A stretch of DNA of 64,000 nucleotides from Limisphaerales bacterium. Lineage in GTDB: Bacteria > Verrucomicrobiota > Verrucomicrobiia > Limisphaerales > Palsa-1400. A program made the translations under genes and the position numbers. The notes below the pieces were generated by a model. That model worked only from the letters and a program-made list of their open reading frames with translations. It had not been told where the DNA came from and did not search any database. Shown piece after piece: positions 1-64,000 of the stretch. The DNA lies in NCBI GenBank assembly GCA_052139695.1, contig JBKQWF010000019.1:24570-88569 (forward strand). Direction: 5' to 3'. Position 1 is the first letter of the stretch. Each line of letters starts with the position of its first letter.

Positions 1-486
1 GCGGGTTTGGATGTTTTCCCAGTTGATGTCCTTGAGCGAAGAATGTTTGCCAATCATGACTTTTCCGTCCTCAAACTCCAGGGCGTCCGTGGTGCCGGGG
101 TTGGCGATGCTGTGGACCTCCGCGCGCCGGGCAAAGTCGTCGAAAACTGAATTGATGTTTGGATAACCCAGATTGCCGAGGTAGGTCACTTTCAAGCCGA
201 AGCTGGCGAGGGCGTTGGCCATGATGGGCCCGTTGCCGCCCAGTTTCGTCACTTGATTGACCAACTCCAGATTCGTGCTTTTCCCGGCGGCGGCGGCGAA
301 CCGTTCGGCCAATCTGGCGATGGTCGGCAGGCGTTGAAAAACCTCGGCGCTTTCCCGCTTGTCCACGACGTGCAGGATTTCATCAATGAAGCCATCCAAT
401 CCGACAAACGCGGTCATGCTCGCGGCGGCGGCGGATTTGGTCAATAATATTTGTGCGCATTGAAGGCGCAGTTCGTTAAGTTGCAT
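1..486 (-). CDS. PfkB/ribokinase-like carbohydrate kinase family protein, N-terminal part (runs off window edge)
   Basis: Not in ORF track. Manual translation from ATG at 486 is open to base 1: MQLNELRLQ...FVGLDGFIDEILHVV...KLGGNGPIMANALASFGLKVTYLG; the GG-N-x-A-x-x-L pattern is PfkB-like. Confidence 0.7.
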   Translation of the reverse strand, partial: MQLNELRLQCAQILLTKSAAAASMTAFVGLDGFIDEILHVVDKRESAEVFQRLPTIARLAERFAAAAGKSTNLELVNQVTKLGGNGPIMANALASFGLKVTYLGNLGYPNINSVFDDFARRAEVHSIANPGTTDALEFEDGKVMIGKHSSLKDINWENIQTR

Positions 487-510
487 ATTTTTTGAGTTCG
501 GAATCGGAGA

Positions 511-1428
511 TCAATCAAGCTCTATCCCTGCCACCTTGAGAATTCGTTCCAGGTCATCGTCGCTGAAGAATTTGATCTCAACGGCGCCCCGGCCGGCGTG
601 GTAACGCAATGACACCTTCGTCCCGAAGCGTTCCTGAATTTTACTCTGAATGGAGGCAAGATGGGCATCCTGGGTGAGGGGGTGGGGCCGCGTGGCGCTG
701 CCGTTCGCGCGCGCCGGTTGATTTTGCAGAAAACCGACCAATTCCTCAGTTTTGCGGACATTGAGCGAATTCTTCAAGATTTTCTCCGCCGCCAGTTTTT
801 GGTCCTCGGGAGCGGTGAGGCCCAAAATAACCTTGGCGTGGCCGACAGACAGCCGGTTGTCGCGCACCAGGGTTTGCACTTCGGGAGGAAGTTTCAAAAG
901 GCGCAGGGCATTGGCGACCACGGCGCGGCTCTTGCCGACCTTGATGGCGGCCTGATCTTGCGTCAATTGGAACTGGCTGACCAGTTGGGCATAACCCTGG
1001 GCCTCTTCGATGGCATTGAGATTCTCGCGTTGCAGGTTCTCGATCAGGGCCAATTCCAAAACGGCGCGATCATCCGCCTCGCGCACCAGGACAGGCACGT
1101 CCGTCAATCCGAGCATTTGCGCGGCGCGCCAGCGGCGCTCCCCGGCGATCAACTCAAAACCCTCACCCACTTGGCGGACGATAAGGGGTTGGACAATGCC
1201 TTGTTCCTTGATTGAATCGGCCAGTTCCCGGAGAGATTCGGCGGAAAAGTTTTTGCGAGGCTGCAGAGGGCAGGGACGCAGTTTGGCGACGGGCACACGC
1301 TGGACGTGCTGGCGCGGTTCGCCATCGGTGGACGCTGCGGCTTCAAACTCCTTGTTGGCGACCCTTGGTGTTTTGTCCACCCCGGTGAACAAAGCACCCA
1401 GCCCGCGCCCTAAAACTGGTTTAGCCAT
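511..1428 (-). CDS. parB: ParB/RepB/Spo0J chromosome partitioning protein
   Basis: MAKPVLGRGLGALF N-terminus, GIVQPLIVR, ELIAGERRWRAA CTPase box, LIENLQRENLN, HTH with GKSR; start moved to ATG 1428. Confidence 0.95.
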   Translation of the reverse strand: MAKPVLGRGLGALFTGVDKTPRVANKEFEAAASTDGEPRQHVQRVPVAKLRPCPLQPRKNFSAESLRELADSIKEQGIVQPLIVRQVGEGFELIAGERRWRAAQMLGLTDVPVLVREADDRAVLELALIENLQRENLNAIEEAQGYAQLVSQFQLTQDQAAIKVGKSRAVVANALRLLKLPPEVQTLVRDNRLSVGHAKVILGLTAPEDQKLAAEKILKNSLNVRKTEELVGFLQNQPARANGSATRPHPLTQDAHLASIQSKIQERFGTKVSLRYHAGRGAVEIKFFSDDDLERILKVAGIELD

Positions 1429-1437
1429 GCCTGAGAA

Positions 1438-1443
1438 ATTATA
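1438..1443 (-). promoter_or_regulatory. sigma70 -10 element (TATAAT) 9 nt upstream of the parB ATG
   Basis: Minus strand reads ccc-TATAAT-ttctcaggc-ATG, a perfect consensus; implies a very short leader. Confidence 0.45.
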
Positions 1444-1577
1444 GGGAAAGAAGGCAGCGGAAAAGATAAAAGTGAGTTGCCAAGAAATATTGCGCCTGCG
1501 GCGGTTTCCCGTTAGACTCCCCAAAGCAGTGCGAGAAAGCTGCCCCGGTTGGGCGCGGCGAAGACCAATTTAAATAT

Positions 1578-1733
1578 ATGTCACAACATCGAAGTCTGCG
1601 TGCGGCCAGCACCTCCGGGGCCAAGCGCAATGTCCTGAAACGGTTTGAACGCGTTGAGATTTTGAAAAAGCGCGGACAATGGAAACCTGGCGACCGTGTC
1701 ACCGGCCTGCGCAAAACCAAGGGAGAGCCCTGA
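1578..1733 (+). CDS. PVC small basic protein (TIGR04137-type), 51 aa
   Basis: Below ORF-track cutoff. MSQHRSLRAASTSGAKRNVLKRFERVEILKKRGQWKPGDRVTGLRKTKGEP matches the M-S-x-H-x-SL...RNVLKR-x-ER...W...V-x-GL-x-K pattern of the Planctomycetes/Verrucomicrobia/Chlamydiae small basic protein. Confidence 0.9.
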   Translation: MSQHRSLRAASTSGAKRNVLKRFERVEILKKRGQWKPGDRVTGLRKTKGEP

Positions 1734-1740
1734 TTGAACG

Positions 1741-2448
1741 GTGGTCCGGTTGCAAAAGTTCCTTGCGGAAGCCGGTGTCGCTTCGCGGCGTGCCGGCGAG
1801 CAATACATTGTTGCCGGGCGCGTTACGATTAACGGCCAGATTGCTTCCCAACTGGGCGTAAAGGTCGATCCCGCGCATGACCAAGTGGCGGTGGACGGGC
1901 GGGTGGTCAAGGCGCGGCGCAAACTTTACATCGCCTTGCACAAACCGCGAGGCTTCGTTTGCACCCGCGGCGCGGAAGTCCGGGACAAAATCGGCGACCT
2001 GCTGCCTCAGGAATGGCGAGAGTTGTTCTCGGTCGGACGGCTGGACTGCCAAAGTGAAGGGCTGATTTTTATGACGAACGACGGCGATTTTTGCTTGAAA
2101 ATGACCCACCCTCGCTATGGAATTTCCCGGATCTATGTCGCGGCCGTGGATGGCCGGGTGACAACAGACATGTTGAAGAGATTTACCGCGGGAATTGTCA
2201 GCGGCGGTCAGACCGTCCGGGCCCGGCGCGCGAAGTTGATTTCTGCTAATAATTCATCCAGCAACGTCGAGTTGGAATTGGCCGAAGGCAAGAACCGCGA
2301 GGTGCGGCGCCTCTTTGAAACGCAGGGCTTGACCGTACGGCGCTTGCAACGGGTCCAGATTGGGCCTATCAAGCTAGGGGAACTGGCTCCGGGCCGCTGG
2401 CGGACGTTGACACAACCCGAGATTAAATCTCTACTTGGCTCTTTATGA
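1741..2448 (+). CDS. rRNA pseudouridine synthase, RsuA/RluB family
   Basis: S4 domain (RLQKFLAEAGVASRR), LHKPRG, catalytic GRLD, EGKNREVRR, RLQRVQIG. Confidence 0.93.
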   Translation: MVRLQKFLAEAGVASRRAGEQYIVAGRVTINGQIASQLGVKVDPAHDQVAVDGRVVKARRKLYIALHKPRGFVCTRGAEVRDKIGDLLPQEWRELFSVGRLDCQSEGLIFMTNDGDFCLKMTHPRYGISRIYVAAVDGRVTTDMLKRFTAGIVSGGQTVRARRAKLISANNSSSNVELELAEGKNREVRRLFETQGLTVRRLQRVQIGPIKLGELAPGRWRTLTQPEIKSLLGSL

Positions 2449-3623
2449 AACAAAAGGTTTTGCTTTTTCCTGCATATCTTCTCCTCACGGTCGCAACCGC
2501 GCTGGCCCAGAATCCTCCTTCTCCTCCCGCGCAAGCCGACACGACTCCCGTGGCTCCCGCCGCCGCTGCGCCCGCCGTTCCTCCCGCGCCGACTGTGGCT
2601 CCGGCTGCTCCAGCGCCGGCAACAACCCCGCCGGCCCCTGAACACAAGCCAAAGGCCGTTGTCCGAAAGGCCGTGGTCAAGAAAAGAGTGCCGCTGGATC
2701 CCCCGGCCTCCGCCGTCGTGAAGAGCGACGCGGTCAACGTGCGGACCCAGCCCGGTTTTGGCGGCGAAGTGCTCGGGCATTTGAAAAAGGGCGAAACAGT
2801 TGTGGTGCAAGCTGAGATCACTTTGGTGCATGCGCCCAAAGGTGAACCCGCTGGCTGGTCAGAAATCGCCTTGCCTGCGGATCTGCCGGTATGGGTGGAC
2901 GGCCGCTTCATTGATTCCGAGTCCCATACGGTCAAGGCCCGCAGGATCAACTTGCGGGGCGGCCCGGGCGAGAATTTCGCCATCGTCGGGCGTTTGAACA
3001 AAGGCGCGACGGTCACGGAAATCCGCAAACGTAACGATTGGATGGCCATCCAGGCCCCCTCGAATGCCTATGCCTATGTCGCAGCGGGATTCCTTGAGAT
3101 TCAAACGGTTTCCGCTCCGCCGCCGCAGCCGGTCGTGAACGTTCCGCCAGTGTCTGCTCCCGCGCCAGTCGCAAGTACGCCGGCCCCGATCGTTCCTCCG
3201 CCAACTACCAGCGAGCCGGCTCCAGTCGCTCCGCCGCCCACCACAAGTGAGCCTGCTTCCGCCGCGCCGCCACCGGCGCCGATGCCAGCTCCGTCGCCAG
3301 CCTCGCAAGGCGATGTGGATAAGGAACTGGCTGCGTTGCGCCAGGCGGAAGCCACCGAAATACCCGCTGACGCGCCGCCACGAATCATTACGCGGGAGGG
3401 CTATGTGCATAGAGTCTATAACGTGCAAGCGCCATCGGAATATGAATTGCACGACATTCGGACGGACACTTTGATTGAGTTCCTGCAAGCGCCACCGGCC
3501 TCCGATGTCAAACTTCGGACGTTCGTTGGCACAAGGGTTTCAGTCACGGGCCCGGAATTCGTTGACCATCGCTGGCCTCGGGTGCCCATCTTGCAAGCGC
3601 AGAGCATCAATTTGATTCCTTGA
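2445..3623 (+). CDS. Secreted protein with two bacterial SH3 domains and Pro/Ala-rich linkers
   Basis: Signal peptide; VNVRTQPG...LKKGETV and INLRGGPG...LNKGATV SH3b-like repeats; overlaps both neighbours by 4 nt. Confidence 0.8.
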   Translation: MKQKVLLFPAYLLLTVATALAQNPPSPPAQADTTPVAPAAAAPAVPPAPTVAPAAPAPATTPPAPEHKPKAVVRKAVVKKRVPLDPPASAVVKSDAVNVRTQPGFGGEVLGHLKKGETVVVQAEITLVHAPKGEPAGWSEIALPADLPVWVDGRFIDSESHTVKARRINLRGGPGENFAIVGRLNKGATVTEIRKRNDWMAIQAPSNAYAYVAAGFLEIQTVSAPPPQPVVNVPPVSAPAPVASTPAPIVPPPTTSEPAPVAPPPTTSEPASAAPPPAPMPAPSPASQGDVDKELAALRQAEATEIPADAPPRIITREGYVHRVYNVQAPSEYELHDIRTDTLIEFLQAPPASDVKLRTFVGTRVSVTGPEFVDHRWPRVPILQAQSINLIP

Positions 3624-4534
3624 TGCTTGCTTCCAACCTTATTGATGGGCGCGCCATCGCCGAAGAAGTTCATCAGGACACTCTCCGGCGTGTGGCAAAC
3701 CTCAAGGCGCATGGCATTCAACCGTGCTTGATCTTTATCCGCGTTGGCGAAGACCCGGCTTCCCGCGACTATGTTGGGATGAAGGAAAAGACCAGCGCAC
3801 GGCTTGGGATCGCTACGCAAACGCACGTTCTGCCGGAGACGACCCGCGAGGAGGAGCTTCTGAAACTCATTGCCCAGCTCAATGGCGGTGCCTCAGTTCA
3901 TGCGATTCTCGTGCAAGCGCCTCTGCCTAAACATATTTCCGAAGCTCACGTTTATGGCGCCGTCTCTCCGGCAAAGGATGTGGACGGCTTTCACCCGGTC
4001 AACGTTGGCAAGCTGATGCTGGGCGATCCCACCGGATTCCGCCCCTGCACGCCCGCTGGGATCCATGAATTGCTGATCCGCTCCGGCGTGGCCATTGCGG
4101 GTGCTGAAGTTGTTATTCTGGGCCGGGGAAACATCGTGGGCAAGCCCATGGCGGCGCTTTTGCTGCAAAAGGCCAAAAATGCGGGCGCCACCGTGACCAT
4201 CTGCCATTCTCAAACTCGCGATGTTGCGGCGCACTGCCGCCGGGCGGACATTCTGATCGCCGCGCTCGGCTCCGCGCAGTTTGTCAAAGCTGGAATGGTT
4301 AAGCCCGGGGCGGTGGTGGTCGATGTTGGAGTGAATCGCATTCCTGATGCGACGGCAAAACGCGGCCTGCGCGTCGTCGGTGATGTTGATTTTGCCGGCG
4401 TCCAGCCCGTTGCGGGCAAAATCACGCCCAATCCTGGCGGCGTTGGGCCGATGACCATTGCCTTGCTTTTTCAAAACACTGTCCGCGCCGCGGAATGCGC
4501 CGCGGGTCTGAGCCCTTCCCCTCAAGCTAATTGA
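3620..4534 (+). CDS. folD: Bifunctional methylenetetrahydrofolate dehydrogenase/cyclohydrolase
   Basis: KDVDGFHP, PCTP, GRGNIVGKP, VVVDVGVNR, TPNPGGVGPMT motifs. Confidence 0.97.
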   Translation: MMLASNLIDGRAIAEEVHQDTLRRVANLKAHGIQPCLIFIRVGEDPASRDYVGMKEKTSARLGIATQTHVLPETTREEELLKLIAQLNGGASVHAILVQAPLPKHISEAHVYGAVSPAKDVDGFHPVNVGKLMLGDPTGFRPCTPAGIHELLIRSGVAIAGAEVVILGRGNIVGKPMAALLLQKAKNAGATVTICHSQTRDVAAHCRRADILIAALGSAQFVKAGMVKPGAVVVDVGVNRIPDATAKRGLRVVGDVDFAGVQPVAGKITPNPGGVGPMTIALLFQNTVRAAECAAGLSPSPQAN

Positions 4535-4547
4535 CCCTTCCTTTAAA

Positions 4548-4979
4548 ATGAATCCATCCAGAATTTTACCCGACCTGCAATGCTCGCTGGTGTGCGAAGA
4601 GGTCCGCCAGGAAATGAACGGCAATTTCCTCCTCATCGGCGTTTTCAATTCTTTGCGCGTGCCGCAACTGCCCATCGCGCTGAACCTTTGTGTCTTTAAC
4701 CGCTGGACGGCCGGTTTCGGACAGTTCATCGAAACCGTGCGACTGCTGGCGCCCGATCAAACCACGGTGCTGCGCAAAGCGGAAATCACCTTCGCGTTAC
4801 AAGATGTGACGCATAACCGCACGACTGTCGGCTTTTGGGGCCAAGTCAAATTCGAGGCTGCGGGGGCCTATAGTGTGGAGGTCTTGGTCGATGACGTCAT
4901 GAAGATTCGCTTTCCGCTTTTGGTCAGCGCGGTGCCAGTCGAGCCGCCTGCGGAAGGCGGTCCGAAAAAGGGACAATGA
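4548..4979 (+). CDS. Conserved hypothetical protein (DUF6941-like)
   Basis: CEEVRQE-x-NGNFLLIGVF pattern and C-terminal GAYSVEVLVDD; operonic spacing. Confidence 0.65.
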   Translation: MNPSRILPDLQCSLVCEEVRQEMNGNFLLIGVFNSLRVPQLPIALNLCVFNRWTAGFGQFIETVRLLAPDQTTVLRKAEITFALQDVTHNRTTVGFWGQVKFEAAGAYSVEVLVDDVMKIRFPLLVSAVPVEPPAEGGPKKGQ

Positions 4980-5794
4980 GCCCTCCAGCCGACGGTTCGG
5001 CCGTGCCGGCCGCAGGCTGGCAACCGTTGACGTTTGGGGGGGTGGCAGTTTTTGCCGGGGTGCGCTTGGGCCGTCTGCTGGTGGTGGAACTCCTGGTCGC
5101 GGCAATCCTGAGCGCCTCGGCGGTTTGGTTCATGCATCGCAGCTATTCCCCGGTCATTCTCCAGGCGATTGACAAAATGCCGGAAACAGCCCGAATTGTC
5201 CGGGGCCAGTTGCAAGGCGTGCCGAGCGCTTTGATTTCCGAGTCCAAATTCCTGGCTATCGCGGTAACGCCTGACGCAGACCATGAGATTGGACAGGGTG
5301 CGGACCTGCAAATTCAGCTTCGTCGAACCGATTTTTGCGCCAATTCAGTCTTTCGGTCAGATTGGGGACTGGAATTCGATTATGGATCGGGAACATCACT
5401 GGACTTGGGTCGCAGCCAACTGGAACCCTGGTGGGGGGCGTGGCAGCCGGTGGTCTGGACCGCCTTCGGTGTGGCGCTGGTTCCAGTGCTTCTGCTGATT
5501 TGGGCGCTGGTGGGGGTGGTTTATATGGTTCCGGCATTCGTGATCGCCTGGTTTACGGACCGAAACCTCTCGTGGATGGGGGCGTGGCAGCTTTCTTCAG
5601 CCGCGCTCATGCCGGGAACACTCCTCCTGGCGGCCGCAATCTTTTCCTACGGCTGGCGGGCCGTCGACCTCCTGGGGTTTGCTTTTTTCTACCTCGCGCA
5701 TCTGATCTTGGGATGGGTTTATCTCGCGGGCAGCGTTCGCGCCACTCCGCGGCTTTCAGTGGAGACGGCCAAGCGGAACCCCTTTTCCACGTGA
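4976..5794 (+). CDS. Hypothetical membrane protein
   Basis: 272 aa with several hydrophobic segments; 4-nt overlap with the upstream gene. Confidence 0.7.
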   Translation: MSPPADGSAVPAAGWQPLTFGGVAVFAGVRLGRLLVVELLVAAILSASAVWFMHRSYSPVILQAIDKMPETARIVRGQLQGVPSALISESKFLAIAVTPDADHEIGQGADLQIQLRRTDFCANSVFRSDWGLEFDYGSGTSLDLGRSQLEPWWGAWQPVVWTAFGVALVPVLLLIWALVGVVYMVPAFVIAWFTDRNLSWMGAWQLSSAALMPGTLLLAAAIFSYGWRAVDLLGFAFFYLAHLILGWVYLAGSVRATPRLSVETAKRNPFST

Positions 5795-5844
5795 GACTTG
5801 CAGATTGAGCCGTCCGCGAGTAGGAACTGTTGCAATTCTGCGCA

Positions 5845-5860
5845 TGGCATGGCCTTTGCT
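5845..5860 (+). promoter_or_regulatory. sigma54-type -24/-12 promoter motif
   Basis: TGGCATGGCCTTTGCT matches TGGCACG-N4-TTGCW with one mismatch and exact GG-N10-GC spacing, 55 nt before ATG 5916. Confidence 0.6.
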
Positions 5861-5915
5861 GAATTGAGAATTGCGAAATTGAGCGGCGGGATCGACACAG
5901 CAGAAAAAGGCCTTT

Positions 5916-6227
5916 ATGTCATATCATCACAACGAACCTGGCGCACCACTTGACGGATCCTTTACGCGCGCAGCCGTTGAGTTTTCAAATAAAAACGCCA
6001 GCCTGGAGTCGGCGACTGCCGATTTGGGATTAACCGGCGCCAATTTGCACGATCGGACAAATAGAAAAAGCAATCGACGCGGAGCGCCGAAGACTTCAAA
6101 CGGCATGGTGAAATTGCGCGCGGAGAACAAAGCCTTGCGCAGGCAGGTCTTAAGCCTGCAAATCCAGTCGGACATACTGAGGGTCACCCTGGGGATGCTC
6201 TCGACCACGGTTGGAACGTACGACTAA
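5916..6227 (+). CDS. Small hypothetical protein with C-terminal coiled coil
   Basis: 103-aa ATG ORF; tail KLRAENKALRRQVLSLQIQSDILR resembles IS3 OrfA coiled-coil tails; preceded by a sigma54-like motif; convergent with glnD. Confidence 0.55.
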   Translation: MSYHHNEPGAPLDGSFTRAAVEFSNKNASLESATADLGLTGANLHDRTNRKSNRRGAPKTSNGMVKLRAENKALRRQVLSLQIQSDILRVTLGMLSTTVGTYD

Positions 6228-6241
6228 TCCATTTCTTATTA

Positions 6242-9034
6242 TTACTTGGTCACCAGACCCACAGGCTGGGCGGCTTTGCTGAGGCGTTTCTTGATTGCCT
6301 CCTGCCGCTCCGGCGCCAGCAATTTCGCGCCCGACCGCTCCGTTACATAGAAGGTGTCGATGGCGGCGCCCTTTTCCGTGAGAATCTTCGCGAGCAGGAG
6401 GTTGATGTTCAAGTCGGCCAGGACTCTCGAAATGTCGTACAACAAGCCAACTCGATCCTCCGCCTGCAAATCGATGATCGTGCGAGTGTCGGAAGTGATA
6501 TTGTCCAATTGGACGACGGCGGGGATGTGCTCTCCTCCGACAGATTGAAAAACTGCGGACGCGGGCTTGGTCTTGGCAATCAGCGCGGGCAAATCCACCG
6601 GCGTGCCGATTAACACCTTCTGCACGAGGCTCTCGAATTTGTCCCGTTCATCCCGGTTGGCCAACAATCCTGACCGGGCGTCGGTCACGCAAAACGTGTC
6701 CAGAATGACGCCGTCGGACCGGGTCAAAATCTCCGCGCTCAGAATATTCAAGCCGGAGGCGGTAAGGCAGCCGGTGAAGTTGCTGAAGAGGCGGTCGCGG
6801 TCCCACGTGCAAACCGTCACGGAAGTGTAACCGCGGTCCGGCAGGTTCTGCCAGGTGATGATGGGGGTGAGGGCATTGACCTCGTTGTCGGCCAATTGCA
6901 AGCGGATGAAGCGATGGACTTGGGTGACGTCGCGGAGGATTTCCTTGGCATCGTTCACTTGACAATAGCGGGGGGGGACGGCGTTGAAGTGACCCTGGAT
7001 TTCGTCCGGATCAAACGTGCGCGGGGCCATGCGCATCACTTCTTCCAGGAGCAACTCGCGCTGGCGGGCTTCGGCCACCTGGAATTCCTCGGTCCCGGTC
7101 AAAACACGGCGGGTCTGGCGGTACAGTTGCCAAAGGACGGCGTCTTTGAAGGCGTTCCACAGTTGGTCGCTCGTGCCCATGGAGTCGGCAAAGGTATGGA
7201 GAGTGAGCAGGACCAGGTTCTGCACGGATTGGATTTGCCGGGCAAAGGCGCGGATGACGGTGGGATCGTCCAAGTCGCGGCGTTGCGAGATTTGCGCCAT
7301 CGCCAGGTGATTTTCAATGATGTGGCGCAAGGCATGGGTTTTGGCTCCGTCCAGGCCGAGGCGGCGCGAGACGCTCAGGGCGACCGACCCGCCGATATGC
7401 TCGTGGTTGCCGGAGCGAAAGGCCTTGCCGCAGTCGTGCAGAAGGAGGGCCAGATAGAGTATGGAAACATTTTCCACCTCCTTGGCAATTTCCGCGTAGG
7501 CAGCGAATGGAGGGCTCTTGGCGTTCCAGATGGCGTCGAGCTTCTCAATGCAAACGAGGGTATGTTCGTCCGCCGTGTATTGGTGGAAAAACTCGTGCTG
7601 CACCAGGCAAGTCAGCCGGCCAAATTCCGGCAGGAACTTCCCCAATAAGCCGATCTCGTGCATGGAGCGCAAGACCGGCGCCACATTGCCCCGCTGGCCA
7701 AGAATTTCGAGAAAGGTGGCCCGAACGTGCTCGTCACTGAGAAAGGACTTGTCCACCAGGGAAAGATTGTTGCGGATGAGCTGTGCCATGGTGGGGTGCA
7801 ATTTCGCGTTCCGCTGTTGGGCGTGCAAGAATACCCGCATCAATCGTCGTGGGCTATCGCGAAAAATACTCGTGGAAGCCGGTCGAACTTCATTTTCCAC
7901 GATCTTCAATCCGTCCACCACCGGCTCCTGGTCCCGGCGGGAAGAGCGTTTGAAAATGCGCCGGGCAAACGAGAAAAGCCCCGGCGTGGGTGGAAGAAGG
8001 GCCAGGCGGCGTTCCACCGCGCGCGTGATAAAGTCGATGTTCCGGGTATGCTGGTAAAAGTCGCCCATGAAAGCTTCCACGCGGCGTCCGGCTGAGCGAT
8101 CGGCGTAGCCGAGGTTGAGGGCGACCGGCGGTTGCAAACTGCGGCCCAACGCGTCGGTGGCGCGGTTGATGTAATAGTGCAGTTCATTGCGGACACGCAG
8201 CAGAAAGCCGTAGGCGGCATCCAGTTGTTTGCGTTCGCTGGCGCTGATCATTTCCTGTTGTTCCAGTTCCGCCAGGGTGCGGGTGCGGTACTTGAAATAG
8301 GACATCCAGAGCAGGTTCTGGTAATCGCGCAGCCCGCCGCAGCCATTCTTAATGTTGGGCTCCTGCATGCAGGCGGAATTGCCGTATTTGCCGCGGCGGG
8401 ACGCCTGGTCCTCCAGGCGCGCGGCCATATATTCGTTTTCGTAGCCGATGACGCATTTGGCCAGGACCGTGCGGGTGAAGCGGTCAAACAGGGTCTGATC
8501 CCCCATGATGCAGCGCGCCTCAATGAGCGAGGTTTTGGACTGCATGTCTTTATTGGCCACCCGCACACAATCGTCAATCGAGCGGACGGAATGGCCCACG
8601 CTTAAGCGCAAGTCCCACAACGTGTAAAGCAAACCTTCCACCAGTTGGCCCAGCTCCGGGCGCGCCTTGCCGTCCACCACCATGTCGCTTTCATGCAGAA
8701 ACATGATGTCAATGTCGCTGTGGGGATTGAGTTCCGCTCTCCCATAGCCCCCGAGGGCGACCAGGGCAAAAACCGGCGGGGATGCTTTGGAGGCGACCGC
8801 GGAGGCATTCCGCACGTCCTTCAAGAGATAGCGCAGGAGCAAGTCGATAATGGAAGCGCGCGCCCGGCAAATCTCGCGACCTTCCCCACCGGCGCGGTGG
8901 AGGATTTTCAGGCGGTGAGTTTCCACCTTCAGGAAGGTTTTATAGCGGGCCACTTCCAGGCGGGTTTTGGTCCCGGACGGCAGGGCCAGCCGTTTGGCGG
9001 CATTGGCTTCAATTTTCTCGAGCAAGGTCGGCAT
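6242..9034 (-). CDS. glnD: [Protein-PII] uridylyltransferase/uridylyl-removing enzyme
   Basis: ALGGYGR...HSDIDI NTase, EPNIKNG-x-GGLRD, HD domain (HQYTADEHTL, LLHDCGK), two ACT domains (DRVGLLYDI). Confidence 0.97.
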   Translation of the reverse strand: MPTLLEKIEANAAKRLALPSGTKTRLEVARYKTFLKVETHRLKILHRAGGEGREICRARASIIDLLLRYLLKDVRNASAVASKASPPVFALVALGGYGRAELNPHSDIDIMFLHESDMVVDGKARPELGQLVEGLLYTLWDLRLSVGHSVRSIDDCVRVANKDMQSKTSLIEARCIMGDQTLFDRFTRTVLAKCVIGYENEYMAARLEDQASRRGKYGNSACMQEPNIKNGCGGLRDYQNLLWMSYFKYRTRTLAELEQQEMISASERKQLDAAYGFLLRVRNELHYYINRATDALGRSLQPPVALNLGYADRSAGRRVEAFMGDFYQHTRNIDFITRAVERRLALLPPTPGLFSFARRIFKRSSRRDQEPVVDGLKIVENEVRPASTSIFRDSPRRLMRVFLHAQQRNAKLHPTMAQLIRNNLSLVDKSFLSDEHVRATFLEILGQRGNVAPVLRSMHEIGLLGKFLPEFGRLTCLVQHEFFHQYTADEHTLVCIEKLDAIWNAKSPPFAAYAEIAKEVENVSILYLALLLHDCGKAFRSGNHEHIGGSVALSVSRRLGLDGAKTHALRHIIENHLAMAQISQRRDLDDPTVIRAFARQIQSVQNLVLLTLHTFADSMGTSDQLWNAFKDAVLWQLYRQTRRVLTGTEEFQVAEARQRELLLEEVMRMAPRTFDPDEIQGHFNAVPPRYCQVNDAKEILRDVTQVHRFIRLQLADNEVNALTPIITWQNLPDRGYTSVTVCTWDRDRLFSNFTGCLTASGLNILSAEILTRSDGVILDTFCVTDARSGLLANRDERDKFESLVQKVLIGTPVDLPALIAKTKPASAVFQSVGGEHIPAVVQLDNITSDTRTIIDLQAEDRVGLLYDISRVLADLNINLLLAKILTEKGAAIDTFYVTERSGAKLLAPERQEAIKKRLSKAAQPVGLVTK

Positions 9035-9139
9035 CGAACTGACAGGTTAGGCACGGCAGCGGCAAAGTTCAAACCTTCCCAGCCAATGGGGAGCAATATT
9101 TGCTTCTCGCCGGGGTGGGCATCGGGATGAACAAGGAAG

Positions 9140-9481
9140 GTGGTGGGCACAAGGCCGGATAAAATGATGGATGTCAAACGCCCGCTACGCCTTTTGGAGC
9201 CGATCACGCACGACGATCAGCCGCTGGGGGCCGAGAAGCTCAAAGTGGACTCTGACCGGGCGCTGGCTGTGGCATTGAAGGAGCCGCTGCTGACGAAACT
9301 GGACCTCAAAGCGACGCAGTTTTGGCTCGAACACACCGATCTTGGCCCGGCCTGGAAAATACGTTTTTGGGCGGCCAAACTAAGCAAGCCTGAGCATATG
9401 GTTGACATTTGCGATGTGGTCGTTTCCACGGAGAGCGGCCAGGTGGTCAAAGACGCGCTTCATCCGAACAGCGTCGATTAA
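9140..9481 (+). CDS. Hypothetical protein, probably the C-terminal part of an N-terminally truncated secreted protein
   Basis: Coding-like MMDVKRPLRLLEP...KVDSD-x-A...WKIRFWAAKL...DGQVVK-type PepSY-like tail; no signal peptide or good start upstream. Confidence 0.45.
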   Translation: MVGTRPDKMMDVKRPLRLLEPITHDDQPLGAEKLKVDSDRALAVALKEPLLTKLDLKATQFWLEHTDLGPAWKIRFWAAKLSKPEHMVDICDVVVSTESGQVVKDALHPNSVD

Positions 9482-9537
9482 CGGATTTCCGCTCTTCACA
9501 TTCCATTGCCGTGAAGCCTTCCCTGTCACGGCAGGAG

Positions 9538-9933
9538 TCAATGTGCAGGCTGCTTTGTGCCTAAACGTGTCCAGAGCCAGCACAGAAGGAACAGAAAACC
9601 AGGAGCGGCCATCGCCACGAAAGCAGGGCCTCGCGGGAAACTTGACGACGTCAGACGATCGGCCAGATAAAAGGCGGCGAGACTCGCAACGGTGACGGCC
9701 CCGCCCAAACCCTCCCACCGCCAGGCCAGTGCCATTCCCAGACATACTCCGATGGGGAAGAATAGAAATAAGACCAGCTCGCGCGCCGTAAACCGCGACA
9801 GGTTCAATCCTTCTCCAACGGCGAAGCAGAGAACGACCCCTGCCACGACAATGCTCAATACTCTTGCCGACCATCGCAGAACGCAAAGCGAAAGTAATTG
9901 CCATGTCGTTGGGTGATTGAGTTCTTCATTCAT
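9538..9933 (-). CDS. Hypothetical 4-TM membrane protein
   Basis: RWSARVLS...G-x-x-LAWRWE-x-x-GG pattern; hydrophobic 131 aa. Confidence 0.7.
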   Translation of the reverse strand: MNEELNHPTTWQLLSLCVLRWSARVLSIVVAGVVLCFAVGEGLNLSRFTARELVLFLFFPIGVCLGMALAWRWEGLGGAVTVASLAAFYLADRLTSSSFPRGPAFVAMAAPGFLFLLCWLWTRLGTKQPAH

Positions 9934-10050
9934 GACCGGAGGGTAACCCCGTTGTTGGCCGGGGTGTTAATTGAAAAAACATCTGAACCTATTGATAAAA
10001 ACGATGACGAGAAGCCTGGAGGACGCCGGCGGACCGCTAATCACAAAACG

Positions 10051-10085
10051 GAAAAGCGGCTGAACTGTTGCCAGTGCAGCCGCTT
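10051..10085 (-). terminator. Rho-independent terminator of the 10117-10737 gene
   Basis: Perfect 9-bp stem AAGCGGCTG/CAGCCGCTT continuing into a short T run on the minus strand, about 30 nt after the stop. Confidence 0.6.
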
Positions 10086-10116
10086 GGGTGGGTGGGGGGC
10101 CTTCAAACCTCGTCTG

Positions 10117-10737
10117 TCAGTGTAATTGTATCAAAGGATCGTTGTTCCATTCTTTGGCCTTTTTGCGCTCCGCCTCAACCGTGCCTGTGAAACGTTCTGG
10201 CAACTGCCCAGCCCTAAACGCCGCGGTCCGCATCCCCATTCTGGAGCGATAAGTCGCGGACGTGCCTCTTCGAATTCTCCAAATCTCGTCCAAGAGCAGG
10301 TTGGGCAACTCCCAATTCATCAGGGAGCACGGACAAGCTCTGTGCCGCCATCCGGTCCGGGGCGCGGGGCTATATTTTTTTTGCGCTCGCAGCAGATAGC
10401 GTCTCCCTGTCATGTAAGATATCCCAAAGTTCGCAAAGTCCTTTCGCGTCGCCCAATCGCGGCCCTTCAGGAAGTCAACAAACTCCTGGTATTGGTTTTC
10501 GTAAACGGACAATTTTGGTTTTCCGAGTTTCGCCCTTTTTTGGCGGACAAATTCGCGGGTGCATCCAATTCTTTCACTCAGCCGAATATTTGGTTGACTC
10601 CAATCTAAGGATTTCCAGTCAATGTTAAATTTTGTCACTTTGGGCTTATTGAGCAGGGGGCGATACTTGCTCACAGCCTCAGGGGAAACGCCCTTTTCTC
10701 GCGCCAGGGCACTGTCGGTTGCGAATTCGATGCTCAT
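10117..10737 (-). CDS. Basic hypothetical protein with two putative HTH-like repeats
   Basis: DWSQPNIRLSERIGCTREFVRQKRAKLG and NWELPNLLLDEIWRIRRGTSATYRSRMG share W-x-x-P-N...R-x-x-x-G; K/R-rich; has its own terminator. Confidence 0.6.
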   Translation of the reverse strand: MSIEFATDSALAREKGVSPEAVSKYRPLLNKPKVTKFNIDWKSLDWSQPNIRLSERIGCTREFVRQKRAKLGKPKLSVYENQYQEFVDFLKGRDWATRKDFANFGISYMTGRRYLLRAQKKYSPAPRTGWRHRACPCSLMNWELPNLLLDEIWRIRRGTSATYRSRMGMRTAAFRAGQLPERFTGTVEAERKKAKEWNNDPLIQLH

Positions 10738-10789
10738 GACACGGCGATAAAGGCGTGTTTCATCTTCGTGCGCATAAATACCATCCCAC

Positions 10790-10840
10790 TGTTAAGCTTT
10801 GATTTGAAAAGCGCGGGAGAATTGTTAAGGAAGTGTTAAT
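10790..10840 (+). promoter_or_regulatory. Phased TGTTAA direct repeats (candidate OmpR/PhoB-type operator)
   Basis: TGTTAAG at 10790 and 10823, TGTTAAT at 10834; spacings of 33 and 11 nt, in an intergenic region between divergent genes. Confidence 0.4.
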
Positions 10841-11001
10841 TCTGCTCATTTGCCGCTTCTCCAGGCCTTGTTTAGGCTGTTGCCAGCGTCTTCCGGTTTG
10901 AAGGCATGGCGCAGGGCCCACTCGCCTTTGCGAAAGAATTCCTGAAACAAATCTGATTTGGGCGAGTTATCAAGGAAAGGTGTAGATGAAAGGACACCGC
11001 T

Positions 11002-11265
11002 GTGGAGCGGCCCATGAATGCGAGCATATTGAATTATCCAGGTTTCCAAGATTTGCCAAAAGGCGTTAAGCAAATGCTTGTGGTGACCGAGGCGCACTTT
11101 TTCGATGAAATCGCGTCTCATCATCAGGAGCAAGAGGAGATGCCTCAAGAAATGAGAATCCGCCAAGGCTCAAGGGTGTTTTCGAGGAGACGATTGATCA
11201 TAGATCAATGCGGGCCGTTGCGCTGGAGGCATTTAAACCGAGTCCTTCAAGGCAACCTTCGCTGA
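11002..11265 (+). CDS. Small hypothetical protein
   Basis: 87-aa ORF (likely start MNASILNYPGF at 11017); no recognisable family. Confidence 0.45.
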   Translation: MERPMNASILNYPGFQDLPKGVKQMLVVTEAHFFDEIASHHQEQEEMPQEMRIRQGSRVFSRRRLIIDQCGPLRWRHLNRVLQGNLR

Positions 11266-11333
11266 GAACCGATAGCGGTCGGGGGCGGGGCCTTGGTTGG
11301 AAGGTTCAGGCGGGAATTGCCTCATGAGCCCGC

Positions 11334-11861
11334 ATGAGGCAATATACGAACGGTTGGTTTGTCGAAAATGATGGTTGGTCTGTTGATCGGTTGTCTATGA
11401 ATATCCTTAATGTTCTGTACTTCGCGTTCCTCGCGGTGAGTGCCACCGCGGCGGACAATCCCTACAACGAGGCGGCCGATGCCAGGCTTGAAATTGACCA
11501 GGCGTTGGCGCAGTCCGCCGCGACCATGACCCCAATCATCCTTGTCTTTGGCGCCAACTGGTGCGGAGACTGCAAAATGTTGGACTCCGCCATGAAGAAC
11601 GGGGCCAGCGCCTCGCTCCTGTCGCGGGATTTCAAGATTGTCAAAGTGAATGTCGGGCATTTTGACAAGAACCTGGATCTCGCCAAGTCCTATGGGGTGC
11701 CTTTGTCGAAGGGTATCCCTGCCGTCGTCATCATTTCCGCCAAGAAGGAGGTGTTGTATGTCACACGGGAAGGAGAGCTTGCCAACGCCCGGCAAATGGG
11801 GGACAACGGGATCTACGAGTTCTTCAAGCGCGCGACGGCATCGACGAAGGCAATCAAGTGA
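11334..11861 (+). CDS. Secreted thioredoxin-family protein
   Basis: LVFGANWCGDC active site, GIPAVVI cis-Pro; signal peptide from an internal Met (MNILNVL). Confidence 0.85.
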   Translation: MRQYTNGWFVENDGWSVDRLSMNILNVLYFAFLAVSATAADNPYNEAADARLEIDQALAQSAATMTPIILVFGANWCGDCKMLDSAMKNGASASLLSRDFKIVKVNVGHFDKNLDLAKSYGVPLSKGIPAVVIISAKKEVLYVTREGELANARQMGDNGIYEFFKRATASTKAIK

Positions 11862-12324
11862 GGGCATCTATTCTTTTGCTCATCGGGAAGCGGTCATAGG
11901 CGTGAAAGCCGAAGCTTTTATATAAAGCCTGCGCTTCCACATTGTCTCGTTCGACCAAAAGCTCCAACGCCCGCAGGCCCAAGCCCCGGCAAAAATCTTC
12001 GACATGCCTGAGAGCCTTCCGGCCATAACCTTTCCTCCGATGTCGCGCCTCGAGGTAAAGATCGGTAATGATGCCAATGCGACCGCCCAACTCCAGGTCC
12101 GCGCCGAAAGTCAAAATTACGTATCCGATGGATTGACGCTCCCGCATTATCAACCAGGCGCGCCCCAATGACGGGTCGTTAAGGAAAGCGGCCAATCCAG
12201 AGCGAATCTCCGCTTCGACAAACGGAATCTGATCGGACGCATAATATTGGCGGATTAAATCCGTCAACCTGTTCCCGTCCCGGTCCGTGGCCAGTTTGAA
12301 CACAATTTCGTCACCTGCTGTCAT
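11854..12324 (-). CDS. GNAT family N-acetyltransferase
   Basis: DLYLEARHRRKGYG acetyl-CoA motif A; N-x-x-A-x-x-LYKSFGF. Confidence 0.9.
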   Translation of the reverse strand: MTAGDEIVFKLATDRDGNRLTDLIRQYYASDQIPFVEAEIRSGLAAFLNDPSLGRAWLIMRERQSIGYVILTFGADLELGGRIGIITDLYLEARHRRKGYGRKALRHVEDFCRGLGLRALELLVERDNVEAQALYKSFGFHAYDRFPMSKRIDALT

Positions 12325-12646
12325 GGTCGTAAAATTACCCTCGATGCCGACATAACGTTCGTCAAGTGAAATGGAGAATCATCCCACGGGCAATCGCGCT
12401 TCACTGCGGCTGGTGGCATCGGCAATAATCCGCGTCATGGCCGCAAAAACCGCATTGCCCTGGCGCCTGTCTTCGCTCAATATCTGGGGATGCTGGCCCG
12501 CGCTTTGGCCGCTGACTTGTCCGCCGTGGACCCTCCATTGAGGGGACGATGGGGGACGTCAATGGCATTGAAGCCCTCCTGTCGAGGTGGAAGTTAATTC
12601 CGGGTGGGGCGAAGCGAAAAGACTCGGAAAATAACGGAGAAAATAT

Positions 12647-13132
12647 ATGAGCGAACAAATCGATCAAATCGATCAATTTACCCGGCACGCGGTTAAGGAG
12701 GTCTTTCAGAGCATGGTGTCCATGGAGGTCAGCGCCGAACCTCCAAGCCCGCTCACAGCGGACCCGGAGGGGGAAATTATGGGGTCGGTCGGCTTCATCG
12801 GCGAAGCCACCGGAGTCATTTACGTCCGTGCCCGGATAACCTTTGCCCGGACGATTACCAGTCGTATTCTGGGGATCTCGGAGTCGGAGGTGGGCTCTGG
12901 AGAGATGTTGACCGACGCAATCGGAGAATTGAGCAACATGGTGGTGGGCTACGTTAAATCGCGGCTGTGCGACGGCGGCTTTTCTTGTGTTCTCACGATC
13001 CCCTCGGTGGTTCGGGGGCATGAGTTGAAGGTGCAGGTTCCCTCACAAGTCACAAGAAGAACAATCGGATTTCACCACGGCAAGAACCATTTGTTAGCGG
13101 AACTGCTGTTAAAGGACCCCACAGCGAAATGA
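12647..13132 (+). CDS. cheX: CheX-like chemotaxis phosphatase
   Basis: GSVGFIGEATG and DAIGELSNMVVG (E-x-x-N motif), LTIPSVVRG. Confidence 0.88.
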   Translation: MSEQIDQIDQFTRHAVKEVFQSMVSMEVSAEPPSPLTADPEGEIMGSVGFIGEATGVIYVRARITFARTITSRILGISESEVGSGEMLTDAIGELSNMVVGYVKSRLCDGGFSCVLTIPSVVRGHELKVQVPSQVTRRTIGFHHGKNHLLAELLLKDPTAK

Positions 13133-13133
13133 G

Positions 13134-14258
13134 ATGAAACAATTATTGATCCTCTGGACGGCAGGGTGGTTTCTCTTTCCAATGGCAGACCATGGCGCGG
13201 AGACGGCGCAAGCACGGCTCTTCTGTCTCTCGCTCCAATTCTCGGAAGGCGTCGCGCCGTCAGGAGGGAATGTGAAGTTGAGCAGCATTTCGGGGGCGGA
13301 CAACGGGGAGTTGATGCCATATTCGGGCACGACATGGGCCAGCGACCTGGCACTGAAGTGGCAGGGCATGTCGGATAGCGGGGCGATTTCAGATGGCAAT
13401 GGGATTTATGTGGAGCTGCTGCCGTTCGTGGACGCCGATAACGACGGCTACAACGATTTCTTTGAGGTTGCGCAAGCGGTGGGGCAAGTCAGCACATCCG
13501 GGAACTATTGGACGAGTTCTTACTTTTACGGCAGAGTCACCGCGACCTGGAGCCGGGAGGCTGGCTCGCAAGTTGGCACGTGCATCCTCACCTTGAACGA
13601 TGCCACGTTTGGGGGCTTGGGCAACTTCACGTGTCCTTTCGAGCTGCTCGAATACACCGGCCCATTGACCTATACGCCCGGCTCCAATACGGTCGAGGCG
13701 AACCTCAGCCTCACGCAAACCGGCGATGTGTCGAACACACTGCAGGGACCAATTGACTTCGATAAATCCTCCACCGACCGATTTGACACACTGACCAATG
13801 AGCCTGGCATCTGGACCAACGCCCTGCCGCAGCCGCTCTCGTTTGACGCGGAAGTATTTACACGCAGCGCTCCGGACTGGCCAACCAATTACGGCGGCTA
13901 CATCTACTTTGACAACGGCGATCCCAGCACGCCCCAGCCCGCTTACCAATTGTGGGTGCTCTCCATCGACGACCCCAACGACAGCAACGGCAACGGCATC
14001 CCGGATTTCAGCGATGATCCGGCCAGTGTGCTGCCGCCGCCGCGCGCGCCGTCGCTCGCGCTTGCGCTCGGCCCCACCAACCTGCTGCTGACGATCAGCG
14101 GAGACGTTAACCACACCCATCAAATCCAGGAAACCGGCAGTTTGGCGCCGGCTAACTGGCAGACGGCGCTTTCCTTCCTGCTGACCAATGATCCGCAGGT
14201 AGTTTCCCTGGCGTTGCCAACCGGAACCTCGAATTTCTGGCGCGTGGTGGCGCGGTGA
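13134..14258 (+). CDS. Secreted beta-rich protein with Ca-binding D-x-D-x-D-G motifs and a verrucomicrobial-type C-terminal domain
   Basis: Signal peptide; DADNDGYNDFFE and DSNGNGIPDFSD; tail ...QIQETGSLAPANWQT...NFWRVVAR. Confidence 0.75.
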   Translation: MKQLLILWTAGWFLFPMADHGAETAQARLFCLSLQFSEGVAPSGGNVKLSSISGADNGELMPYSGTTWASDLALKWQGMSDSGAISDGNGIYVELLPFVDADNDGYNDFFEVAQAVGQVSTSGNYWTSSYFYGRVTATWSREAGSQVGTCILTLNDATFGGLGNFTCPFELLEYTGPLTYTPGSNTVEANLSLTQTGDVSNTLQGPIDFDKSSTDRFDTLTNEPGIWTNALPQPLSFDAEVFTRSAPDWPTNYGGYIYFDNGDPSTPQPAYQLWVLSIDDPNDSNGNGIPDFSDDPASVLPPPRAPSLALALGPTNLLLTISGDVNHTHQIQETGSLAPANWQTALSFLLTNDPQVVSLALPTGTSNFWRVVAR

Positions 14259-14289
14259 TTTACCCTCAGGCGCCGCGGATCAATTACAA

Positions 14290-15183
14290 CTAGAGCGGCA
14301 GGGTGCTCCACTCCACTTTCAAGGTGCTGCTTTTGCCAGCGGGCAAGGTATGGCGGTTGTCCGCCACGTTGCCGGATTCGACGCAGATCATCTGGTGAAA
14401 TTCCTCCCCGCCAAAATCGGGCATTTCCTCCGCCTTTTCCGCCCACGGATTCCACAGCACGGTGGACTGAGAGCCGGATTTTTCAATGCGGATGCGCCGG
14501 CCCAGTTTGGAATCGTGGATTTCGATCGGCCCGCAGGAATCCAGATAAGTGCGGTCCGTTTCCCGCGATATTTTGAGGTGTTCGTCGCGTTCGGTCTTGC
14601 GGATGAAACTCTCCGTTTTATCCAGGTAATCGGACCCCTTTAAGCCGGTGATGGACACGGCCCCGATATCGCCGACGTGGAAATAAGTGTGCAAACAATC
14701 CTCGAATCTGAGGTCCTGGCTGTCAGAAAGGTTGGTGACTGCCAATTGGGCGACGAGTGTTTTGCCCACCGTCACCCAGTAATCCACGGAGAACTTCCCA
14801 AAGAGCGCCGCGGCGGGCAATTCAGGCAAAACGAAACGCACCGTGACTTCACCCGCTGAGGTTTGGGCCACCTCGCGCAATTCCCAGGTCTCAACGCGGG
14901 CAAAGCCGTGCGCGCTCTGCCCTTCACGTGAACCGAACCAGGGAAAAATGATGGGGATGCCGCCGCGGATGGGGACTCCTTCGGTAAAACGGCTTAACTG
15001 GCTCAGGAACAGGAGGGGCGGTTCGTCTTTCTTTTGAAAACGCGTGATGTGCGCTCCATGCAGATAGATTTCCGCGCTGCTCCAGGCAGTATTGATTTCC
15101 AGCCGGGGCAATTCGCCATTGCCTTCTGAGAACAAGACACGGCCGGGGATTTCGAGGGATTTTTGCCACTGCGTCGTTGCCAT
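14290..15183 (-). CDS. D-hexose-6-phosphate mutarotase (aldose 1-epimerase family, YeaD-like)
   Basis: IRGGIPIIFPWFG, HGFAR, LHTYF, VLWNPW, MICVE; TATACT -10-like element upstream. Confidence 0.92.
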   Translation of the reverse strand: MATTQWQKSLEIPGRVLFSEGNGELPRLEINTAWSSAEIYLHGAHITRFQKKDEPPLLFLSQLSRFTEGVPIRGGIPIIFPWFGSREGQSAHGFARVETWELREVAQTSAGEVTVRFVLPELPAAALFGKFSVDYWVTVGKTLVAQLAVTNLSDSQDLRFEDCLHTYFHVGDIGAVSITGLKGSDYLDKTESFIRKTERDEHLKISRETDRTYLDSCGPIEIHDSKLGRRIRIEKSGSQSTVLWNPWAEKAEEMPDFGGEEFHQMICVESGNVADNRHTLPAGKSSTLKVEWSTLPL

Positions 15184-15386
15184 AATGTTTCAGTTGGCGC
15201 GAGTATAGCGTAGGGCGAAAAAAGTTAAAACCTAAGAAATGCTTTTTCTTTTAGCTGCCGAATCATAGGCGATAAGTTTGCTGACCTACGAAAATGGCGA
15301 ACCTGGCCAGAGGAAGGACCCGTCGGCGGGACGCCAACGGGAGCGGTCGAGACGACCGCGCTCTCCCGAAAAGTCGCGATTGGGGT

Positions 15387-16139
15387 TCACCCTTCCGACA
15401 GGGCGCTCAACAGGGCCTGAAGCTCCGCCTCAGCCTGGGAGGGGTCGGAAAGTGTTTGCGCGATTTCCTCACGCAGAAGTTCGCGGTAACGCCGGCGCAA
15501 GCGATGCACCGCCACCCGCACGGCGCCTTCGGACATTTCCAGCGCGGCGGCGGCCTGGGCGTAGGGAATGTCGCTTTTGCCCAGCATCAAAAACGGCTTC
15601 AACTTTTCATAGAGCCTGGATTTGCCCTCCGCGCCGTTTTCGTCACGCAGGCGGATAATGACCCGTTCGAGCACGGTCAGGGCCCAGGCGCGGTCATAGA
15701 GTTTGTCGGGGCTCAGATGGTCGGCGGGAATAAATTGATAACGGAGGTCCGCATCCTGCCAATCAAGCGAAAGCGTGGGTGCTCCGCCGCCACGCTTCTG
15801 GCGGTTGGCGCGGTCCCATTCATTGGCCAGGAACCGTTTCAACGCCACCAGGAGGAAGGCGCGGAATTTGCCTTTGTCGCTGCTGAGGCCTTCCAGGTAG
15901 TTCTTCTCCAGCAAACGGGCGAAAAATCCTTGCGTGAGGTCTTCGGCATCCTCGCGGGAATGACCGTGCCGGCGAACATAGGCATAAAGCGGATACCAAT
16001 AGGTGCGGCACAATTCTTCCAGGGCAACGGCGGCTTGCGGGCCGCCGCGATGCCCGGCCGCCAGCACAACCGTCCAGCGGGTGGTGGCAAAAACTTCGCC
16101 GGCCGCGCTGGAGCCTGGGGTTGGATGGTCTTGAGTCAA
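15387..16139 (-). CDS. ECF sigma-70 factor (kinase-associated type)
   Basis: FATTRWTVV N-terminus, LC-x-x-YWYPLYAYVRR, DAEDLTQGFF, QKRGGG, VAVHRLRRRY. Confidence 0.92.
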   Translation of the reverse strand: MTQDHPTPGSSAAGEVFATTRWTVVLAAGHRGGPQAAVALEELCRTYWYPLYAYVRRHGHSREDAEDLTQGFFARLLEKNYLEGLSSDKGKFRAFLLVALKRFLANEWDRANRQKRGGGAPTLSLDWQDADLRYQFIPADHLSPDKLYDRAWALTVLERVIIRLRDENGAEGKSRLYEKLKPFLMLGKSDIPYAQAAAALEMSEGAVRVAVHRLRRRYRELLREEIAQTLSDPSQAEAELQALLSALSEG

Positions 16140-16144
16140 ACGGA

Positions 16145-18442
16145 CTAGTGAGCCAGTTCGGTTAGAGTCTGATCGCGCAGGTTCCCATCGCTAATATCCT
16201 TCGCGATATCGATCGCCTGCATTCTCAGCCCGTGTTTGGCGAGCTGGAGAGCGCTTTCGCGGGCCGCCTGGTTGCGTTGGTTAAAGTCGCGCATTTGGCG
16301 AAGAGCATTGTTGACAAGTTCGATGTCGCCGGTCTTCGCCGCATCGACCGCCACCGCGCCCAAGGCGCTGTCTCTCGCCTCGCCGTTGCCGATCGCGGCA
16401 GCCGCAGCCAGGCGGCCGGCCAGTGTCTGGCGGGCTGCCTCTAACTCTTGATTGGAAAGATTGGTCGCTCCCGCGCTTTCCGTCTCTGTGCCGCCAAGGC
16501 TGGCCGTTCCGCTGCCGCCGCCAAAGGCCTGGTTGGAAATCTCCTCATTTTCCAAAGGATTTCCCTGCTCTGCCCGGGCGTGGGACAGATGAATCATCCG
16601 CCACGGATTCTGGTATCGATGCCTCTGAAGCGCGAATAGAACTGCCAACGCCGCAACCGTCAGGATCAAAACGGCCAGTCCGGGGTTGGGCGCGAACGGT
16701 TTTCCACCGACTCCTCCCGCGACAGGCGGCGGCGGTGGTGGCGAGCCTGGCATACGCACCGTGCCGGTAGGGCCGATGCCAGGCGAGGCTGGCGCGGGAC
16801 TTGTCGCTCGCACGCCGCCAAAAATGTCTTCATAGGCATACGTGGCCGCGATCAGCGCGATGGGCGCGGTGAGAAACAGCCCAATGACCAGGCAAAGGCC
16901 GCCGACCACGTAGAGCAACAGGGCGAGCAGGAAGAACCCAAAGAATTTCCACCAATGCCGCGTGATGACCTTCCGGCTCAACTCCATCGCCGGCCAGAAG
17001 TCCAACCCTTTATCAATGACCAGCGGCAAGGTGAACCACCAGGCCACAATCAGATAGATGCCAGGCAAAATGAAGCAGAAAAATCCAAGAGCGGTCAGCA
17101 CCCATGTGACGAAGCCGGCTAAAAACAGATGGAGAAACCGATTATTAAAACCGGAGAAGGTGGTTTCAATATTGACAGGTTCCCCGCGAATTTTTTTCAG
17201 GTAATAAAGCGATAATCCACCCAGAAGCGGACCATAGACGAGCATGCCCAAGACCGAGGTGCCAAGCGAGAATTCGCTGTTCGAGAAGCTATGGCTGGCA
17301 AACGCGCCGCCTGCCGACCCGGCAAACGCCAGGAGCGCCAGGACCAGCGCGGTCGCGCCAACCAAGGGCCAAAAATCTCCGCGGATCAGCGCCCAGGCGC
17401 GGCGCAGGCAACTGCGGATGTTCAACGCATAATCACGCGCCAAAATATCCTGGGCCATCCCATCCGGATTGGGCGGCGGAGGCGGCGCGGTGCTGGCAAT
17501 GATGTCCACCGCGGTCTTGACCTGGCTGGCCTGCTGGTAACGGCGTTGCGGGTCCTTTTCCAGAGCATGGAGCACCACTTCGTCCAGGCGTACATCGACC
17601 TCGACTTTGCGGGAGGAAGGCGGCGCAAACTTGCCCAAGGGCAATTCGCCCGTCAGCATCTCATAGAACACCACGCCCAACGAGAAAATGTCCGCGCGAT
17701 GATCGACCGCGGCTGGCCTCTCCACCTGTTCCGGCGCCATGTAATGGGGCGTGCCGATGGCGCCCTGAGTTTCGGTGATGGCAACCGCGCCAGGGGCGCC
17801 CATGATTTTGGCGATGCCAAAATCGGCGATTTTCACCCTCCCTTTTTTGTCCACCAGAATATTCTCCGGTTTAATATCGCGATGGACGATCCCTTCGTCA
17901 TGGGCGAATTGCAGGGCCTCGCAGATTTGCGGAACAATCTGCAAAGCCTCGCGCGGCGAAAGCTGGCCGGCTCGTTCCAATTCGCGGAGGTTCAGGCCAT
18001 CCACGAATTCCATGATAAAGTAGGGCTGTCCATTGACCTGGCCGAATTCATGCACGGCCACGATGTTGGGATGAGTCAATTTAGCCAGGGCGCGCGCTTC
18101 GCGATTGAACCGCTCAATAAAGCCGGGACCGGTGGCGGTCTCCGGCGGCAGGATCTTCAGCGCCACAAGACGATCCAAGGCCGGCTGGCGCGCCTTATAG
18201 ACCACGCCCATGCCGCCCTTGCCGAGCAGGGCGAGGATTTCCAGTTGCGGAAACAGGCGGGCGACTTCTTCGAGGCTCGGCGGCTGGAACAGCGGGGGTT
18301 CCGGTTCGACGCCAGTATCCGCTGTCGCCCCCTGTTTCAGCAGGCAGGAGGGGCAAAGACCGGCCAACACCCCGGATGGCAGCGGCGCTCCGCATTGCGG
18401 GCATTTCGATTCCATACTTTGGTTCGGTTGAGCTTCACTCAT
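16145..18442 (-). CDS. Membrane-bound Hanks-type Ser/Thr protein kinase
   Basis: N-terminal CxxC-CxxC; GKGGMGVVY, VALK, HRDIKPEN, DFG, GTPHYMAPE; multi-TM region and helical C-terminus; AGGAGG SD. Confidence 0.95.
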   Translation of the reverse strand: MSEAQPNQSMESKCPQCGAPLPSGVLAGLCPSCLLKQGATADTGVEPEPPLFQPPSLEEVARLFPQLEILALLGKGGMGVVYKARQPALDRLVALKILPPETATGPGFIERFNREARALAKLTHPNIVAVHEFGQVNGQPYFIMEFVDGLNLRELERAGQLSPREALQIVPQICEALQFAHDEGIVHRDIKPENILVDKKGRVKIADFGIAKIMGAPGAVAITETQGAIGTPHYMAPEQVERPAAVDHRADIFSLGVVFYEMLTGELPLGKFAPPSSRKVEVDVRLDEVVLHALEKDPQRRYQQASQVKTAVDIIASTAPPPPPNPDGMAQDILARDYALNIRSCLRRAWALIRGDFWPLVGATALVLALLAFAGSAGGAFASHSFSNSEFSLGTSVLGMLVYGPLLGGLSLYYLKKIRGEPVNIETTFSGFNNRFLHLFLAGFVTWVLTALGFFCFILPGIYLIVAWWFTLPLVIDKGLDFWPAMELSRKVITRHWWKFFGFFLLALLLYVVGGLCLVIGLFLTAPIALIAATYAYEDIFGGVRATSPAPASPGIGPTGTVRMPGSPPPPPPVAGGVGGKPFAPNPGLAVLILTVAALAVLFALQRHRYQNPWRMIHLSHARAEQGNPLENEEISNQAFGGGSGTASLGGTETESAGATNLSNQELEAARQTLAGRLAAAAAIGNGEARDSALGAVAVDAAKTGDIELVNNALRQMRDFNQRNQAARESALQLAKHGLRMQAIDIAKDISDGNLRDQTLTELAH

Positions 18443-18664
18443 ACTCTCCTCCTAAGCAAATTCCAAAGAATGTTACAGAGAAACGAGAGAGACCAGCCCA
18501 TCACCGATGGTTCATAAAATCCATGACGGAGGGGCGCCGGTGCTCCGACGCGCAAATTGTGGGCATAGCAGCAGCTCCGCCCCGGCAACGGCCAGCAACG
18601 CAAAGGTTCATGGAACAGCTTTGCGATCCTCATGTCTGTCATCCCCCGCGCCAACGTGCAACCT

Positions 18665-19150
18665 TCAGAGGTTGGTGCCGAGGGGATTGGGAGGATTGAA
18701 ATCGACGCCGTTGGAGGGCAATAGCCTTTCGACAGAAGGAACCGCGTTGGTAGTGCGCGGACCGGGTGCCGCCGAGGTCTTGGCATGGGACTGGACCGCT
18801 GGCGCGGCATTGGTCAATTCCAGCGGGTCCGGCACCCCCTCTTCCGTGTCGGGGCTTTGCTGGAGCCTTTGCTGAAATCGTTCCCAGTAAATGCCCAAAA
18901 CCAAACCCGCCACGAGCACCGCGGCCGCGGCGGCGTAGGAAAGCCGCGGTCGAAGGACCACCGCGCGCCAAGCCTTGTCGGCCCGAGCGTCGGAGATTTC
19001 CTCAGGTGTGGCGCCGGAGGCGCCCGCTTCCGGCCAGTCCCATTTGGCTGAACATTTTGGGCAGGTGACATGGACAGTGCCGCCGGTGGCAGTGATGCGG
19101 AATTTCTGTCCGCATCGTGCGCACTGCATCATAAGCGTCGCAGAAGTCAT
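18665..19150 (-). CDS. Zn-ribbon membrane-anchored hypothetical protein
   Basis: CARCG...CPKC, one TM helix, low-complexity tail. Confidence 0.6.
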   Translation of the reverse strand: MTSATLMMQCARCGQKFRITATGGTVHVTCPKCSAKWDWPEAGASGATPEEISDARADKAWRAVVLRPRLSYAAAAAVLVAGLVLGIYWERFQQRLQQSPDTEEGVPDPLELTNAAPAVQSHAKTSAAPGPRTTNAVPSVERLLPSNGVDFNPPNPLGTNL

Positions 19151-19349
19151 CCAACGACCGCATTAAAGAGCGATTTCGCCGAGGAAAGTCAAGCCGCGGT
19201 TGCATCCGGTGCATCCGGGATGCGATTTGGGCGAAAGGGTCAAAATGTAAGCAGACAGCATCTTGGCGAAGAAAAAGATAACTGCCTTGAACTCGTCGGG
19301 AAAACTTACATGGCGAATGGATCACTTTCGATGCGTTCGGTGCGTCATC

Positions 19350-19985
19350 CGGATGCTGGGCAAATTGGTTGTCCTTCACGCCGAAGCTGGTGCCGCTGGC
19401 TTGGATGACCGGGTCCCACAGCACAACCGGAACTCCGGCATGGTGGAGAATCCATCCCACCGGTGGTGCCCGGTAAGAATAAACTGTCACGGCGGCAGTT
19501 TGAAATACCGTCGAAGTAGCGTCGGGAGCGTTGCCCGCGAAGAAAACACCGCTCAGGTTGCTGCACCGATTGAAGGCATAAGTCCCGATGCTGGTGACGC
19601 TCTCGGGAATAGTGACATTGGTCAAGCTGGTGCAGTTCTCAAAGCCATCGGATGGAATGTTGGTGACACTGCTGGGAATGGTGACACTGGTCAGGTTGGT
19701 ACAATTCTCGAAACCACCTTGACCGATGCTGCGGACGCCTTTGGGGATCGTCATGCTGGTGGTGACGGCCAACCCGCTGATCTTGGTTGGAATGGTCAAT
19801 GGGCCAACCGGTCCACCAGGCACGGATCAGCCGGTGACGGTAAGGCTCACACCGTCACTGTTTGTCGTGTATTTGAATTGGGCTTGCATCGAAGTCGGTA
19901 TCTGCAAGAGCAGCAAGCCCACCAGAAACGTTGCGGGGAATAATTTTCCCGAAATTGAGTGGGATAGTGTGAATACCGGCTTCAC
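19350..19985 (-). pseudogene. BspA-type leucine-rich repeat surface protein, degraded
   Basis: Signal peptide + QAQFKYTTN; in-frame TGA at 19827-19829; LRR_5 units (TSVTIPSSVTNIPSDGFENCTSL); YYLPGTTGW motif scrambled by apparent single-base losses near 19440-19480; the usual C-terminal domain is absent after KDNQF. Confidence 0.8.
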
Positions 19986-20130
19986 GCTCGCGAAATTAGA
20001 ATGAAAAGAGAAGGGCTTCAATGGGCGTTTGGATGCACAGTTACATTTGGTCCAGCGTCGCCGTCGTAGCCAGCCTGCGCACCGTATCCGTCTTTTTGGC
20101 GCGGCGCGCATGCCACCGTGCAAAGCGGCT

Positions 20131-20748
20131 TCAAGGATTCCATGGACTCAAAAACTCCCAGAAAGACGCAATGGCGAGCACGGGGACGACCAGCACGTAG
20201 ATTCGGAGCACGTCCAGGACGGCCTCCTGCGGAAAGGTCCGCAGCCACTTGCGCCCCTGGTAAAACGGCCTGGGCCGGAACATGGACATGCCCAGGTTGA
20301 CGCCTGCTCCTGCCGCCAGCGAGTAACCGGTCAGTTGCAGGATTAAGGTCAGGAAGTAGTACGCCGCCGCGAGCGGCCTGCGCAAACGACTGGTGCCGTC
20401 GTGCTCGACCGAAACGATGCCTCCCACCCAGCCACGATAGGCGACCATGGGATAGATAAACACCACGCCCATGCCCAAGACGCTGTCCACCGCCGCCCCA
20501 CGCAGATTCCCGCTCCAGTCCAGAAGCGCGGCGCGCACCGGCTGTCCTCGGTTGTTGGCCATTGCCGACACGTCGTTGGTTTGCGCGATGCCGACGATCC
20601 GATTTCGATGCGCAAGCGCAAGGACGTTGCCGGTGTGGGCCAACATCAGCCCGATGGCTACCGAGATAACGTAGGCCAGCGCCACGGACAGGATAGCTGC
20701 CCGCGCCCTGGTCACCGCCAGGAAGATTGTCGAAGCTGATTTTTTCAT
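20131..20748 (-). CDS. Stage II sporulation protein M (SpoIIM)-like membrane protein
   Basis: Hydrophobic protein with RGWVGGIV, ILQLTGYSLAAGAG and ASFWEF, matching the SpoIIM pattern. Confidence 0.65.
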   Translation of the reverse strand: MKKSASTIFLAVTRARAAILSVALAYVISVAIGLMLAHTGNVLALAHRNRIVGIAQTNDVSAMANNRGQPVRAALLDWSGNLRGAAVDSVLGMGVVFIYPMVAYRGWVGGIVSVEHDGTSRLRRPLAAAYYFLTLILQLTGYSLAAGAGVNLGMSMFRPRPFYQGRKWLRTFPQEAVLDVLRIYVLVVPVLAIASFWEFLSPWNP

Positions 20749-20759
20749 CCCGCCATTGT

Positions 20760-21527
20760 TTACGACGATGCTATAGTCGGGTCACAGGCAGCGCCAAGCG
20801 CCAATACATATTTCGCAAGCGGGCTGATGCGGGCAAGAGTCTCAGGACGCATGCGGGCAGGAAGGTTGATCCCGGACTGGGCTTCACGCCGAATGTAGGC
20901 TCCCTGGATTGAGCGACGAGGCATATCGGTGGAATTCGCCGCGTGTCCGTGCCAGACCGATCCATTGTAAACCACCACAGCACCAGCAGGGCCACACGCC
21001 TGGACTTGACCATCGTAGTGCGCCGTAGGGTCGCTCATGAGATCGCCTGGAGCGGTGGACCACTTGTGCGAGCCTGGGACGAACCGAGTGGCCCCGTTGT
21101 CAGATCGAAAATCATCCAGCATGAAGATAAAACCAACCATCGTCCACCCAGCCGCGTCGCGCTTGAAGTCCACATGGAGAGCTTGCGCCTGGGTACGGGG
21201 CCGCAGAGTCCTCGCGAGCATGTTGCTGAGCTTGAATGGCTGGCCGATGATGCGAAAACACGCCTCCAGGACGGGTTGGTATATGTAAAGCCCATCGAAT
21301 TCAGGGCTGCGATTTACGAAGTCGTGGACGCGGGTTGTTGAGCTACCATGCCCCACATCATCAGAATCCGCCGACTCGACGGAGGCATCGTAAGCCTTAG
21401 CCAGTTGCGCCAAGCCTTCAAGGGGAACCGGGCCAGAAATGACGACGAAGCCTACATCGTGCAGTTCTTGGGCAGCACTCGCTGATAGCTCACGGCCCGA
21501 GCCAATTACGTTGAACAAGTCATCCAT
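20760..21527 (-). CDS. Phytanoyl-CoA dioxygenase (PhyH) family Fe(II)/2OG oxygenase
   Basis: QALHVD (H-x-D), NGATRFVPGSH, GSVWHG, RRS; start set at MDDLFN. Confidence 0.9.
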   Translation of the reverse strand: MDDLFNVIGSGRELSASAAQELHDVGFVVISGPVPLEGLAQLAKAYDASVESADSDDVGHGSSTTRVHDFVNRSPEFDGLYIYQPVLEACFRIIGQPFKLSNMLARTLRPRTQAQALHVDFKRDAAGWTMVGFIFMLDDFRSDNGATRFVPGSHKWSTAPGDLMSDPTAHYDGQVQACGPAGAVVVYNGSVWHGHAANSTDMPRRSIQGAYIRREAQSGINLPARMRPETLARISPLAKYVLALGAACDPTIASS

Positions 21528-21628
21528 ATTTGTGTGGGTTTCTGACCAACGAGGCACATCGCTGGCGACGGGAAAGGGATGCCTGGAGTGAAAACGGGGA
21601 TGGCATCCCTCCATCCAGTATATTGCCG

Positions 21629-22261
21629 TTAGGCACTTCGTGCTGCATGATTTAAGAGGTTTCTGTCAAAAACCCGCTTCAGGCGGCCTCGCACCCAACG
21701 CAGGTGCAATATCGGATACACATTTCCAACGACCTGAACGATTGTAAACCAGAATACGACGCTCCACCAGTTCTGGACGCACGCATAAACCATGGAAGGG
21801 ATAAGCAATACTGCCGCCCAAAAATGGGCTGCCTCCGCGCCCTCGATCTGAGTTTGTACCTTCGCAGGATCGCCGGGGTAGCGCTTCAAATATACCAGCG
21901 GCTGCAAAATGCGCAGCGGAGTCCGTCGAAGAATCTCGCCAAAGACTGGAACCCCCAATTTCCGATAAAGCCCGCCCCGGACTTCCCATACCCGAACTTC
22001 GCGCAGCCAGCTTGGCACTCTTAAAGTAAACAGGGGACGGGCAAAGGCAACCAATCCCAAAAAGCAAAACATCACCAGCAAAGCAAACCAGGGGGAGGCC
22101 AGGCCGACCACACGTCGAGCGATGTTGAGAGAGACGCCGAATGCAGCAGCGACGCCCAGCAGGATCATTATGTCACGCATTCGTTTCATTTGGACTAGCG
22201 CCAAAATGCTTAAAGATATATTAAAACCAATCCGAATATTGGCCCGCCCACCGGTGACCAC
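21629..22261 (-). CDS. CrtO-like (glycosyl-diaponeurosporenoate acyltransferase family) membrane protein
   Basis: YRKLGV-x-x-F, AEAAHFW and N-x-YP-x-x-H-x-R-x-x-R-x-R-L motifs; true start probably at an internal Met. Confidence 0.6.
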   Translation of the reverse strand: MVTGGRANIRIGFNISLSILALVQMKRMRDIMILLGVAAAFGVSLNIARRVVGLASPWFALLVMFCFLGLVAFARPLFTLRVPSWLREVRVWEVRGGLYRKLGVPVFGEILRRTPLRILQPLVYLKRYPGDPAKVQTQIEGAEAAHFWAAVLLIPSMVYACVQNWWSVVFWFTIVQVVGNVYPILHLRWVRGRLKRVFDRNLLNHAARSA

Positions 22262-22677
22262 GCCGCAGCAAAATCTGGATTGGCGTAGAACTCAAGGAAT
22301 CCGCACCCGGCGGGCCTTGCAAAATCATTGAATTCCTCATGGGCGAGTTGACGAAGCTTCTTGTCGTCATGGTGAATCGCCCGACCACGCGGGATCAAAC
22401 TTAATTTGGCGCGTCTACTATCTACAACACCTGGCACCGCACAGCCGCAGCTAAAGCGGGGGTTGAAGGCGTCTCAGGAGGATGTCCCCTGTCCTCCAGG
22501 GCGCGCCGCCGCTCCAGCGAAAAGTGACAGGGGCCGCGCTCAGTATCCCAGCGACGACTTCCCTGGCCGCCGCCGGGAGGGTCGCCCACTTGCCCAAGCG
22601 CCGCCGGTAGTGGGCTACTTTGAATTCTTGTCTTTAGTCAAGGCGCAATGGGGAATATCTGCCTGTGAGTGGTGGCT

Positions 22678-22857
22678 TCAGTTTGGCTTATTCGTTTTCC
22701 TAGCCTCAAAATTCTGAAGGTACTTTTTCCCATCTCTCACATCAAGGAGTGGCTCGTCCAAAACAAGGACGGGGGCATATTCTTTTTTTAAATGTTCAAC
22801 GATGCTCTTCAGTTCCGCAAGAGTGTCAGCTTCCGCTTGAATTTTCAATTCTATCAT
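22678..22857 (-). CDS. Small hypothetical protein, 59 aa, AT-rich
   Basis: Manual translation MIELKIQAEADTLAELKSIVEHLKKEYAPVLVLDEPLLDVRDGKKYLQNFEARKTNKPN; below ORF-track cutoff. Confidence 0.35.
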   Translation of the reverse strand: MIELKIQAEADTLAELKSIVEHLKKEYAPVLVLDEPLLDVRDGKKYLQNFEARKTNKPN

Positions 22858-23055
22858 ATTCTTTTCGATTTTGAATCAATCAGAGCCACGATTTTCCGCA
22901 AAGTCCAGACGTGATCAGTCATAGCCCACATAACCCGCAACCGCGCCGCCGCCGGGCTGGCTTTCCGGTTGCGCCGTGGCCACAATCCACTTTTACCTTG
23001 AGGACCGCGTCCTGGCGGCGGCCATGCAGGTCCAGATTTGACAGAAGCCGGTCGG

Positions 23056-23847
23056 CTATTTCAAATGCCAGCGGATGGTGTAACGCCAGTTATCGTCCGG
23101 CTTGTAAGCCTGCTCTCCCTTGTCGCTGACGGCAAATTCACCGGTGCTGCGGTTGTCCACGTCGTCGGTGCAAACGTCCCCGTCAACATCATCGAGTTGC
23201 AATTTGAAGCTGCACTTTTGGCCGGGCTTTGCCTTGGGCAATTCCAGTCCTACGGGGACAGTGACCTGCTTCTTGTCGTAGCCCTTGCTGTCAACGTGGT
23301 AAGTGCGGGTGACACCCTCGACCGTGATCTCAAAGCACAAGAACCAGGTTGCGCTCTGCGGCGTATCGGCCATCTCAATCTCGTCGATGACCAAGGTCGC
23401 TGGTTCCACTGCCGTTTTGACGCGCCGGTAAACGTCCACGCCGGGCTTCTGATGTTCGCGCTCCTTGTCAAAATTGGATACGAGGGTCCAGGCATCACCT
23501 TCCAACCGGTAGATGGACACAAATTCATCATCTACGTCGCTGAGGTCGGAGGCGGACTTTCCGGCGCGGATGTTGAGAAAGTGGACGGCGTTGAACGGGC
23601 CGAGCTGGTCGAGTTTCAAGTCGCCCTCAGCATATAAAACCAGCCCGTCGTCGGCTCCGGCGATCTGGAAAATCAATTTGTCCTTTTTGATGGAAATGGT
23701 CTGGGTGTATTCCTGGCCCTGGTCGTTTACTTTTTTGACAGACCATTTGCCAGCCAAAGATTCCAGGTCATCCGCCGCCGCGGCAGCGTAGATAAACATT
23801 GTGGCGGCGATGGCAAGGGTGGCGACGAGTTGATTGATATTTTTCAT
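23056..23847 (-). CDS. Secreted two-domain protein (lipocalin-like TIGR03067-type N-domain plus beta-sandwich)
   Basis: Signal peptide; DDLESLAGKW, IYRLEGD-x-WTL; second domain with a C...C pair. Confidence 0.6.
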   Translation of the reverse strand: MKNINQLVATLAIAATMFIYAAAAADDLESLAGKWSVKKVNDQGQEYTQTISIKKDKLIFQIAGADDGLVLYAEGDLKLDQLGPFNAVHFLNIRAGKSASDLSDVDDEFVSIYRLEGDAWTLVSNFDKEREHQKPGVDVYRRVKTAVEPATLVIDEIEMADTPQSATWFLCFEITVEGVTRTYHVDSKGYDKKQVTVPVGLELPKAKPGQKCSFKLQLDDVDGDVCTDDVDNRSTGEFAVSDKGEQAYKPDDNWRYTIRWHLK

Positions 23848-23978
23848 TTGATTCTTGCCCACGAATTTTTCGTGATTTTCTTCCTGGCAGGCGGGTTTGC
23901 AAGTCTTCTTTGCAGTCCGCTATCCGTTTTCGCTGATGTGGCGCGCCACGGTCTTGTTCAGGAGGCGAAGTCCTCTCC

Positions 23979-24071
23979 GGGAACTTCGGCACTGCTGGAG
24001 AATTCAGCCCAACCGGTGGTGCCGGGTAAATAGTACGCTAATACGGGGCCTTCGTCGATGTTATTAAACAC
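23979..24071 (-). pseudogene. Relic of a second BspA-type LRR gene
   Basis: VFNNIDEGPVLAYYLPGTTGWAEFSSSAEVP carries the post-LRR YYLPGTTGW motif with no start or LRRs. Confidence 0.6.
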
Positions 24072-24177
24072 GTCAGCAACGGGGCCAATGGCCGCTAAAG
24101 TTCTGCGCGAAGCGAACCGATAAAGAAATGTGGCTGTTTGGAATGAAGGCGGCCACTTTTTGAGCGTACCAAAGCGT

Positions 24178-24495
24178 ATGAACTCGATCTCAAGCGTATC
24201 GCCCCCGGCCACGGAGGAGGCTCTGGACGCGTTGCGCCTCAAGCTGCTGCGCGATTCTCCGCCTGAGAACGGCCAAAACAGCAAAGTCAGCACGGACTAC
24301 GTCGCGCTCCAAACCGAACTCAAGTCGGGCAATGTCGCGGAAGCCCAAACCGACTTTGGCCGATTAGAACGCGACACCCTGATGGCTAATCTATCTTCGG
24401 GCACGCTGCCTCCAAGCGGCCCGGACAGCAGCGCCTTCGTTGAACAAAGCCCGCCGAATGGTTCATCCGCTCCACTGCTGGACGCATCGGCATAG
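24178..24495 (+). CDS. Hypothetical low-complexity protein
   Basis: MNSISSV...ALQTELKSGNVAEAQTDF...LLDASA. Confidence 0.55.
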   Translation: MNSISSVSPPATEEALDALRLKLLRDSPPENGQNSKVSTDYVALQTELKSGNVAEAQTDFGRLERDTLMANLSSGTLPPSGPDSSAFVEQSPPNGSSAPLLDASA

Positions 24496-24499
24496 CATC

Positions 24500-24697
24500 T
24501 TACGACTTCCGCATCGAGCGAAAAGCACCAATGCCGACAAATAGACAAATCTGAGCAAAAATCATTGCCACCAAACCCCATCCGAGCCATTGCCAAACCA
24601 AAAGCGAGATCAAGACCGACAAAAGCGCCCATAATAGGCCTGGTCGGTTATCAAACTCGCCCGCTCGATAAAAGAAAACAGCGAACACGACCATCAC
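24500..24697 (-). CDS. Small membrane protein
   Basis: 65 aa with three short hydrophobic segments; FFYRAGE...WALLSV pattern. Confidence 0.55.
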   Translation of the reverse strand: MMVVFAVFFYRAGEFDNRPGLLWALLSVLISLLVWQWLGWGLVAMIFAQICLFVGIGAFRSMRKS

Positions 24698-24939
24698 CAG
24701 GAAATTAAATGAATAGAACGCATAGAATGCCCTCTCCTGACCATTTCCGTGTTTTTTACGAGTTTTAATCCATAATTCATCTTCCTTTAATTTTCGTAGA
24801 GTCAGAGAGGCAAGAAAGCCAACTCTAAGGCCGATTTTAATCTGTTTTTCATGAGATTTTAATGATCAAGGGCTAGTGTTCTTCACTATACGGATTGTCC
24901 GGCCCGGAGGCCCGCGTCCGTTTTGAACCTAAAATCGTT

Positions 24940-25155
24940 ATGAAGTGGAATTTTGAAGGCGTGTGTCCCATTTGTGGGAAATCCTTTCCTTGCGCCCAGC
25001 TTCACGCTCACGTTGTGGCGGAAAAGCCCGCTGTTCGTCGTGAGATTATGCAGTTCATCCACGCACAGCATCCAGACTGGACGTACGTGCAAGGCATCTG
25101 TCAAAGCTGCTGGAACTCCTACCGCCTCTCGCAACCAATCGTCGATGCCCGCTGA
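24940..25155 (+). CDS. Small putative Zn-binding protein
   Basis: CPICG...H-x-H...HPDW...GICQSC. Confidence 0.55.
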   Translation: MKWNFEGVCPICGKSFPCAQLHAHVVAEKPAVRREIMQFIHAQHPDWTYVQGICQSCWNSYRLSQPIVDAR

Positions 25156-26388
25156 TTCTAGGGAAATTCGCTTGCTGGCCACTCGTCCGGTACCATGCCA
25201 ATCAGTGCTTCTGGCCTTGAGGAGCGCGCTCCGGTTTTTGATTGCTGTGGCCGTTCTGCTCGCCCCTTGTTGCCGGGCGTTGACGGTCTTATCGGCGCCT
25301 TCTTTTACGCCCGCTACCAATGCTCCGTTGGCAGGTGTTCTGGCCCTGACGACAGATGTGCCCTCCCAAGTCAGTGTGTCCGTGAGCGACGCCGTGGGGA
25401 CATGGGAGCGAGATTTTTTTGACTATGGGACAAACCACTGCCTGACACTGCTTGGATTCAAGCCCAGTCGGACAAATGAAATCACAGTCACTGTGCGCGA
25501 CCAATTTCGCAACGCCTACACGGTCGCGCAACCGTTGGCCTTCCTCACCGGCCCGTTGCCGACGAACATGCCCAAAATCACCCTCATCACCAACAACCCC
25601 GCTCTCATGGAACCTGGATATACACTGTTTCGAGTCCAGAATAACACCACTGGAGGCGCCTATGTGACCATGGTGGCCAATTCAGGCGAAGTCGTCTGGT
25701 ACGCCGAGGCCAGCGCCGCGGGCGGTGAGTATGGCCCAATCGCCACACCCTCCGATGTGCAACAACTTCCCAATGGCGATCTCTTTTTTCCCGAAACGGA
25801 TCAGAAAGGCTTCGGCGAAGTGAATATGCTCGGGCAGACGGTCGCGACCTGGTCTGCGGCCGAGGGTTATCTGGTGGACGAACACGAAGACCTCCTGACG
25901 GACCACGGAACCATCCTTTACCTGAATGTCACCGAGCAGATCGTTCCCAATTTTCCCAGCAGTGCCACGGACCCAACCGCCCCACGAAAAATCGCCTACG
26001 CAACGTGTAGTCAGGTCGTCGAGGTCTCGACCACCAATCCGGCTTTCTTCAATACCTGGTTGTCTTCGACTTGGAATTATCTGATCCGCCCGGGGCGAAA
26101 TCCAAATCCGCGGGCTACCTGGTTTATCGCAGCCATCGGATTCCTGATCTTTACAGCCATCCGGCAAACCCTGTGGCCAATTTGGCAGTCGCGCTCGACG
26201 AAGGCCAGCCCATCTTAAACTTTACGGCGGATCCAGCTCGAACTTATGCGGTTCAGGTTTCGGAAGACTTGGTGAACTGGCAGGGGATCGGAGTAGCCGC
26301 GCCGGATGACACTCACGGAGATTTCTCCTTCCTTGACGAGGATGGCGATCATTCCTCGGCCCACTTCTATCGAGTGTTGACACAATAA
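25145..26388 (+). pseudogene. Aryl-sulfate sulfotransferase (ASST)-like gene with internal deletion and frameshift
   Basis: N-terminal Ig-like part (APLAGVLALTTDVP...LLGFKP...PGYTLF...GEVVWY) joins at about 26059 to a C-terminal part in another frame (VVFDL...YRSHRIPDLY...HFYRVLTQ); the catalytic propeller core is largely missing. Confidence 0.75.
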
Positions 26389-26463
26389 GGCCTGCGCCGG
26401 ATGTTGCGTGCCATTCCGGCTTGTAACCTTTCCGACGTTCACGGCTCAGTCTTAGAAGAAACG

Positions 26464-26820
26464 ATGAAAGTCGAAATTATGAAAAACATTGTGGAACTGA
26501 CCGAAGAAGGTTTCGAAACGGAAGTCATCCAAGCTGCCATTCCGGTGGTCGTAGATTTTTACGCGCCGTGGTGTGGCCCGTGCAAGATGCTCGCGCCCGT
26601 GCTGGAGCAGTTGGCCGGGGAGTTTGCGGGGCGATTGAAGTTCGCCAAGGCAAATGTGGATGAGGCGCCGGAGCTAGCCGAGAGGTTCAAGGTTTCCGGG
26701 GTGCCAACGCTCGTGCTGTTCCACGGCGGCAAGGCTGTGGATCAGGTGGTGGGACTTACCGGACTGCGCCAGCTCAAGGCGTGGTTGGAGAAGGCGGCGA
26801 GCGCGCCGGTCACTGTTTAG
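26464..26820 (+). CDS. trxA: Thioredoxin
   Basis: VVDFYAPWCGPCK, GVPTL. Confidence 0.95.
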   Translation: MKVEIMKNIVELTEEGFETEVIQAAIPVVVDFYAPWCGPCKMLAPVLEQLAGEFAGRLKFAKANVDEAPELAERFKVSGVPTLVLFHGGKAVDQVVGLTGLRQLKAWLEKAASAPVTV

Positions 26821-26834
26821 GCACGCGACCTGGC

Positions 26835-27002
26835 ATGATTCCGCGCATTATCATTGGAGTTATCGTTGGGGGTGGGCTTGGCTTTGGCTGGTATAAGCTG
26901 GTGGGTTGCTCCACCGGCACTTGCCCGCTGACCAGCCATCCCGTCATCACCACGATTTTCGGCGCCGTATTTGGCGCCCTGCTGGCCAGCAGTTTTCACT
27001 AA
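26835..27002 (+). CDS. DUF6132-like small membrane protein, 55 aa
   Basis: MIPRIIIGVIVGGGLGFGWYKLVGCSTGTCPLTSHP (G-C-x-x-G-x-C-P). Confidence 0.85.
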   Translation: MIPRIIIGVIVGGGLGFGWYKLVGCSTGTCPLTSHPVITTIFGAVFGALLASSFH

Positions 27003-27021
27003 ATCCCCATCCCTCAAACAA

Positions 27022-27255
27022 ATGAAAATACACCTTCTTATCCGCCGGTTCGCGGGCGTCTTCATCCTCGGCAGTCTTCTGCTCGCGCGCTATCACAGCC
27101 CATACTGGCTTTGGTTTACCGCGTTCGTTGGCTTCAACTTGCTCCAATCTTCTTTCACCAATTTTTGTCCGCTGGAAATCATTCTCACGAAACTCGGCGT
27201 GGGCTGCTCCTGCCGCGGGAACCAAAAACCCGCTGTCCTATGCAGCCCCAAATGA
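27022..27255 (+). CDS. DUF2892/YgaP-like membrane protein
   Basis: RRFAG...WLWFTAFVGFNLLQSSFTNFCP. Confidence 0.88.
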   Translation: MKIHLLIRRFAGVFILGSLLLARYHSPYWLWFTAFVGFNLLQSSFTNFCPLEIILTKLGVGCSCRGNQKPAVLCSPK

Positions 27256-28565
27256 AATGGCCTCTGGGATTTTTCGCTTTGTGGCTGGCAGGATCGCTGG
27301 CGACGAACGCTGCCGAGCCGTGGACGCTGGAACGATCCCTGGATTACGCGCTGACCCACAACCCGGACGCGAGCATAGCCCGCCAGCGCATCGCCGTCGC
27401 GCAAGCCGGGTTGGAGCAGGCCAATTCCGCCTTCTGGCCACGGCTGCAAATCCAATCCGGTTACACCCGCACGGACAACCCGATGCTAGCTTTCGGCAGC
27501 ATTCTCAATGAGCGCTCTTACAGTTCCTCGCTAAACTTCAACGATGTTCCGGGCGTCGATGATTTCAACGCGCGCGGCATTGTCACGGTCCCGCTTTACG
27601 CTGGCGGCCGCAATGTCGCGGGTCGGCGGGCGGCAAAAGCAAACACCCAAGCCGCGAAACAGGAAAGCGCCGCCGTCCGCAACGAGCTGGGCTTCGAAGT
27701 GGCGCGAGCGTTTCATACTGTGCTCAAGACACGGCAGTTCATTCTGGCGGCCGAAGCCGCAGCCGACTCCTTTGCCAGAAACCTTGTTGTCGCCAAGAAA
27801 CGCCTGGATGGCGGCACACTGTTGAAGTCCGACGTGCTGGACATTGAGGTGCGTTTGGCCCAAGCACACGAAGACCTGATTAGTGCCCGCAACGCCAGCA
27901 CCTTGGCCGAGCGGGCGTTGCGCAACCTGTTGGGGATCGAAGCGGGCGAATTCACCGTGGCCGACACCGCTCCAGTCGTCAGTGCGCCGGATTCCGCAGA
28001 TTTTGCGCAGCGACCCGAACTTGCCGCCGCCCGCGAGCGCGAAAGGGCGGCACAAGCACAGGTGAGCGGGTCGAAGAGCGGTTATATCCCGCGGGTTGGT
28101 GCGTTTGGCTGGCTTGATTACGATTACGGCTCGGTCACGGGCGGTGACGGCAAGAGCTACACGGCCGGGGTCTTGGCACAGTGGGATTTGTGGGACGGGT
28201 TTGCCACGCGCGCCAAAGTGGATGAGGCGAACGCCAACCTGGAATCCGCCCGCCAGGAGCAGCGCAAGCTGCGCCTGGCTCTGGACCTTGAAGCTGAACA
28301 AGCCCGGCTTGACCTCAAAACGGCGGAGGAACGGCTGGAGGTGAGCGACAAAACCGTGGAGCAGGCGGCCGAAAGCGCCAGACTGACCCGGAATCGCTTT
28401 GAGCAGGGACTCTCCCTTTCGACTCAGCTGATTGATGCCGAAACCGCCCTGGTCGCGGCCCGCGTTCGCCGCGCGGAAGCGGAGTCCGACCAGCGCATTG
28501 CCATTGCCGCGCTGCGCAAGGCGCTGGGACGATCCCAACTTGATTCCCGCCCGACGGGCAAATGA
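27252..28565 (+). CDS. TolC family outer membrane efflux protein
   Basis: Signal peptide, AL-x-HNP, A-x-SAFWP, two OEP repeats; ATGA overlap with DUF2892. Confidence 0.92.
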   Translation: MKWPLGFFALWLAGSLATNAAEPWTLERSLDYALTHNPDASIARQRIAVAQAGLEQANSAFWPRLQIQSGYTRTDNPMLAFGSILNERSYSSSLNFNDVPGVDDFNARGIVTVPLYAGGRNVAGRRAAKANTQAAKQESAAVRNELGFEVARAFHTVLKTRQFILAAEAAADSFARNLVVAKKRLDGGTLLKSDVLDIEVRLAQAHEDLISARNASTLAERALRNLLGIEAGEFTVADTAPVVSAPDSADFAQRPELAAARERERAAQAQVSGSKSGYIPRVGAFGWLDYDYGSVTGGDGKSYTAGVLAQWDLWDGFATRAKVDEANANLESARQEQRKLRLALDLEAEQARLDLKTAEERLEVSDKTVEQAAESARLTRNRFEQGLSLSTQLIDAETALVAARVRRAEAESDQRIAIAALRKALGRSQLDSRPTGK

Positions 28566-28566
28566 T

Positions 28567-29607
28567 ATGAGACGATTCATCCCAAACCCTCTTGCCCTTC
28601 TTCCAGTCCTTGCCGTCGCCTTCGCTCTCGCGGGTTGTGGTTCCAAGCATGAGACCGAAAAGGAAAAGCCGATTAGCCTTCCATTGGCCCAAGTTCTCGT
28701 GCGGCCCGTTGAGAACCAATCGCGAACGATGACCGAAGAAGTCGCCGGCACGGTGCGGGCGAAGCTCCATGCGACTCTGGAGGCCAAGTTGAGTGGCCGC
28801 ATCGAAAAGATGCCGGTCGCGCTGGGCGACAAGGTTCAGCAAGGCCAGTTGATGGCACGGCTTGACGCTGGCGAGATGGCCGCGCGGTTGGAGCAGGCGG
28901 AGGCCTCGCTGGAAGAGGCTGACCATGACTGGAAACGCGTCGCCGCGTTGTTTGATCAGCAGAGCGCCACTCGGGCGGAATATGAATCCGCGCAGTCCCG
29001 GCAGCGGATTGCCAACGGAAGGGTTGCCGAGGCCAAAGCCATGATGGATTACGTGGAAATTCTCGCCCCGTTCGATGGCGTTGTTACGAAGAAGTGGGCC
29101 GATGCGGGGGATCTCGCGGCGCCGGGCAAGCCGCTGGTGGAAATTGAGGACCCATCCATTTTGCAAATGGACGCGGACGTGCCTGAAGCCATCGCTTCGC
29201 ATATCCAGCGCGGTTCAAGGCTGGCTGTGCGGGTGGATGCCATCGCCGGCGAACTCCAAGGGGTGGTCAGCGAAATAGCCCCCACAGCCGACCCCATGAC
29301 CCGCACGTTCCGGGTGAAACTGGATTTGGCGCGGACGACTGGACTGATGCCTGGCCAATTCGCACGGCTGGCCGTCCCGATTGGCGAGCGCGCTTCAGTC
29401 CGCGTGCCAACAGCGGCGGTGGTGCAACGAGGACAGTTGGAGATGGTTTTTACCGTCACCAACCAGCATGCGCAATTACGCTTGGTGAAGTCGGGCAAGC
29501 ATGTGGGGAACGAGGTGGAAATACTTTCCGGCCTCGAGGTCGGCAAATCGGTAGTCATCAGCGGCGCGGACCAATTGACCGATGGCCAGCCAGTGGAGGC
29601 GAAGTAA
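28567..29607 (+). CDS. RND efflux periplasmic adaptor (membrane fusion protein), lipoprotein
   Basis: LAGC lipobox, V[11 protein letters not shown], [13 protein letters not shown]-x-V, LMPGQF. Confidence 0.93.
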
Positions 29608-39492: not shown

Positions 39493-41139
39493 GTGAAGAG
39501 ACTATCCATTGAGCCTGGCGTCGCGGGCCGTTATGGGCTGGCGGCGACAGCGGGAGTCGTGGCGAGTTTGGGGTTTGCGCCCGCGCAATTGGACGGAGCG
39601 GCATGGGTGGGACCCGGGATGATATTGTTTTGCGCCTTGGGTTGGAGAGGGGCGAGGGCATTCCGGGTGGGCTTTACGGCGGGGTTGGCACACTTTCTTG
39701 CCTCTTTGTATTGGCTGCTGGCCATGCCTTTCACATGGCATGGTTTTCCCCTGGCGCCAGCGCTGGCTTGGGTGGCGTTGAGTGCCTATTGCGCGGCGTA
39801 CTTTGGGCTTTGGGTTTGGTTTTGCTGGAGAGTCTTTCCGACGGAAGAAACAGCGGGGGACTCGTCATTGATCGAAGTCATTGACCAATTCCTTCTGACG
39901 TCAGCCTGGCAACGCATCACCTGGGCATTTCTTTGCGCGGCTTCGTGGACGGCCCTGGAGTTTGCGCGAGGGCGGGTATTGGGGGGTTTTCCATGGAATT
40001 TTCTCGCGGTGTCCCAATACCGGCTGATTCCGGTCACGCAGATTGCATCCGTGACGGGTGTCTATGGCGTGTCGTTTCTCATGGTCTGGTTTTCGGTTGC
40101 GCTTCTCGCGGCCATGCTGGGATTGGCGCGGCAGCCTTCCACGCAACGAATCTGGAGCGATGTGGCCTTGCCCTTGTTGGCCGTGACGTGGGTAACCGGC
40201 TATGGAATGACGAAGATCGCGCATATCGGCTCCGCCGGACGGACTATAAGAGTGGCGTTGGTGCAGCCGAGCATTCCGCAAACTCTGATTTTTGATCCCA
40301 ACGCGGATGAAGCGCGTTTTCGGCAATTGCTCGACCTTTCCGACCAGGCATTGGCAGCGGAGCCGGCGGACCTATTGCTATGGCCGGAGTCGGCAGTTCC
40401 CAACCTCAGCCCGGAAAACCAGCAAGCCATCGGCCATTTCGTCGCCCGCCATCACGTCTGGCTGATTTTTTGCACGGACTTGACGGAAAGGCAGGCCTCC
40501 GGGGCCAATGCCCTCTATAACAGCGGCGTGGTGATCAGCCCTAAAGGAGAGGTTCAAGCCGTCTATCATAAACGGCGTCTGGTGATTTTTGGGGAATATG
40601 TGCCTTTGAGAAAATGGCTGCCTTTTTTGAAATGGCTGACTCCAGAAATGGAGGATTATACGCCAGGGGACCGTCCGGTGGCGTTCAAGTTGTCGCATCC
40701 TGACGCCACCACTTCGGTGTTGATCTGTTTTGAAGACATGTTTCCAGGGGAGGCGCGCGAACATGCCGGCCTGGATACCGACTTTTTGATCAATCTCACC
40801 AATGATGGCTGGTTTGGGGAAGGACCCGAACAAATGCAACAGGCGGCCAGCGCGGTTTTTCGGGCGGTGGAGAATGGGATGCCGCTGGTGCGGTGCGCCA
40901 ATAATGGGCTGACTTGCTGGGTGGATGCGCAAGGGCGCATGCGTCAGATCGAAGAGAAGGGCGGGAGCATTTATGGGCGCGGGTCCATGACCATTACGAT
41001 TCCCTTGGCTGGGCCGGGCGAACACCCGCAAACCATCTACAATCGCTATGGCGACTGGTTTGGGTGGATCTGCTGCGGGCTGAGTCTTGGAGCGCTCTTT
41101 CTGCGCCGGCGCAGCCAGGATGTGCCCATCGGCGCGTGA
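39493..41139 (+). CDS. lnt: Apolipoprotein N-acyltransferase
   Basis: GGFPW, VALVQP, WPES, YHK-x-x-LV-x-FGEY, ICFE, TNDGWF, RAVENG; start approximate. Confidence 0.95.
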   Translation: MKRLSIEPGVAGRYGLAATAGVVASLGFAPAQLDGAAWVGPGMILFCALGWRGARAFRVGFTAGLAHFLASLYWLLAMPFTWHGFPLAPALAWVALSAYCAAYFGLWVWFCWRVFPTEETAGDSSLIEVIDQFLLTSAWQRITWAFLCAASWTALEFARGRVLGGFPWNFLAVSQYRLIPVTQIASVTGVYGVSFLMVWFSVALLAAMLGLARQPSTQRIWSDVALPLLAVTWVTGYGMTKIAHIGSAGRTIRVALVQPSIPQTLIFDPNADEARFRQLLDLSDQALAAEPADLLLWPESAVPNLSPENQQAIGHFVARHHVWLIFCTDLTERQASGANALYNSGVVISPKGEVQAVYHKRRLVIFGEYVPLRKWLPFLKWLTPEMEDYTPGDRPVAFKLSHPDATTSVLICFEDMFPGEAREHAGLDTDFLINLTNDGWFGEGPEQMQQAASAVFRAVENGMPLVRCANNGLTCWVDAQGRMRQIEEKGGSIYGRGSMTITIPLAGPGEHPQTIYNRYGDWFGWICCGLSLGALFLRRRSQDVPIGA

Positions 41140-41294
41140 GACAGTGTCCAAAACGAGGACAGGCGTTCGGAATTAATGATACGCCTTAGCCGGCAATCAC
41201 CGCCAAAGGCCCGGCAGGCGGCAGATTTTGTAAAAAACTCTCGGGATGGCGCGGGGATTGCTAGGCAAAAAGTATGGAAATCGGACGACTATTT

Positions 41295-41405
41295 TCAGAG
41301 ACCATCGAGTACATCCTCGATCATGTTCTGCCGCCAGTGTCGTTCGCGGTCTTTCTCGTCGCGGAAGGAGTATTTGCTTACGCCCTTTTTCGCGTGGTAG
41401 TCCAT
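41295..41405 (-). CDS. Putative 36-aa small protein
   Basis: Manual: MDYHAKKGVSKYSFRDEKDRERHWRQNMIEDVLDGL, starting 20 nt after the upstream stop. Confidence 0.35.
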   Translation of the reverse strand: MDYHAKKGVSKYSFRDEKDRERHWRQNMIEDVLDGL

Positions 41406-41425
41406 TAACCAGACCCGCTTATTAG

Positions 41426-41620
41426 TTACCAGTCGTCCAACGCTGTTAAGTGATTGCCGCCCGTGTCTTCCAAGGCTGGCGGATCGCCAAACACGGAAGA
41501 CGGGTTGGGGGGATCGACTGCTTCCACTTGATCGGGGGCCTCTTCGAGCAACGCAGGCGGCTCGCCTATTGCAGGGTCCGATGCCGGCTCAATCCAAAAA
41601 CTGTTTTCATGCGCGTTCAT
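41426..41620 (-). CDS. Small acidic Pro-rich protein, 64 aa
   Basis: MNAHENSFWIEP...GEPPALLEE...GDPPALED...DDW; canonical promoter upstream. Confidence 0.5.
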   Translation of the reverse strand: MNAHENSFWIEPASDPAIGEPPALLEEAPDQVEAVDPPNPSSVFGDPPALEDTGGNHLTALDDW

Positions 41621-41679
41621 AAAAAAACTTGATAACAAAGATTTTCTCGCACTCAGCACAGCGGTGTGTCTCAGAAGCA

Positions 41680-41708
41680 ATCATAATATACATTTGGTGG
41701 AAAAGCAA
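41680..41708 (-). promoter_or_regulatory. sigma70 promoter
   Basis: TTGCTT-N17-TATGAT on the minus strand. Confidence 0.55.
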
Positions 41709-41828
41709 TCGGGGCTGATGACCGGCTGAAACTAGGGTATTGGGTCTATCGTTCTATCAGTGGTTCGCTGAGGCCTTCTTCGGACGATGGCCAATAGCAT
41801 AACCCTGAGCCACTGATAAGCTTGGAAG

Positions 41829-43277
41829 ATGTTGCGTGGAAGCGATTTTACGGCATGGGACGGCGGCATCGATGGGGCATTAACGCGGCTGATGGAACAT
41901 CTTTTTGGGCCGGGGGTTCATCACGAGGCGTTTTGGGGATTACGTTGGGAGGATATAGGGGTGGCGGCTTGGGTGGTCGTGCTGATATTGATGGCCGACG
42001 GCCTTTCCAGCTTGTTTCTCCGGCATAAACACAAAGAGGCAGATGAAAAGGCCGGGCCAAATGCCATTCTTCACACATTGCTGGATGCGCTGGCGGGGCC
42101 TTTGCGTATGCTCATTTGGGTTTCTGGCGCCTACCTCTCCGCCACCCTGCTGCTGATGAAGCTGAGCGCCGGCGCCGCGGTGGAGAGGGCGGCGGTCCTT
42201 ATTGACAACGCATTTTGCTTAGGATTGTTCGGGGCGCTGTTCTGGCTTTTTTTCCGGCTGACCCGTGTGTTGGAAGCCTTGCTGGTGGCATGGGCGGCAA
42301 AGGGCAAGTCGAAACTCGATCTGGTGGTGGCACCCCTGATCGCGCGCAGTTTCCGCGTCATTTTGCCGGTCGTGGGCATCATCTTCGCGTTGCCGGTGAT
42401 CGGATTGCCGCAGAACTGGGCGGGCATCGTGGCAAAGGGCAGCAGCATCCTGGTGATTGTGGCCATTACCTGGATTCTCTTTGAGGGCGTGAAATTGGGC
42501 GAGCAAGCCGTCCTGACAAAGTACGATATTCATGTGGCGGACAATCTTCAAGCCCGCAGGGTTTTTACGCAGGTGCATGTCATTGGGAAGACGATGTATG
42601 TGCTGATCGCGGTTTTTGCCATGGCCTCGGTGCTCATGCTGTTCGAGGAAGTCAGACGGCTCGGGACGACGATTTTGGCGTCGGCTGGAGCGGCGGGGAT
42701 CGTGCTGGGGATTGCCGCACAGCACACGCTGGCCAACCTGTTCGCGGGCATCCAAGTCGCGCTCACCCAGCCGATTCGGATGGATGATGTTTTGGTCGTC
42801 GAGGGGGAATGGGGCCGGGTGGAGGAAATCACCTTGACCTATGTGGTGATCCACATTTGGGATGATCGGCGCTTAGTGCTGCCCCTGAGCTACTTTATTG
42901 AGAAGCCGTTTCAGAATTGGACCCGTGTCTCCGCGCAGCTTCTAGGCTCCGTTTTCCTGTGGACGGACTATACGCTGCCCGTCGCGGAACTGCGGACGGC
43001 GGTTGGCAAAATCGTGGAATCCAGCGCGCTTTGGGACAAACGATTCTGGAACTTGCAGGTCAGCGATGCCACGGAGCAAACCATGCAACTTCGGGTCCTG
43101 GCGACCGCGGCAGATTCGAGCAAAGCATGGGACTTGCGCTGTGAAATCCGGGAGAAACTGATTGACTACGTGCAGAGGCACTACCCTCATAGCTTGCCGA
43201 GAAGACGGGTGAACGTGGAGCGGCCCGAAGAGTTGACAGGGGGAATCGCCCGCTCCCGGGAAGCCGCACAATGGTGA
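41829..43277 (+). CDS. Small-conductance mechanosensitive channel (MscS family)
   Basis: GIAAQHTLANLFAG, DVLVVEGEWGRVEEI, WDDRRLV-x-P, FQNWTR. Confidence 0.93.
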   Translation: MLRGSDFTAWDGGIDGALTRLMEHLFGPGVHHEAFWGLRWEDIGVAAWVVVLILMADGLSSLFLRHKHKEADEKAGPNAILHTLLDALAGPLRMLIWVSGAYLSATLLLMKLSAGAAVERAAVLIDNAFCLGLFGALFWLFFRLTRVLEALLVAWAAKGKSKLDLVVAPLIARSFRVILPVVGIIFALPVIGLPQNWAGIVAKGSSILVIVAITWILFEGVKLGEQAVLTKYDIHVADNLQARRVFTQVHVIGKTMYVLIAVFAMASVLMLFEEVRRLGTTILASAGAAGIVLGIAAQHTLANLFAGIQVALTQPIRMDDVLVVEGEWGRVEEITLTYVVIHIWDDRRLVLPLSYFIEKPFQNWTRVSAQLLGSVFLWTDYTLPVAELRTAVGKIVESSALWDKRFWNLQVSDATEQTMQLRVLATAADSSKAWDLRCEIREKLIDYVQRHYPHSLPRRRVNVERPEELTGGIARSREAAQW

Positions 43278-43410
43278 CGGAAATGGGTGACCGTGGAAGG
43301 GCCGATTTCTCAGGAGGATTTTGCGTGTGTCTGGGCAGGGGCCGGACAAGTTCCGTAGTTCCGTTTCGCTTGTTGTTGTGCCGAGGCGTTGCTTGGGCTA
43401 GTTTTGAATC

Positions 43411-44196
43411 ATGGCCTCTTCATTGGCTGGAAAGTGGGTTCTGATTACAGGAGCTTCGAGCGGGTTTGGCGCGGCGGCGGCCGCCGCCTTCGGCGCTTTG
43501 CGCTGCCAATTGCTTTTGGGGGCGCGCCGTCTGGACCGGCTGGAAACCGCGGCGGAGGCCGCGCGGCGGGCGGGGTCGCCTAAAGTGTTGGTTCACGCGC
43601 TGGACGTCACCAAAACGAGCAGCGTGGAAGAGTTTGTGCAATGGGCGCGCACCAAGACGAGCGCGGTGGACGTGCTCATTAACAATGCCGGCGGAGCGCA
43701 CGGTTTGGACCCGGTGGCGACGGGCCGGGACGAGGATTGGGAGGCGATGTTGCAAACGAATGTCCTGGGGCTGCTGCGCGTGACGCGGGCCGTTCTGCCC
43801 ATGATGCCCAAGGACGCGGGCAGTTCCATATTGAACATCGGTTCGGTGGCCGGCCGCTTTGCTTACGAGGGCGGGGCAGCCTATTGCGCGGCCAAAGCGG
43901 GGGAACTGAAAATCACCGAAGCCTTGCGCCTGGAACTCAACGGCACTGGCATCCGCGTGGGGACAATTGACCCGGGCCTGGCGCGGACCGATTTCAGCAT
44001 GGTTCGGTTTAAAGGCGATGAGGCGAAAGCGGACAAAGTTTATGAAGGGGTCCATCCGTTGGTGGCGGAGGATGTGGCGGAAGCGCTGGTCTGGGTGGCG
44101 GCGCGTCCCCCGCGCGTTAACATAGACGAAATGGTGATCAAATGCGTGGACCAGGCCGCCACGTTCAAAGTGTTCCGCCGCCCCCAAAACCCATAG
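43411..44196 (+). CDS. SDR oxidoreductase (YdfG-like)
   Basis: TGASSGFG, LINNAG, YCAAK, IDPG. Confidence 0.93.
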   Translation: MASSLAGKWVLITGASSGFGAAAAAAFGALRCQLLLGARRLDRLETAAEAARRAGSPKVLVHALDVTKTSSVEEFVQWARTKTSAVDVLINNAGGAHGLDPVATGRDEDWEAMLQTNVLGLLRVTRAVLPMMPKDAGSSILNIGSVAGRFAYEGGAAYCAAKAGELKITEALRLELNGTGIRVGTIDPGLARTDFSMVRFKGDEAKADKVYEGVHPLVAEDVAEALVWVAARPPRVNIDEMVIKCVDQAATFKVFRRPQNP

Positions 44197-44214
44197 ACGC
44201 GCCCAGAGGGAGCG

Positions 44215-45060
44215 TTATTTCCTGTCTTCGTCGAAGATTCGTCTTAGTAACTTTGCCGCGTCGTGATAATCGGGAATAGTTACATCGGCTCCGACCGCGG
44301 CCAATCGCTGGCGCTTCCACTCATCCATGCGGCCCGAGCCGTTGTGAGCTTCGTCACTCGCCACCGCAATGGCCAGTCCGCCCGCTTGTTTGGTGTTCTC
44401 GATTTCGACATAGCCATCGCCAAAGGCCATCAGTTGCCCGCCCGGGATATTGTTTTCGCGCAGAATTCGGTCAATGACCATTTTCTTGGAAAAGGTTTTG
44501 TAATTGTCCTGCGCGCCGTAGATGTGCGGGCCAAAATAGCGCGCCACATCGACTAACCCAGCCTCCTCTTTCACAAAGACTTCATCCGTCCCGCTGGCGA
44601 GATAGAGTTTCAGCCCGCGGCGCGACAGGTCTTCCAACAACATGCGGGAGCCCCAGACGAGCAGGTCGTCCGGGGGGATCGAGCCGGTGCGCAATCCCGC
44701 AAGGCGTGAGCTGATGCGGCCGTCCAGGCGTCGCAGGTATTCGTGCTTGTACCACAGTGGCTCGCGTGGCTGGCCGCCCCGTTCGCGAATGCGCTCGGCG
44801 AGCTGGATCATTTGGTAGATCGTTTGCTTTCCGTTAAGGCGCATGATGTCGTCGAGCGCGAGCTGTTGGAGGTCCGCCTCCGTCTCACCGGGGCGCGGCG
44901 GAAGCATCTCAACGAACATTGGCACCATGACTTCTGGCCAGCCTTGCCGGATGAGCGAGAGGGTGCCGTCGAAATCAAATAACACGTGCGTGACGCCGGG
45001 GCGCGGGGCAAAGCTTGGGGCGAACTCAGTCCTGCGGAGGATTGAACAGATTTCTGGCAT
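44215..45060 (-). CDS. HAD family hydrolase
   Basis: FDFDGTLS, LASGT, FGDGYVE. Confidence 0.9.
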   Translation of the reverse strand: MPEICSILRRTEFAPSFAPRPGVTHVLFDFDGTLSLIRQGWPEVMVPMFVEMLPPRPGETEADLQQLALDDIMRLNGKQTIYQMIQLAERIRERGGQPREPLWYKHEYLRRLDGRISSRLAGLRTGSIPPDDLLVWGSRMLLEDLSRRGLKLYLASGTDEVFVKEEAGLVDVARYFGPHIYGAQDNYKTFSKKMVIDRILRENNIPGGQLMAFGDGYVEIENTKQAGGLAIAVASDEAHNGSGRMDEWKRQRLAAVGADVTIPDYHDAAKLLRRIFDEDRK

Positions 45061-45226
45061 ATTCTCGAGATTTGTAGTCGATGGAGCGTGCGGTTTGACG
45101 CACAGCAACTTGGGATTTTGCCTATGGCCATCGACCCGCGACGGCCCCTTCGAGACAAGGATGCTGGCGAATCATGAAAATGACAATGGTTTTGTTGGGC
45201 GCCTTGGGCGCCCGACCTCTGCTGCT

Positions 45227-46026
45227 TTAATTGTGAGCTGGCTTATTTAAATCCCCCAGCATTCCGACGATTGTCTTTTGCACGTCGATATTGCGCAGGT
45301 TTCCCAAGTGGCCGCCTTCGGGGAAGACAGTCAATTGTGCTGGAGGGAAGGTGGCGTGGAGCCAGGTCAAATCCACGGGGGAAAGAAGAAAATCGTTTTC
45401 GTTGGCGATGATCCGGATTTTTTTGTTGGCGCGCAGGCCCGTTTCGTTGTCCGCGACGAATTGTATGGGGAGGTGTAGAGGAGGGGATTGGAAGCGGTAT
45501 CCGCGCCGAGGCCAACGGCATCGCGCTCGTTGCTCGGGCCATAAACAGGCAGCATGAGGAAACATTGCGGTTTCCAGCCCCATTGGCCGAAAGTCTGCCC
45601 AAAGTCCGCGTCGGCTTTGGGGATTCTGATTCGAGTCGCCGGGTCAAAAAAGCCCGCCAGGCCAACGGTGCTGTTGTAAAGAAAACGATAAGTCTCTTCG
45701 CGCGCGCCCGTCCATTTGCCCTGCAGAAGATTATTGATCAAACGGTCCGGATAATTGAGGTTCCGGCCCATCTTGGCGAGGCCGGTGCGCACCGGCTTTC
45801 TAATGACAAAGCGATAAGCCTCGGCTGTGGGTTTGAGCACGCCGGTCATAAGGCCCTTGTTGAAATCCCAAAAAGCACGGTTGACCGGCCCAATGGGATC
45901 AGGGACGGATTTAGGAAGGACGATGGCCGGCGCGGAGGGAAGCGCGTTCGTTTGCTGCCCGCGCGCCAGCGGCGCCGCGCACAGCGACACGATGAGCCAT
46001 GCGCAATTAATTCGCTGTCTTCCCAC
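45227..46026 (-). pseudogene. MlaA/VacJ-alpha/beta-hydrolase fusion gene with large internal deletion
   Basis: MlaA domain (DP...NR...FN, ADFGQTFG-x-WG, LPVYGPS-x-x-RD) switches at about 45450-45463 to a hydrolase C-terminus in another frame (IIANENDFLL...FPEGGHLGNL). Confidence 0.72.
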
Positions 46027-47080
46027 GGCTGCCCTTTATTACTTCGTGAATGAACTTGAGCTTGTCGATCGCCACTGTGGAAAGCGCGAAGGGATAAACG
46101 TCCAGCAACCCCATGCCCCGGTTGATCGCGTTGAGCGCGTAAGTCAGCGGGAACCAATTCTGCAGGACGGAGTCGAAATCGGCTTGAAAATCGTAGGGAC
46201 TCACCGGGTGCGAGATCATCGAAGCCGCCGCCGGGTGGTTTGGGGCCAGGGTGATGCCGTAGCTTTGCGCGGTTTCTGTCATATCTATTATGTGGAAGTA
46301 GTGCGCCCACGTTTCCGCCCAGTCTTCCCAAGGGTGGGCGGCGGCATAGGCGCTGACGTGCCGCGTCTGCCAATCCGGCGGCGGCCCTTGTGAGTAATGT
46401 TTCTTTAAAGCGCCCGCGTAGTCGGCAGTTTCGTTGCCGAACAATTTACGGAAACCAAGCAGCCACTTCCCATCCGCGACCAGCCTGTCCCAAAAGTAAT
46501 GGGCGATTTCGTGGCGGAAATGTCCCAGCAGCGTCCGGTAGGGTTCATGCAGATTTACCCGCCGTCGCTCGCGTTCCGCATCGTCAGCTTCGGCGATATT
46601 AACGACAATCAAACCATTGGTGTGGCCGGTGGTGAGAGGCGGCGCGCCGGGGACATCAGCAACAAAATTAAAACGGAGGGAGGGTCTTTTTTCCAAGGCG
46701 GTCAATGGCAGGCCGAGCCGGAGGATCGTGTAAATGACACGCCGTTTGGCCATTTCCAAGCGGTGCCAACGGTCCTGATTGCCCGCGACGGACATGTCGG
46801 GAATCAGCGCATTCAAGCGGCACGAGAGACAAAGCGGGTTGGCGTCGTCGGTCGCGACCATCCAGTTGCAAATCTGATATTGTCGGCCGTTGTCGCAAAG
46901 GCGGTAGAGACGATTTTTGGCCGCGGTTGCCGTTGTCCGCCAAAGACGGTTATCCGCGGGTTCCAAGGCGCCCAAGTCACAGGAATCGGGCAGGAAACCA
47001 AGCTGATGGTTGCATTTGACACATTTGCTGTTTTCAAAGAAAACGAGGCTGGCGCAAGGGTCGCAATGGAAGGCTTTCAA
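46007..47080 (-). CDS. Putative zinc-binding metallopeptidase (Zn-ribbon + DUF2248/Peptidase_Mx type)
   Basis: CDPC...CVKC, EPYRTLLGHFRHEIAHY, YAAAHPWEDWAETWAHY. Confidence 0.9.
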   Translation of the reverse strand: MKAFHCDPCASLVFFENSKCVKCNHQLGFLPDSCDLGALEPADNRLWRTTATAAKNRLYRLCDNGRQYQICNWMVATDDANPLCLSCRLNALIPDMSVAGNQDRWHRLEMAKRRVIYTILRLGLPLTALEKRPSLRFNFVADVPGAPPLTTGHTNGLIVVNIAEADDAERERRRVNLHEPYRTLLGHFRHEIAHYFWDRLVADGKWLLGFRKLFGNETADYAGALKKHYSQGPPPDWQTRHVSAYAAAHPWEDWAETWAHYFHIIDMTETAQSYGITLAPNHPAAASMISHPVSPYDFQADFDSVLQNWFPLTYALNAINRGMGLLDVYPFALSTVAIDKLKFIHEVIKGSRGKTAN

Positions 47081-47107
47081 GGTGTTTTTTGCCCGGACGC
47101 GGGTATG

Positions 47108-47266
47108 TCAAATATAGCCAAGCAAAAGCAGAATGATGACAATGACGAGCAATGTGCCGACGGTGCCGCTGGGCGCGTAGCCCCACGACCGGCTGTGGGG
47201 CCAGGTCGGAATGACTCCGAGAAGAATTAAGATTAAAATAACCAAAAGGATTCCACCGATGCTCAT
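47108..47266 (-). CDS. DUF3309 family small membrane protein
   Basis: ILLGVIPTWPHSRSWGYAPSG; GGAGG SD. Confidence 0.92.
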   Translation of the reverse strand: MSIGGILLVILILILLGVIPTWPHSRSWGYAPSGTVGTLLVIVIILLLLGYI

Positions 47267-47281
47267 ATCGGGAATCCTCCA

Positions 47282-47297
47282 AGCTTTTTTTATGCCA
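47282..47297 (-). promoter_or_regulatory. sigma54-like -24/-12 motif
   Basis: TGGCATAAAAAAAGCT with exact GG-N10-GC spacing, 15 nt before the DUF3309 ATG; -12 box is degenerate. Confidence 0.35.
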
Positions 47298-47382
47298 AAC
47301 AAATCCGCTTGCGGGCAATCCAGTTGACAGCCTTTGGGCCCGTGCAAAACGCCCGAAATCGTGCCTTTTGCCCTCTGGATCG

Positions 47383-48309
47383 TTATTTTGCGGGTTGACC
47401 GGCCCATAGACCGTGAAGAATGATCGCCGCGCCAATGAGCGGCAGGGGAATGAAGGCCAACCGGATGCGCACGCCAGTAAAGTACTGGGTCATGGTGGCT
47501 CCGATTTGCGCCCCGATGGCTGCCCCGGTGTGCATGATCAACGCGATCAGAATGTCCACATTTCCCTTTAAAGCGTGCGTGAGGGTGCCATAACCGGCGG
47601 AGATAATGATCTCGAAAAGATCGGTGCCAATGGCCACGTGCGTGGGCACGCCCAGCAGGTAAACCATGGCCGGCATGCGAATATAGCCTGCGCCCCCGCC
47701 GAGAAAGCCGCTAAAGAATCCGCCGAATAAGGAAACAGCCAGGATCGACCAGACGGAGATGCGTTTTAACCCGGAGGTCGGGAGATTAATGAAGGGAGGG
47801 AGGCCAAATTCCTGGATGATTCTCGCCACATGCCGAAAAGCCGAGATGTCGAGTCTGGCCGAGCCTGTGCTTTTCCCTGATCGTTTTTCGGCCCGCTGCA
47901 TCTGCAATGTTTTGCGGCACTCCCAGGCCATAAATCCGGAAATGCCAACGAGCAGAAAAATGAAACTGGTTCCGACGACAGCGTCGATGTGAGGCGTTTT
48001 TTTTAAGTATTGAATCAACTGCGCGCCGCCTTCGACACCGGCAATCGTTCCAATGACCATGAATCCAGCCAGCTTGAGGTCGATGTTTCCGAGGCTGCCA
48101 TGCTTCCGCGCCGCGACGATGGATTTGCCGACGATGTGGGCCAGATCTGTTCCCACCACAAAGTTCATCGGGACACCGAGTCCGAAGAGAGCGGGCCCGG
48201 CCAGAAAACTGCCGCCGACGCCAAAAAAACCGCCGAAAATCCCCACCACAAAACCCACCATCACCAGCCACACGGGGCTTATGTGAGTGTGGGAAATCTG
48301 GAAATCCAT
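47383..48309 (-). CDS. Sulfite exporter TauE/SafE family protein
   Basis: GGFFGVGGSF, AVGTD-type motif in both halves, GFLGGGAG. Confidence 0.92.
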   Translation of the reverse strand: MDFQISHTHISPVWLVMVGFVVGIFGGFFGVGGSFLAGPALFGLGVPMNFVVGTDLAHIVGKSIVAARKHGSLGNIDLKLAGFMVIGTIAGVEGGAQLIQYLKKTPHIDAVVGTSFIFLLVGISGFMAWECRKTLQMQRAEKRSGKSTGSARLDISAFRHVARIIQEFGLPPFINLPTSGLKRISVWSILAVSLFGGFFSGFLGGGAGYIRMPAMVYLLGVPTHVAIGTDLFEIIISAGYGTLTHALKGNVDILIALIMHTGAAIGAQIGATMTQYFTGVRIRLAFIPLPLIGAAIILHGLWAGQPAK

Positions 48310-48555
48310 CTATTTCCCCTTTTTTCCCATGACGAATTCCAGGAGAGCGCGCCCGCAGATTTCCAGCACAAACCCTTGGCCAATGATCAGCAGCAAAGCT
48401 GCGGCGGCGTAAGTCTTTCGCTCTTCCTGGAACAGATAGAACAGCCATTTGCCAAGGAAATGCAGAACGAGAAAGCCGTATCCGAGGACCAACGCGGCAT
48501 AAAGCGGCAACTCAATGGAAAACGCTTTTAGGATGCTTTTGATGTTCGGTTTCAT
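48310..48555 (-). CDS. Small membrane protein
   Basis: 81 aa with two TM segments; abuts the TauE gene. Confidence 0.65.
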   Translation of the reverse strand: MKPNIKSILKAFSIELPLYAALVLGYGFLVLHFLGKWLFYLFQEERKTYAAAALLLIIGQGFVLEICGRALLEFVMGKKGK

Positions 48556-48680
48556 CCATTTTCGAAATCCAATTTTGGGCGGCACGTTGATTTTGTCAAA
48601 TAGGATTCCTAATGTATGATCCAAAAGCAAAGGGAGCGCCTGCCGCTCCCAGCGATGATCCGTCCCAGACTCTGCCAGGC

Positions 48681-48815
48681 CTATTTTCCCAGCAATTTGG
48701 CGACAATAAAAATGAGAATCGCCCCGCCCAGACCGCCTCCGGCCAGGAGGTAAACCAATGAATAACCGGCTGCGGCAAACATGGGAGCCACCGCGAGGAT
48801 AGGCATAGTAATCAT
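48681..48815 (-). CDS. Small membrane protein, 44 aa
   Basis: Manual: MITMPILAVAPMFAAAGYSLVYLLAGGGLGGAILIFIVAKLLGK; below ORF-track cutoff. Confidence 0.65.
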   Translation of the reverse strand: MITMPILAVAPMFAAAGYSLVYLLAGGGLGGAILIFIVAKLLGK

Positions 48816-48846
48816 ATTAAACCTTGTGATTTGTTTGTTTTTGAGT

Positions 48847-49653
48847 TCACTGCCCGGCGTCCGTGCTCAGAATTCCCTCATCCTCAACCCGCTTCCAATC
48901 GTTGCCGAGGTTATACGCTTTGATTCTCCTCGCGAGGCGCGGAGTGTTGGCCCCTAAGTTGCGTTCATAAACAACCCCGTCCTGACCTGCGATGAAGGTC
49001 ATGACGCCCGACTTGTCCCAGCGTTCAGGGTAAGCCAGCAGTGCGAATCCGTTTTCAAAGCGTCCGTCATGCACATAATTCTTTCTCCCTCCGGGCGCGG
49101 CCGGCCCTTGCCTGGTCAATACTCGAAAATAGTAACCGTGGGCGGGATGGGGAGCCACCGTGGCATCATCCACACTGGCGCCTAGATGCTGTTCGCTGGC
49201 GTAAGCATGGCAAATTGCAATGGCGTGAAGCTCATCTTTCCCGATATGGCGAATGACGATTTCCTCTTTCCCGGCGGCCGTGTCAAAATGCCATTGTCCA
49301 TTGGATTTTACCAACGAGATTGGCATCGGCCAATGATTGGTTCCTACTTCGAGAATGACCTTGTCGCTCCCTTCCGGCACGGGATTGCAGGCTGCCGCAA
49401 GGTTGGCGGCAAATTTTTCTTCGTTTTTCGCATCCTGGGCGCGGTCGCCCGTTAGAAGTTGATCGAACTCTGGACCGAAGATTGCGCGCAAAGCGCCTTT
49501 ATCTTTAGCGCTCTCAGCCGTCCGCAGGGCGCTAATCGCCTCTCCTGGCGAGGAGAATGTTCGTTGCCCTGACGCTGGCTCCGGTTCCTGCCCCAAAAGG
49601 TGCCCCGCCGCGGCGCAGCCGAGGATAGCCAGGAGGGTGATAAGGCTTTTCAT
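48847..49653 (-). CDS. DUF2950 family protein
   Basis: F-x-SP-x-EA, WPMPI-x-LVK, W-x-FDT-x-AG-x-EEI-x-x-RHIG-x-DEL, HGYYFRVL-x-x-QG, GVMTFI. Confidence 0.88.
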   Translation of the reverse strand: MKSLITLLAILGCAAAGHLLGQEPEPASGQRTFSSPGEAISALRTAESAKDKGALRAIFGPEFDQLLTGDRAQDAKNEEKFAANLAAACNPVPEGSDKVILEVGTNHWPMPISLVKSNGQWHFDTAAGKEEIVIRHIGKDELHAIAICHAYASEQHLGASVDDATVAPHPAHGYYFRVLTRQGPAAPGGRKNYVHDGRFENGFALLAYPERWDKSGVMTFIAGQDGVVYERNLGANTPRLARRIKAYNLGNDWKRVEDEGILSTDAGQ

Positions 49654-49895
49654 CTTCTGTGTCCTCCTCCATGAGCGAACCCGTGGCTCCGAAAGCCCCG
49701 GTCATGGAACGCATGGACGTCCCTGCCGCGGGCGTAGAAATCTCCATAAAAATAAGGGCCTGGCACTGGATCAACTGCGACCACGCCGCCGTCGCCGTCG
49801 CCGTCAACGTACCCGACGCAGCCGGGCAGCAACAGCACAAGCGCCGCCGCGAAACCCGCCTTTATGCAATTGACAATAGCCCCTTTCATTCTCAT
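49650..49895 (-). CDS. Small Gly/His-rich lipoprotein
   Basis: LLLPGC lipobox; overlaps both neighbours by 4 nt. Confidence 0.7.
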   Translation of the reverse strand: MRMKGAIVNCIKAGFAAALVLLLPGCVGYVDGDGDGGVVAVDPVPGPYFYGDFYARGRDVHAFHDRGFRSHGFAHGGGHRR

Positions 49896-50347
49896 TTCCC
49901 ATTCTTCGCCCTGGTTCTGGCGGCTTTTCGCACGGAAGCGGACCGTTCGCCGGAGGTTCTTTTCCTGCCGCTTTGATGAGTTTGGCGGGAAATGGCGCTG
50001 GTTGAGGCTGCGCGATGCCCTTCACGCCGCAAGGCCGCGGTGACGGCGCGCGAACGCTTGCGGGAAGACCGTTCCTGGCCGCGCTGGCCCTTTTCGTAGT
50101 CGCGTTCCGCGCGGCGGCGCACTGATTCACTCGCCCGACCTCTTTTCGGAGGACCCAGCCTGACTCCCGCGCGACGGGCTTTGGAAAGACCAATGGCAAT
50201 GGCCTGCTTGGTGGAGCGGGCGCCGTGCTTCCCTTCGCGGACATGATGAAACTCCTCGCGGACGAATTCGCCGGCCTGGGTTGAGGGCGCCTTGCCTGCC
50301 CTCTCATCTTCCCGCGCCCGCCCGGATGGATCTGATTTGATTGTCAT
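49892..50347 (-). CDS. Basic Arg-rich protein (DUF6496-like)
   Basis: QAGEFVREE...GKHGARS-x-KQAIAIGLSKARRAGV. Confidence 0.8.
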   Translation of the reverse strand: MTIKSDPSGRAREDERAGKAPSTQAGEFVREEFHHVREGKHGARSTKQAIAIGLSKARRAGVRLGPPKRGRASESVRRRAERDYEKGQRGQERSSRKRSRAVTAALRREGHRAASTSAISRQTHQSGRKRTSGERSASVRKAARTRAKNGK

Positions 50348-50358
50348 AACGACCTTTT

Positions 50359-50374
50359 AGCGAGTTCCGTGCCA
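50359..50374 (-). promoter_or_regulatory. sigma54-like -24/-12 motif
   Basis: TGGCACGGAACTCGCT: perfect -24 box, exact spacing, 11 nt before ATG 50347. Confidence 0.5.
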
Positions 50375-50477
50375 ACAGTTTTGTAGAGCATTCCTTGCCC
50401 AGGAAAGTGTGGGTTGGCATTTCATTAGGAGTAACTTGCCTCGGCAAGCGGGGTCCAAGGCTCGACAACTGCAAAAT

Positions 50478-50547
50478 CGCGCAGAGGGGCGGAGCGCGCA
50501 GAGAAATCTTTTTTTGTTTTACTCCGCCAGCTCTGCGGCTCTGCGCG
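50478..50547. repeat. Palindromic CGCAGAG/CTCTGCG intergenic repeat element
   Basis: Two CGCGCAGAG copies, T-rich spacer, two CTCTGCG copies. Confidence 0.75.
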
Positions 50548-50671
50548 AGGATTTCTCCGTTTGTAATTTTGCCGAGGCAGAAAGTGCATTTTGCCTTAGG
50601 AAAGCTGGGTGTTGAGTGCAAGTTGCGCGGCAAGGGCTTGGTTTCGGGGGGGGGAAATCAGAATCGGAGCT

Positions 50672-50687
50672 TGGCACGAGGATAGCT
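50672..50687 (+). promoter_or_regulatory. sigma54-like -24/-12 motif
   Basis: TGGCACGAGGATAGCT: perfect -24 box, exact spacing, 15 nt before ATG 50703. Confidence 0.5.
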
Positions 50688-50702
50688 AAGGCACTGCCTA
50701 TT

Positions 50703-50909
50703 ATGAGACAGATTATTGGAATCGCATTTCTTGTGGCAGGAATTGTTCTGCTCTGCCTGGCGTGGAACTCCTACCATTCCGCTGCTTCGGGCGTGTCGCG
50801 GGTCCTGACCGGAACATCGACAGATAAGACTCTTTGGCTGGTCGTGGGCGGGGTCCTTGGGACCCTCGTCGGACTTGGCGGGCTGCTCACCGGGTCGCGA
50901 AAGGCTTGA
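50703..50909 (+). CDS. DUF3185 family small membrane protein
   Basis: GIAFLVAGIVLL...S-x-x-SGVSRVLTG-x-x-TDKTLWL. Confidence 0.88.
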   Translation: MRQIIGIAFLVAGIVLLCLAWNSYHSAASGVSRVLTGTSTDKTLWLVVGGVLGTLVGLGGLLTGSRKA

Positions 50910-50912
50910 TTG

Positions 50913-51128
50913 GTTTGTCCATGCCATAGTTTTTAAAGCTCCTTTGATGAGGGTTAAGGTTGAACCGCTGGCCGACGCGCCTTTGGCCAGCGCGGCGGCG
51001 GTAATGGTTTTCGTTAGAGCCGCAGGCGCAGCTTGGACGGAATGGGCAGAGATGGCCCCCGCAATCACCACACCGGAAAATGTCAGGCCGCGCCTGGAGA
51101 AAAAGATGCGTAACTTGTCCAACGCCAA
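50913..51128 (-). pseudogene. Relic of an ECF sigma factor C-terminal extension
   Basis: LDKLRIFFSRRGLTFSGVVIAGAISAHSVQAAP...LTLIKGALKTMAWT resembles the post-sigma4 segment of long PVC ECFs; sigma2/sigma4 domains are absent. Confidence 0.7.
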
Positions 51129-51181
51129 AAAAAGCCAAAGACTTTCTCGACATCCGCATCCAAGACTTTTATGTCAACTTG

Positions 51182-51769
51182 GTGGAAGCCAGCAAAGTTC
51201 TGGCGATTGCCTCCGGCGTCGCCTACACCGTTGCCTATCTCGACTACAACCGCCAAGTCGTTAAGGGCGCGACCAGGCCGAATGGCGCCACCTGGCTCAT
51301 TTGGTCTGTCATCGCGGGGGTGAGCACTACAAGCTATCTGAAGGCGTCAGGGGACGTTTGGAAAAGCGTCATCCCGATCATCAACATCTGCTTGTGCCTG
51401 GCGACATTCGTGCTTGCGGTCAGCCTCAAGAAATTCAAGCAGCCCGACCCGATGGATTTCATTGCTCTCCTCATTGGTGCCATAGCGGTGGTCGTCTGGA
51501 AACAGTACGGCTCCGCGAAATACGCCAACTTAATCGTCCAGTTCGCCATTCTCTCCGGGTTTATTCCCACATGGCGAGCGATCAGGGCAGACCCGTGGTG
51601 TGAACAACCAAGGCCGTGGTGGCTATGGACGACAGGTTATTTCCTGGCGGGCGTCGTGGTGCTACTGCGATGGAACGGCCAATGGTTTGACCTTGTTTAT
51701 CCTGTCAACTGCGCCCTCCTCCATTCATCCGTGCCGCTTGTGGGAGAGGCGAAACGACCTGCATGCTAA
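51182..51769 (+). CDS. Hypothetical multi-TM membrane protein
   Basis: Y-x-x-Y-x-x-QVVKG-x-x-RPN-x-ATWLIW, IPTW-x-x-x-x-x-DP-x-x-E-x-x-x-PW. Confidence 0.7.
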   Translation: MEASKVLAIASGVAYTVAYLDYNRQVVKGATRPNGATWLIWSVIAGVSTTSYLKASGDVWKSVIPIINICLCLATFVLAVSLKKFKQPDPMDFIALLIGAIAVVVWKQYGSAKYANLIVQFAILSGFIPTWRAIRADPWCEQPRPWWLWTTGYFLAGVVVLLRWNGQWFDLVYPVNCALLHSSVPLVGEAKRPAC

Positions 51770-54123
51770 TCTCGTGCGACCGGCCCCTCCAGGCGGAATT
51801 CGTCCGGATACAAACCGAAATCACCCACCGGAATTCGGGCAAAGCCTGGGCGGTTCAGGAGTGGGTTGCCGGGCTTCAGCGCTGTATCGCCGTGCGCCAA
51901 GACTGTGTTTTCTTCAGTCTCCATTGCTTTGGACGGGTGGCGGAGCAACTCGCCGCACCCAATCAGCAAATTGCGATAGACTGCGTTACTGGTGACATTC
52001 TCCTTGAGCGTGGCGAGGGCGGGATAGCGGCGCAGGTAAAGGGCGGCGTCAATCTGGTTGTTGGTCAGGTATGGCGCGGTCCATTCCCGCCAATGTTCCG
52101 GTTCCCAGGAACCGATGCTGATGGCGGCGGCGCATTCGATAAACAAATTGTTGTCAATGACGTTGTCCTTGCCGCCATTGATTTGCACGCCGCCAAAGCC
52201 GTCCTTTCCGGTGGAACAACGCTGCAGGACGTTGCCATAAATCAGCGTGCCGGGAATGGCGTCGTCCAGCCGGATGCCGGCCCGGCCGCATTTGGCCGTC
52301 ATGCCGTTGCCTTGGCCGCCGATGTCGTGCCAATAGTTAAAACGATAGACGTTGCCGCGGAAGGTCGGATCGCCAAACATGTCCACGCCGCCTTGATCGT
52401 CGGATTCGAGGACGGCGTTAAACACCTCGTTATATTCGATGATAATGTCGTTGCCGCCGACGTTGAGGGCACTGCTCAAGACGTCGTGCAGGCGGTTGTG
52501 GGCGATGCGGATGCCAACTCCTCCAAGGGCAATGGCGGGGGTGTAAGTGTGATCGATGCGGGAGAGGTCGTGAATATCGCAATTCTCGACGAAATGCTCC
52601 GCGGGGGCGAGTGTCTTGCGGTCGCCGCCATGTAGCGCCACGCCGCCGCGGCCCATGGAGTAAATGTCGCAGGAGAGCAGGCCGTGCTTCTGGCCCCCCG
52701 TAATGGTGATTCCCGTTCCGGCGAACTTCCGCACCACGCAACCGGCGAAGAGGCAGTTGGAGCCGCCAGTCACATGGAGAGCGTCATGGCAGCCTAATTC
52801 CCAGGTGAGGCGTTCAAAGCGGACGTGCGAGGCGCCCTCGAGGTTGACCATTGGCTCGGCCAGGAGTGAGAGTTCCATCGATGCCTTCCCCGGATCGGAC
52901 GGTGGATAGAAAAACAAGCGCAGGCTTTGCCGGTCAAGGTAATACTCGCCGGGGCTGTCCAGTTCCCAAAGCGCGTTGACGGCGTAAAAATGCGCGCCGA
53001 TGCTGTAGCCGTACGTGTGCCACGGTTGCGCCAAGGTGATAAGGCGCTTTTGCGTGTCAATACTCTGGACGCGCTCGTAAGAATCCGCCCAGTCCCAAAA
53101 CCAGTAACCATAGAGAAGCAGGTCCGGTTCGCCGGCCCAGCGGGCAGGCCGGTCGCCTTCGTAGAAAAACTTCCCCACTTTGCTGCCTTCGCGGTCGTAA
53201 CCTTTCGTGCCATCCTTGACCGCGACATCGGCGACGCGCAAAAAGCCTTCATTCGGGCCGCGCGCCAGGGCCATTGCGCGGCCATTGAAAAACAACTCGT
53301 GGGCCGGATGGGTCTTGAATCCATGTCCGCTGGCAAACCCGCCCAGCTCCAATGGGAGGAGATTGGTGATGCCCGCCGTTTTCAGGTCCAACGCCAAGAC
53401 CTTTTTGGCCATGTTTGCCGGAAGGCGCTTCAAGATGGCCGGGTCAGCAACAGGTTGAAAGCCGTGAAGCGGAACCCCGCCGATGAACCGAGGCTTTTCG
53501 CCCGGGGCGGCGCGGTAGATGACCGGCGCTTGTTCCGTTCCCGAATCCTCCGCCGTAAGCGTGAGGGTATGTGTGACCTGATAATCGCCGCCATGCACGA
53601 GGATAACCGCGCTTCCCGCGGGAACGGAGCCACTTTTCCGCAATGACCGAATCCGGTCGCGCGCTCCTTCGAGCGAGGCCAGAGGCCGTTCCGCCGTGCC
53701 GGGGTTTGAGTCGGCGCCGCTGGGAGAGACATGCAGCGTCAGGCCAGGGGAGGGGGTTGGCGGCAAGCGCAAGCGGTTGGCATTCGTATCGCGCGCCGGC
53801 AAACCAGCCTCGCGCCGCTCAATTTCCTGGATGCGCTGACGAGCCTCGGCGACGTGGTGGTCCATCGCGTCCGGCAAGTTGATTACTTTGACCAGTTCCG
53901 CTTTTGCCGCGGCCAGTTGTCCCGCTTGCAGCAGCAAGTCCGCCGATTTGAATTGCGCGATGGCCTGCAGGGCCGGAGAAGTCTGGGCTGGTTTCACCTT
54001 GGGCGCCGTGGCGGCGCTGGCATGAACGCAGGCCGCCAAAAGCGCTGTTATCGTGAAGAGAAAACGGGCGACAGCCCGACCGCGTTGGCGCGCGATCGCG
54101 AAAGCGCTTCCAGCGAATTGCAT
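51766..54123 (-). CDS. Secreted right-handed parallel beta-helix protein (putative glycan-active enzyme)
   Basis: Signal peptide, LHVSPSGADSNPGT-x-x-x-P, LDSPGEYY, repeated IAHN/IEYN/YRFN beta-helix coils. Confidence 0.88.
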   Translation of the reverse strand: MQFAGSAFAIARQRGRAVARFLFTITALLAACVHASAATAPKVKPAQTSPALQAIAQFKSADLLLQAGQLAAAKAELVKVINLPDAMDHHVAEARQRIQEIERREAGLPARDTNANRLRLPPTPSPGLTLHVSPSGADSNPGTAERPLASLEGARDRIRSLRKSGSVPAGSAVILVHGGDYQVTHTLTLTAEDSGTEQAPVIYRAAPGEKPRFIGGVPLHGFQPVADPAILKRLPANMAKKVLALDLKTAGITNLLPLELGGFASGHGFKTHPAHELFFNGRAMALARGPNEGFLRVADVAVKDGTKGYDREGSKVGKFFYEGDRPARWAGEPDLLLYGYWFWDWADSYERVQSIDTQKRLITLAQPWHTYGYSIGAHFYAVNALWELDSPGEYYLDRQSLRLFFYPPSDPGKASMELSLLAEPMVNLEGASHVRFERLTWELGCHDALHVTGGSNCLFAGCVVRKFAGTGITITGGQKHGLLSCDIYSMGRGGVALHGGDRKTLAPAEHFVENCDIHDLSRIDHTYTPAIALGGVGIRIAHNRLHDVLSSALNVGGNDIIIEYNEVFNAVLESDDQGGVDMFGDPTFRGNVYRFNYWHDIGGQGNGMTAKCGRAGIRLDDAIPGTLIYGNVLQRCSTGKDGFGGVQINGGKDNVIDNNLFIECAAAISIGSWEPEHWREWTAPYLTNNQIDAALYLRRYPALATLKENVTSNAVYRNLLIGCGELLRHPSKAMETEENTVLAHGDTALKPGNPLLNRPGFARIPVGDFGLYPDEFRLEGPVARD

Positions 54124-54195
54124 GGCTTCACCTTTCATTGTCTCAAAGGGATTGCAAGGCTAATTGCGGTGCGACTTTGCCCCAGCCCACGGCTG

Positions 54196-54225
54196 TTTCG
54201 TCACGCTTAATCGGTGGTTCATCAC
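54196..54225 (+). promoter_or_regulatory. Candidate LytTR operator 1
   Basis: TTTCGTCAC-N12-GTTCATCAC (21-nt period). Confidence 0.5.
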
Positions 54226-54309
54226 TTGGCGTTGGAGTTTGCTGCGCATGCAGGCTTGGATTAGGCGTGTTCCTGCGTTATGAGAACTCTAGCCAATGAT
54301 TTGAAATCT

Positions 54310-54459
54310 GGGCGTCGGCAGCAACGTCCTACCACAATGCGGTGGGGCGACACTGCCGCGCCGCCCTAATATGAGTGGTGCGATTAAAACTGTTGGACAA
54401 GGTAGGGCGCGCACTCCGTTGCGCGCCTTCCCGGCGGCCAGCGGAGCGGCCGCCCCACC
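54310..54459. repeat. GTAG/GTGG-type REP-like cluster
   Basis: GGGCGTCGGCAGCAACGTCCTACC, GGTGGGGCGACACTGCCGCGCCGCCC, GGTAGGGCGCGC...GCGCGCC, GGCGGCC...GGCCGCCCCACC. Confidence 0.7.
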
Positions 54460-54540
54460 CTAAAATTCACCGACACTTTAATCGCACCCAAAGGTGAGAG
54501 ACAATTTGACTGGTTTTTCAATTGAGAATCGACTGATGCT

Positions 54541-55956
54541 TTGACCACCGGAACCGAAAACCCTGCGACAGAAGCGCCGCGCATGCCAGCCCAGCACCGG
54601 CGGTGGTGGGTTTTTTTTCTCGCCTGGACTGTATTTGTGGCGCTGGCAGTGTGGTGGTTGAAGGCGCGCGGCGAAATGCCGCAGTCCTATTCCAGTTGGT
54701 TTGGCGGTGGAAGCGCAACGGCAGGCACCACCCTGCTTGAGCGGGCCGGCAATTGGCTGAAATTGGCCGATCTGAACTTCCGCCGGATTTATCCATGGAT
54801 TTTGCTGGCGCCTTACGTGGTTTGGCTTGGCTCGCGCTTTCTTTTGGAACGCGGCCAGTGGAGAACCGGCATTCCGGCTCATTTGCTTGGGTGCGTGCTT
54901 TTCGCGATGGGCTGTCATGCCGTAGGCGAGTATGCCGATTGGTGGCGTCCCATTTTCATTTCGGTTTCAACCGTTGGAGGGGCGGATTTAACCGGAAAAC
55001 CAGGTCAAACCAATCAATTGACAACGACGAATTTCACGGTGGTCACGGGCAGCGCGCGGCAAGGCGCCATGTCCGCTGGAGGCGGCGGCTTCGGTCGTAT
55101 GAGCGGCGGCGGCGATGGGTTTCAGGCTGGGGCTGGAGCCGGTGTCGTTCTCCCGGAAGGAGTGGGCTTTAGCCGAAGGATTGTTTTGCGGCAACGCTTT
55201 TTGCCTGGCCCGCTCGATCTGCTGGACATGTTCGCTTATGCCAGCCTTGTTGGCATCGTGCAAACCGTCCAGTTCCATGGCCGGGTCAGAGAGCGGGAAA
55301 AGCGGGCGGCGGCGTCGGAGGCGCAACTGACCAAAGCGCGATTAGACGCGCTCCAGGCGCAGTTGCATCCGCACTTTTTGTTTAACGCGCTCAATGCCAT
55401 TTCGACTCTGCTGCGGAGTGACACTCGCGCGGCGCAGGATGCACTTGCCTCGTTTAGTGAACTGTTACGCCTGGCGCTTTGCCACTCAACGCATCCGGAA
55501 GTCACGCTGCGCGAAGACTTGGAGTTTCTCACGCGTTACATTGAAATTCAGCAAACCCGCCTGGGCGAACGCCTGCGCTTCGAACAAATCGTCGCGCCGG
55601 AGTTCCTGGACTGCCTTGTCCCAGCGCTCCTCCTGCAACCGCTGGTGGAAAACGCCATCCGCCACGGCATCGAACCTTCTCCCAGCCCCGGCGTGGTGCG
55701 CGTCGTGGTCCATGCGCCGGCGGAGCGTCTCGTCTTGACAGTGGAAGACAACGGCGCCGGCTTTTCCAGCAAGGAACAAGAGCGCCACGATGGCGTTGGC
55801 ATCGGCCTGCAAAACCTCAGGTCGCGCCTGGAAACACTGTACGGGGCGGCGCAGAGAATTGAATTTGGCCCGCGGCCGGAGGGCGGTGTGGCCGTTACCG
55901 TGGAGATTCCGCTGCGCCACGCGCCCCTGCCGCAGCCGGCCAATGCTGTGTCATGA
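54541..55956 (+). CDS. LytS/YpdA-type sensor histidine kinase
   Basis: TM region, LQAQLHPHFLFNALN, LQPLVENAIRHG, VEDNGAG, GIGLQN. Confidence 0.94.
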   Translation: MTTGTENPATEAPRMPAQHRRWWVFFLAWTVFVALAVWWLKARGEMPQSYSSWFGGGSATAGTTLLERAGNWLKLADLNFRRIYPWILLAPYVVWLGSRFLLERGQWRTGIPAHLLGCVLFAMGCHAVGEYADWWRPIFISVSTVGGADLTGKPGQTNQLTTTNFTVVTGSARQGAMSAGGGGFGRMSGGGDGFQAGAGAGVVLPEGVGFSRRIVLRQRFLPGPLDLLDMFAYASLVGIVQTVQFHGRVREREKRAAASEAQLTKARLDALQAQLHPHFLFNALNAISTLLRSDTRAAQDALASFSELLRLALCHSTHPEVTLREDLEFLTRYIEIQQTRLGERLRFEQIVAPEFLDCLVPALLLQPLVENAIRHGIEPSPSPGVVRVVVHAPAERLVLTVEDNGAGFSSKEQERHDGVGIGLQNLRSRLETLYGAAQRIEFGPRPEGGVAVTVEIPLRHAPLPQPANAVS

Positions 55957-56717
55957 GAATTCGCGCGATGATTGTCGATGATGAGCGGCTGGCGCGGGAG
56001 GGAATTAAAGCCTTTCTCGCCGAAGAAGCCGATGTGGAAATTGTGGGCGAATGCGCCGATGGCGAGGCGGCCGTCCGCGCCGTGGAAGAGCACCGTCCTG
56101 ATCTGCTGTTCCTGGATGTGCAAATGCCGCGCCTTAACGGCTTCGACGTTCTGGAGGCGATCCCGCCCGGGCTGATGCCGCTGGTGATTTTTACCACCGC
56201 CCATGACGAACATGCGATTCAGGCTTTCGAGGTCAACGCGTTGGATTATTTGCTCAAACCGTTCAAGCAAGCTCGCTTTAAAATGGCATTGCAACGAGTC
56301 CGAGAACATTTGACAGCGCGCACTGCCGCCGGAGCGGACCCGCGCCTGGCATCGCTTTTGGCTGGTTTGCAGGCTCCGGCAGGTGGAGGACTGAGAATTT
56401 TGGTCAAGTCGCCCGATCACATTCTGTTTTTGAAAGCGGAGGAAATCGACTATATCGAGGCGGCGGGCAATTACCTGGTCCTTCACGCTGGCAAAGACCG
56501 GCATATTGTGCGGGAGACGATGGCGGCCATGGAAGCGCGGCTCAGCCCCGCGGGCTTCATGCGCGTCAGCCGTTCTGCCATCGTTAACCTGAACCGCATC
56601 GGCCAATTGGAGCCGTTGGTCGCGCCAGGAGAATTCTGTTTGATTCTGAAGACTGGCGCGCGCCTGAACATGACCTGCAGTCTGTCAGAATTGCAGCGGC
56701 GGATGGGGGCGGCCTGA
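55953..56717 (+). CDS. LytTR family response regulator
   Basis: IVDDE, LFLDVQMP, AFEVNALDYLLKP; LytTR domain YIEAAGNY...FMRVSRSAIVN. Confidence 0.95.
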   Translation: MRIRAMIVDDERLAREGIKAFLAEEADVEIVGECADGEAAVRAVEEHRPDLLFLDVQMPRLNGFDVLEAIPPGLMPLVIFTTAHDEHAIQAFEVNALDYLLKPFKQARFKMALQRVREHLTARTAAGADPRLASLLAGLQAPAGGGLRILVKSPDHILFLKAEEIDYIEAAGNYLVLHAGKDRHIVRETMAAMEARLSPAGFMRVSRSAIVNLNRIGQLEPLVAPGEFCLILKTGARLNMTCSLSELQRRMGAA

Positions 56718-56724
56718 ATGAGAT

Positions 56725-56792
56725 ATTTGGGCGTTGCGGCAACAACGCCCTGCCTCAAGAATGGTGGGGCGGCGCTGCTGCGCCGCCCAAAT
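56725..56792. repeat. GTAG/GTGG-type REP-like pair
   Basis: ATTTGGGCGTTGCGGCAACAACGCCCTGCC...GGTGGGGCGGCGCTGCTGCGCCGCCCAAAT; same arrangement as 54310-54370. Confidence 0.7.
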
Positions 56793-56858
56793 GAGAGTTG
56801 GTTCGTCGGCTTTCGAATTCTGCCGCAATCCACCGGTTTTCTTCACCGCTCATTGCCA

Positions 56859-56888
56859 CCTCATCCCAATCCACCCCCGCCTCGTCAC
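56859..56888 (+). promoter_or_regulatory. Candidate LytTR operator 2
   Basis: CCTCATCCC-N12-CCTCGTCAC (21-nt period), same TCRTCMC core as operator 1. Confidence 0.5.
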
Positions 56889-56962
56889 ATGAGACCACCG
56901 CTGACCCGCGCCATGCCTTACAAGTTTCGCATGAAAACGAAGCACAAATCACAGGCAGAAAT

Positions 56963-57928
56963 ATGAAGACAAGACACATTGGCATCGCCCTTGCCGCCGT
57001 CGCCGTCGCGGGGCTTTGGTTTGGCCGGCTGGCGTGGCGCGCCCATCAGAATCTGGTGACGCTCCATGCCCGCAATATGCCACTGGCGGAGGTGGTGCGC
57101 TCATTGCGGCGGCAAACCTGGGAAAGGATTAAATTTGACAAGTCCATGAACGCGAAAATCACCCTCAATGTCAAAGACGCTCCGCTTGCGGCAGTTCTGG
57201 ATTTGGTGGCGGACCGGGCCGGCGCCCGATGGCAAAAAACCTGTGCCGTCGGCGCTTCCGATGGAGGGATGGCAAAGTTGGAGGCTGTTCTTGATGGCAT
57301 CGAGAAATTGGCCGAAGCCGGGTGGACAAACCTCGCGCCTCGTTTCCCTGACTTGGCGTTAGAAAATCCGCCTGGCTCCATCATAACCCAGAGCAGCATG
57401 GGCGGGGGGGCGGCGCCAGAGCACATTGAGGGAAAGCCCGGCATGATGCTCCATCGTGCGCTGCTTCCGGGTAGGATTTCCCCAAGTGGCAAAGCCGGTG
57501 AAGCGAGGGGTGGCGCGAGAATGGTCACCATTGGACCCGGCGGCACGATGGACCAATGGAGTTCTGAGCGCCTGGTTATGGAAAGCAGTTTGCTGCCTCT
57601 GCTGGGCGCTCAACTGCCTGAGGAGGCCACTCCGGAAACGGCGGCCCATGCCGCCTCCGCGGTCCACGGTCGAAGCCGCTTGTACTACGCGCTGGAAAGG
57701 TCCCCGTTTGACGGGGGACACATGTCGGGGGGCCGGGGGGCCTTGCCCGGTCCACGCAAGGCCGGGCTGGTTCACCCCGCGCCCGGTGACGCTTTCGCGA
57801 ACATGAAGCAGACGATGCAGCAGGGGAGATTGCGGGAGTTGAGCCGTTCGCCGGAGGCACAAGTCGAACGCGCTCGGCAACATGGCGCCAACAAGATGCG
57901 AATAGAAACCGACGTAGAGAGCAATTAG
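56963..57928 (+). CDS. Membrane-anchored hypothetical protein with a secretin-N/STN-like segment
   Basis: One TM, then VTLHARNMPLAEVVRSL...ITLNVKDAPLAAVLDLV. Confidence 0.65.
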   Translation: MKTRHIGIALAAVAVAGLWFGRLAWRAHQNLVTLHARNMPLAEVVRSLRRQTWERIKFDKSMNAKITLNVKDAPLAAVLDLVADRAGARWQKTCAVGASDGGMAKLEAVLDGIEKLAEAGWTNLAPRFPDLALENPPGSIITQSSMGGGAAPEHIEGKPGMMLHRALLPGRISPSGKAGEARGGARMVTIGPGGTMDQWSSERLVMESSLLPLLGAQLPEEATPETAAHAASAVHGRSRLYYALERSPFDGGHMSGGRGALPGPRKAGLVHPAPGDAFANMKQTMQQGRLRELSRSPEAQVERARQHGANKMRIETDVESN

Positions 57929-57956
57929 AGCGGCATAAACCAAGGAAATCAAAAGC

Positions 57957-58664
57957 ATGAAAATATTCTTCTATAAATTTCAGAACACGGCCTTCAGCCG
58001 CGAGAGCGAAGAATCCTCAGGCCGAGGCCGTTTTGGCCATGCGTTCACGCTTCTTGAATTACTGGTCGTAATCGCAATCATCAGTGTTTTGGCTAGCCTG
58101 CTGTTGCCTGCGCTTGCCCGGAGCAAGGACCAGGGACGCAATACCGTGTGCGTGAGCCAGCTTCGCCAATTGGGGATCGCCACGCGCGTTTACGCGGACG
58201 ACAATAACAACCGCCTCCCGACGGCGGAACTGCTGCCCACGTCGCCGGTCAACCCTACGAATGTGTTGCCACGCATTTGTGACGTGCTGGGGCCTGAAGT
58301 GGGCAAATCCAACGGTGGCACGAACAGCTCTCCTGTATTCGATTGCCCGGCAGATGCCGAAGGCCGGTTCGCCGCCGAGGGTTCCAGCTACGAATGGAAC
58401 ACCGATTTAAACGGGCATCGCATCGACGAAACAACCTCGGAGACCATGCATTTCGCCTTGGCCTGGGCAGGGCCGATAGAGGGACCGGGGCCGTCCGGAA
58501 CCAACGTCACGGTCACCAATGGTACAATTCAATTGACATTTGAGCCGAGCACGACGCCGCTTTTTACCGATTACGACGATTTTCATCCCCGTTCCACCGG
58601 CTCCGGCAAAAACGTGGTGTTCATGGACGATCACGTGACGCCGCTCCAGTTATCAGACTTTTGA
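57957..58664 (+). CDS. Prepilin-type N-terminal cleavage/methylation protein
   Basis: [25 protein letters not shown]; C-x-SQLRQLG; NVVFMDDHV. Confidence 0.92.
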   Translation: MKIFFYKFQNTAFSRESEESSGRGRFGHAFTLLELLVVIAIISVLASLLLPALARSKDQGRNTVCVSQLRQLGIATRVYADDNNNRLPTAELLPTSPVNPTNVLPRICDVLGPEVGKSNGGTNSSPVFDCPADAEGRFAAEGSSYEWNTDLNGHRIDETTSETMHFALAWAGPIEGPGPSGTNVTVTNGTIQLTFEPSTTPLFTDYDDFHPRSTGSGKNVVFMDDHVTPLQLSDF

Positions 58665-58798
58665 ACGAAGTGCGCCGGGCGTGCCTCTTAAATTTGTGGG
58701 GTGTACTTTTTCGACTGCTCCCAAGGCGGGTGCAATATTGAGTTCACAACGCTCCAATTTTGTTCAAGACTACGCGATCGTGAGTAAAATATTATGTT

Positions 58799-60018
58799 TT
58801 GCCTGTTTCATGGCGGTGCCATTGCTGGTTTTGGCAAACGGCCCTCGAGAGCATAGCTCCGCTGAGGTATTACTGGTCGTCAACGAGCGCAGCCCGATTT
58901 CCGAGGCCATTGCCGAGGATTACGCGGGCAAACGGCATGTCGCCAATGTTCTCGCGGTGCAATGCCAGGATTCCGCCTTGAGCACGCGCAGTGAAACCAT
59001 CCCTCTGGCGGATTACCGGCAAGCGATAGAGTCGCCCATTCACGGGTTTTTGGCGGAGCATACCAACATCGAGTTTATCGTCTTGACGAAGGGCATTCCC
59101 ATCCGCATCACTGGCGTGGATATGGGAAGTTGCGATGAGAAGAGCCACGAGCCGGAAAGTATTCGCGGGCATCCATCAGTTGATAGTTATTTGAGCGCCT
59201 TGGATTATACGAATCTTCCGACGATTAAAATCCATATCGCCGGGTCGGGGGCCATCGGTTGCGCGTATTCCAATCGTTACTGGAATGCGGCGGAGCCTTT
59301 TTCCCATGCAAAATTTGGCGGCTATCTTGTCACAAGGCTGGATGGATACACTGAGGCCGACGCAAAAGCTCTGGTCACCCGTTCCTTAGACGGGGAACGG
59401 AATCTTTCACGTTATCTCAAGGAAGGCAAAGTTCTGCTGGACGTGGAACCTGTTTTCGGTTTGGGGGATAAAGCAACACAGCCCGGCCCCATTACCACCA
59501 CAAATATTCCGGCGGAATCTGCCTGGAGCGAATTCAATGCGGATATGTGCCATGCCGCCGATGTTTTGACCAGCCGCGACATCCCGGTGGAACTGGATTT
59601 GACGCCGACGTTCATTGGCGGACGATCCAATTTGCTCGGTTATTTTTCGTGGGGCAGCAATGACGAGCGCTCATGGAAGAGCAATGACTGTTACACGCCG
59701 GCCGCATACCTCAGCCTGTTTTTCGCGCCGGGCGCGGTATCCGACACCGCGGTTTCCACCAGCGCGCGGACTTTTTTGCCGACGCACGGCGGGCAATCGC
59801 TGCTGGTGGATTTGATCGCGCATGGGCTGACGGGCGGGAAAGGATACACCGATGAACCGTTGCTCCAGGCGATCGCCTCGCCGACCATTGTATTTGACAG
59901 ATATACCGCGGGATACACGCTGGCCGAAAGCTTTTACGCCGCCTCCCATTTTGTTTGCTGGGAGGACGTGGTCATCGGCGACCCGCTGTGCTGTCCCTAT
60001 TTAAAGCGCGCCCAATAG
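58799..60018 (+). CDS. TIGR03790 family protein
   Basis: LLVVN...S-x-AIA-x-DY, GYLVTRLDGY, YFSWGSND, GYTDEPLL, TLAESFYAAS, VIGDPL; start approximate. Confidence 0.88.
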
Positions 60019-60019
60019 T

Positions 60020-61513
60020 TTACTTCGGCATGTCGGTGCGGAAGGGGTTGGCGGGCAAACCGGCCTTGTTGTAAAGGTTGGCTTCCGGGTTATCAGCCCA
60101 GGCGTAACGCACGGCCACCGGTTGCGGGACTTTTGCGGAAGAGACAATCACATTCTTGCCGGCGATGTGCGCGTCGGCCCAGACGAAATGCCCATCAGCG
60201 CCGGCGATGGCAAACCCTTTGATGGTGTCGCCTTTAACTTCCAGGCCGCCGTCACGATGCGAGAAATGGATGATTGCCTGGTCACCCTTGATTTGCATTT
60301 TTTGGAATGTGGGGCCTTCAAATTCGATCTTCTTTCCGTAAGCGATCGCTTCCGCGCATAGCGCCAGGCGGCGTCCGACTTCCTGTTTATTTTTGGGATG
60401 GATGTCCTTGGCCTCTCCAATATCAACGGCGGAAGCCGTCGCGCTGTGTCCAACCGCAGTGGCGGCCCATTGCTGCGCCTCGCGGATTTCAGCCCAGCCC
60501 GATTCTCCTGGCTCCGGTTTGGTATCGGTAAAGCCAGCCAATTGCACAATAAAAAACGGAAATTCTCCCGCGCTAAAATGCGCGCGCCAGTCACGAATCA
60601 TCGTGGCCAGCAACGTCCGGTATTGCTTGCCGCGGCCGGCATTGCTTTCGCCCTGGTACCAAATGGCGCCCTTGAGAGCCATCGGCGTGAGCGGCGCAAT
60701 CATGCCGTTGTACAGGACGGTGGGGATATTGGGGTTTTTGCCTTTTTCCGCGGTGTCCGAGGTTCTTACGTGCGCCACGGCGTCTTTAAAGTCGGACATT
60801 TGCTCAAGGAAATCGCTGCTCACCCAGGCTTCGCAGACGGTGCCGCCCCAGGCGCTCTGAATCAAGCCGATGGGCACCTTCAGGTCCGTGGCCAACTGCC
60901 GGCCAAAAAAATAGCCCACCGCAGTAAAGCCGGCCCAATCGCCAATCTGGATGCACTCCGTCGTGCAAGGCATCCACTGCACGCGGCCTTTGGGCCAGGC
61001 GGGTTGGCCATTTTCCATTGGACCGAACAAGGGCTGCGGTTGATTGCGAATCACCTTGGGCACGCCGAAAAGGCGAATATGGGGATAGTTCGCATTTTTG
61101 ATTTCTTCCGCGGCGTTCTTGCCATTGGCGATGCCCATTTCCATATTCGATTGGCCGGAGCATAGCCAAACATCGCCCACCAGGACATCGCTCAACGTCA
61201 CTTCCTGCGGGCCGGAAATGGTGATCGTGTACGGTCCCCCCGCTTTGAAGGGGCCAATTTTCGCCAGCCACTTTCCATTGGCATCAGCGGTGGCGGTGTA
61301 GGTCTTGCCGTTGACGCGCACGGTGACGGTCGCGCCTGGGTCGGTCCATCCCCAGATGGGGTCCGCCATGCCGCGTTGCAGCACCATGTGGTCGGCAAAG
61401 AGCGGATGAAGAAACGGTTTCGCGCTGTCAGCGGCCTGCGCCGAGGAAACCGCGAGCAAAAGCGCCGAGATGAAACTCAAGAAGAGTGAATTTCTGCCAA
61501 TGATGTATTTCAT
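60020..61513 (-). CDS. Sialate O-acetylesterase (SASA domain)
   Basis: F-x-DHMVLQR, GDVWLCSGQSNM, IWYQGESN, DIHPKNK, VRYAW, LPANPFRTD. Confidence 0.94.
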   Translation of the reverse strand: MKYIIGRNSLFLSFISALLLAVSSAQAADSAKPFLHPLFADHMVLQRGMADPIWGWTDPGATVTVRVNGKTYTATADANGKWLAKIGPFKAGGPYTITISGPQEVTLSDVLVGDVWLCSGQSNMEMGIANGKNAAEEIKNANYPHIRLFGVPKVIRNQPQPLFGPMENGQPAWPKGRVQWMPCTTECIQIGDWAGFTAVGYFFGRQLATDLKVPIGLIQSAWGGTVCEAWVSSDFLEQMSDFKDAVAHVRTSDTAEKGKNPNIPTVLYNGMIAPLTPMALKGAIWYQGESNAGRGKQYRTLLATMIRDWRAHFSAGEFPFFIVQLAGFTDTKPEPGESGWAEIREAQQWAATAVGHSATASAVDIGEAKDIHPKNKQEVGRRLALCAEAIAYGKKIEFEGPTFQKMQIKGDQAIIHFSHRDGGLEVKGDTIKGFAIAGADGHFVWADAHIAGKNVIVSSAKVPQPVAVRYAWADNPEANLYNKAGLPANPFRTDMPK

Positions 61514-61578
61514 ATTTACGTTGCGGCGGGCAAAATGCCTGACCCCGCCGCCACAGTCAACGCGGCGGAGAGAGGAAT

Positions 61579-61682
61579 GGTGGGGCGGTGCCGATGCGCT
61601 GCCCGTTCTTTTCTTTGCGGCAGCATGAACGAAATTCGCCGGGGAGGGAGAAACTCGGTCGGAGCCGTAGGTCCGCCCCACC
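61579..61682. repeat. GTGG-type REP-like inverted pair
   Basis: GGTGGGGCGG at 61579 and CCGCCCCACC at 61673. Confidence 0.55.
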
Positions 61683-61754
61683 GTAAAATCGACTGTAAGT
61701 CTTAGTTCAAAGGAAAATGTGGATAATTCCGCAACATCGCTTTATTACTCAGGC

Positions 61755-62876
61755 ATGAAAAAACTCCTGGTTGTCCTGGCGTGGCTCGCGCTGGGGAACG
61801 GTATTTTGGTCATGGCGGAACCGGGAATTTCCGCAGGGCCTAACGGAACCGTGCTGAAGGAGGGCAAGCCGTTTCATGCGGTCGGCGTCAATTATTTCGA
61901 TTGCTTTTTGCGGACGCTGCTCGATGGAAACGACACCAGTTATGATGCCGGTTTCGCGACTCTAGCCGAGCAAGGCATTCCGTTTGCACGCTTCTGCGCG
62001 ACCGGTTTCTGGCCCCAGGAAATGCGGTTGTATTTGACCAATCGCGCGGAGTATTTCCGGCGGATGGATGGAGTTGTGCAGTCGGCCCAGAAGCACGGCG
62101 TTGGCTTGGTTCCGTCGTTGTTTTGGTATTATTCGACGGTGCCGGACATCGTGGGCGAACCGGTGGGGGAATGGGCGAACCCGCGGAGCAAGACGCAGGC
62201 GTTCATGCGGGAGTATGTGCGCGAAATGGTGACGCATTACCGGGACAATGCCGCCATCTGGCTGTGGGAGTTCGGCAACGAGTACTCGCTGGAGGCCAGT
62301 TTGCCCAATGCCAGCGAACATCGTCCGCCGGTGGCTCCTGAACTGGGCACGCCAAAAACTCGCAGCGAGCGCGACCAATTGACCTTCGCGATGATGCGCC
62401 AAATCTTCGCCGCATTTGCCAAGGAAGTTCGCAAATATGATCCGCGGCGAATGATCGTCACAGGCGACGCTTTTCCGCGCTCCTCAGCCTGGCATCAGGA
62501 GCATGAGGGCAAATGGACGGGGGATACGTCGGACCAATTCACGGAGATGCTCGGCCTGCTCAATCCAGAACCCATCGACTCGATCAGCGTGCATTTGTAC
62601 GCCGTCGATGAGGGCCGGCTGGCGCAAGCGGTGCAGGCCGCGCGGAAGTTGAACAAGCCGTTGTTCGTCGGGGAGTTCGGCGCTCCGGGCGAATCGGCGG
62701 AAGTGGAAATGGTTTGCCGCCGCCAGCTTCAGGCGATTCGCGACAACGAGGTCCCATTGTCGGCCCTATGGGTCTTTGATTTTAAGAGTCAAAAAGAATT
62801 TAACGTTACGGCCTCCAATGCGCGCTCGGGCCAGCTTGCTCTTGTGGCGGAGGCGAACCGCGGATTGCCGCCTTGA
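61755..62876 (+). CDS. Glycoside hydrolase, GH5-like
   Basis: Signal peptide, GVNYF, WEFGNE acid/base, SVHLY, FVGEFG nucleophile. Confidence 0.88.
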   Translation: MKKLLVVLAWLALGNGILVMAEPGISAGPNGTVLKEGKPFHAVGVNYFDCFLRTLLDGNDTSYDAGFATLAEQGIPFARFCATGFWPQEMRLYLTNRAEYFRRMDGVVQSAQKHGVGLVPSLFWYYSTVPDIVGEPVGEWANPRSKTQAFMREYVREMVTHYRDNAAIWLWEFGNEYSLEASLPNASEHRPPVAPELGTPKTRSERDQLTFAMMRQIFAAFAKEVRKYDPRRMIVTGDAFPRSSAWHQEHEGKWTGDTSDQFTEMLGLLNPEPIDSISVHLYAVDEGRLAQAVQAARKLNKPLFVGEFGAPGESAEVEMVCRRQLQAIRDNEVPLSALWVFDFKSQKEFNVTASNARSGQLALVAEANRGLPP

Positions 62877-62912
62877 TGCCTCGCGGAATCCGCCCAAGGC
62901 ACAATTGTGCGG

Positions 62913-64000
62913 CTACCGGGCCTCGATGCCGCGCAACGGAAGATTCCGCGGATTTTCCTGGGCTTTGCCTCTGGCGAGATGGCTCCGCGAGAGTCTCTCT
63001 CCTTGCTCCATTAAGATCGTGAGGTTAGTCCGGTCAGAGTCCATACGGCCAATTAAGCGGAAAGGAATCAATGGGTCGAGACTCCCATTTGCGCGGAGAC
63101 TCGGTAGCCATTAACCCGGGCGGAGAGATCCAACGTTTCGCCGGGCAAATTCGTGAAACTGAAATGCCCATCTGGCGCCAGTTCCACGCTTGTGCTGTCC
63201 CAAGCCCTATCTCGTCCGACCACCAGCCGACAATGGGGCGGGATGGCGTTGGAATCGGAAAGGCTCAATTTCCCCGCCAATCGCCATCCGGCGGTGAGCC
63301 GGAGTGCGCCAAGATCGTTTGTGGTCCCGTCGTCTCCCATGCAAAAGGCAAGCGTCGGCAAAGCGCCGCGGCCCAAAAGCGAATTCATCAGGCCATAAAC
63401 CACATACTCGCGATTTGGCGGCAGGTTAAGGAAAGCAAATCGGCCGTCGTCGTCTGTTCCCGTGACAAAATCTCCGAAGAACACCTCTCCCCTGCGATCA
63501 GCTTGAACGACGCCAAGGGTCACATTGCCCACCGGCTTGTCGCCAGACACAAGTCTTCCAATCAGGACCGCCCCACGAGTGAGGACCAAATCGTGGGAAG
63601 TCAGCCCGGGTGTGACGTTGTTGCAGAGGCATCGAGCCCATCCGCGCGCTTCCACTTTGAGATTCATGGAGTCAAACGGCTGAGGGCATCGAATCTCAAA
63701 CCGACCGGCTTCGTCGGTGATGGACAGTGGATCGGTGTCTTTGGGAGGCGAGCCGAAGGTGGTATCGCCGATGACAGTTCCTTCCACGGAAACCACCGTA
63801 TTGGCAATGGGCGCCTTGTCGGGCCCAACAACGCGGCCGATGATAATTTGACTGGCCGGCAGGGTGGGTGCGGCGCGACGGCGAAGACGGGCGTCGAGGG
63901 GGCCTTTCATAGGATCAACCTTCGCGAAGAACGCTGGCTCGAAATCTTTGGCTACCACGAGCACGCGGAAAAGGAGGCTGGCATCGACCGAATCGATTCT
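62913..64000 (-). CDS. Carboxypeptidase-regulatory-like (Cna-B/beta-sandwich repeat) protein, 5' end outside window, with an apparent single-base frameshift near the 3' end
   Basis: Frame open to base 64000; repeated G-x-V...G-x-P...TD-x-x-GRF; ORF stops at 63068, but a frame shift at 63088-63090 continues as NGSLDPLIPFRLIGR...LRGIEAR to TAG 62913. Confidence 0.7.

Follow-up and report, generated by a model that had tools for sequence, protein, structure and literature searches.

Predicted operators of a REC-LytTR regulator on both sides of its own operon in a soil verrucomicrobium

Are the direct repeats that lie on both sides of a kinase-regulator operon in this Limisphaerales genome the operators of the regulator encoded between them, and which genes would it control? 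Published LytTR regulators bind imperfect direct repeats of 8-13 bp that are ~12 bp apart (PMC4064291), and their sites have been described as 9-11 nt repeats with an 11-13 nt spacer (PMC4847170). For the 64-kb window analyzed here (the window being the whole stretch of DNA under study), the initial annotation had described two intergenic sites on the plus strand with the common core TCRTCMC and identical N12 spacing, a description borne out by direct reading of the sequence.

The locus and its direct repeats

The features of the locus, in order along the window, are the following.

54175..54183, plus strand: possible weak third (distal) unit CTTTGCCCC, exactly one 21-bp period before the first unit of the upstream site
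54196..54225, plus strand: upstream site, predicted operator TTTCGTCAC-N12-GTTCATCAC, ahead of the kinase-regulator operon (units at 54196-54204 and 54217-54225, 12-nt spacer)
54256..54284, plus strand: candidate sigma-70-like promoter TTGGAT-N17-TATGAG of the kinase-regulator genes, suggested by conservation
54400..54465, no strand assigned: dispersed REP-like repeat that separates the promoter region from the kinase start
54541..55956, plus strand: sensor histidine kinase
55953..56717, plus strand: response regulator
56728..56795, no strand assigned: a second REP-like dispersed repeat, past the regulator stop and ahead of the downstream site
56838..56846, plus strand: possible weak third (distal) unit TTTCTTCAC, exactly one 21-bp period before the first unit of the downstream site
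56859..56888, plus strand: downstream site, predicted operator CCTCATCCC-N12-CCTCGTCAC, ahead of the STN-like and prepilin genes (units at 56859-56867 and 56880-56888, 12-nt spacer)
56919..56924, plus strand: -10-like box TACAAG, putative promoter element
56963..57928, plus strand: predicted target gene 1, encoding a membrane-anchored protein whose periplasmic domain (residues ~30-125) is of the STN/N0 fold
57957..58664, plus strand: predicted target gene 2, prepilin-type pseudopilin-like protein

Both sites are imperfect direct repeats whose 9-bp units share TCRTCMC, which is the repeat structure of LytTR operators (at least two units of 8-13 bp). The upstream site is located between a divergent beta-helix gene (51766-54138, minus strand) and the kinase gene. 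The downstream site follows the stop codon of the regulator gene (56717) and precedes the STN-like gene, which starts at ATG 56963. The core of the first REP-like repeat has ~45-70 copies in the genome and the second repeat ~40-60; the orthologous spacers are without the first, and the second corresponds to a gap in the alignment of orthologues. A search of Rfam returned nothing relevant, the sole match of the second repeat being at chance level.

The kinase, which starts at TTG 54541 or ATG 54583, has a membrane N-terminus followed by PF06580 His_kinase and HATPase_c domains (Pfam, 3.4e-24 and 5.9e-12), and its orthologues are 52-63% identical over full-length alignments. The pair had been called LytS/LytTR, and this name holds insofar as a PF06580/LytS-family kinase is coupled to a LytTR regulator; the kinase is not a LytS orthologue, as the LytS 5TM sensor domain (5TMR-LYT) was not found in it with Pfam. 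The regulator consists of a receiver and a LytTR DNA-binding domain (Pfam, 9.6e-25 and 3.4e-15), and the receiver holds all of the phospho-acceptor residues (DD 9-10, D55, T82, and K102). Among curated families the nearest was BtsR at 159 bits (cut-off, 246), and the LytR model gave 112 bits (cut-off, 375), so that the pair, whose kinase also lacks the 5TM domain, does not qualify as a LytSR-lrgAB type. A PDB sequence search with the regulator gave receiver-domain matches only, with no LytTR-domain structure among the best 60. The genome has just two LytTR genes, this one on contig C19 and the other on contig C155.

Homologues of the STN-like protein, a member of an uncharacterized family, are all annotated "hypothetical," and the Pfam STN match (E = 7e-4) falls below the cut-off. 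Its AF2 model has a pLDDT mostly above 85 for residues 31 to 120, and Foldseek matched this model to an anti-sigma STN domain (4m0h) and the PilQ N0 domain (4ar0) with an rmsd of 1.5-1.9 A over ~60 residues (E values of 0.01-0.05). The start at ATG 56963 is backed by a nearly invariant M1 in 31 homologues. The prepilin-like protein carries the Pfam N_methyl motif (N-terminal methylation motif) and N-terminal matches to NCBIfam GspG/ComGC, and its gene followed the STN-like gene in 33/33 loci examined.

Conservation and genome-wide rarity of the sites

The PF06580 kinase, the REC-LytTR regulator, the membrane-anchored STN/N0-fold protein, and the prepilin-like protein form a four-gene cassette that is also present in four other genomes of the family (G006, G009, G004, and G022) and, outside the family, in at least 11 further genomes of the order. 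Conservation in orthologous loci had been proposed as a check on the sites, and both were indeed retained in 4/4 family loci and in relatives elsewhere in the order, their period (21 bp), strand, and position being unchanged amid diverging flanks. The upstream site was conserved in the four family orthologues plus eight loci of other families, relatives in the family and the order have the downstream site 42-107 bp ahead of the STN-like gene, and the motif was found on both sides of the regulator operon in at least 12 genomes. In alignments of the family orthologues, the invariant columns upstream of the kinase were all confined to the block of repeats, comprising both units, three positions of the spacer, and the following TT, and those between the regulator and the STN-like gene fell mostly in the motif, with the remainder in the -10-like box or directly behind it.

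Twelve nucleotides separate the units at both sites and at nearly all orthologous sites, with a single 13-nt exception (G364a), and the spacer thus lies within the range of LytTR operators (11-13 bp, period of ~21 bp). An equivalent of the third unit, TCGCCCC-N14-TCGTCAC/TCATCCC, is present in G006 and G022, third units occur at the same phase in other genomes too, and three-unit arrays with the 21-bp period precede the STN gene in G221, G175, G330, G409, G259, and G364. Taken together, 13 upstream and 17 downstream sites give the consensus YYTCRTCMC-N12-NYTSRTCAC, and a third unit is often present. At 15 loci from other families, 16/17 matches of at least 16 bits were on the operon strand in the two expected windows, which make up 3.5% of positions and in which ~0.7 matches would be expected by chance (binomial P of ~7e-23). 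The same motif and two-site layout were apparently also present in some Acidobacteriota loci.

The motif co-occurs with the encoded LytTR regulator, as is expected of a LytTR operator. All genomes with a motif-bearing STN/pilin locus have a regulator orthologue of at least 62% identity, and the motif was absent at the STN/pilin loci of 12 genomes in which the best regulator match was at most 50%. In G175, G106, and G259 the motif-bearing locus is unlinked to the regulator, and in G213 the orthologue is present and the site at the STN/pilin locus is degenerate. Paralogous kinase-regulator pairs (45-50% identity), including the second LytTR system of this genome, have an analogous TTGTCCC-N14-TTGTCCC at the same place, and since the half-site is similar, cross-binding by the second LytTR regulator may occur.

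Within the window, TCRTCMC-N14-TCRTCMC occurs in just these two places, compared with none in 100 shuffles, and the whole 7.6-Mb genome has 6 such places against ~1.3 expected per spacing; as the two sites themselves had served to define the pattern, such counts carry little weight on their own. Two weight matrices were therefore of interest that were built solely from sites of other genomes and with which 15.2 million positions of this genome were scored. The upstream site ranked 1 genome-wide with both matrices (26.8 and 27.1 bits), and the downstream site, which is the weakest in the family, ranked 4 (19.8 bits) and 5 (21.1 bits), so that the genome-wide frequency, likewise proposed as a check, is not that of background. 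Other top matches were inside ORFs of at least 380 aa or in a four-copy repeat at contig ends, and a wider regulon in this genome was rejected on these grounds; the two matrices gave no further convincing intergenic site. The candidate regulon put forward by the initial annotation is thus narrowed to two local promoters, and the predicted regulon of this genome is local.

A match at C17:18376 was considered as a third operator or as the missing upstream region of the C155 paralogue, and was rejected, the contig ends being without overlap. It is an array of four to six TTTCGTCNC units ahead of a small gene whose paralogues (C51 and C261) carry different TTCAAC iterons, and the array probably represents unrelated mobile-element iterons.

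Promoter geometry, proposed mechanism, and other readings

The candidate promoter of the kinase-regulator genes is kept as TTGGAT/TTGGCT-N17-TATGAG/TATGAA in G006, G009, and G022 and takes the form TTGAAA/TTGAAC-N17-TATGAA/TAAGAA at G221, G330, and G409. The distance from the upstream site to the putative -35 varies between genomes, from ~18 to 52 nt. At the downstream site, the -10-like box lies 30 nt after the proximal repeat with no -35 between them, the box is identical and at the same 30-nt distance in G006, G009, and G022, and an A at +32 is kept in 17/19 anchored sites. This geometry, with a fixed distance to a -10-like box and no -35, would be that of activator-dependent promoters. Known LytTR operators are located shortly before the promoter under their control, at about -80 to -40. 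It is conservation that points to the promoter elements, since a strict sigma-70 consensus scan of the region called no promoter. A sigma-54 promoter downstream of the downstream site was rejected by eye, as the GG/GC spacing was off by one and not conserved.

The data show that the sites exist and are almost unique genome-wide, that relatives retain their sequence, spacing, strand, and position, and that they occur together with the regulator. We consider it very probable that the REC-LytTR response regulator encoded next to them (55953-56717) uses the two repeat arrays as its operators. The original proposal, that this regulator acts through them on its own locus and on the STN-like and prepilin genes, is supported by the conservation, near-uniqueness, and co-occurrence of the sites. 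That the regulator binds, in which direction it regulates, which promoter elements are used, and what signal is sensed are inferences from the same sequence data. The PF06580-type membrane kinase would phosphorylate the regulator at D55 in response to a signal that probably comes from the envelope, and regulator protomers would then bind head to tail to two or three 9-bp units (YYTCRTCMC/NYTSRTCAC) 21 bp apart. As this spacing equals two helical turns, all units would be presented on one face of the DNA. Since the proximal unit of the downstream site is 30 nt before a -10-like box that lacks a -35, the regulator bound there would most likely recruit RNA polymerase and switch on the STN/N0-domain protein and the prepilin-like protein. 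The upstream site, ahead of the conserved sigma-70-like promoter of the kinase-regulator genes, would most likely serve autoregulation, which is probably positive.

Conserved repeats of this type could also be promoter elements for another factor, either the second LytTR regulator on C155 or an unrelated protein, in which case the neighboring regulator would not be the binder. The similar half-site of the paralogous LytTR family and the three genomes in which the motif-bearing STN/pilin locus is away from the regulator are consistent with this, but the motif follows the orthologue group, being absent at the STN/pilin loci of the 12 paralogue-only genomes, and occupies both flanks of the regulator operon in at least 12 genomes. 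Moreover, the 9-12-9 head-to-tail layout is specific to LytTR domains (PMC4847170). We therefore regard another binder as improbable.

It is more improbable still that the upstream site belongs to the divergent beta-helix gene and not to the kinase-regulator operon: that gene is absent from all orthologous loci, and in G006, G004, and G022 the gene upstream of the kinase is co-directional, yet the site is present and neither its strand nor its spacing from the kinase promoter region has changed, even though in the divergent spacer of this genome the site is just 58 nt from the beta-helix start codon. Least credible of all is that the matches have no regulatory role, arising by chance or as part of a dispersed repeat or mobile element. 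The core pattern was indeed fitted after the fact, REP-like dispersed repeats are present in both spacers of this genome, and the C17 array resembles mobile-element iterons. Against this, the REP-like repeats stand apart from the sites, and the orthologues, all of which have the sites, lack these repeats; neither the ranks of the sites with independent matrices nor their enrichment by position and strand fits a chance origin.

Relation to known LytTR systems and significance

The operator reading introduces no new principle: the layout is that of classical LytTR sites, found here in a new lineage, and the half-site recalls that of AlgR. As at AgrA P2/P3, ComE, PlnC/PlnD, VirR, YpdB at PyhjX, and BtsR/YehT at yjiY, at least two imperfect ~9-bp direct repeats with a 12-bp gap are found just upstream of a (here predicted) activator-dependent promoter, and, as with AgrA, ComE, and others, the kinase-regulator operon adjoins its target and is itself preceded by a site (PMC4064291, PMC4847170). 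The half-site, TTCGTCMC, differs in sequence from the AgrA, ComE, and YpdB motifs, and the verrucomicrobial host, the STN/N0-fold and pseudopilin-like targets, and the frequent three-unit arrays distinguish these sites from known LytTR operators. LytSR-lrgAB and BtsSR-type cassettes also pair a PF06580 kinase of the LytS family with a LytTR regulator and have the genes under their control (here predicted) directly downstream, but the present targets are unrelated to lrgAB or pyruvate transporters, and the 5TM sensor domain of LytS in LytSR-lrgAB has no counterpart here.

AlgZ(FimS)-AlgR of Pseudomonas aeruginosa likewise pairs a PF06580-type kinase with a LytTR regulator, and AlgR, which controls the fimU-pilVWXY1Y2E prepilin operon, also has prepilin-type proteins among its output (PMC4064291). 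The published AlgR 9-mer, CCGTTCGTC (PMC4064291), agrees with the proximal half-sites of the upstream site at 7/9 positions (GTTCGTC) in G006 and G004 (GGTTCGTCAC) and at 6/9 in this window (GGTTCATCAC). Minor pilins feed back on FimS-AlgR (PMC5979040). The systems differ in that AlgR sites are often not 12-bp-spaced direct repeats (PMC4064291), in that the nearest curated model for the present regulator is BtsR, below its cut-off, and in that the target is one pilin-like gene plus an STN-domain gene, with no minor-pilin set. AlgR-like synteny was not seen in the Xanthomonadales relatives looked at, L130 and L152, which are without a hemC neighbor, a result that says little about orthology to AlgR. 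A speculative and rather unlikely extension would make the cassette the verrucomicrobial counterpart of the FimS-AlgR circuit: a cross-phylum LytTR subfamily with an AlgR-like TTCGTC half-site, dedicated in this order to a closed feedback loop in which the membrane kinase monitors how much of its own products, the STN/N0-domain protein and the pseudopilin, is present in the inner membrane or how far they have been assembled there.

In this soil verrucomicrobium, the locus appears to be a bacterial switch of an ordinary kind, though a well-supported one. Its two-component family is uncharacterized and widespread in soil Verrucomicrobiota, and this family is now linked to a conserved STN/N0-fold and prepilin-like gene pair that is itself functionally uncharacterized. 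A precise predicted operator, YYTCRTCMC-N12-NYTSRTCAC with two or three units, and a defined two-promoter regulon can now be tested, and the motif can be used for target prediction in relatives, including unlinked targets (G175, G106, G259, and G364) and apparently some Acidobacteriota loci. If the feedback loop were to prove true, it would provide the first regulatory handle on the very abundant, functionally uncharacterized prepilin-like proteins of Verrucomicrobiota and Planctomycetota.

Direct-repeat pairs around the kinase-regulator genes

Two pairs of direct repeats, one ahead of a kinase gene (site 1) and one ahead of an STN-like gene (site 2), had been put forward in the initial annotation as operators of the response regulator encoded at 55953. 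Their sequences, N12 spacing and plus-strand orientation were confirmed exactly in the window, and each is accompanied by a weaker third unit at the 21-bp period. The features of the region are as follows.

51766-54138, minus strand: beta-helix protein gene
54175-54183: weaker third unit of site 1
54196-54204 and 54217-54225, plus strand: site 1, TTTCGTCAC-N12-GTTCATCAC, read from the sequence
54256-54284, plus strand: putative promoter TTGGAT-N17-TATGAG, conserved, 3' of site 1
54541-55956, plus strand: membrane histidine kinase gene (PF06580 His_kinase and HATPase_c domains)
55953-56717, plus strand: response regulator gene, complete receiver domain (D55) and LytTR domain
56838-56846: weaker third unit of site 2
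56859-56867 and 56880-56888, plus strand: site 2, CCTCATCCC-N12-CCTCGTCAC, read from the sequence
56919-56924, plus strand: putative -10-like box TACAAG
56963-57928, plus strand: membrane-anchored protein gene, weak STN match
57957-58664, plus strand: prepilin-type protein gene (prepilin N-terminal methylation motif)

The gene coordinates on either side place both pairs in intergenic spacers, as had been claimed. The pattern originally proposed, TCRTCMC-N14-TCRTCMC, matched only the two sites in the window (none in shuffled sequence) and gave six matches across the 7.6-Mb genome, where about 1.3 would be expected; since it had been fitted to these two sites, the counts were not used as evidence.

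The genes had been described as a LytS/LytTR pair. The LytTR identity of the regulator stands. A LytS/LytR assignment fails on both sensor domain and model score: a domain search found no 5TM LytS domain in the kinase, and the LytR model score was insufficient. Among curated models BtsR was the nearest to the regulator, with a score below the BtsR cut-off. No homologue of the STN-like protein carries an annotation other than hypothetical. Its AlphaFold model (31 sequences) was confident at residues ~30-125, which matched an anti-sigma factor STN domain (4m0h) and the PilQ N0 domain (4ar0) with an rmsd of 1.5-1.9 A across ~60 residues and weak E-values (0.01-0.05), so that the label "STN-like" appears reasonable. 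The gene after the pilin gene (58681-60018) encodes a TIGR03790-family product (E 7.6e-40), and its place next to the cassette is not conserved in relatives.

Conservation in the family and genome-wide scans

The four-gene cassette (kinase, regulator, STN-like and pilin genes) recurs in four further members of the family, the genomes G006, G009, G004 and G022, with regulators 67-86% identical to that in the window and varying genes outside the cassette. Both sites were kept in all four, with strand, spacing and position unchanged. When the kinase-upstream spacers were aligned, the invariant columns all fell within the repeat block (both units, three inter-unit spacer positions and the TT that follows), and in the regulator-STN spacer they were mostly motif, the remainder lying in or just past a box ~30 nt downstream.

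Large dispersed REP-like GC-rich hairpin repeats, with ~40-70 copies in the genome, occupy both spacers of this genome only. They are absent from the orthologous spacers and are therefore no part of the sites. One (54400-54465) separates the putative kinase promoter from the kinase start and makes the 5' leader ~230 nt longer; the other (56728-56795) lies between the regulator stop and site 2. The sequences before and after the first insert, TATGAGAACTCTAGCCAATGATTTGA (54279-54306) and ATTGAGAATCGACTGATGCTTTGA (54513-54543), resemble each other and a single copy in G006, TATGAGAACACCGGTGCTTTGA, and may be a diverged duplication that arose at repeat insertion.

A matrix built from the eight sites of the four relatives only was scanned over the whole of this genome (15.2 million positions) and ranked site 1 first (26.8 bits) and site 2 fourth (19.8 bits). 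With a second matrix of 24 sites, again excluding this genome, the ranks were 1 (27.1 bits) and 5 (21.1 bits). The remaining high-scoring matches were within ORFs of at least 380 aa or in a repeat at contig ends, apart from one non-coding array of TTTCGTCNC units before a small gene on contig C17. This array (C17:18340-18435, outside the window) has 4-6 TTTCGTCNC/TTTGTCNC units at 21-23 bp spacing, and its gene is truncated at the contig end. The gene's paralogues (C51:27630 and C261:9540) encode ~130-aa proteins preceded by different iterons, TTCAAC, and the array was therefore rejected as a LytTR regulon site; it looks like an unrelated mobile-element or plasmid-type iteron module. On this basis, the predicted regulon in this genome is local and consists of two promoters.

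Distribution across the order and the wider subfamily

Of 401 sampled genomes of the order, 73 had an STN-like and pilin gene pair, and the pilin gene followed the STN-like gene in 33/33 loci examined. The first-family matrix was applied to 15 loci of other families at a cut-off of at least 16 bits, the expected windows being kinase-upstream or STN-upstream on the operon strand. Sixteen of the 17 matches fell in these windows on that strand. The windows cover 3.5% of positions (binomial P ~7e-23), and the genome-wide background rate predicts ~0.7 matches. The seventeenth was a duplicate site 3' of the pilin gene at a second STN/pilin locus of one genome (G364). That locus (L073, G364:C717) has no adjoining kinase-regulator pair and carries near-identical sites at 4429 (STN-upstream) and 6330 (after the pilin gene), which suggests local promoter duplication and a multi-locus regulon in G364. 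Three-unit arrays with the 21-bp period occurred at many sites.

Wherever a genome had a motif-bearing STN/pilin locus, it also encoded a regulator orthologue of at least 62% identity. In three such genomes (G175, G106 and G259) the orthologue was on a different contig from that locus, which argues that the site travels with its target genes and that the factor acts in trans. No motif was found at the more distant STN/pilin loci of 12 genomes whose best regulator match was at most 50%. In G367 and G306 the regulator orthologue is followed by a three-unit site and a pilin gene. The sole unclear case was G213, where the orthologue is present yet the site is degenerate. At one locus (L063, G070:C24) kinase residues ~9-100 run directly into regulator residues 37-251, apparently by internal deletion; the upstream site there keeps a high score (29.5 bits), and ahead of the STN gene a weaker repeat pair is readable that scores under the 12-bit threshold for listing.

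In paralogous kinase-regulator pairs (45-50% identity) an analogous site, TTGTCCC-N14-TTGTCCC, lies directly behind the regulator stop or ahead of the kinase. The only other LytTR system of this genome, on contig C155, has such a site and the same architecture but different target genes. There (L026, reverse strand), CCACTTGTCCC-N12-GTTTGTCCC lies ~50 bp past the stop of a regulator of 49-51% identity and ~75 bp upstream of a gene for a secreted 470-aa protein, with a 943-aa membrane protein next. Several Acidobacteriota loci (regulators 45-48% identical) likewise share the motif and two-site layout with other target genes. At six loci from Acidobacteriota and other MAGs (L084, L089, L090, L102, L105 and L120; regulators 44-48% identical), the same TTCRTCMC-N12 motif lies past the regulator stop, and L084 and L090 have it ahead of the kinase as well. 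Three-unit arrays occur at some of these loci, and unrelated genes lie downstream, for cytochrome-c-like, TonB-receptor-like and large secreted proteins. The half-site and architecture thus belong to a broad subfamily, and these comparisons suggest a LytTR subfamily with a conserved half-site spanning several phyla.

Promoter geometry and relation to known LytTR operators

When 19 STN-upstream sites were anchored on the promoter-proximal unit, an A at 32 nt downstream of this unit was conserved in 17, and in the window it falls within the TACAAG box. No -35-like sequence was found between the proximal unit and the -10-like box in the anchored sites. This arrangement, with a fixed -10-like box and no -35, would be the layout of activator-dependent LytTR promoters. 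At the kinase-upstream site, the distance to the TTGGAT-N17-TATGAG-type element differs by genome (~18, 30 or 48-52 nt), so its mode of action is less clear than that of the downstream site; we infer autoregulation. A strict consensus scan of the region made no promoter call, and both promoter elements are therefore placed solely by conservation.

Published LytTR regulators bind imperfect direct repeats of 8-13 bp, ~12 bp apart (PMC4064291), or, in another account, repeats of 9-11 nt that are separated by 11-13 nt and lack a common consensus (PMC4847170). The window shows the same layout, in agreement with the original reading of LytTR-type repeats. The AlgR 9-mer is CCGTTCGTC (PMC4064291); the proximal half-sites of the kinase-upstream sites match it at 7 of 9 positions in G006 and G004 (the core GTTCGTC) and at 6 of 9 in the window. 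AlgZ/FimS-AlgR is likewise an activator of a prepilin operon, and minor pilins modulate that system (PMC4064291, PMC5979040); the likeness is one of mode of action and output.

Conservation, matrix ranks, position and co-occurrence with the regulator support both repeat pairs as predicted operators of the adjacent LytTR regulator, which would control its own locus and the STN-like and prepilin genes as first proposed. They would be classical LytTR operators, already known in kind, the lineage and the targets being new. The evidence is solid and the surprise moderate, and the result helps to predict targets of this regulator family.
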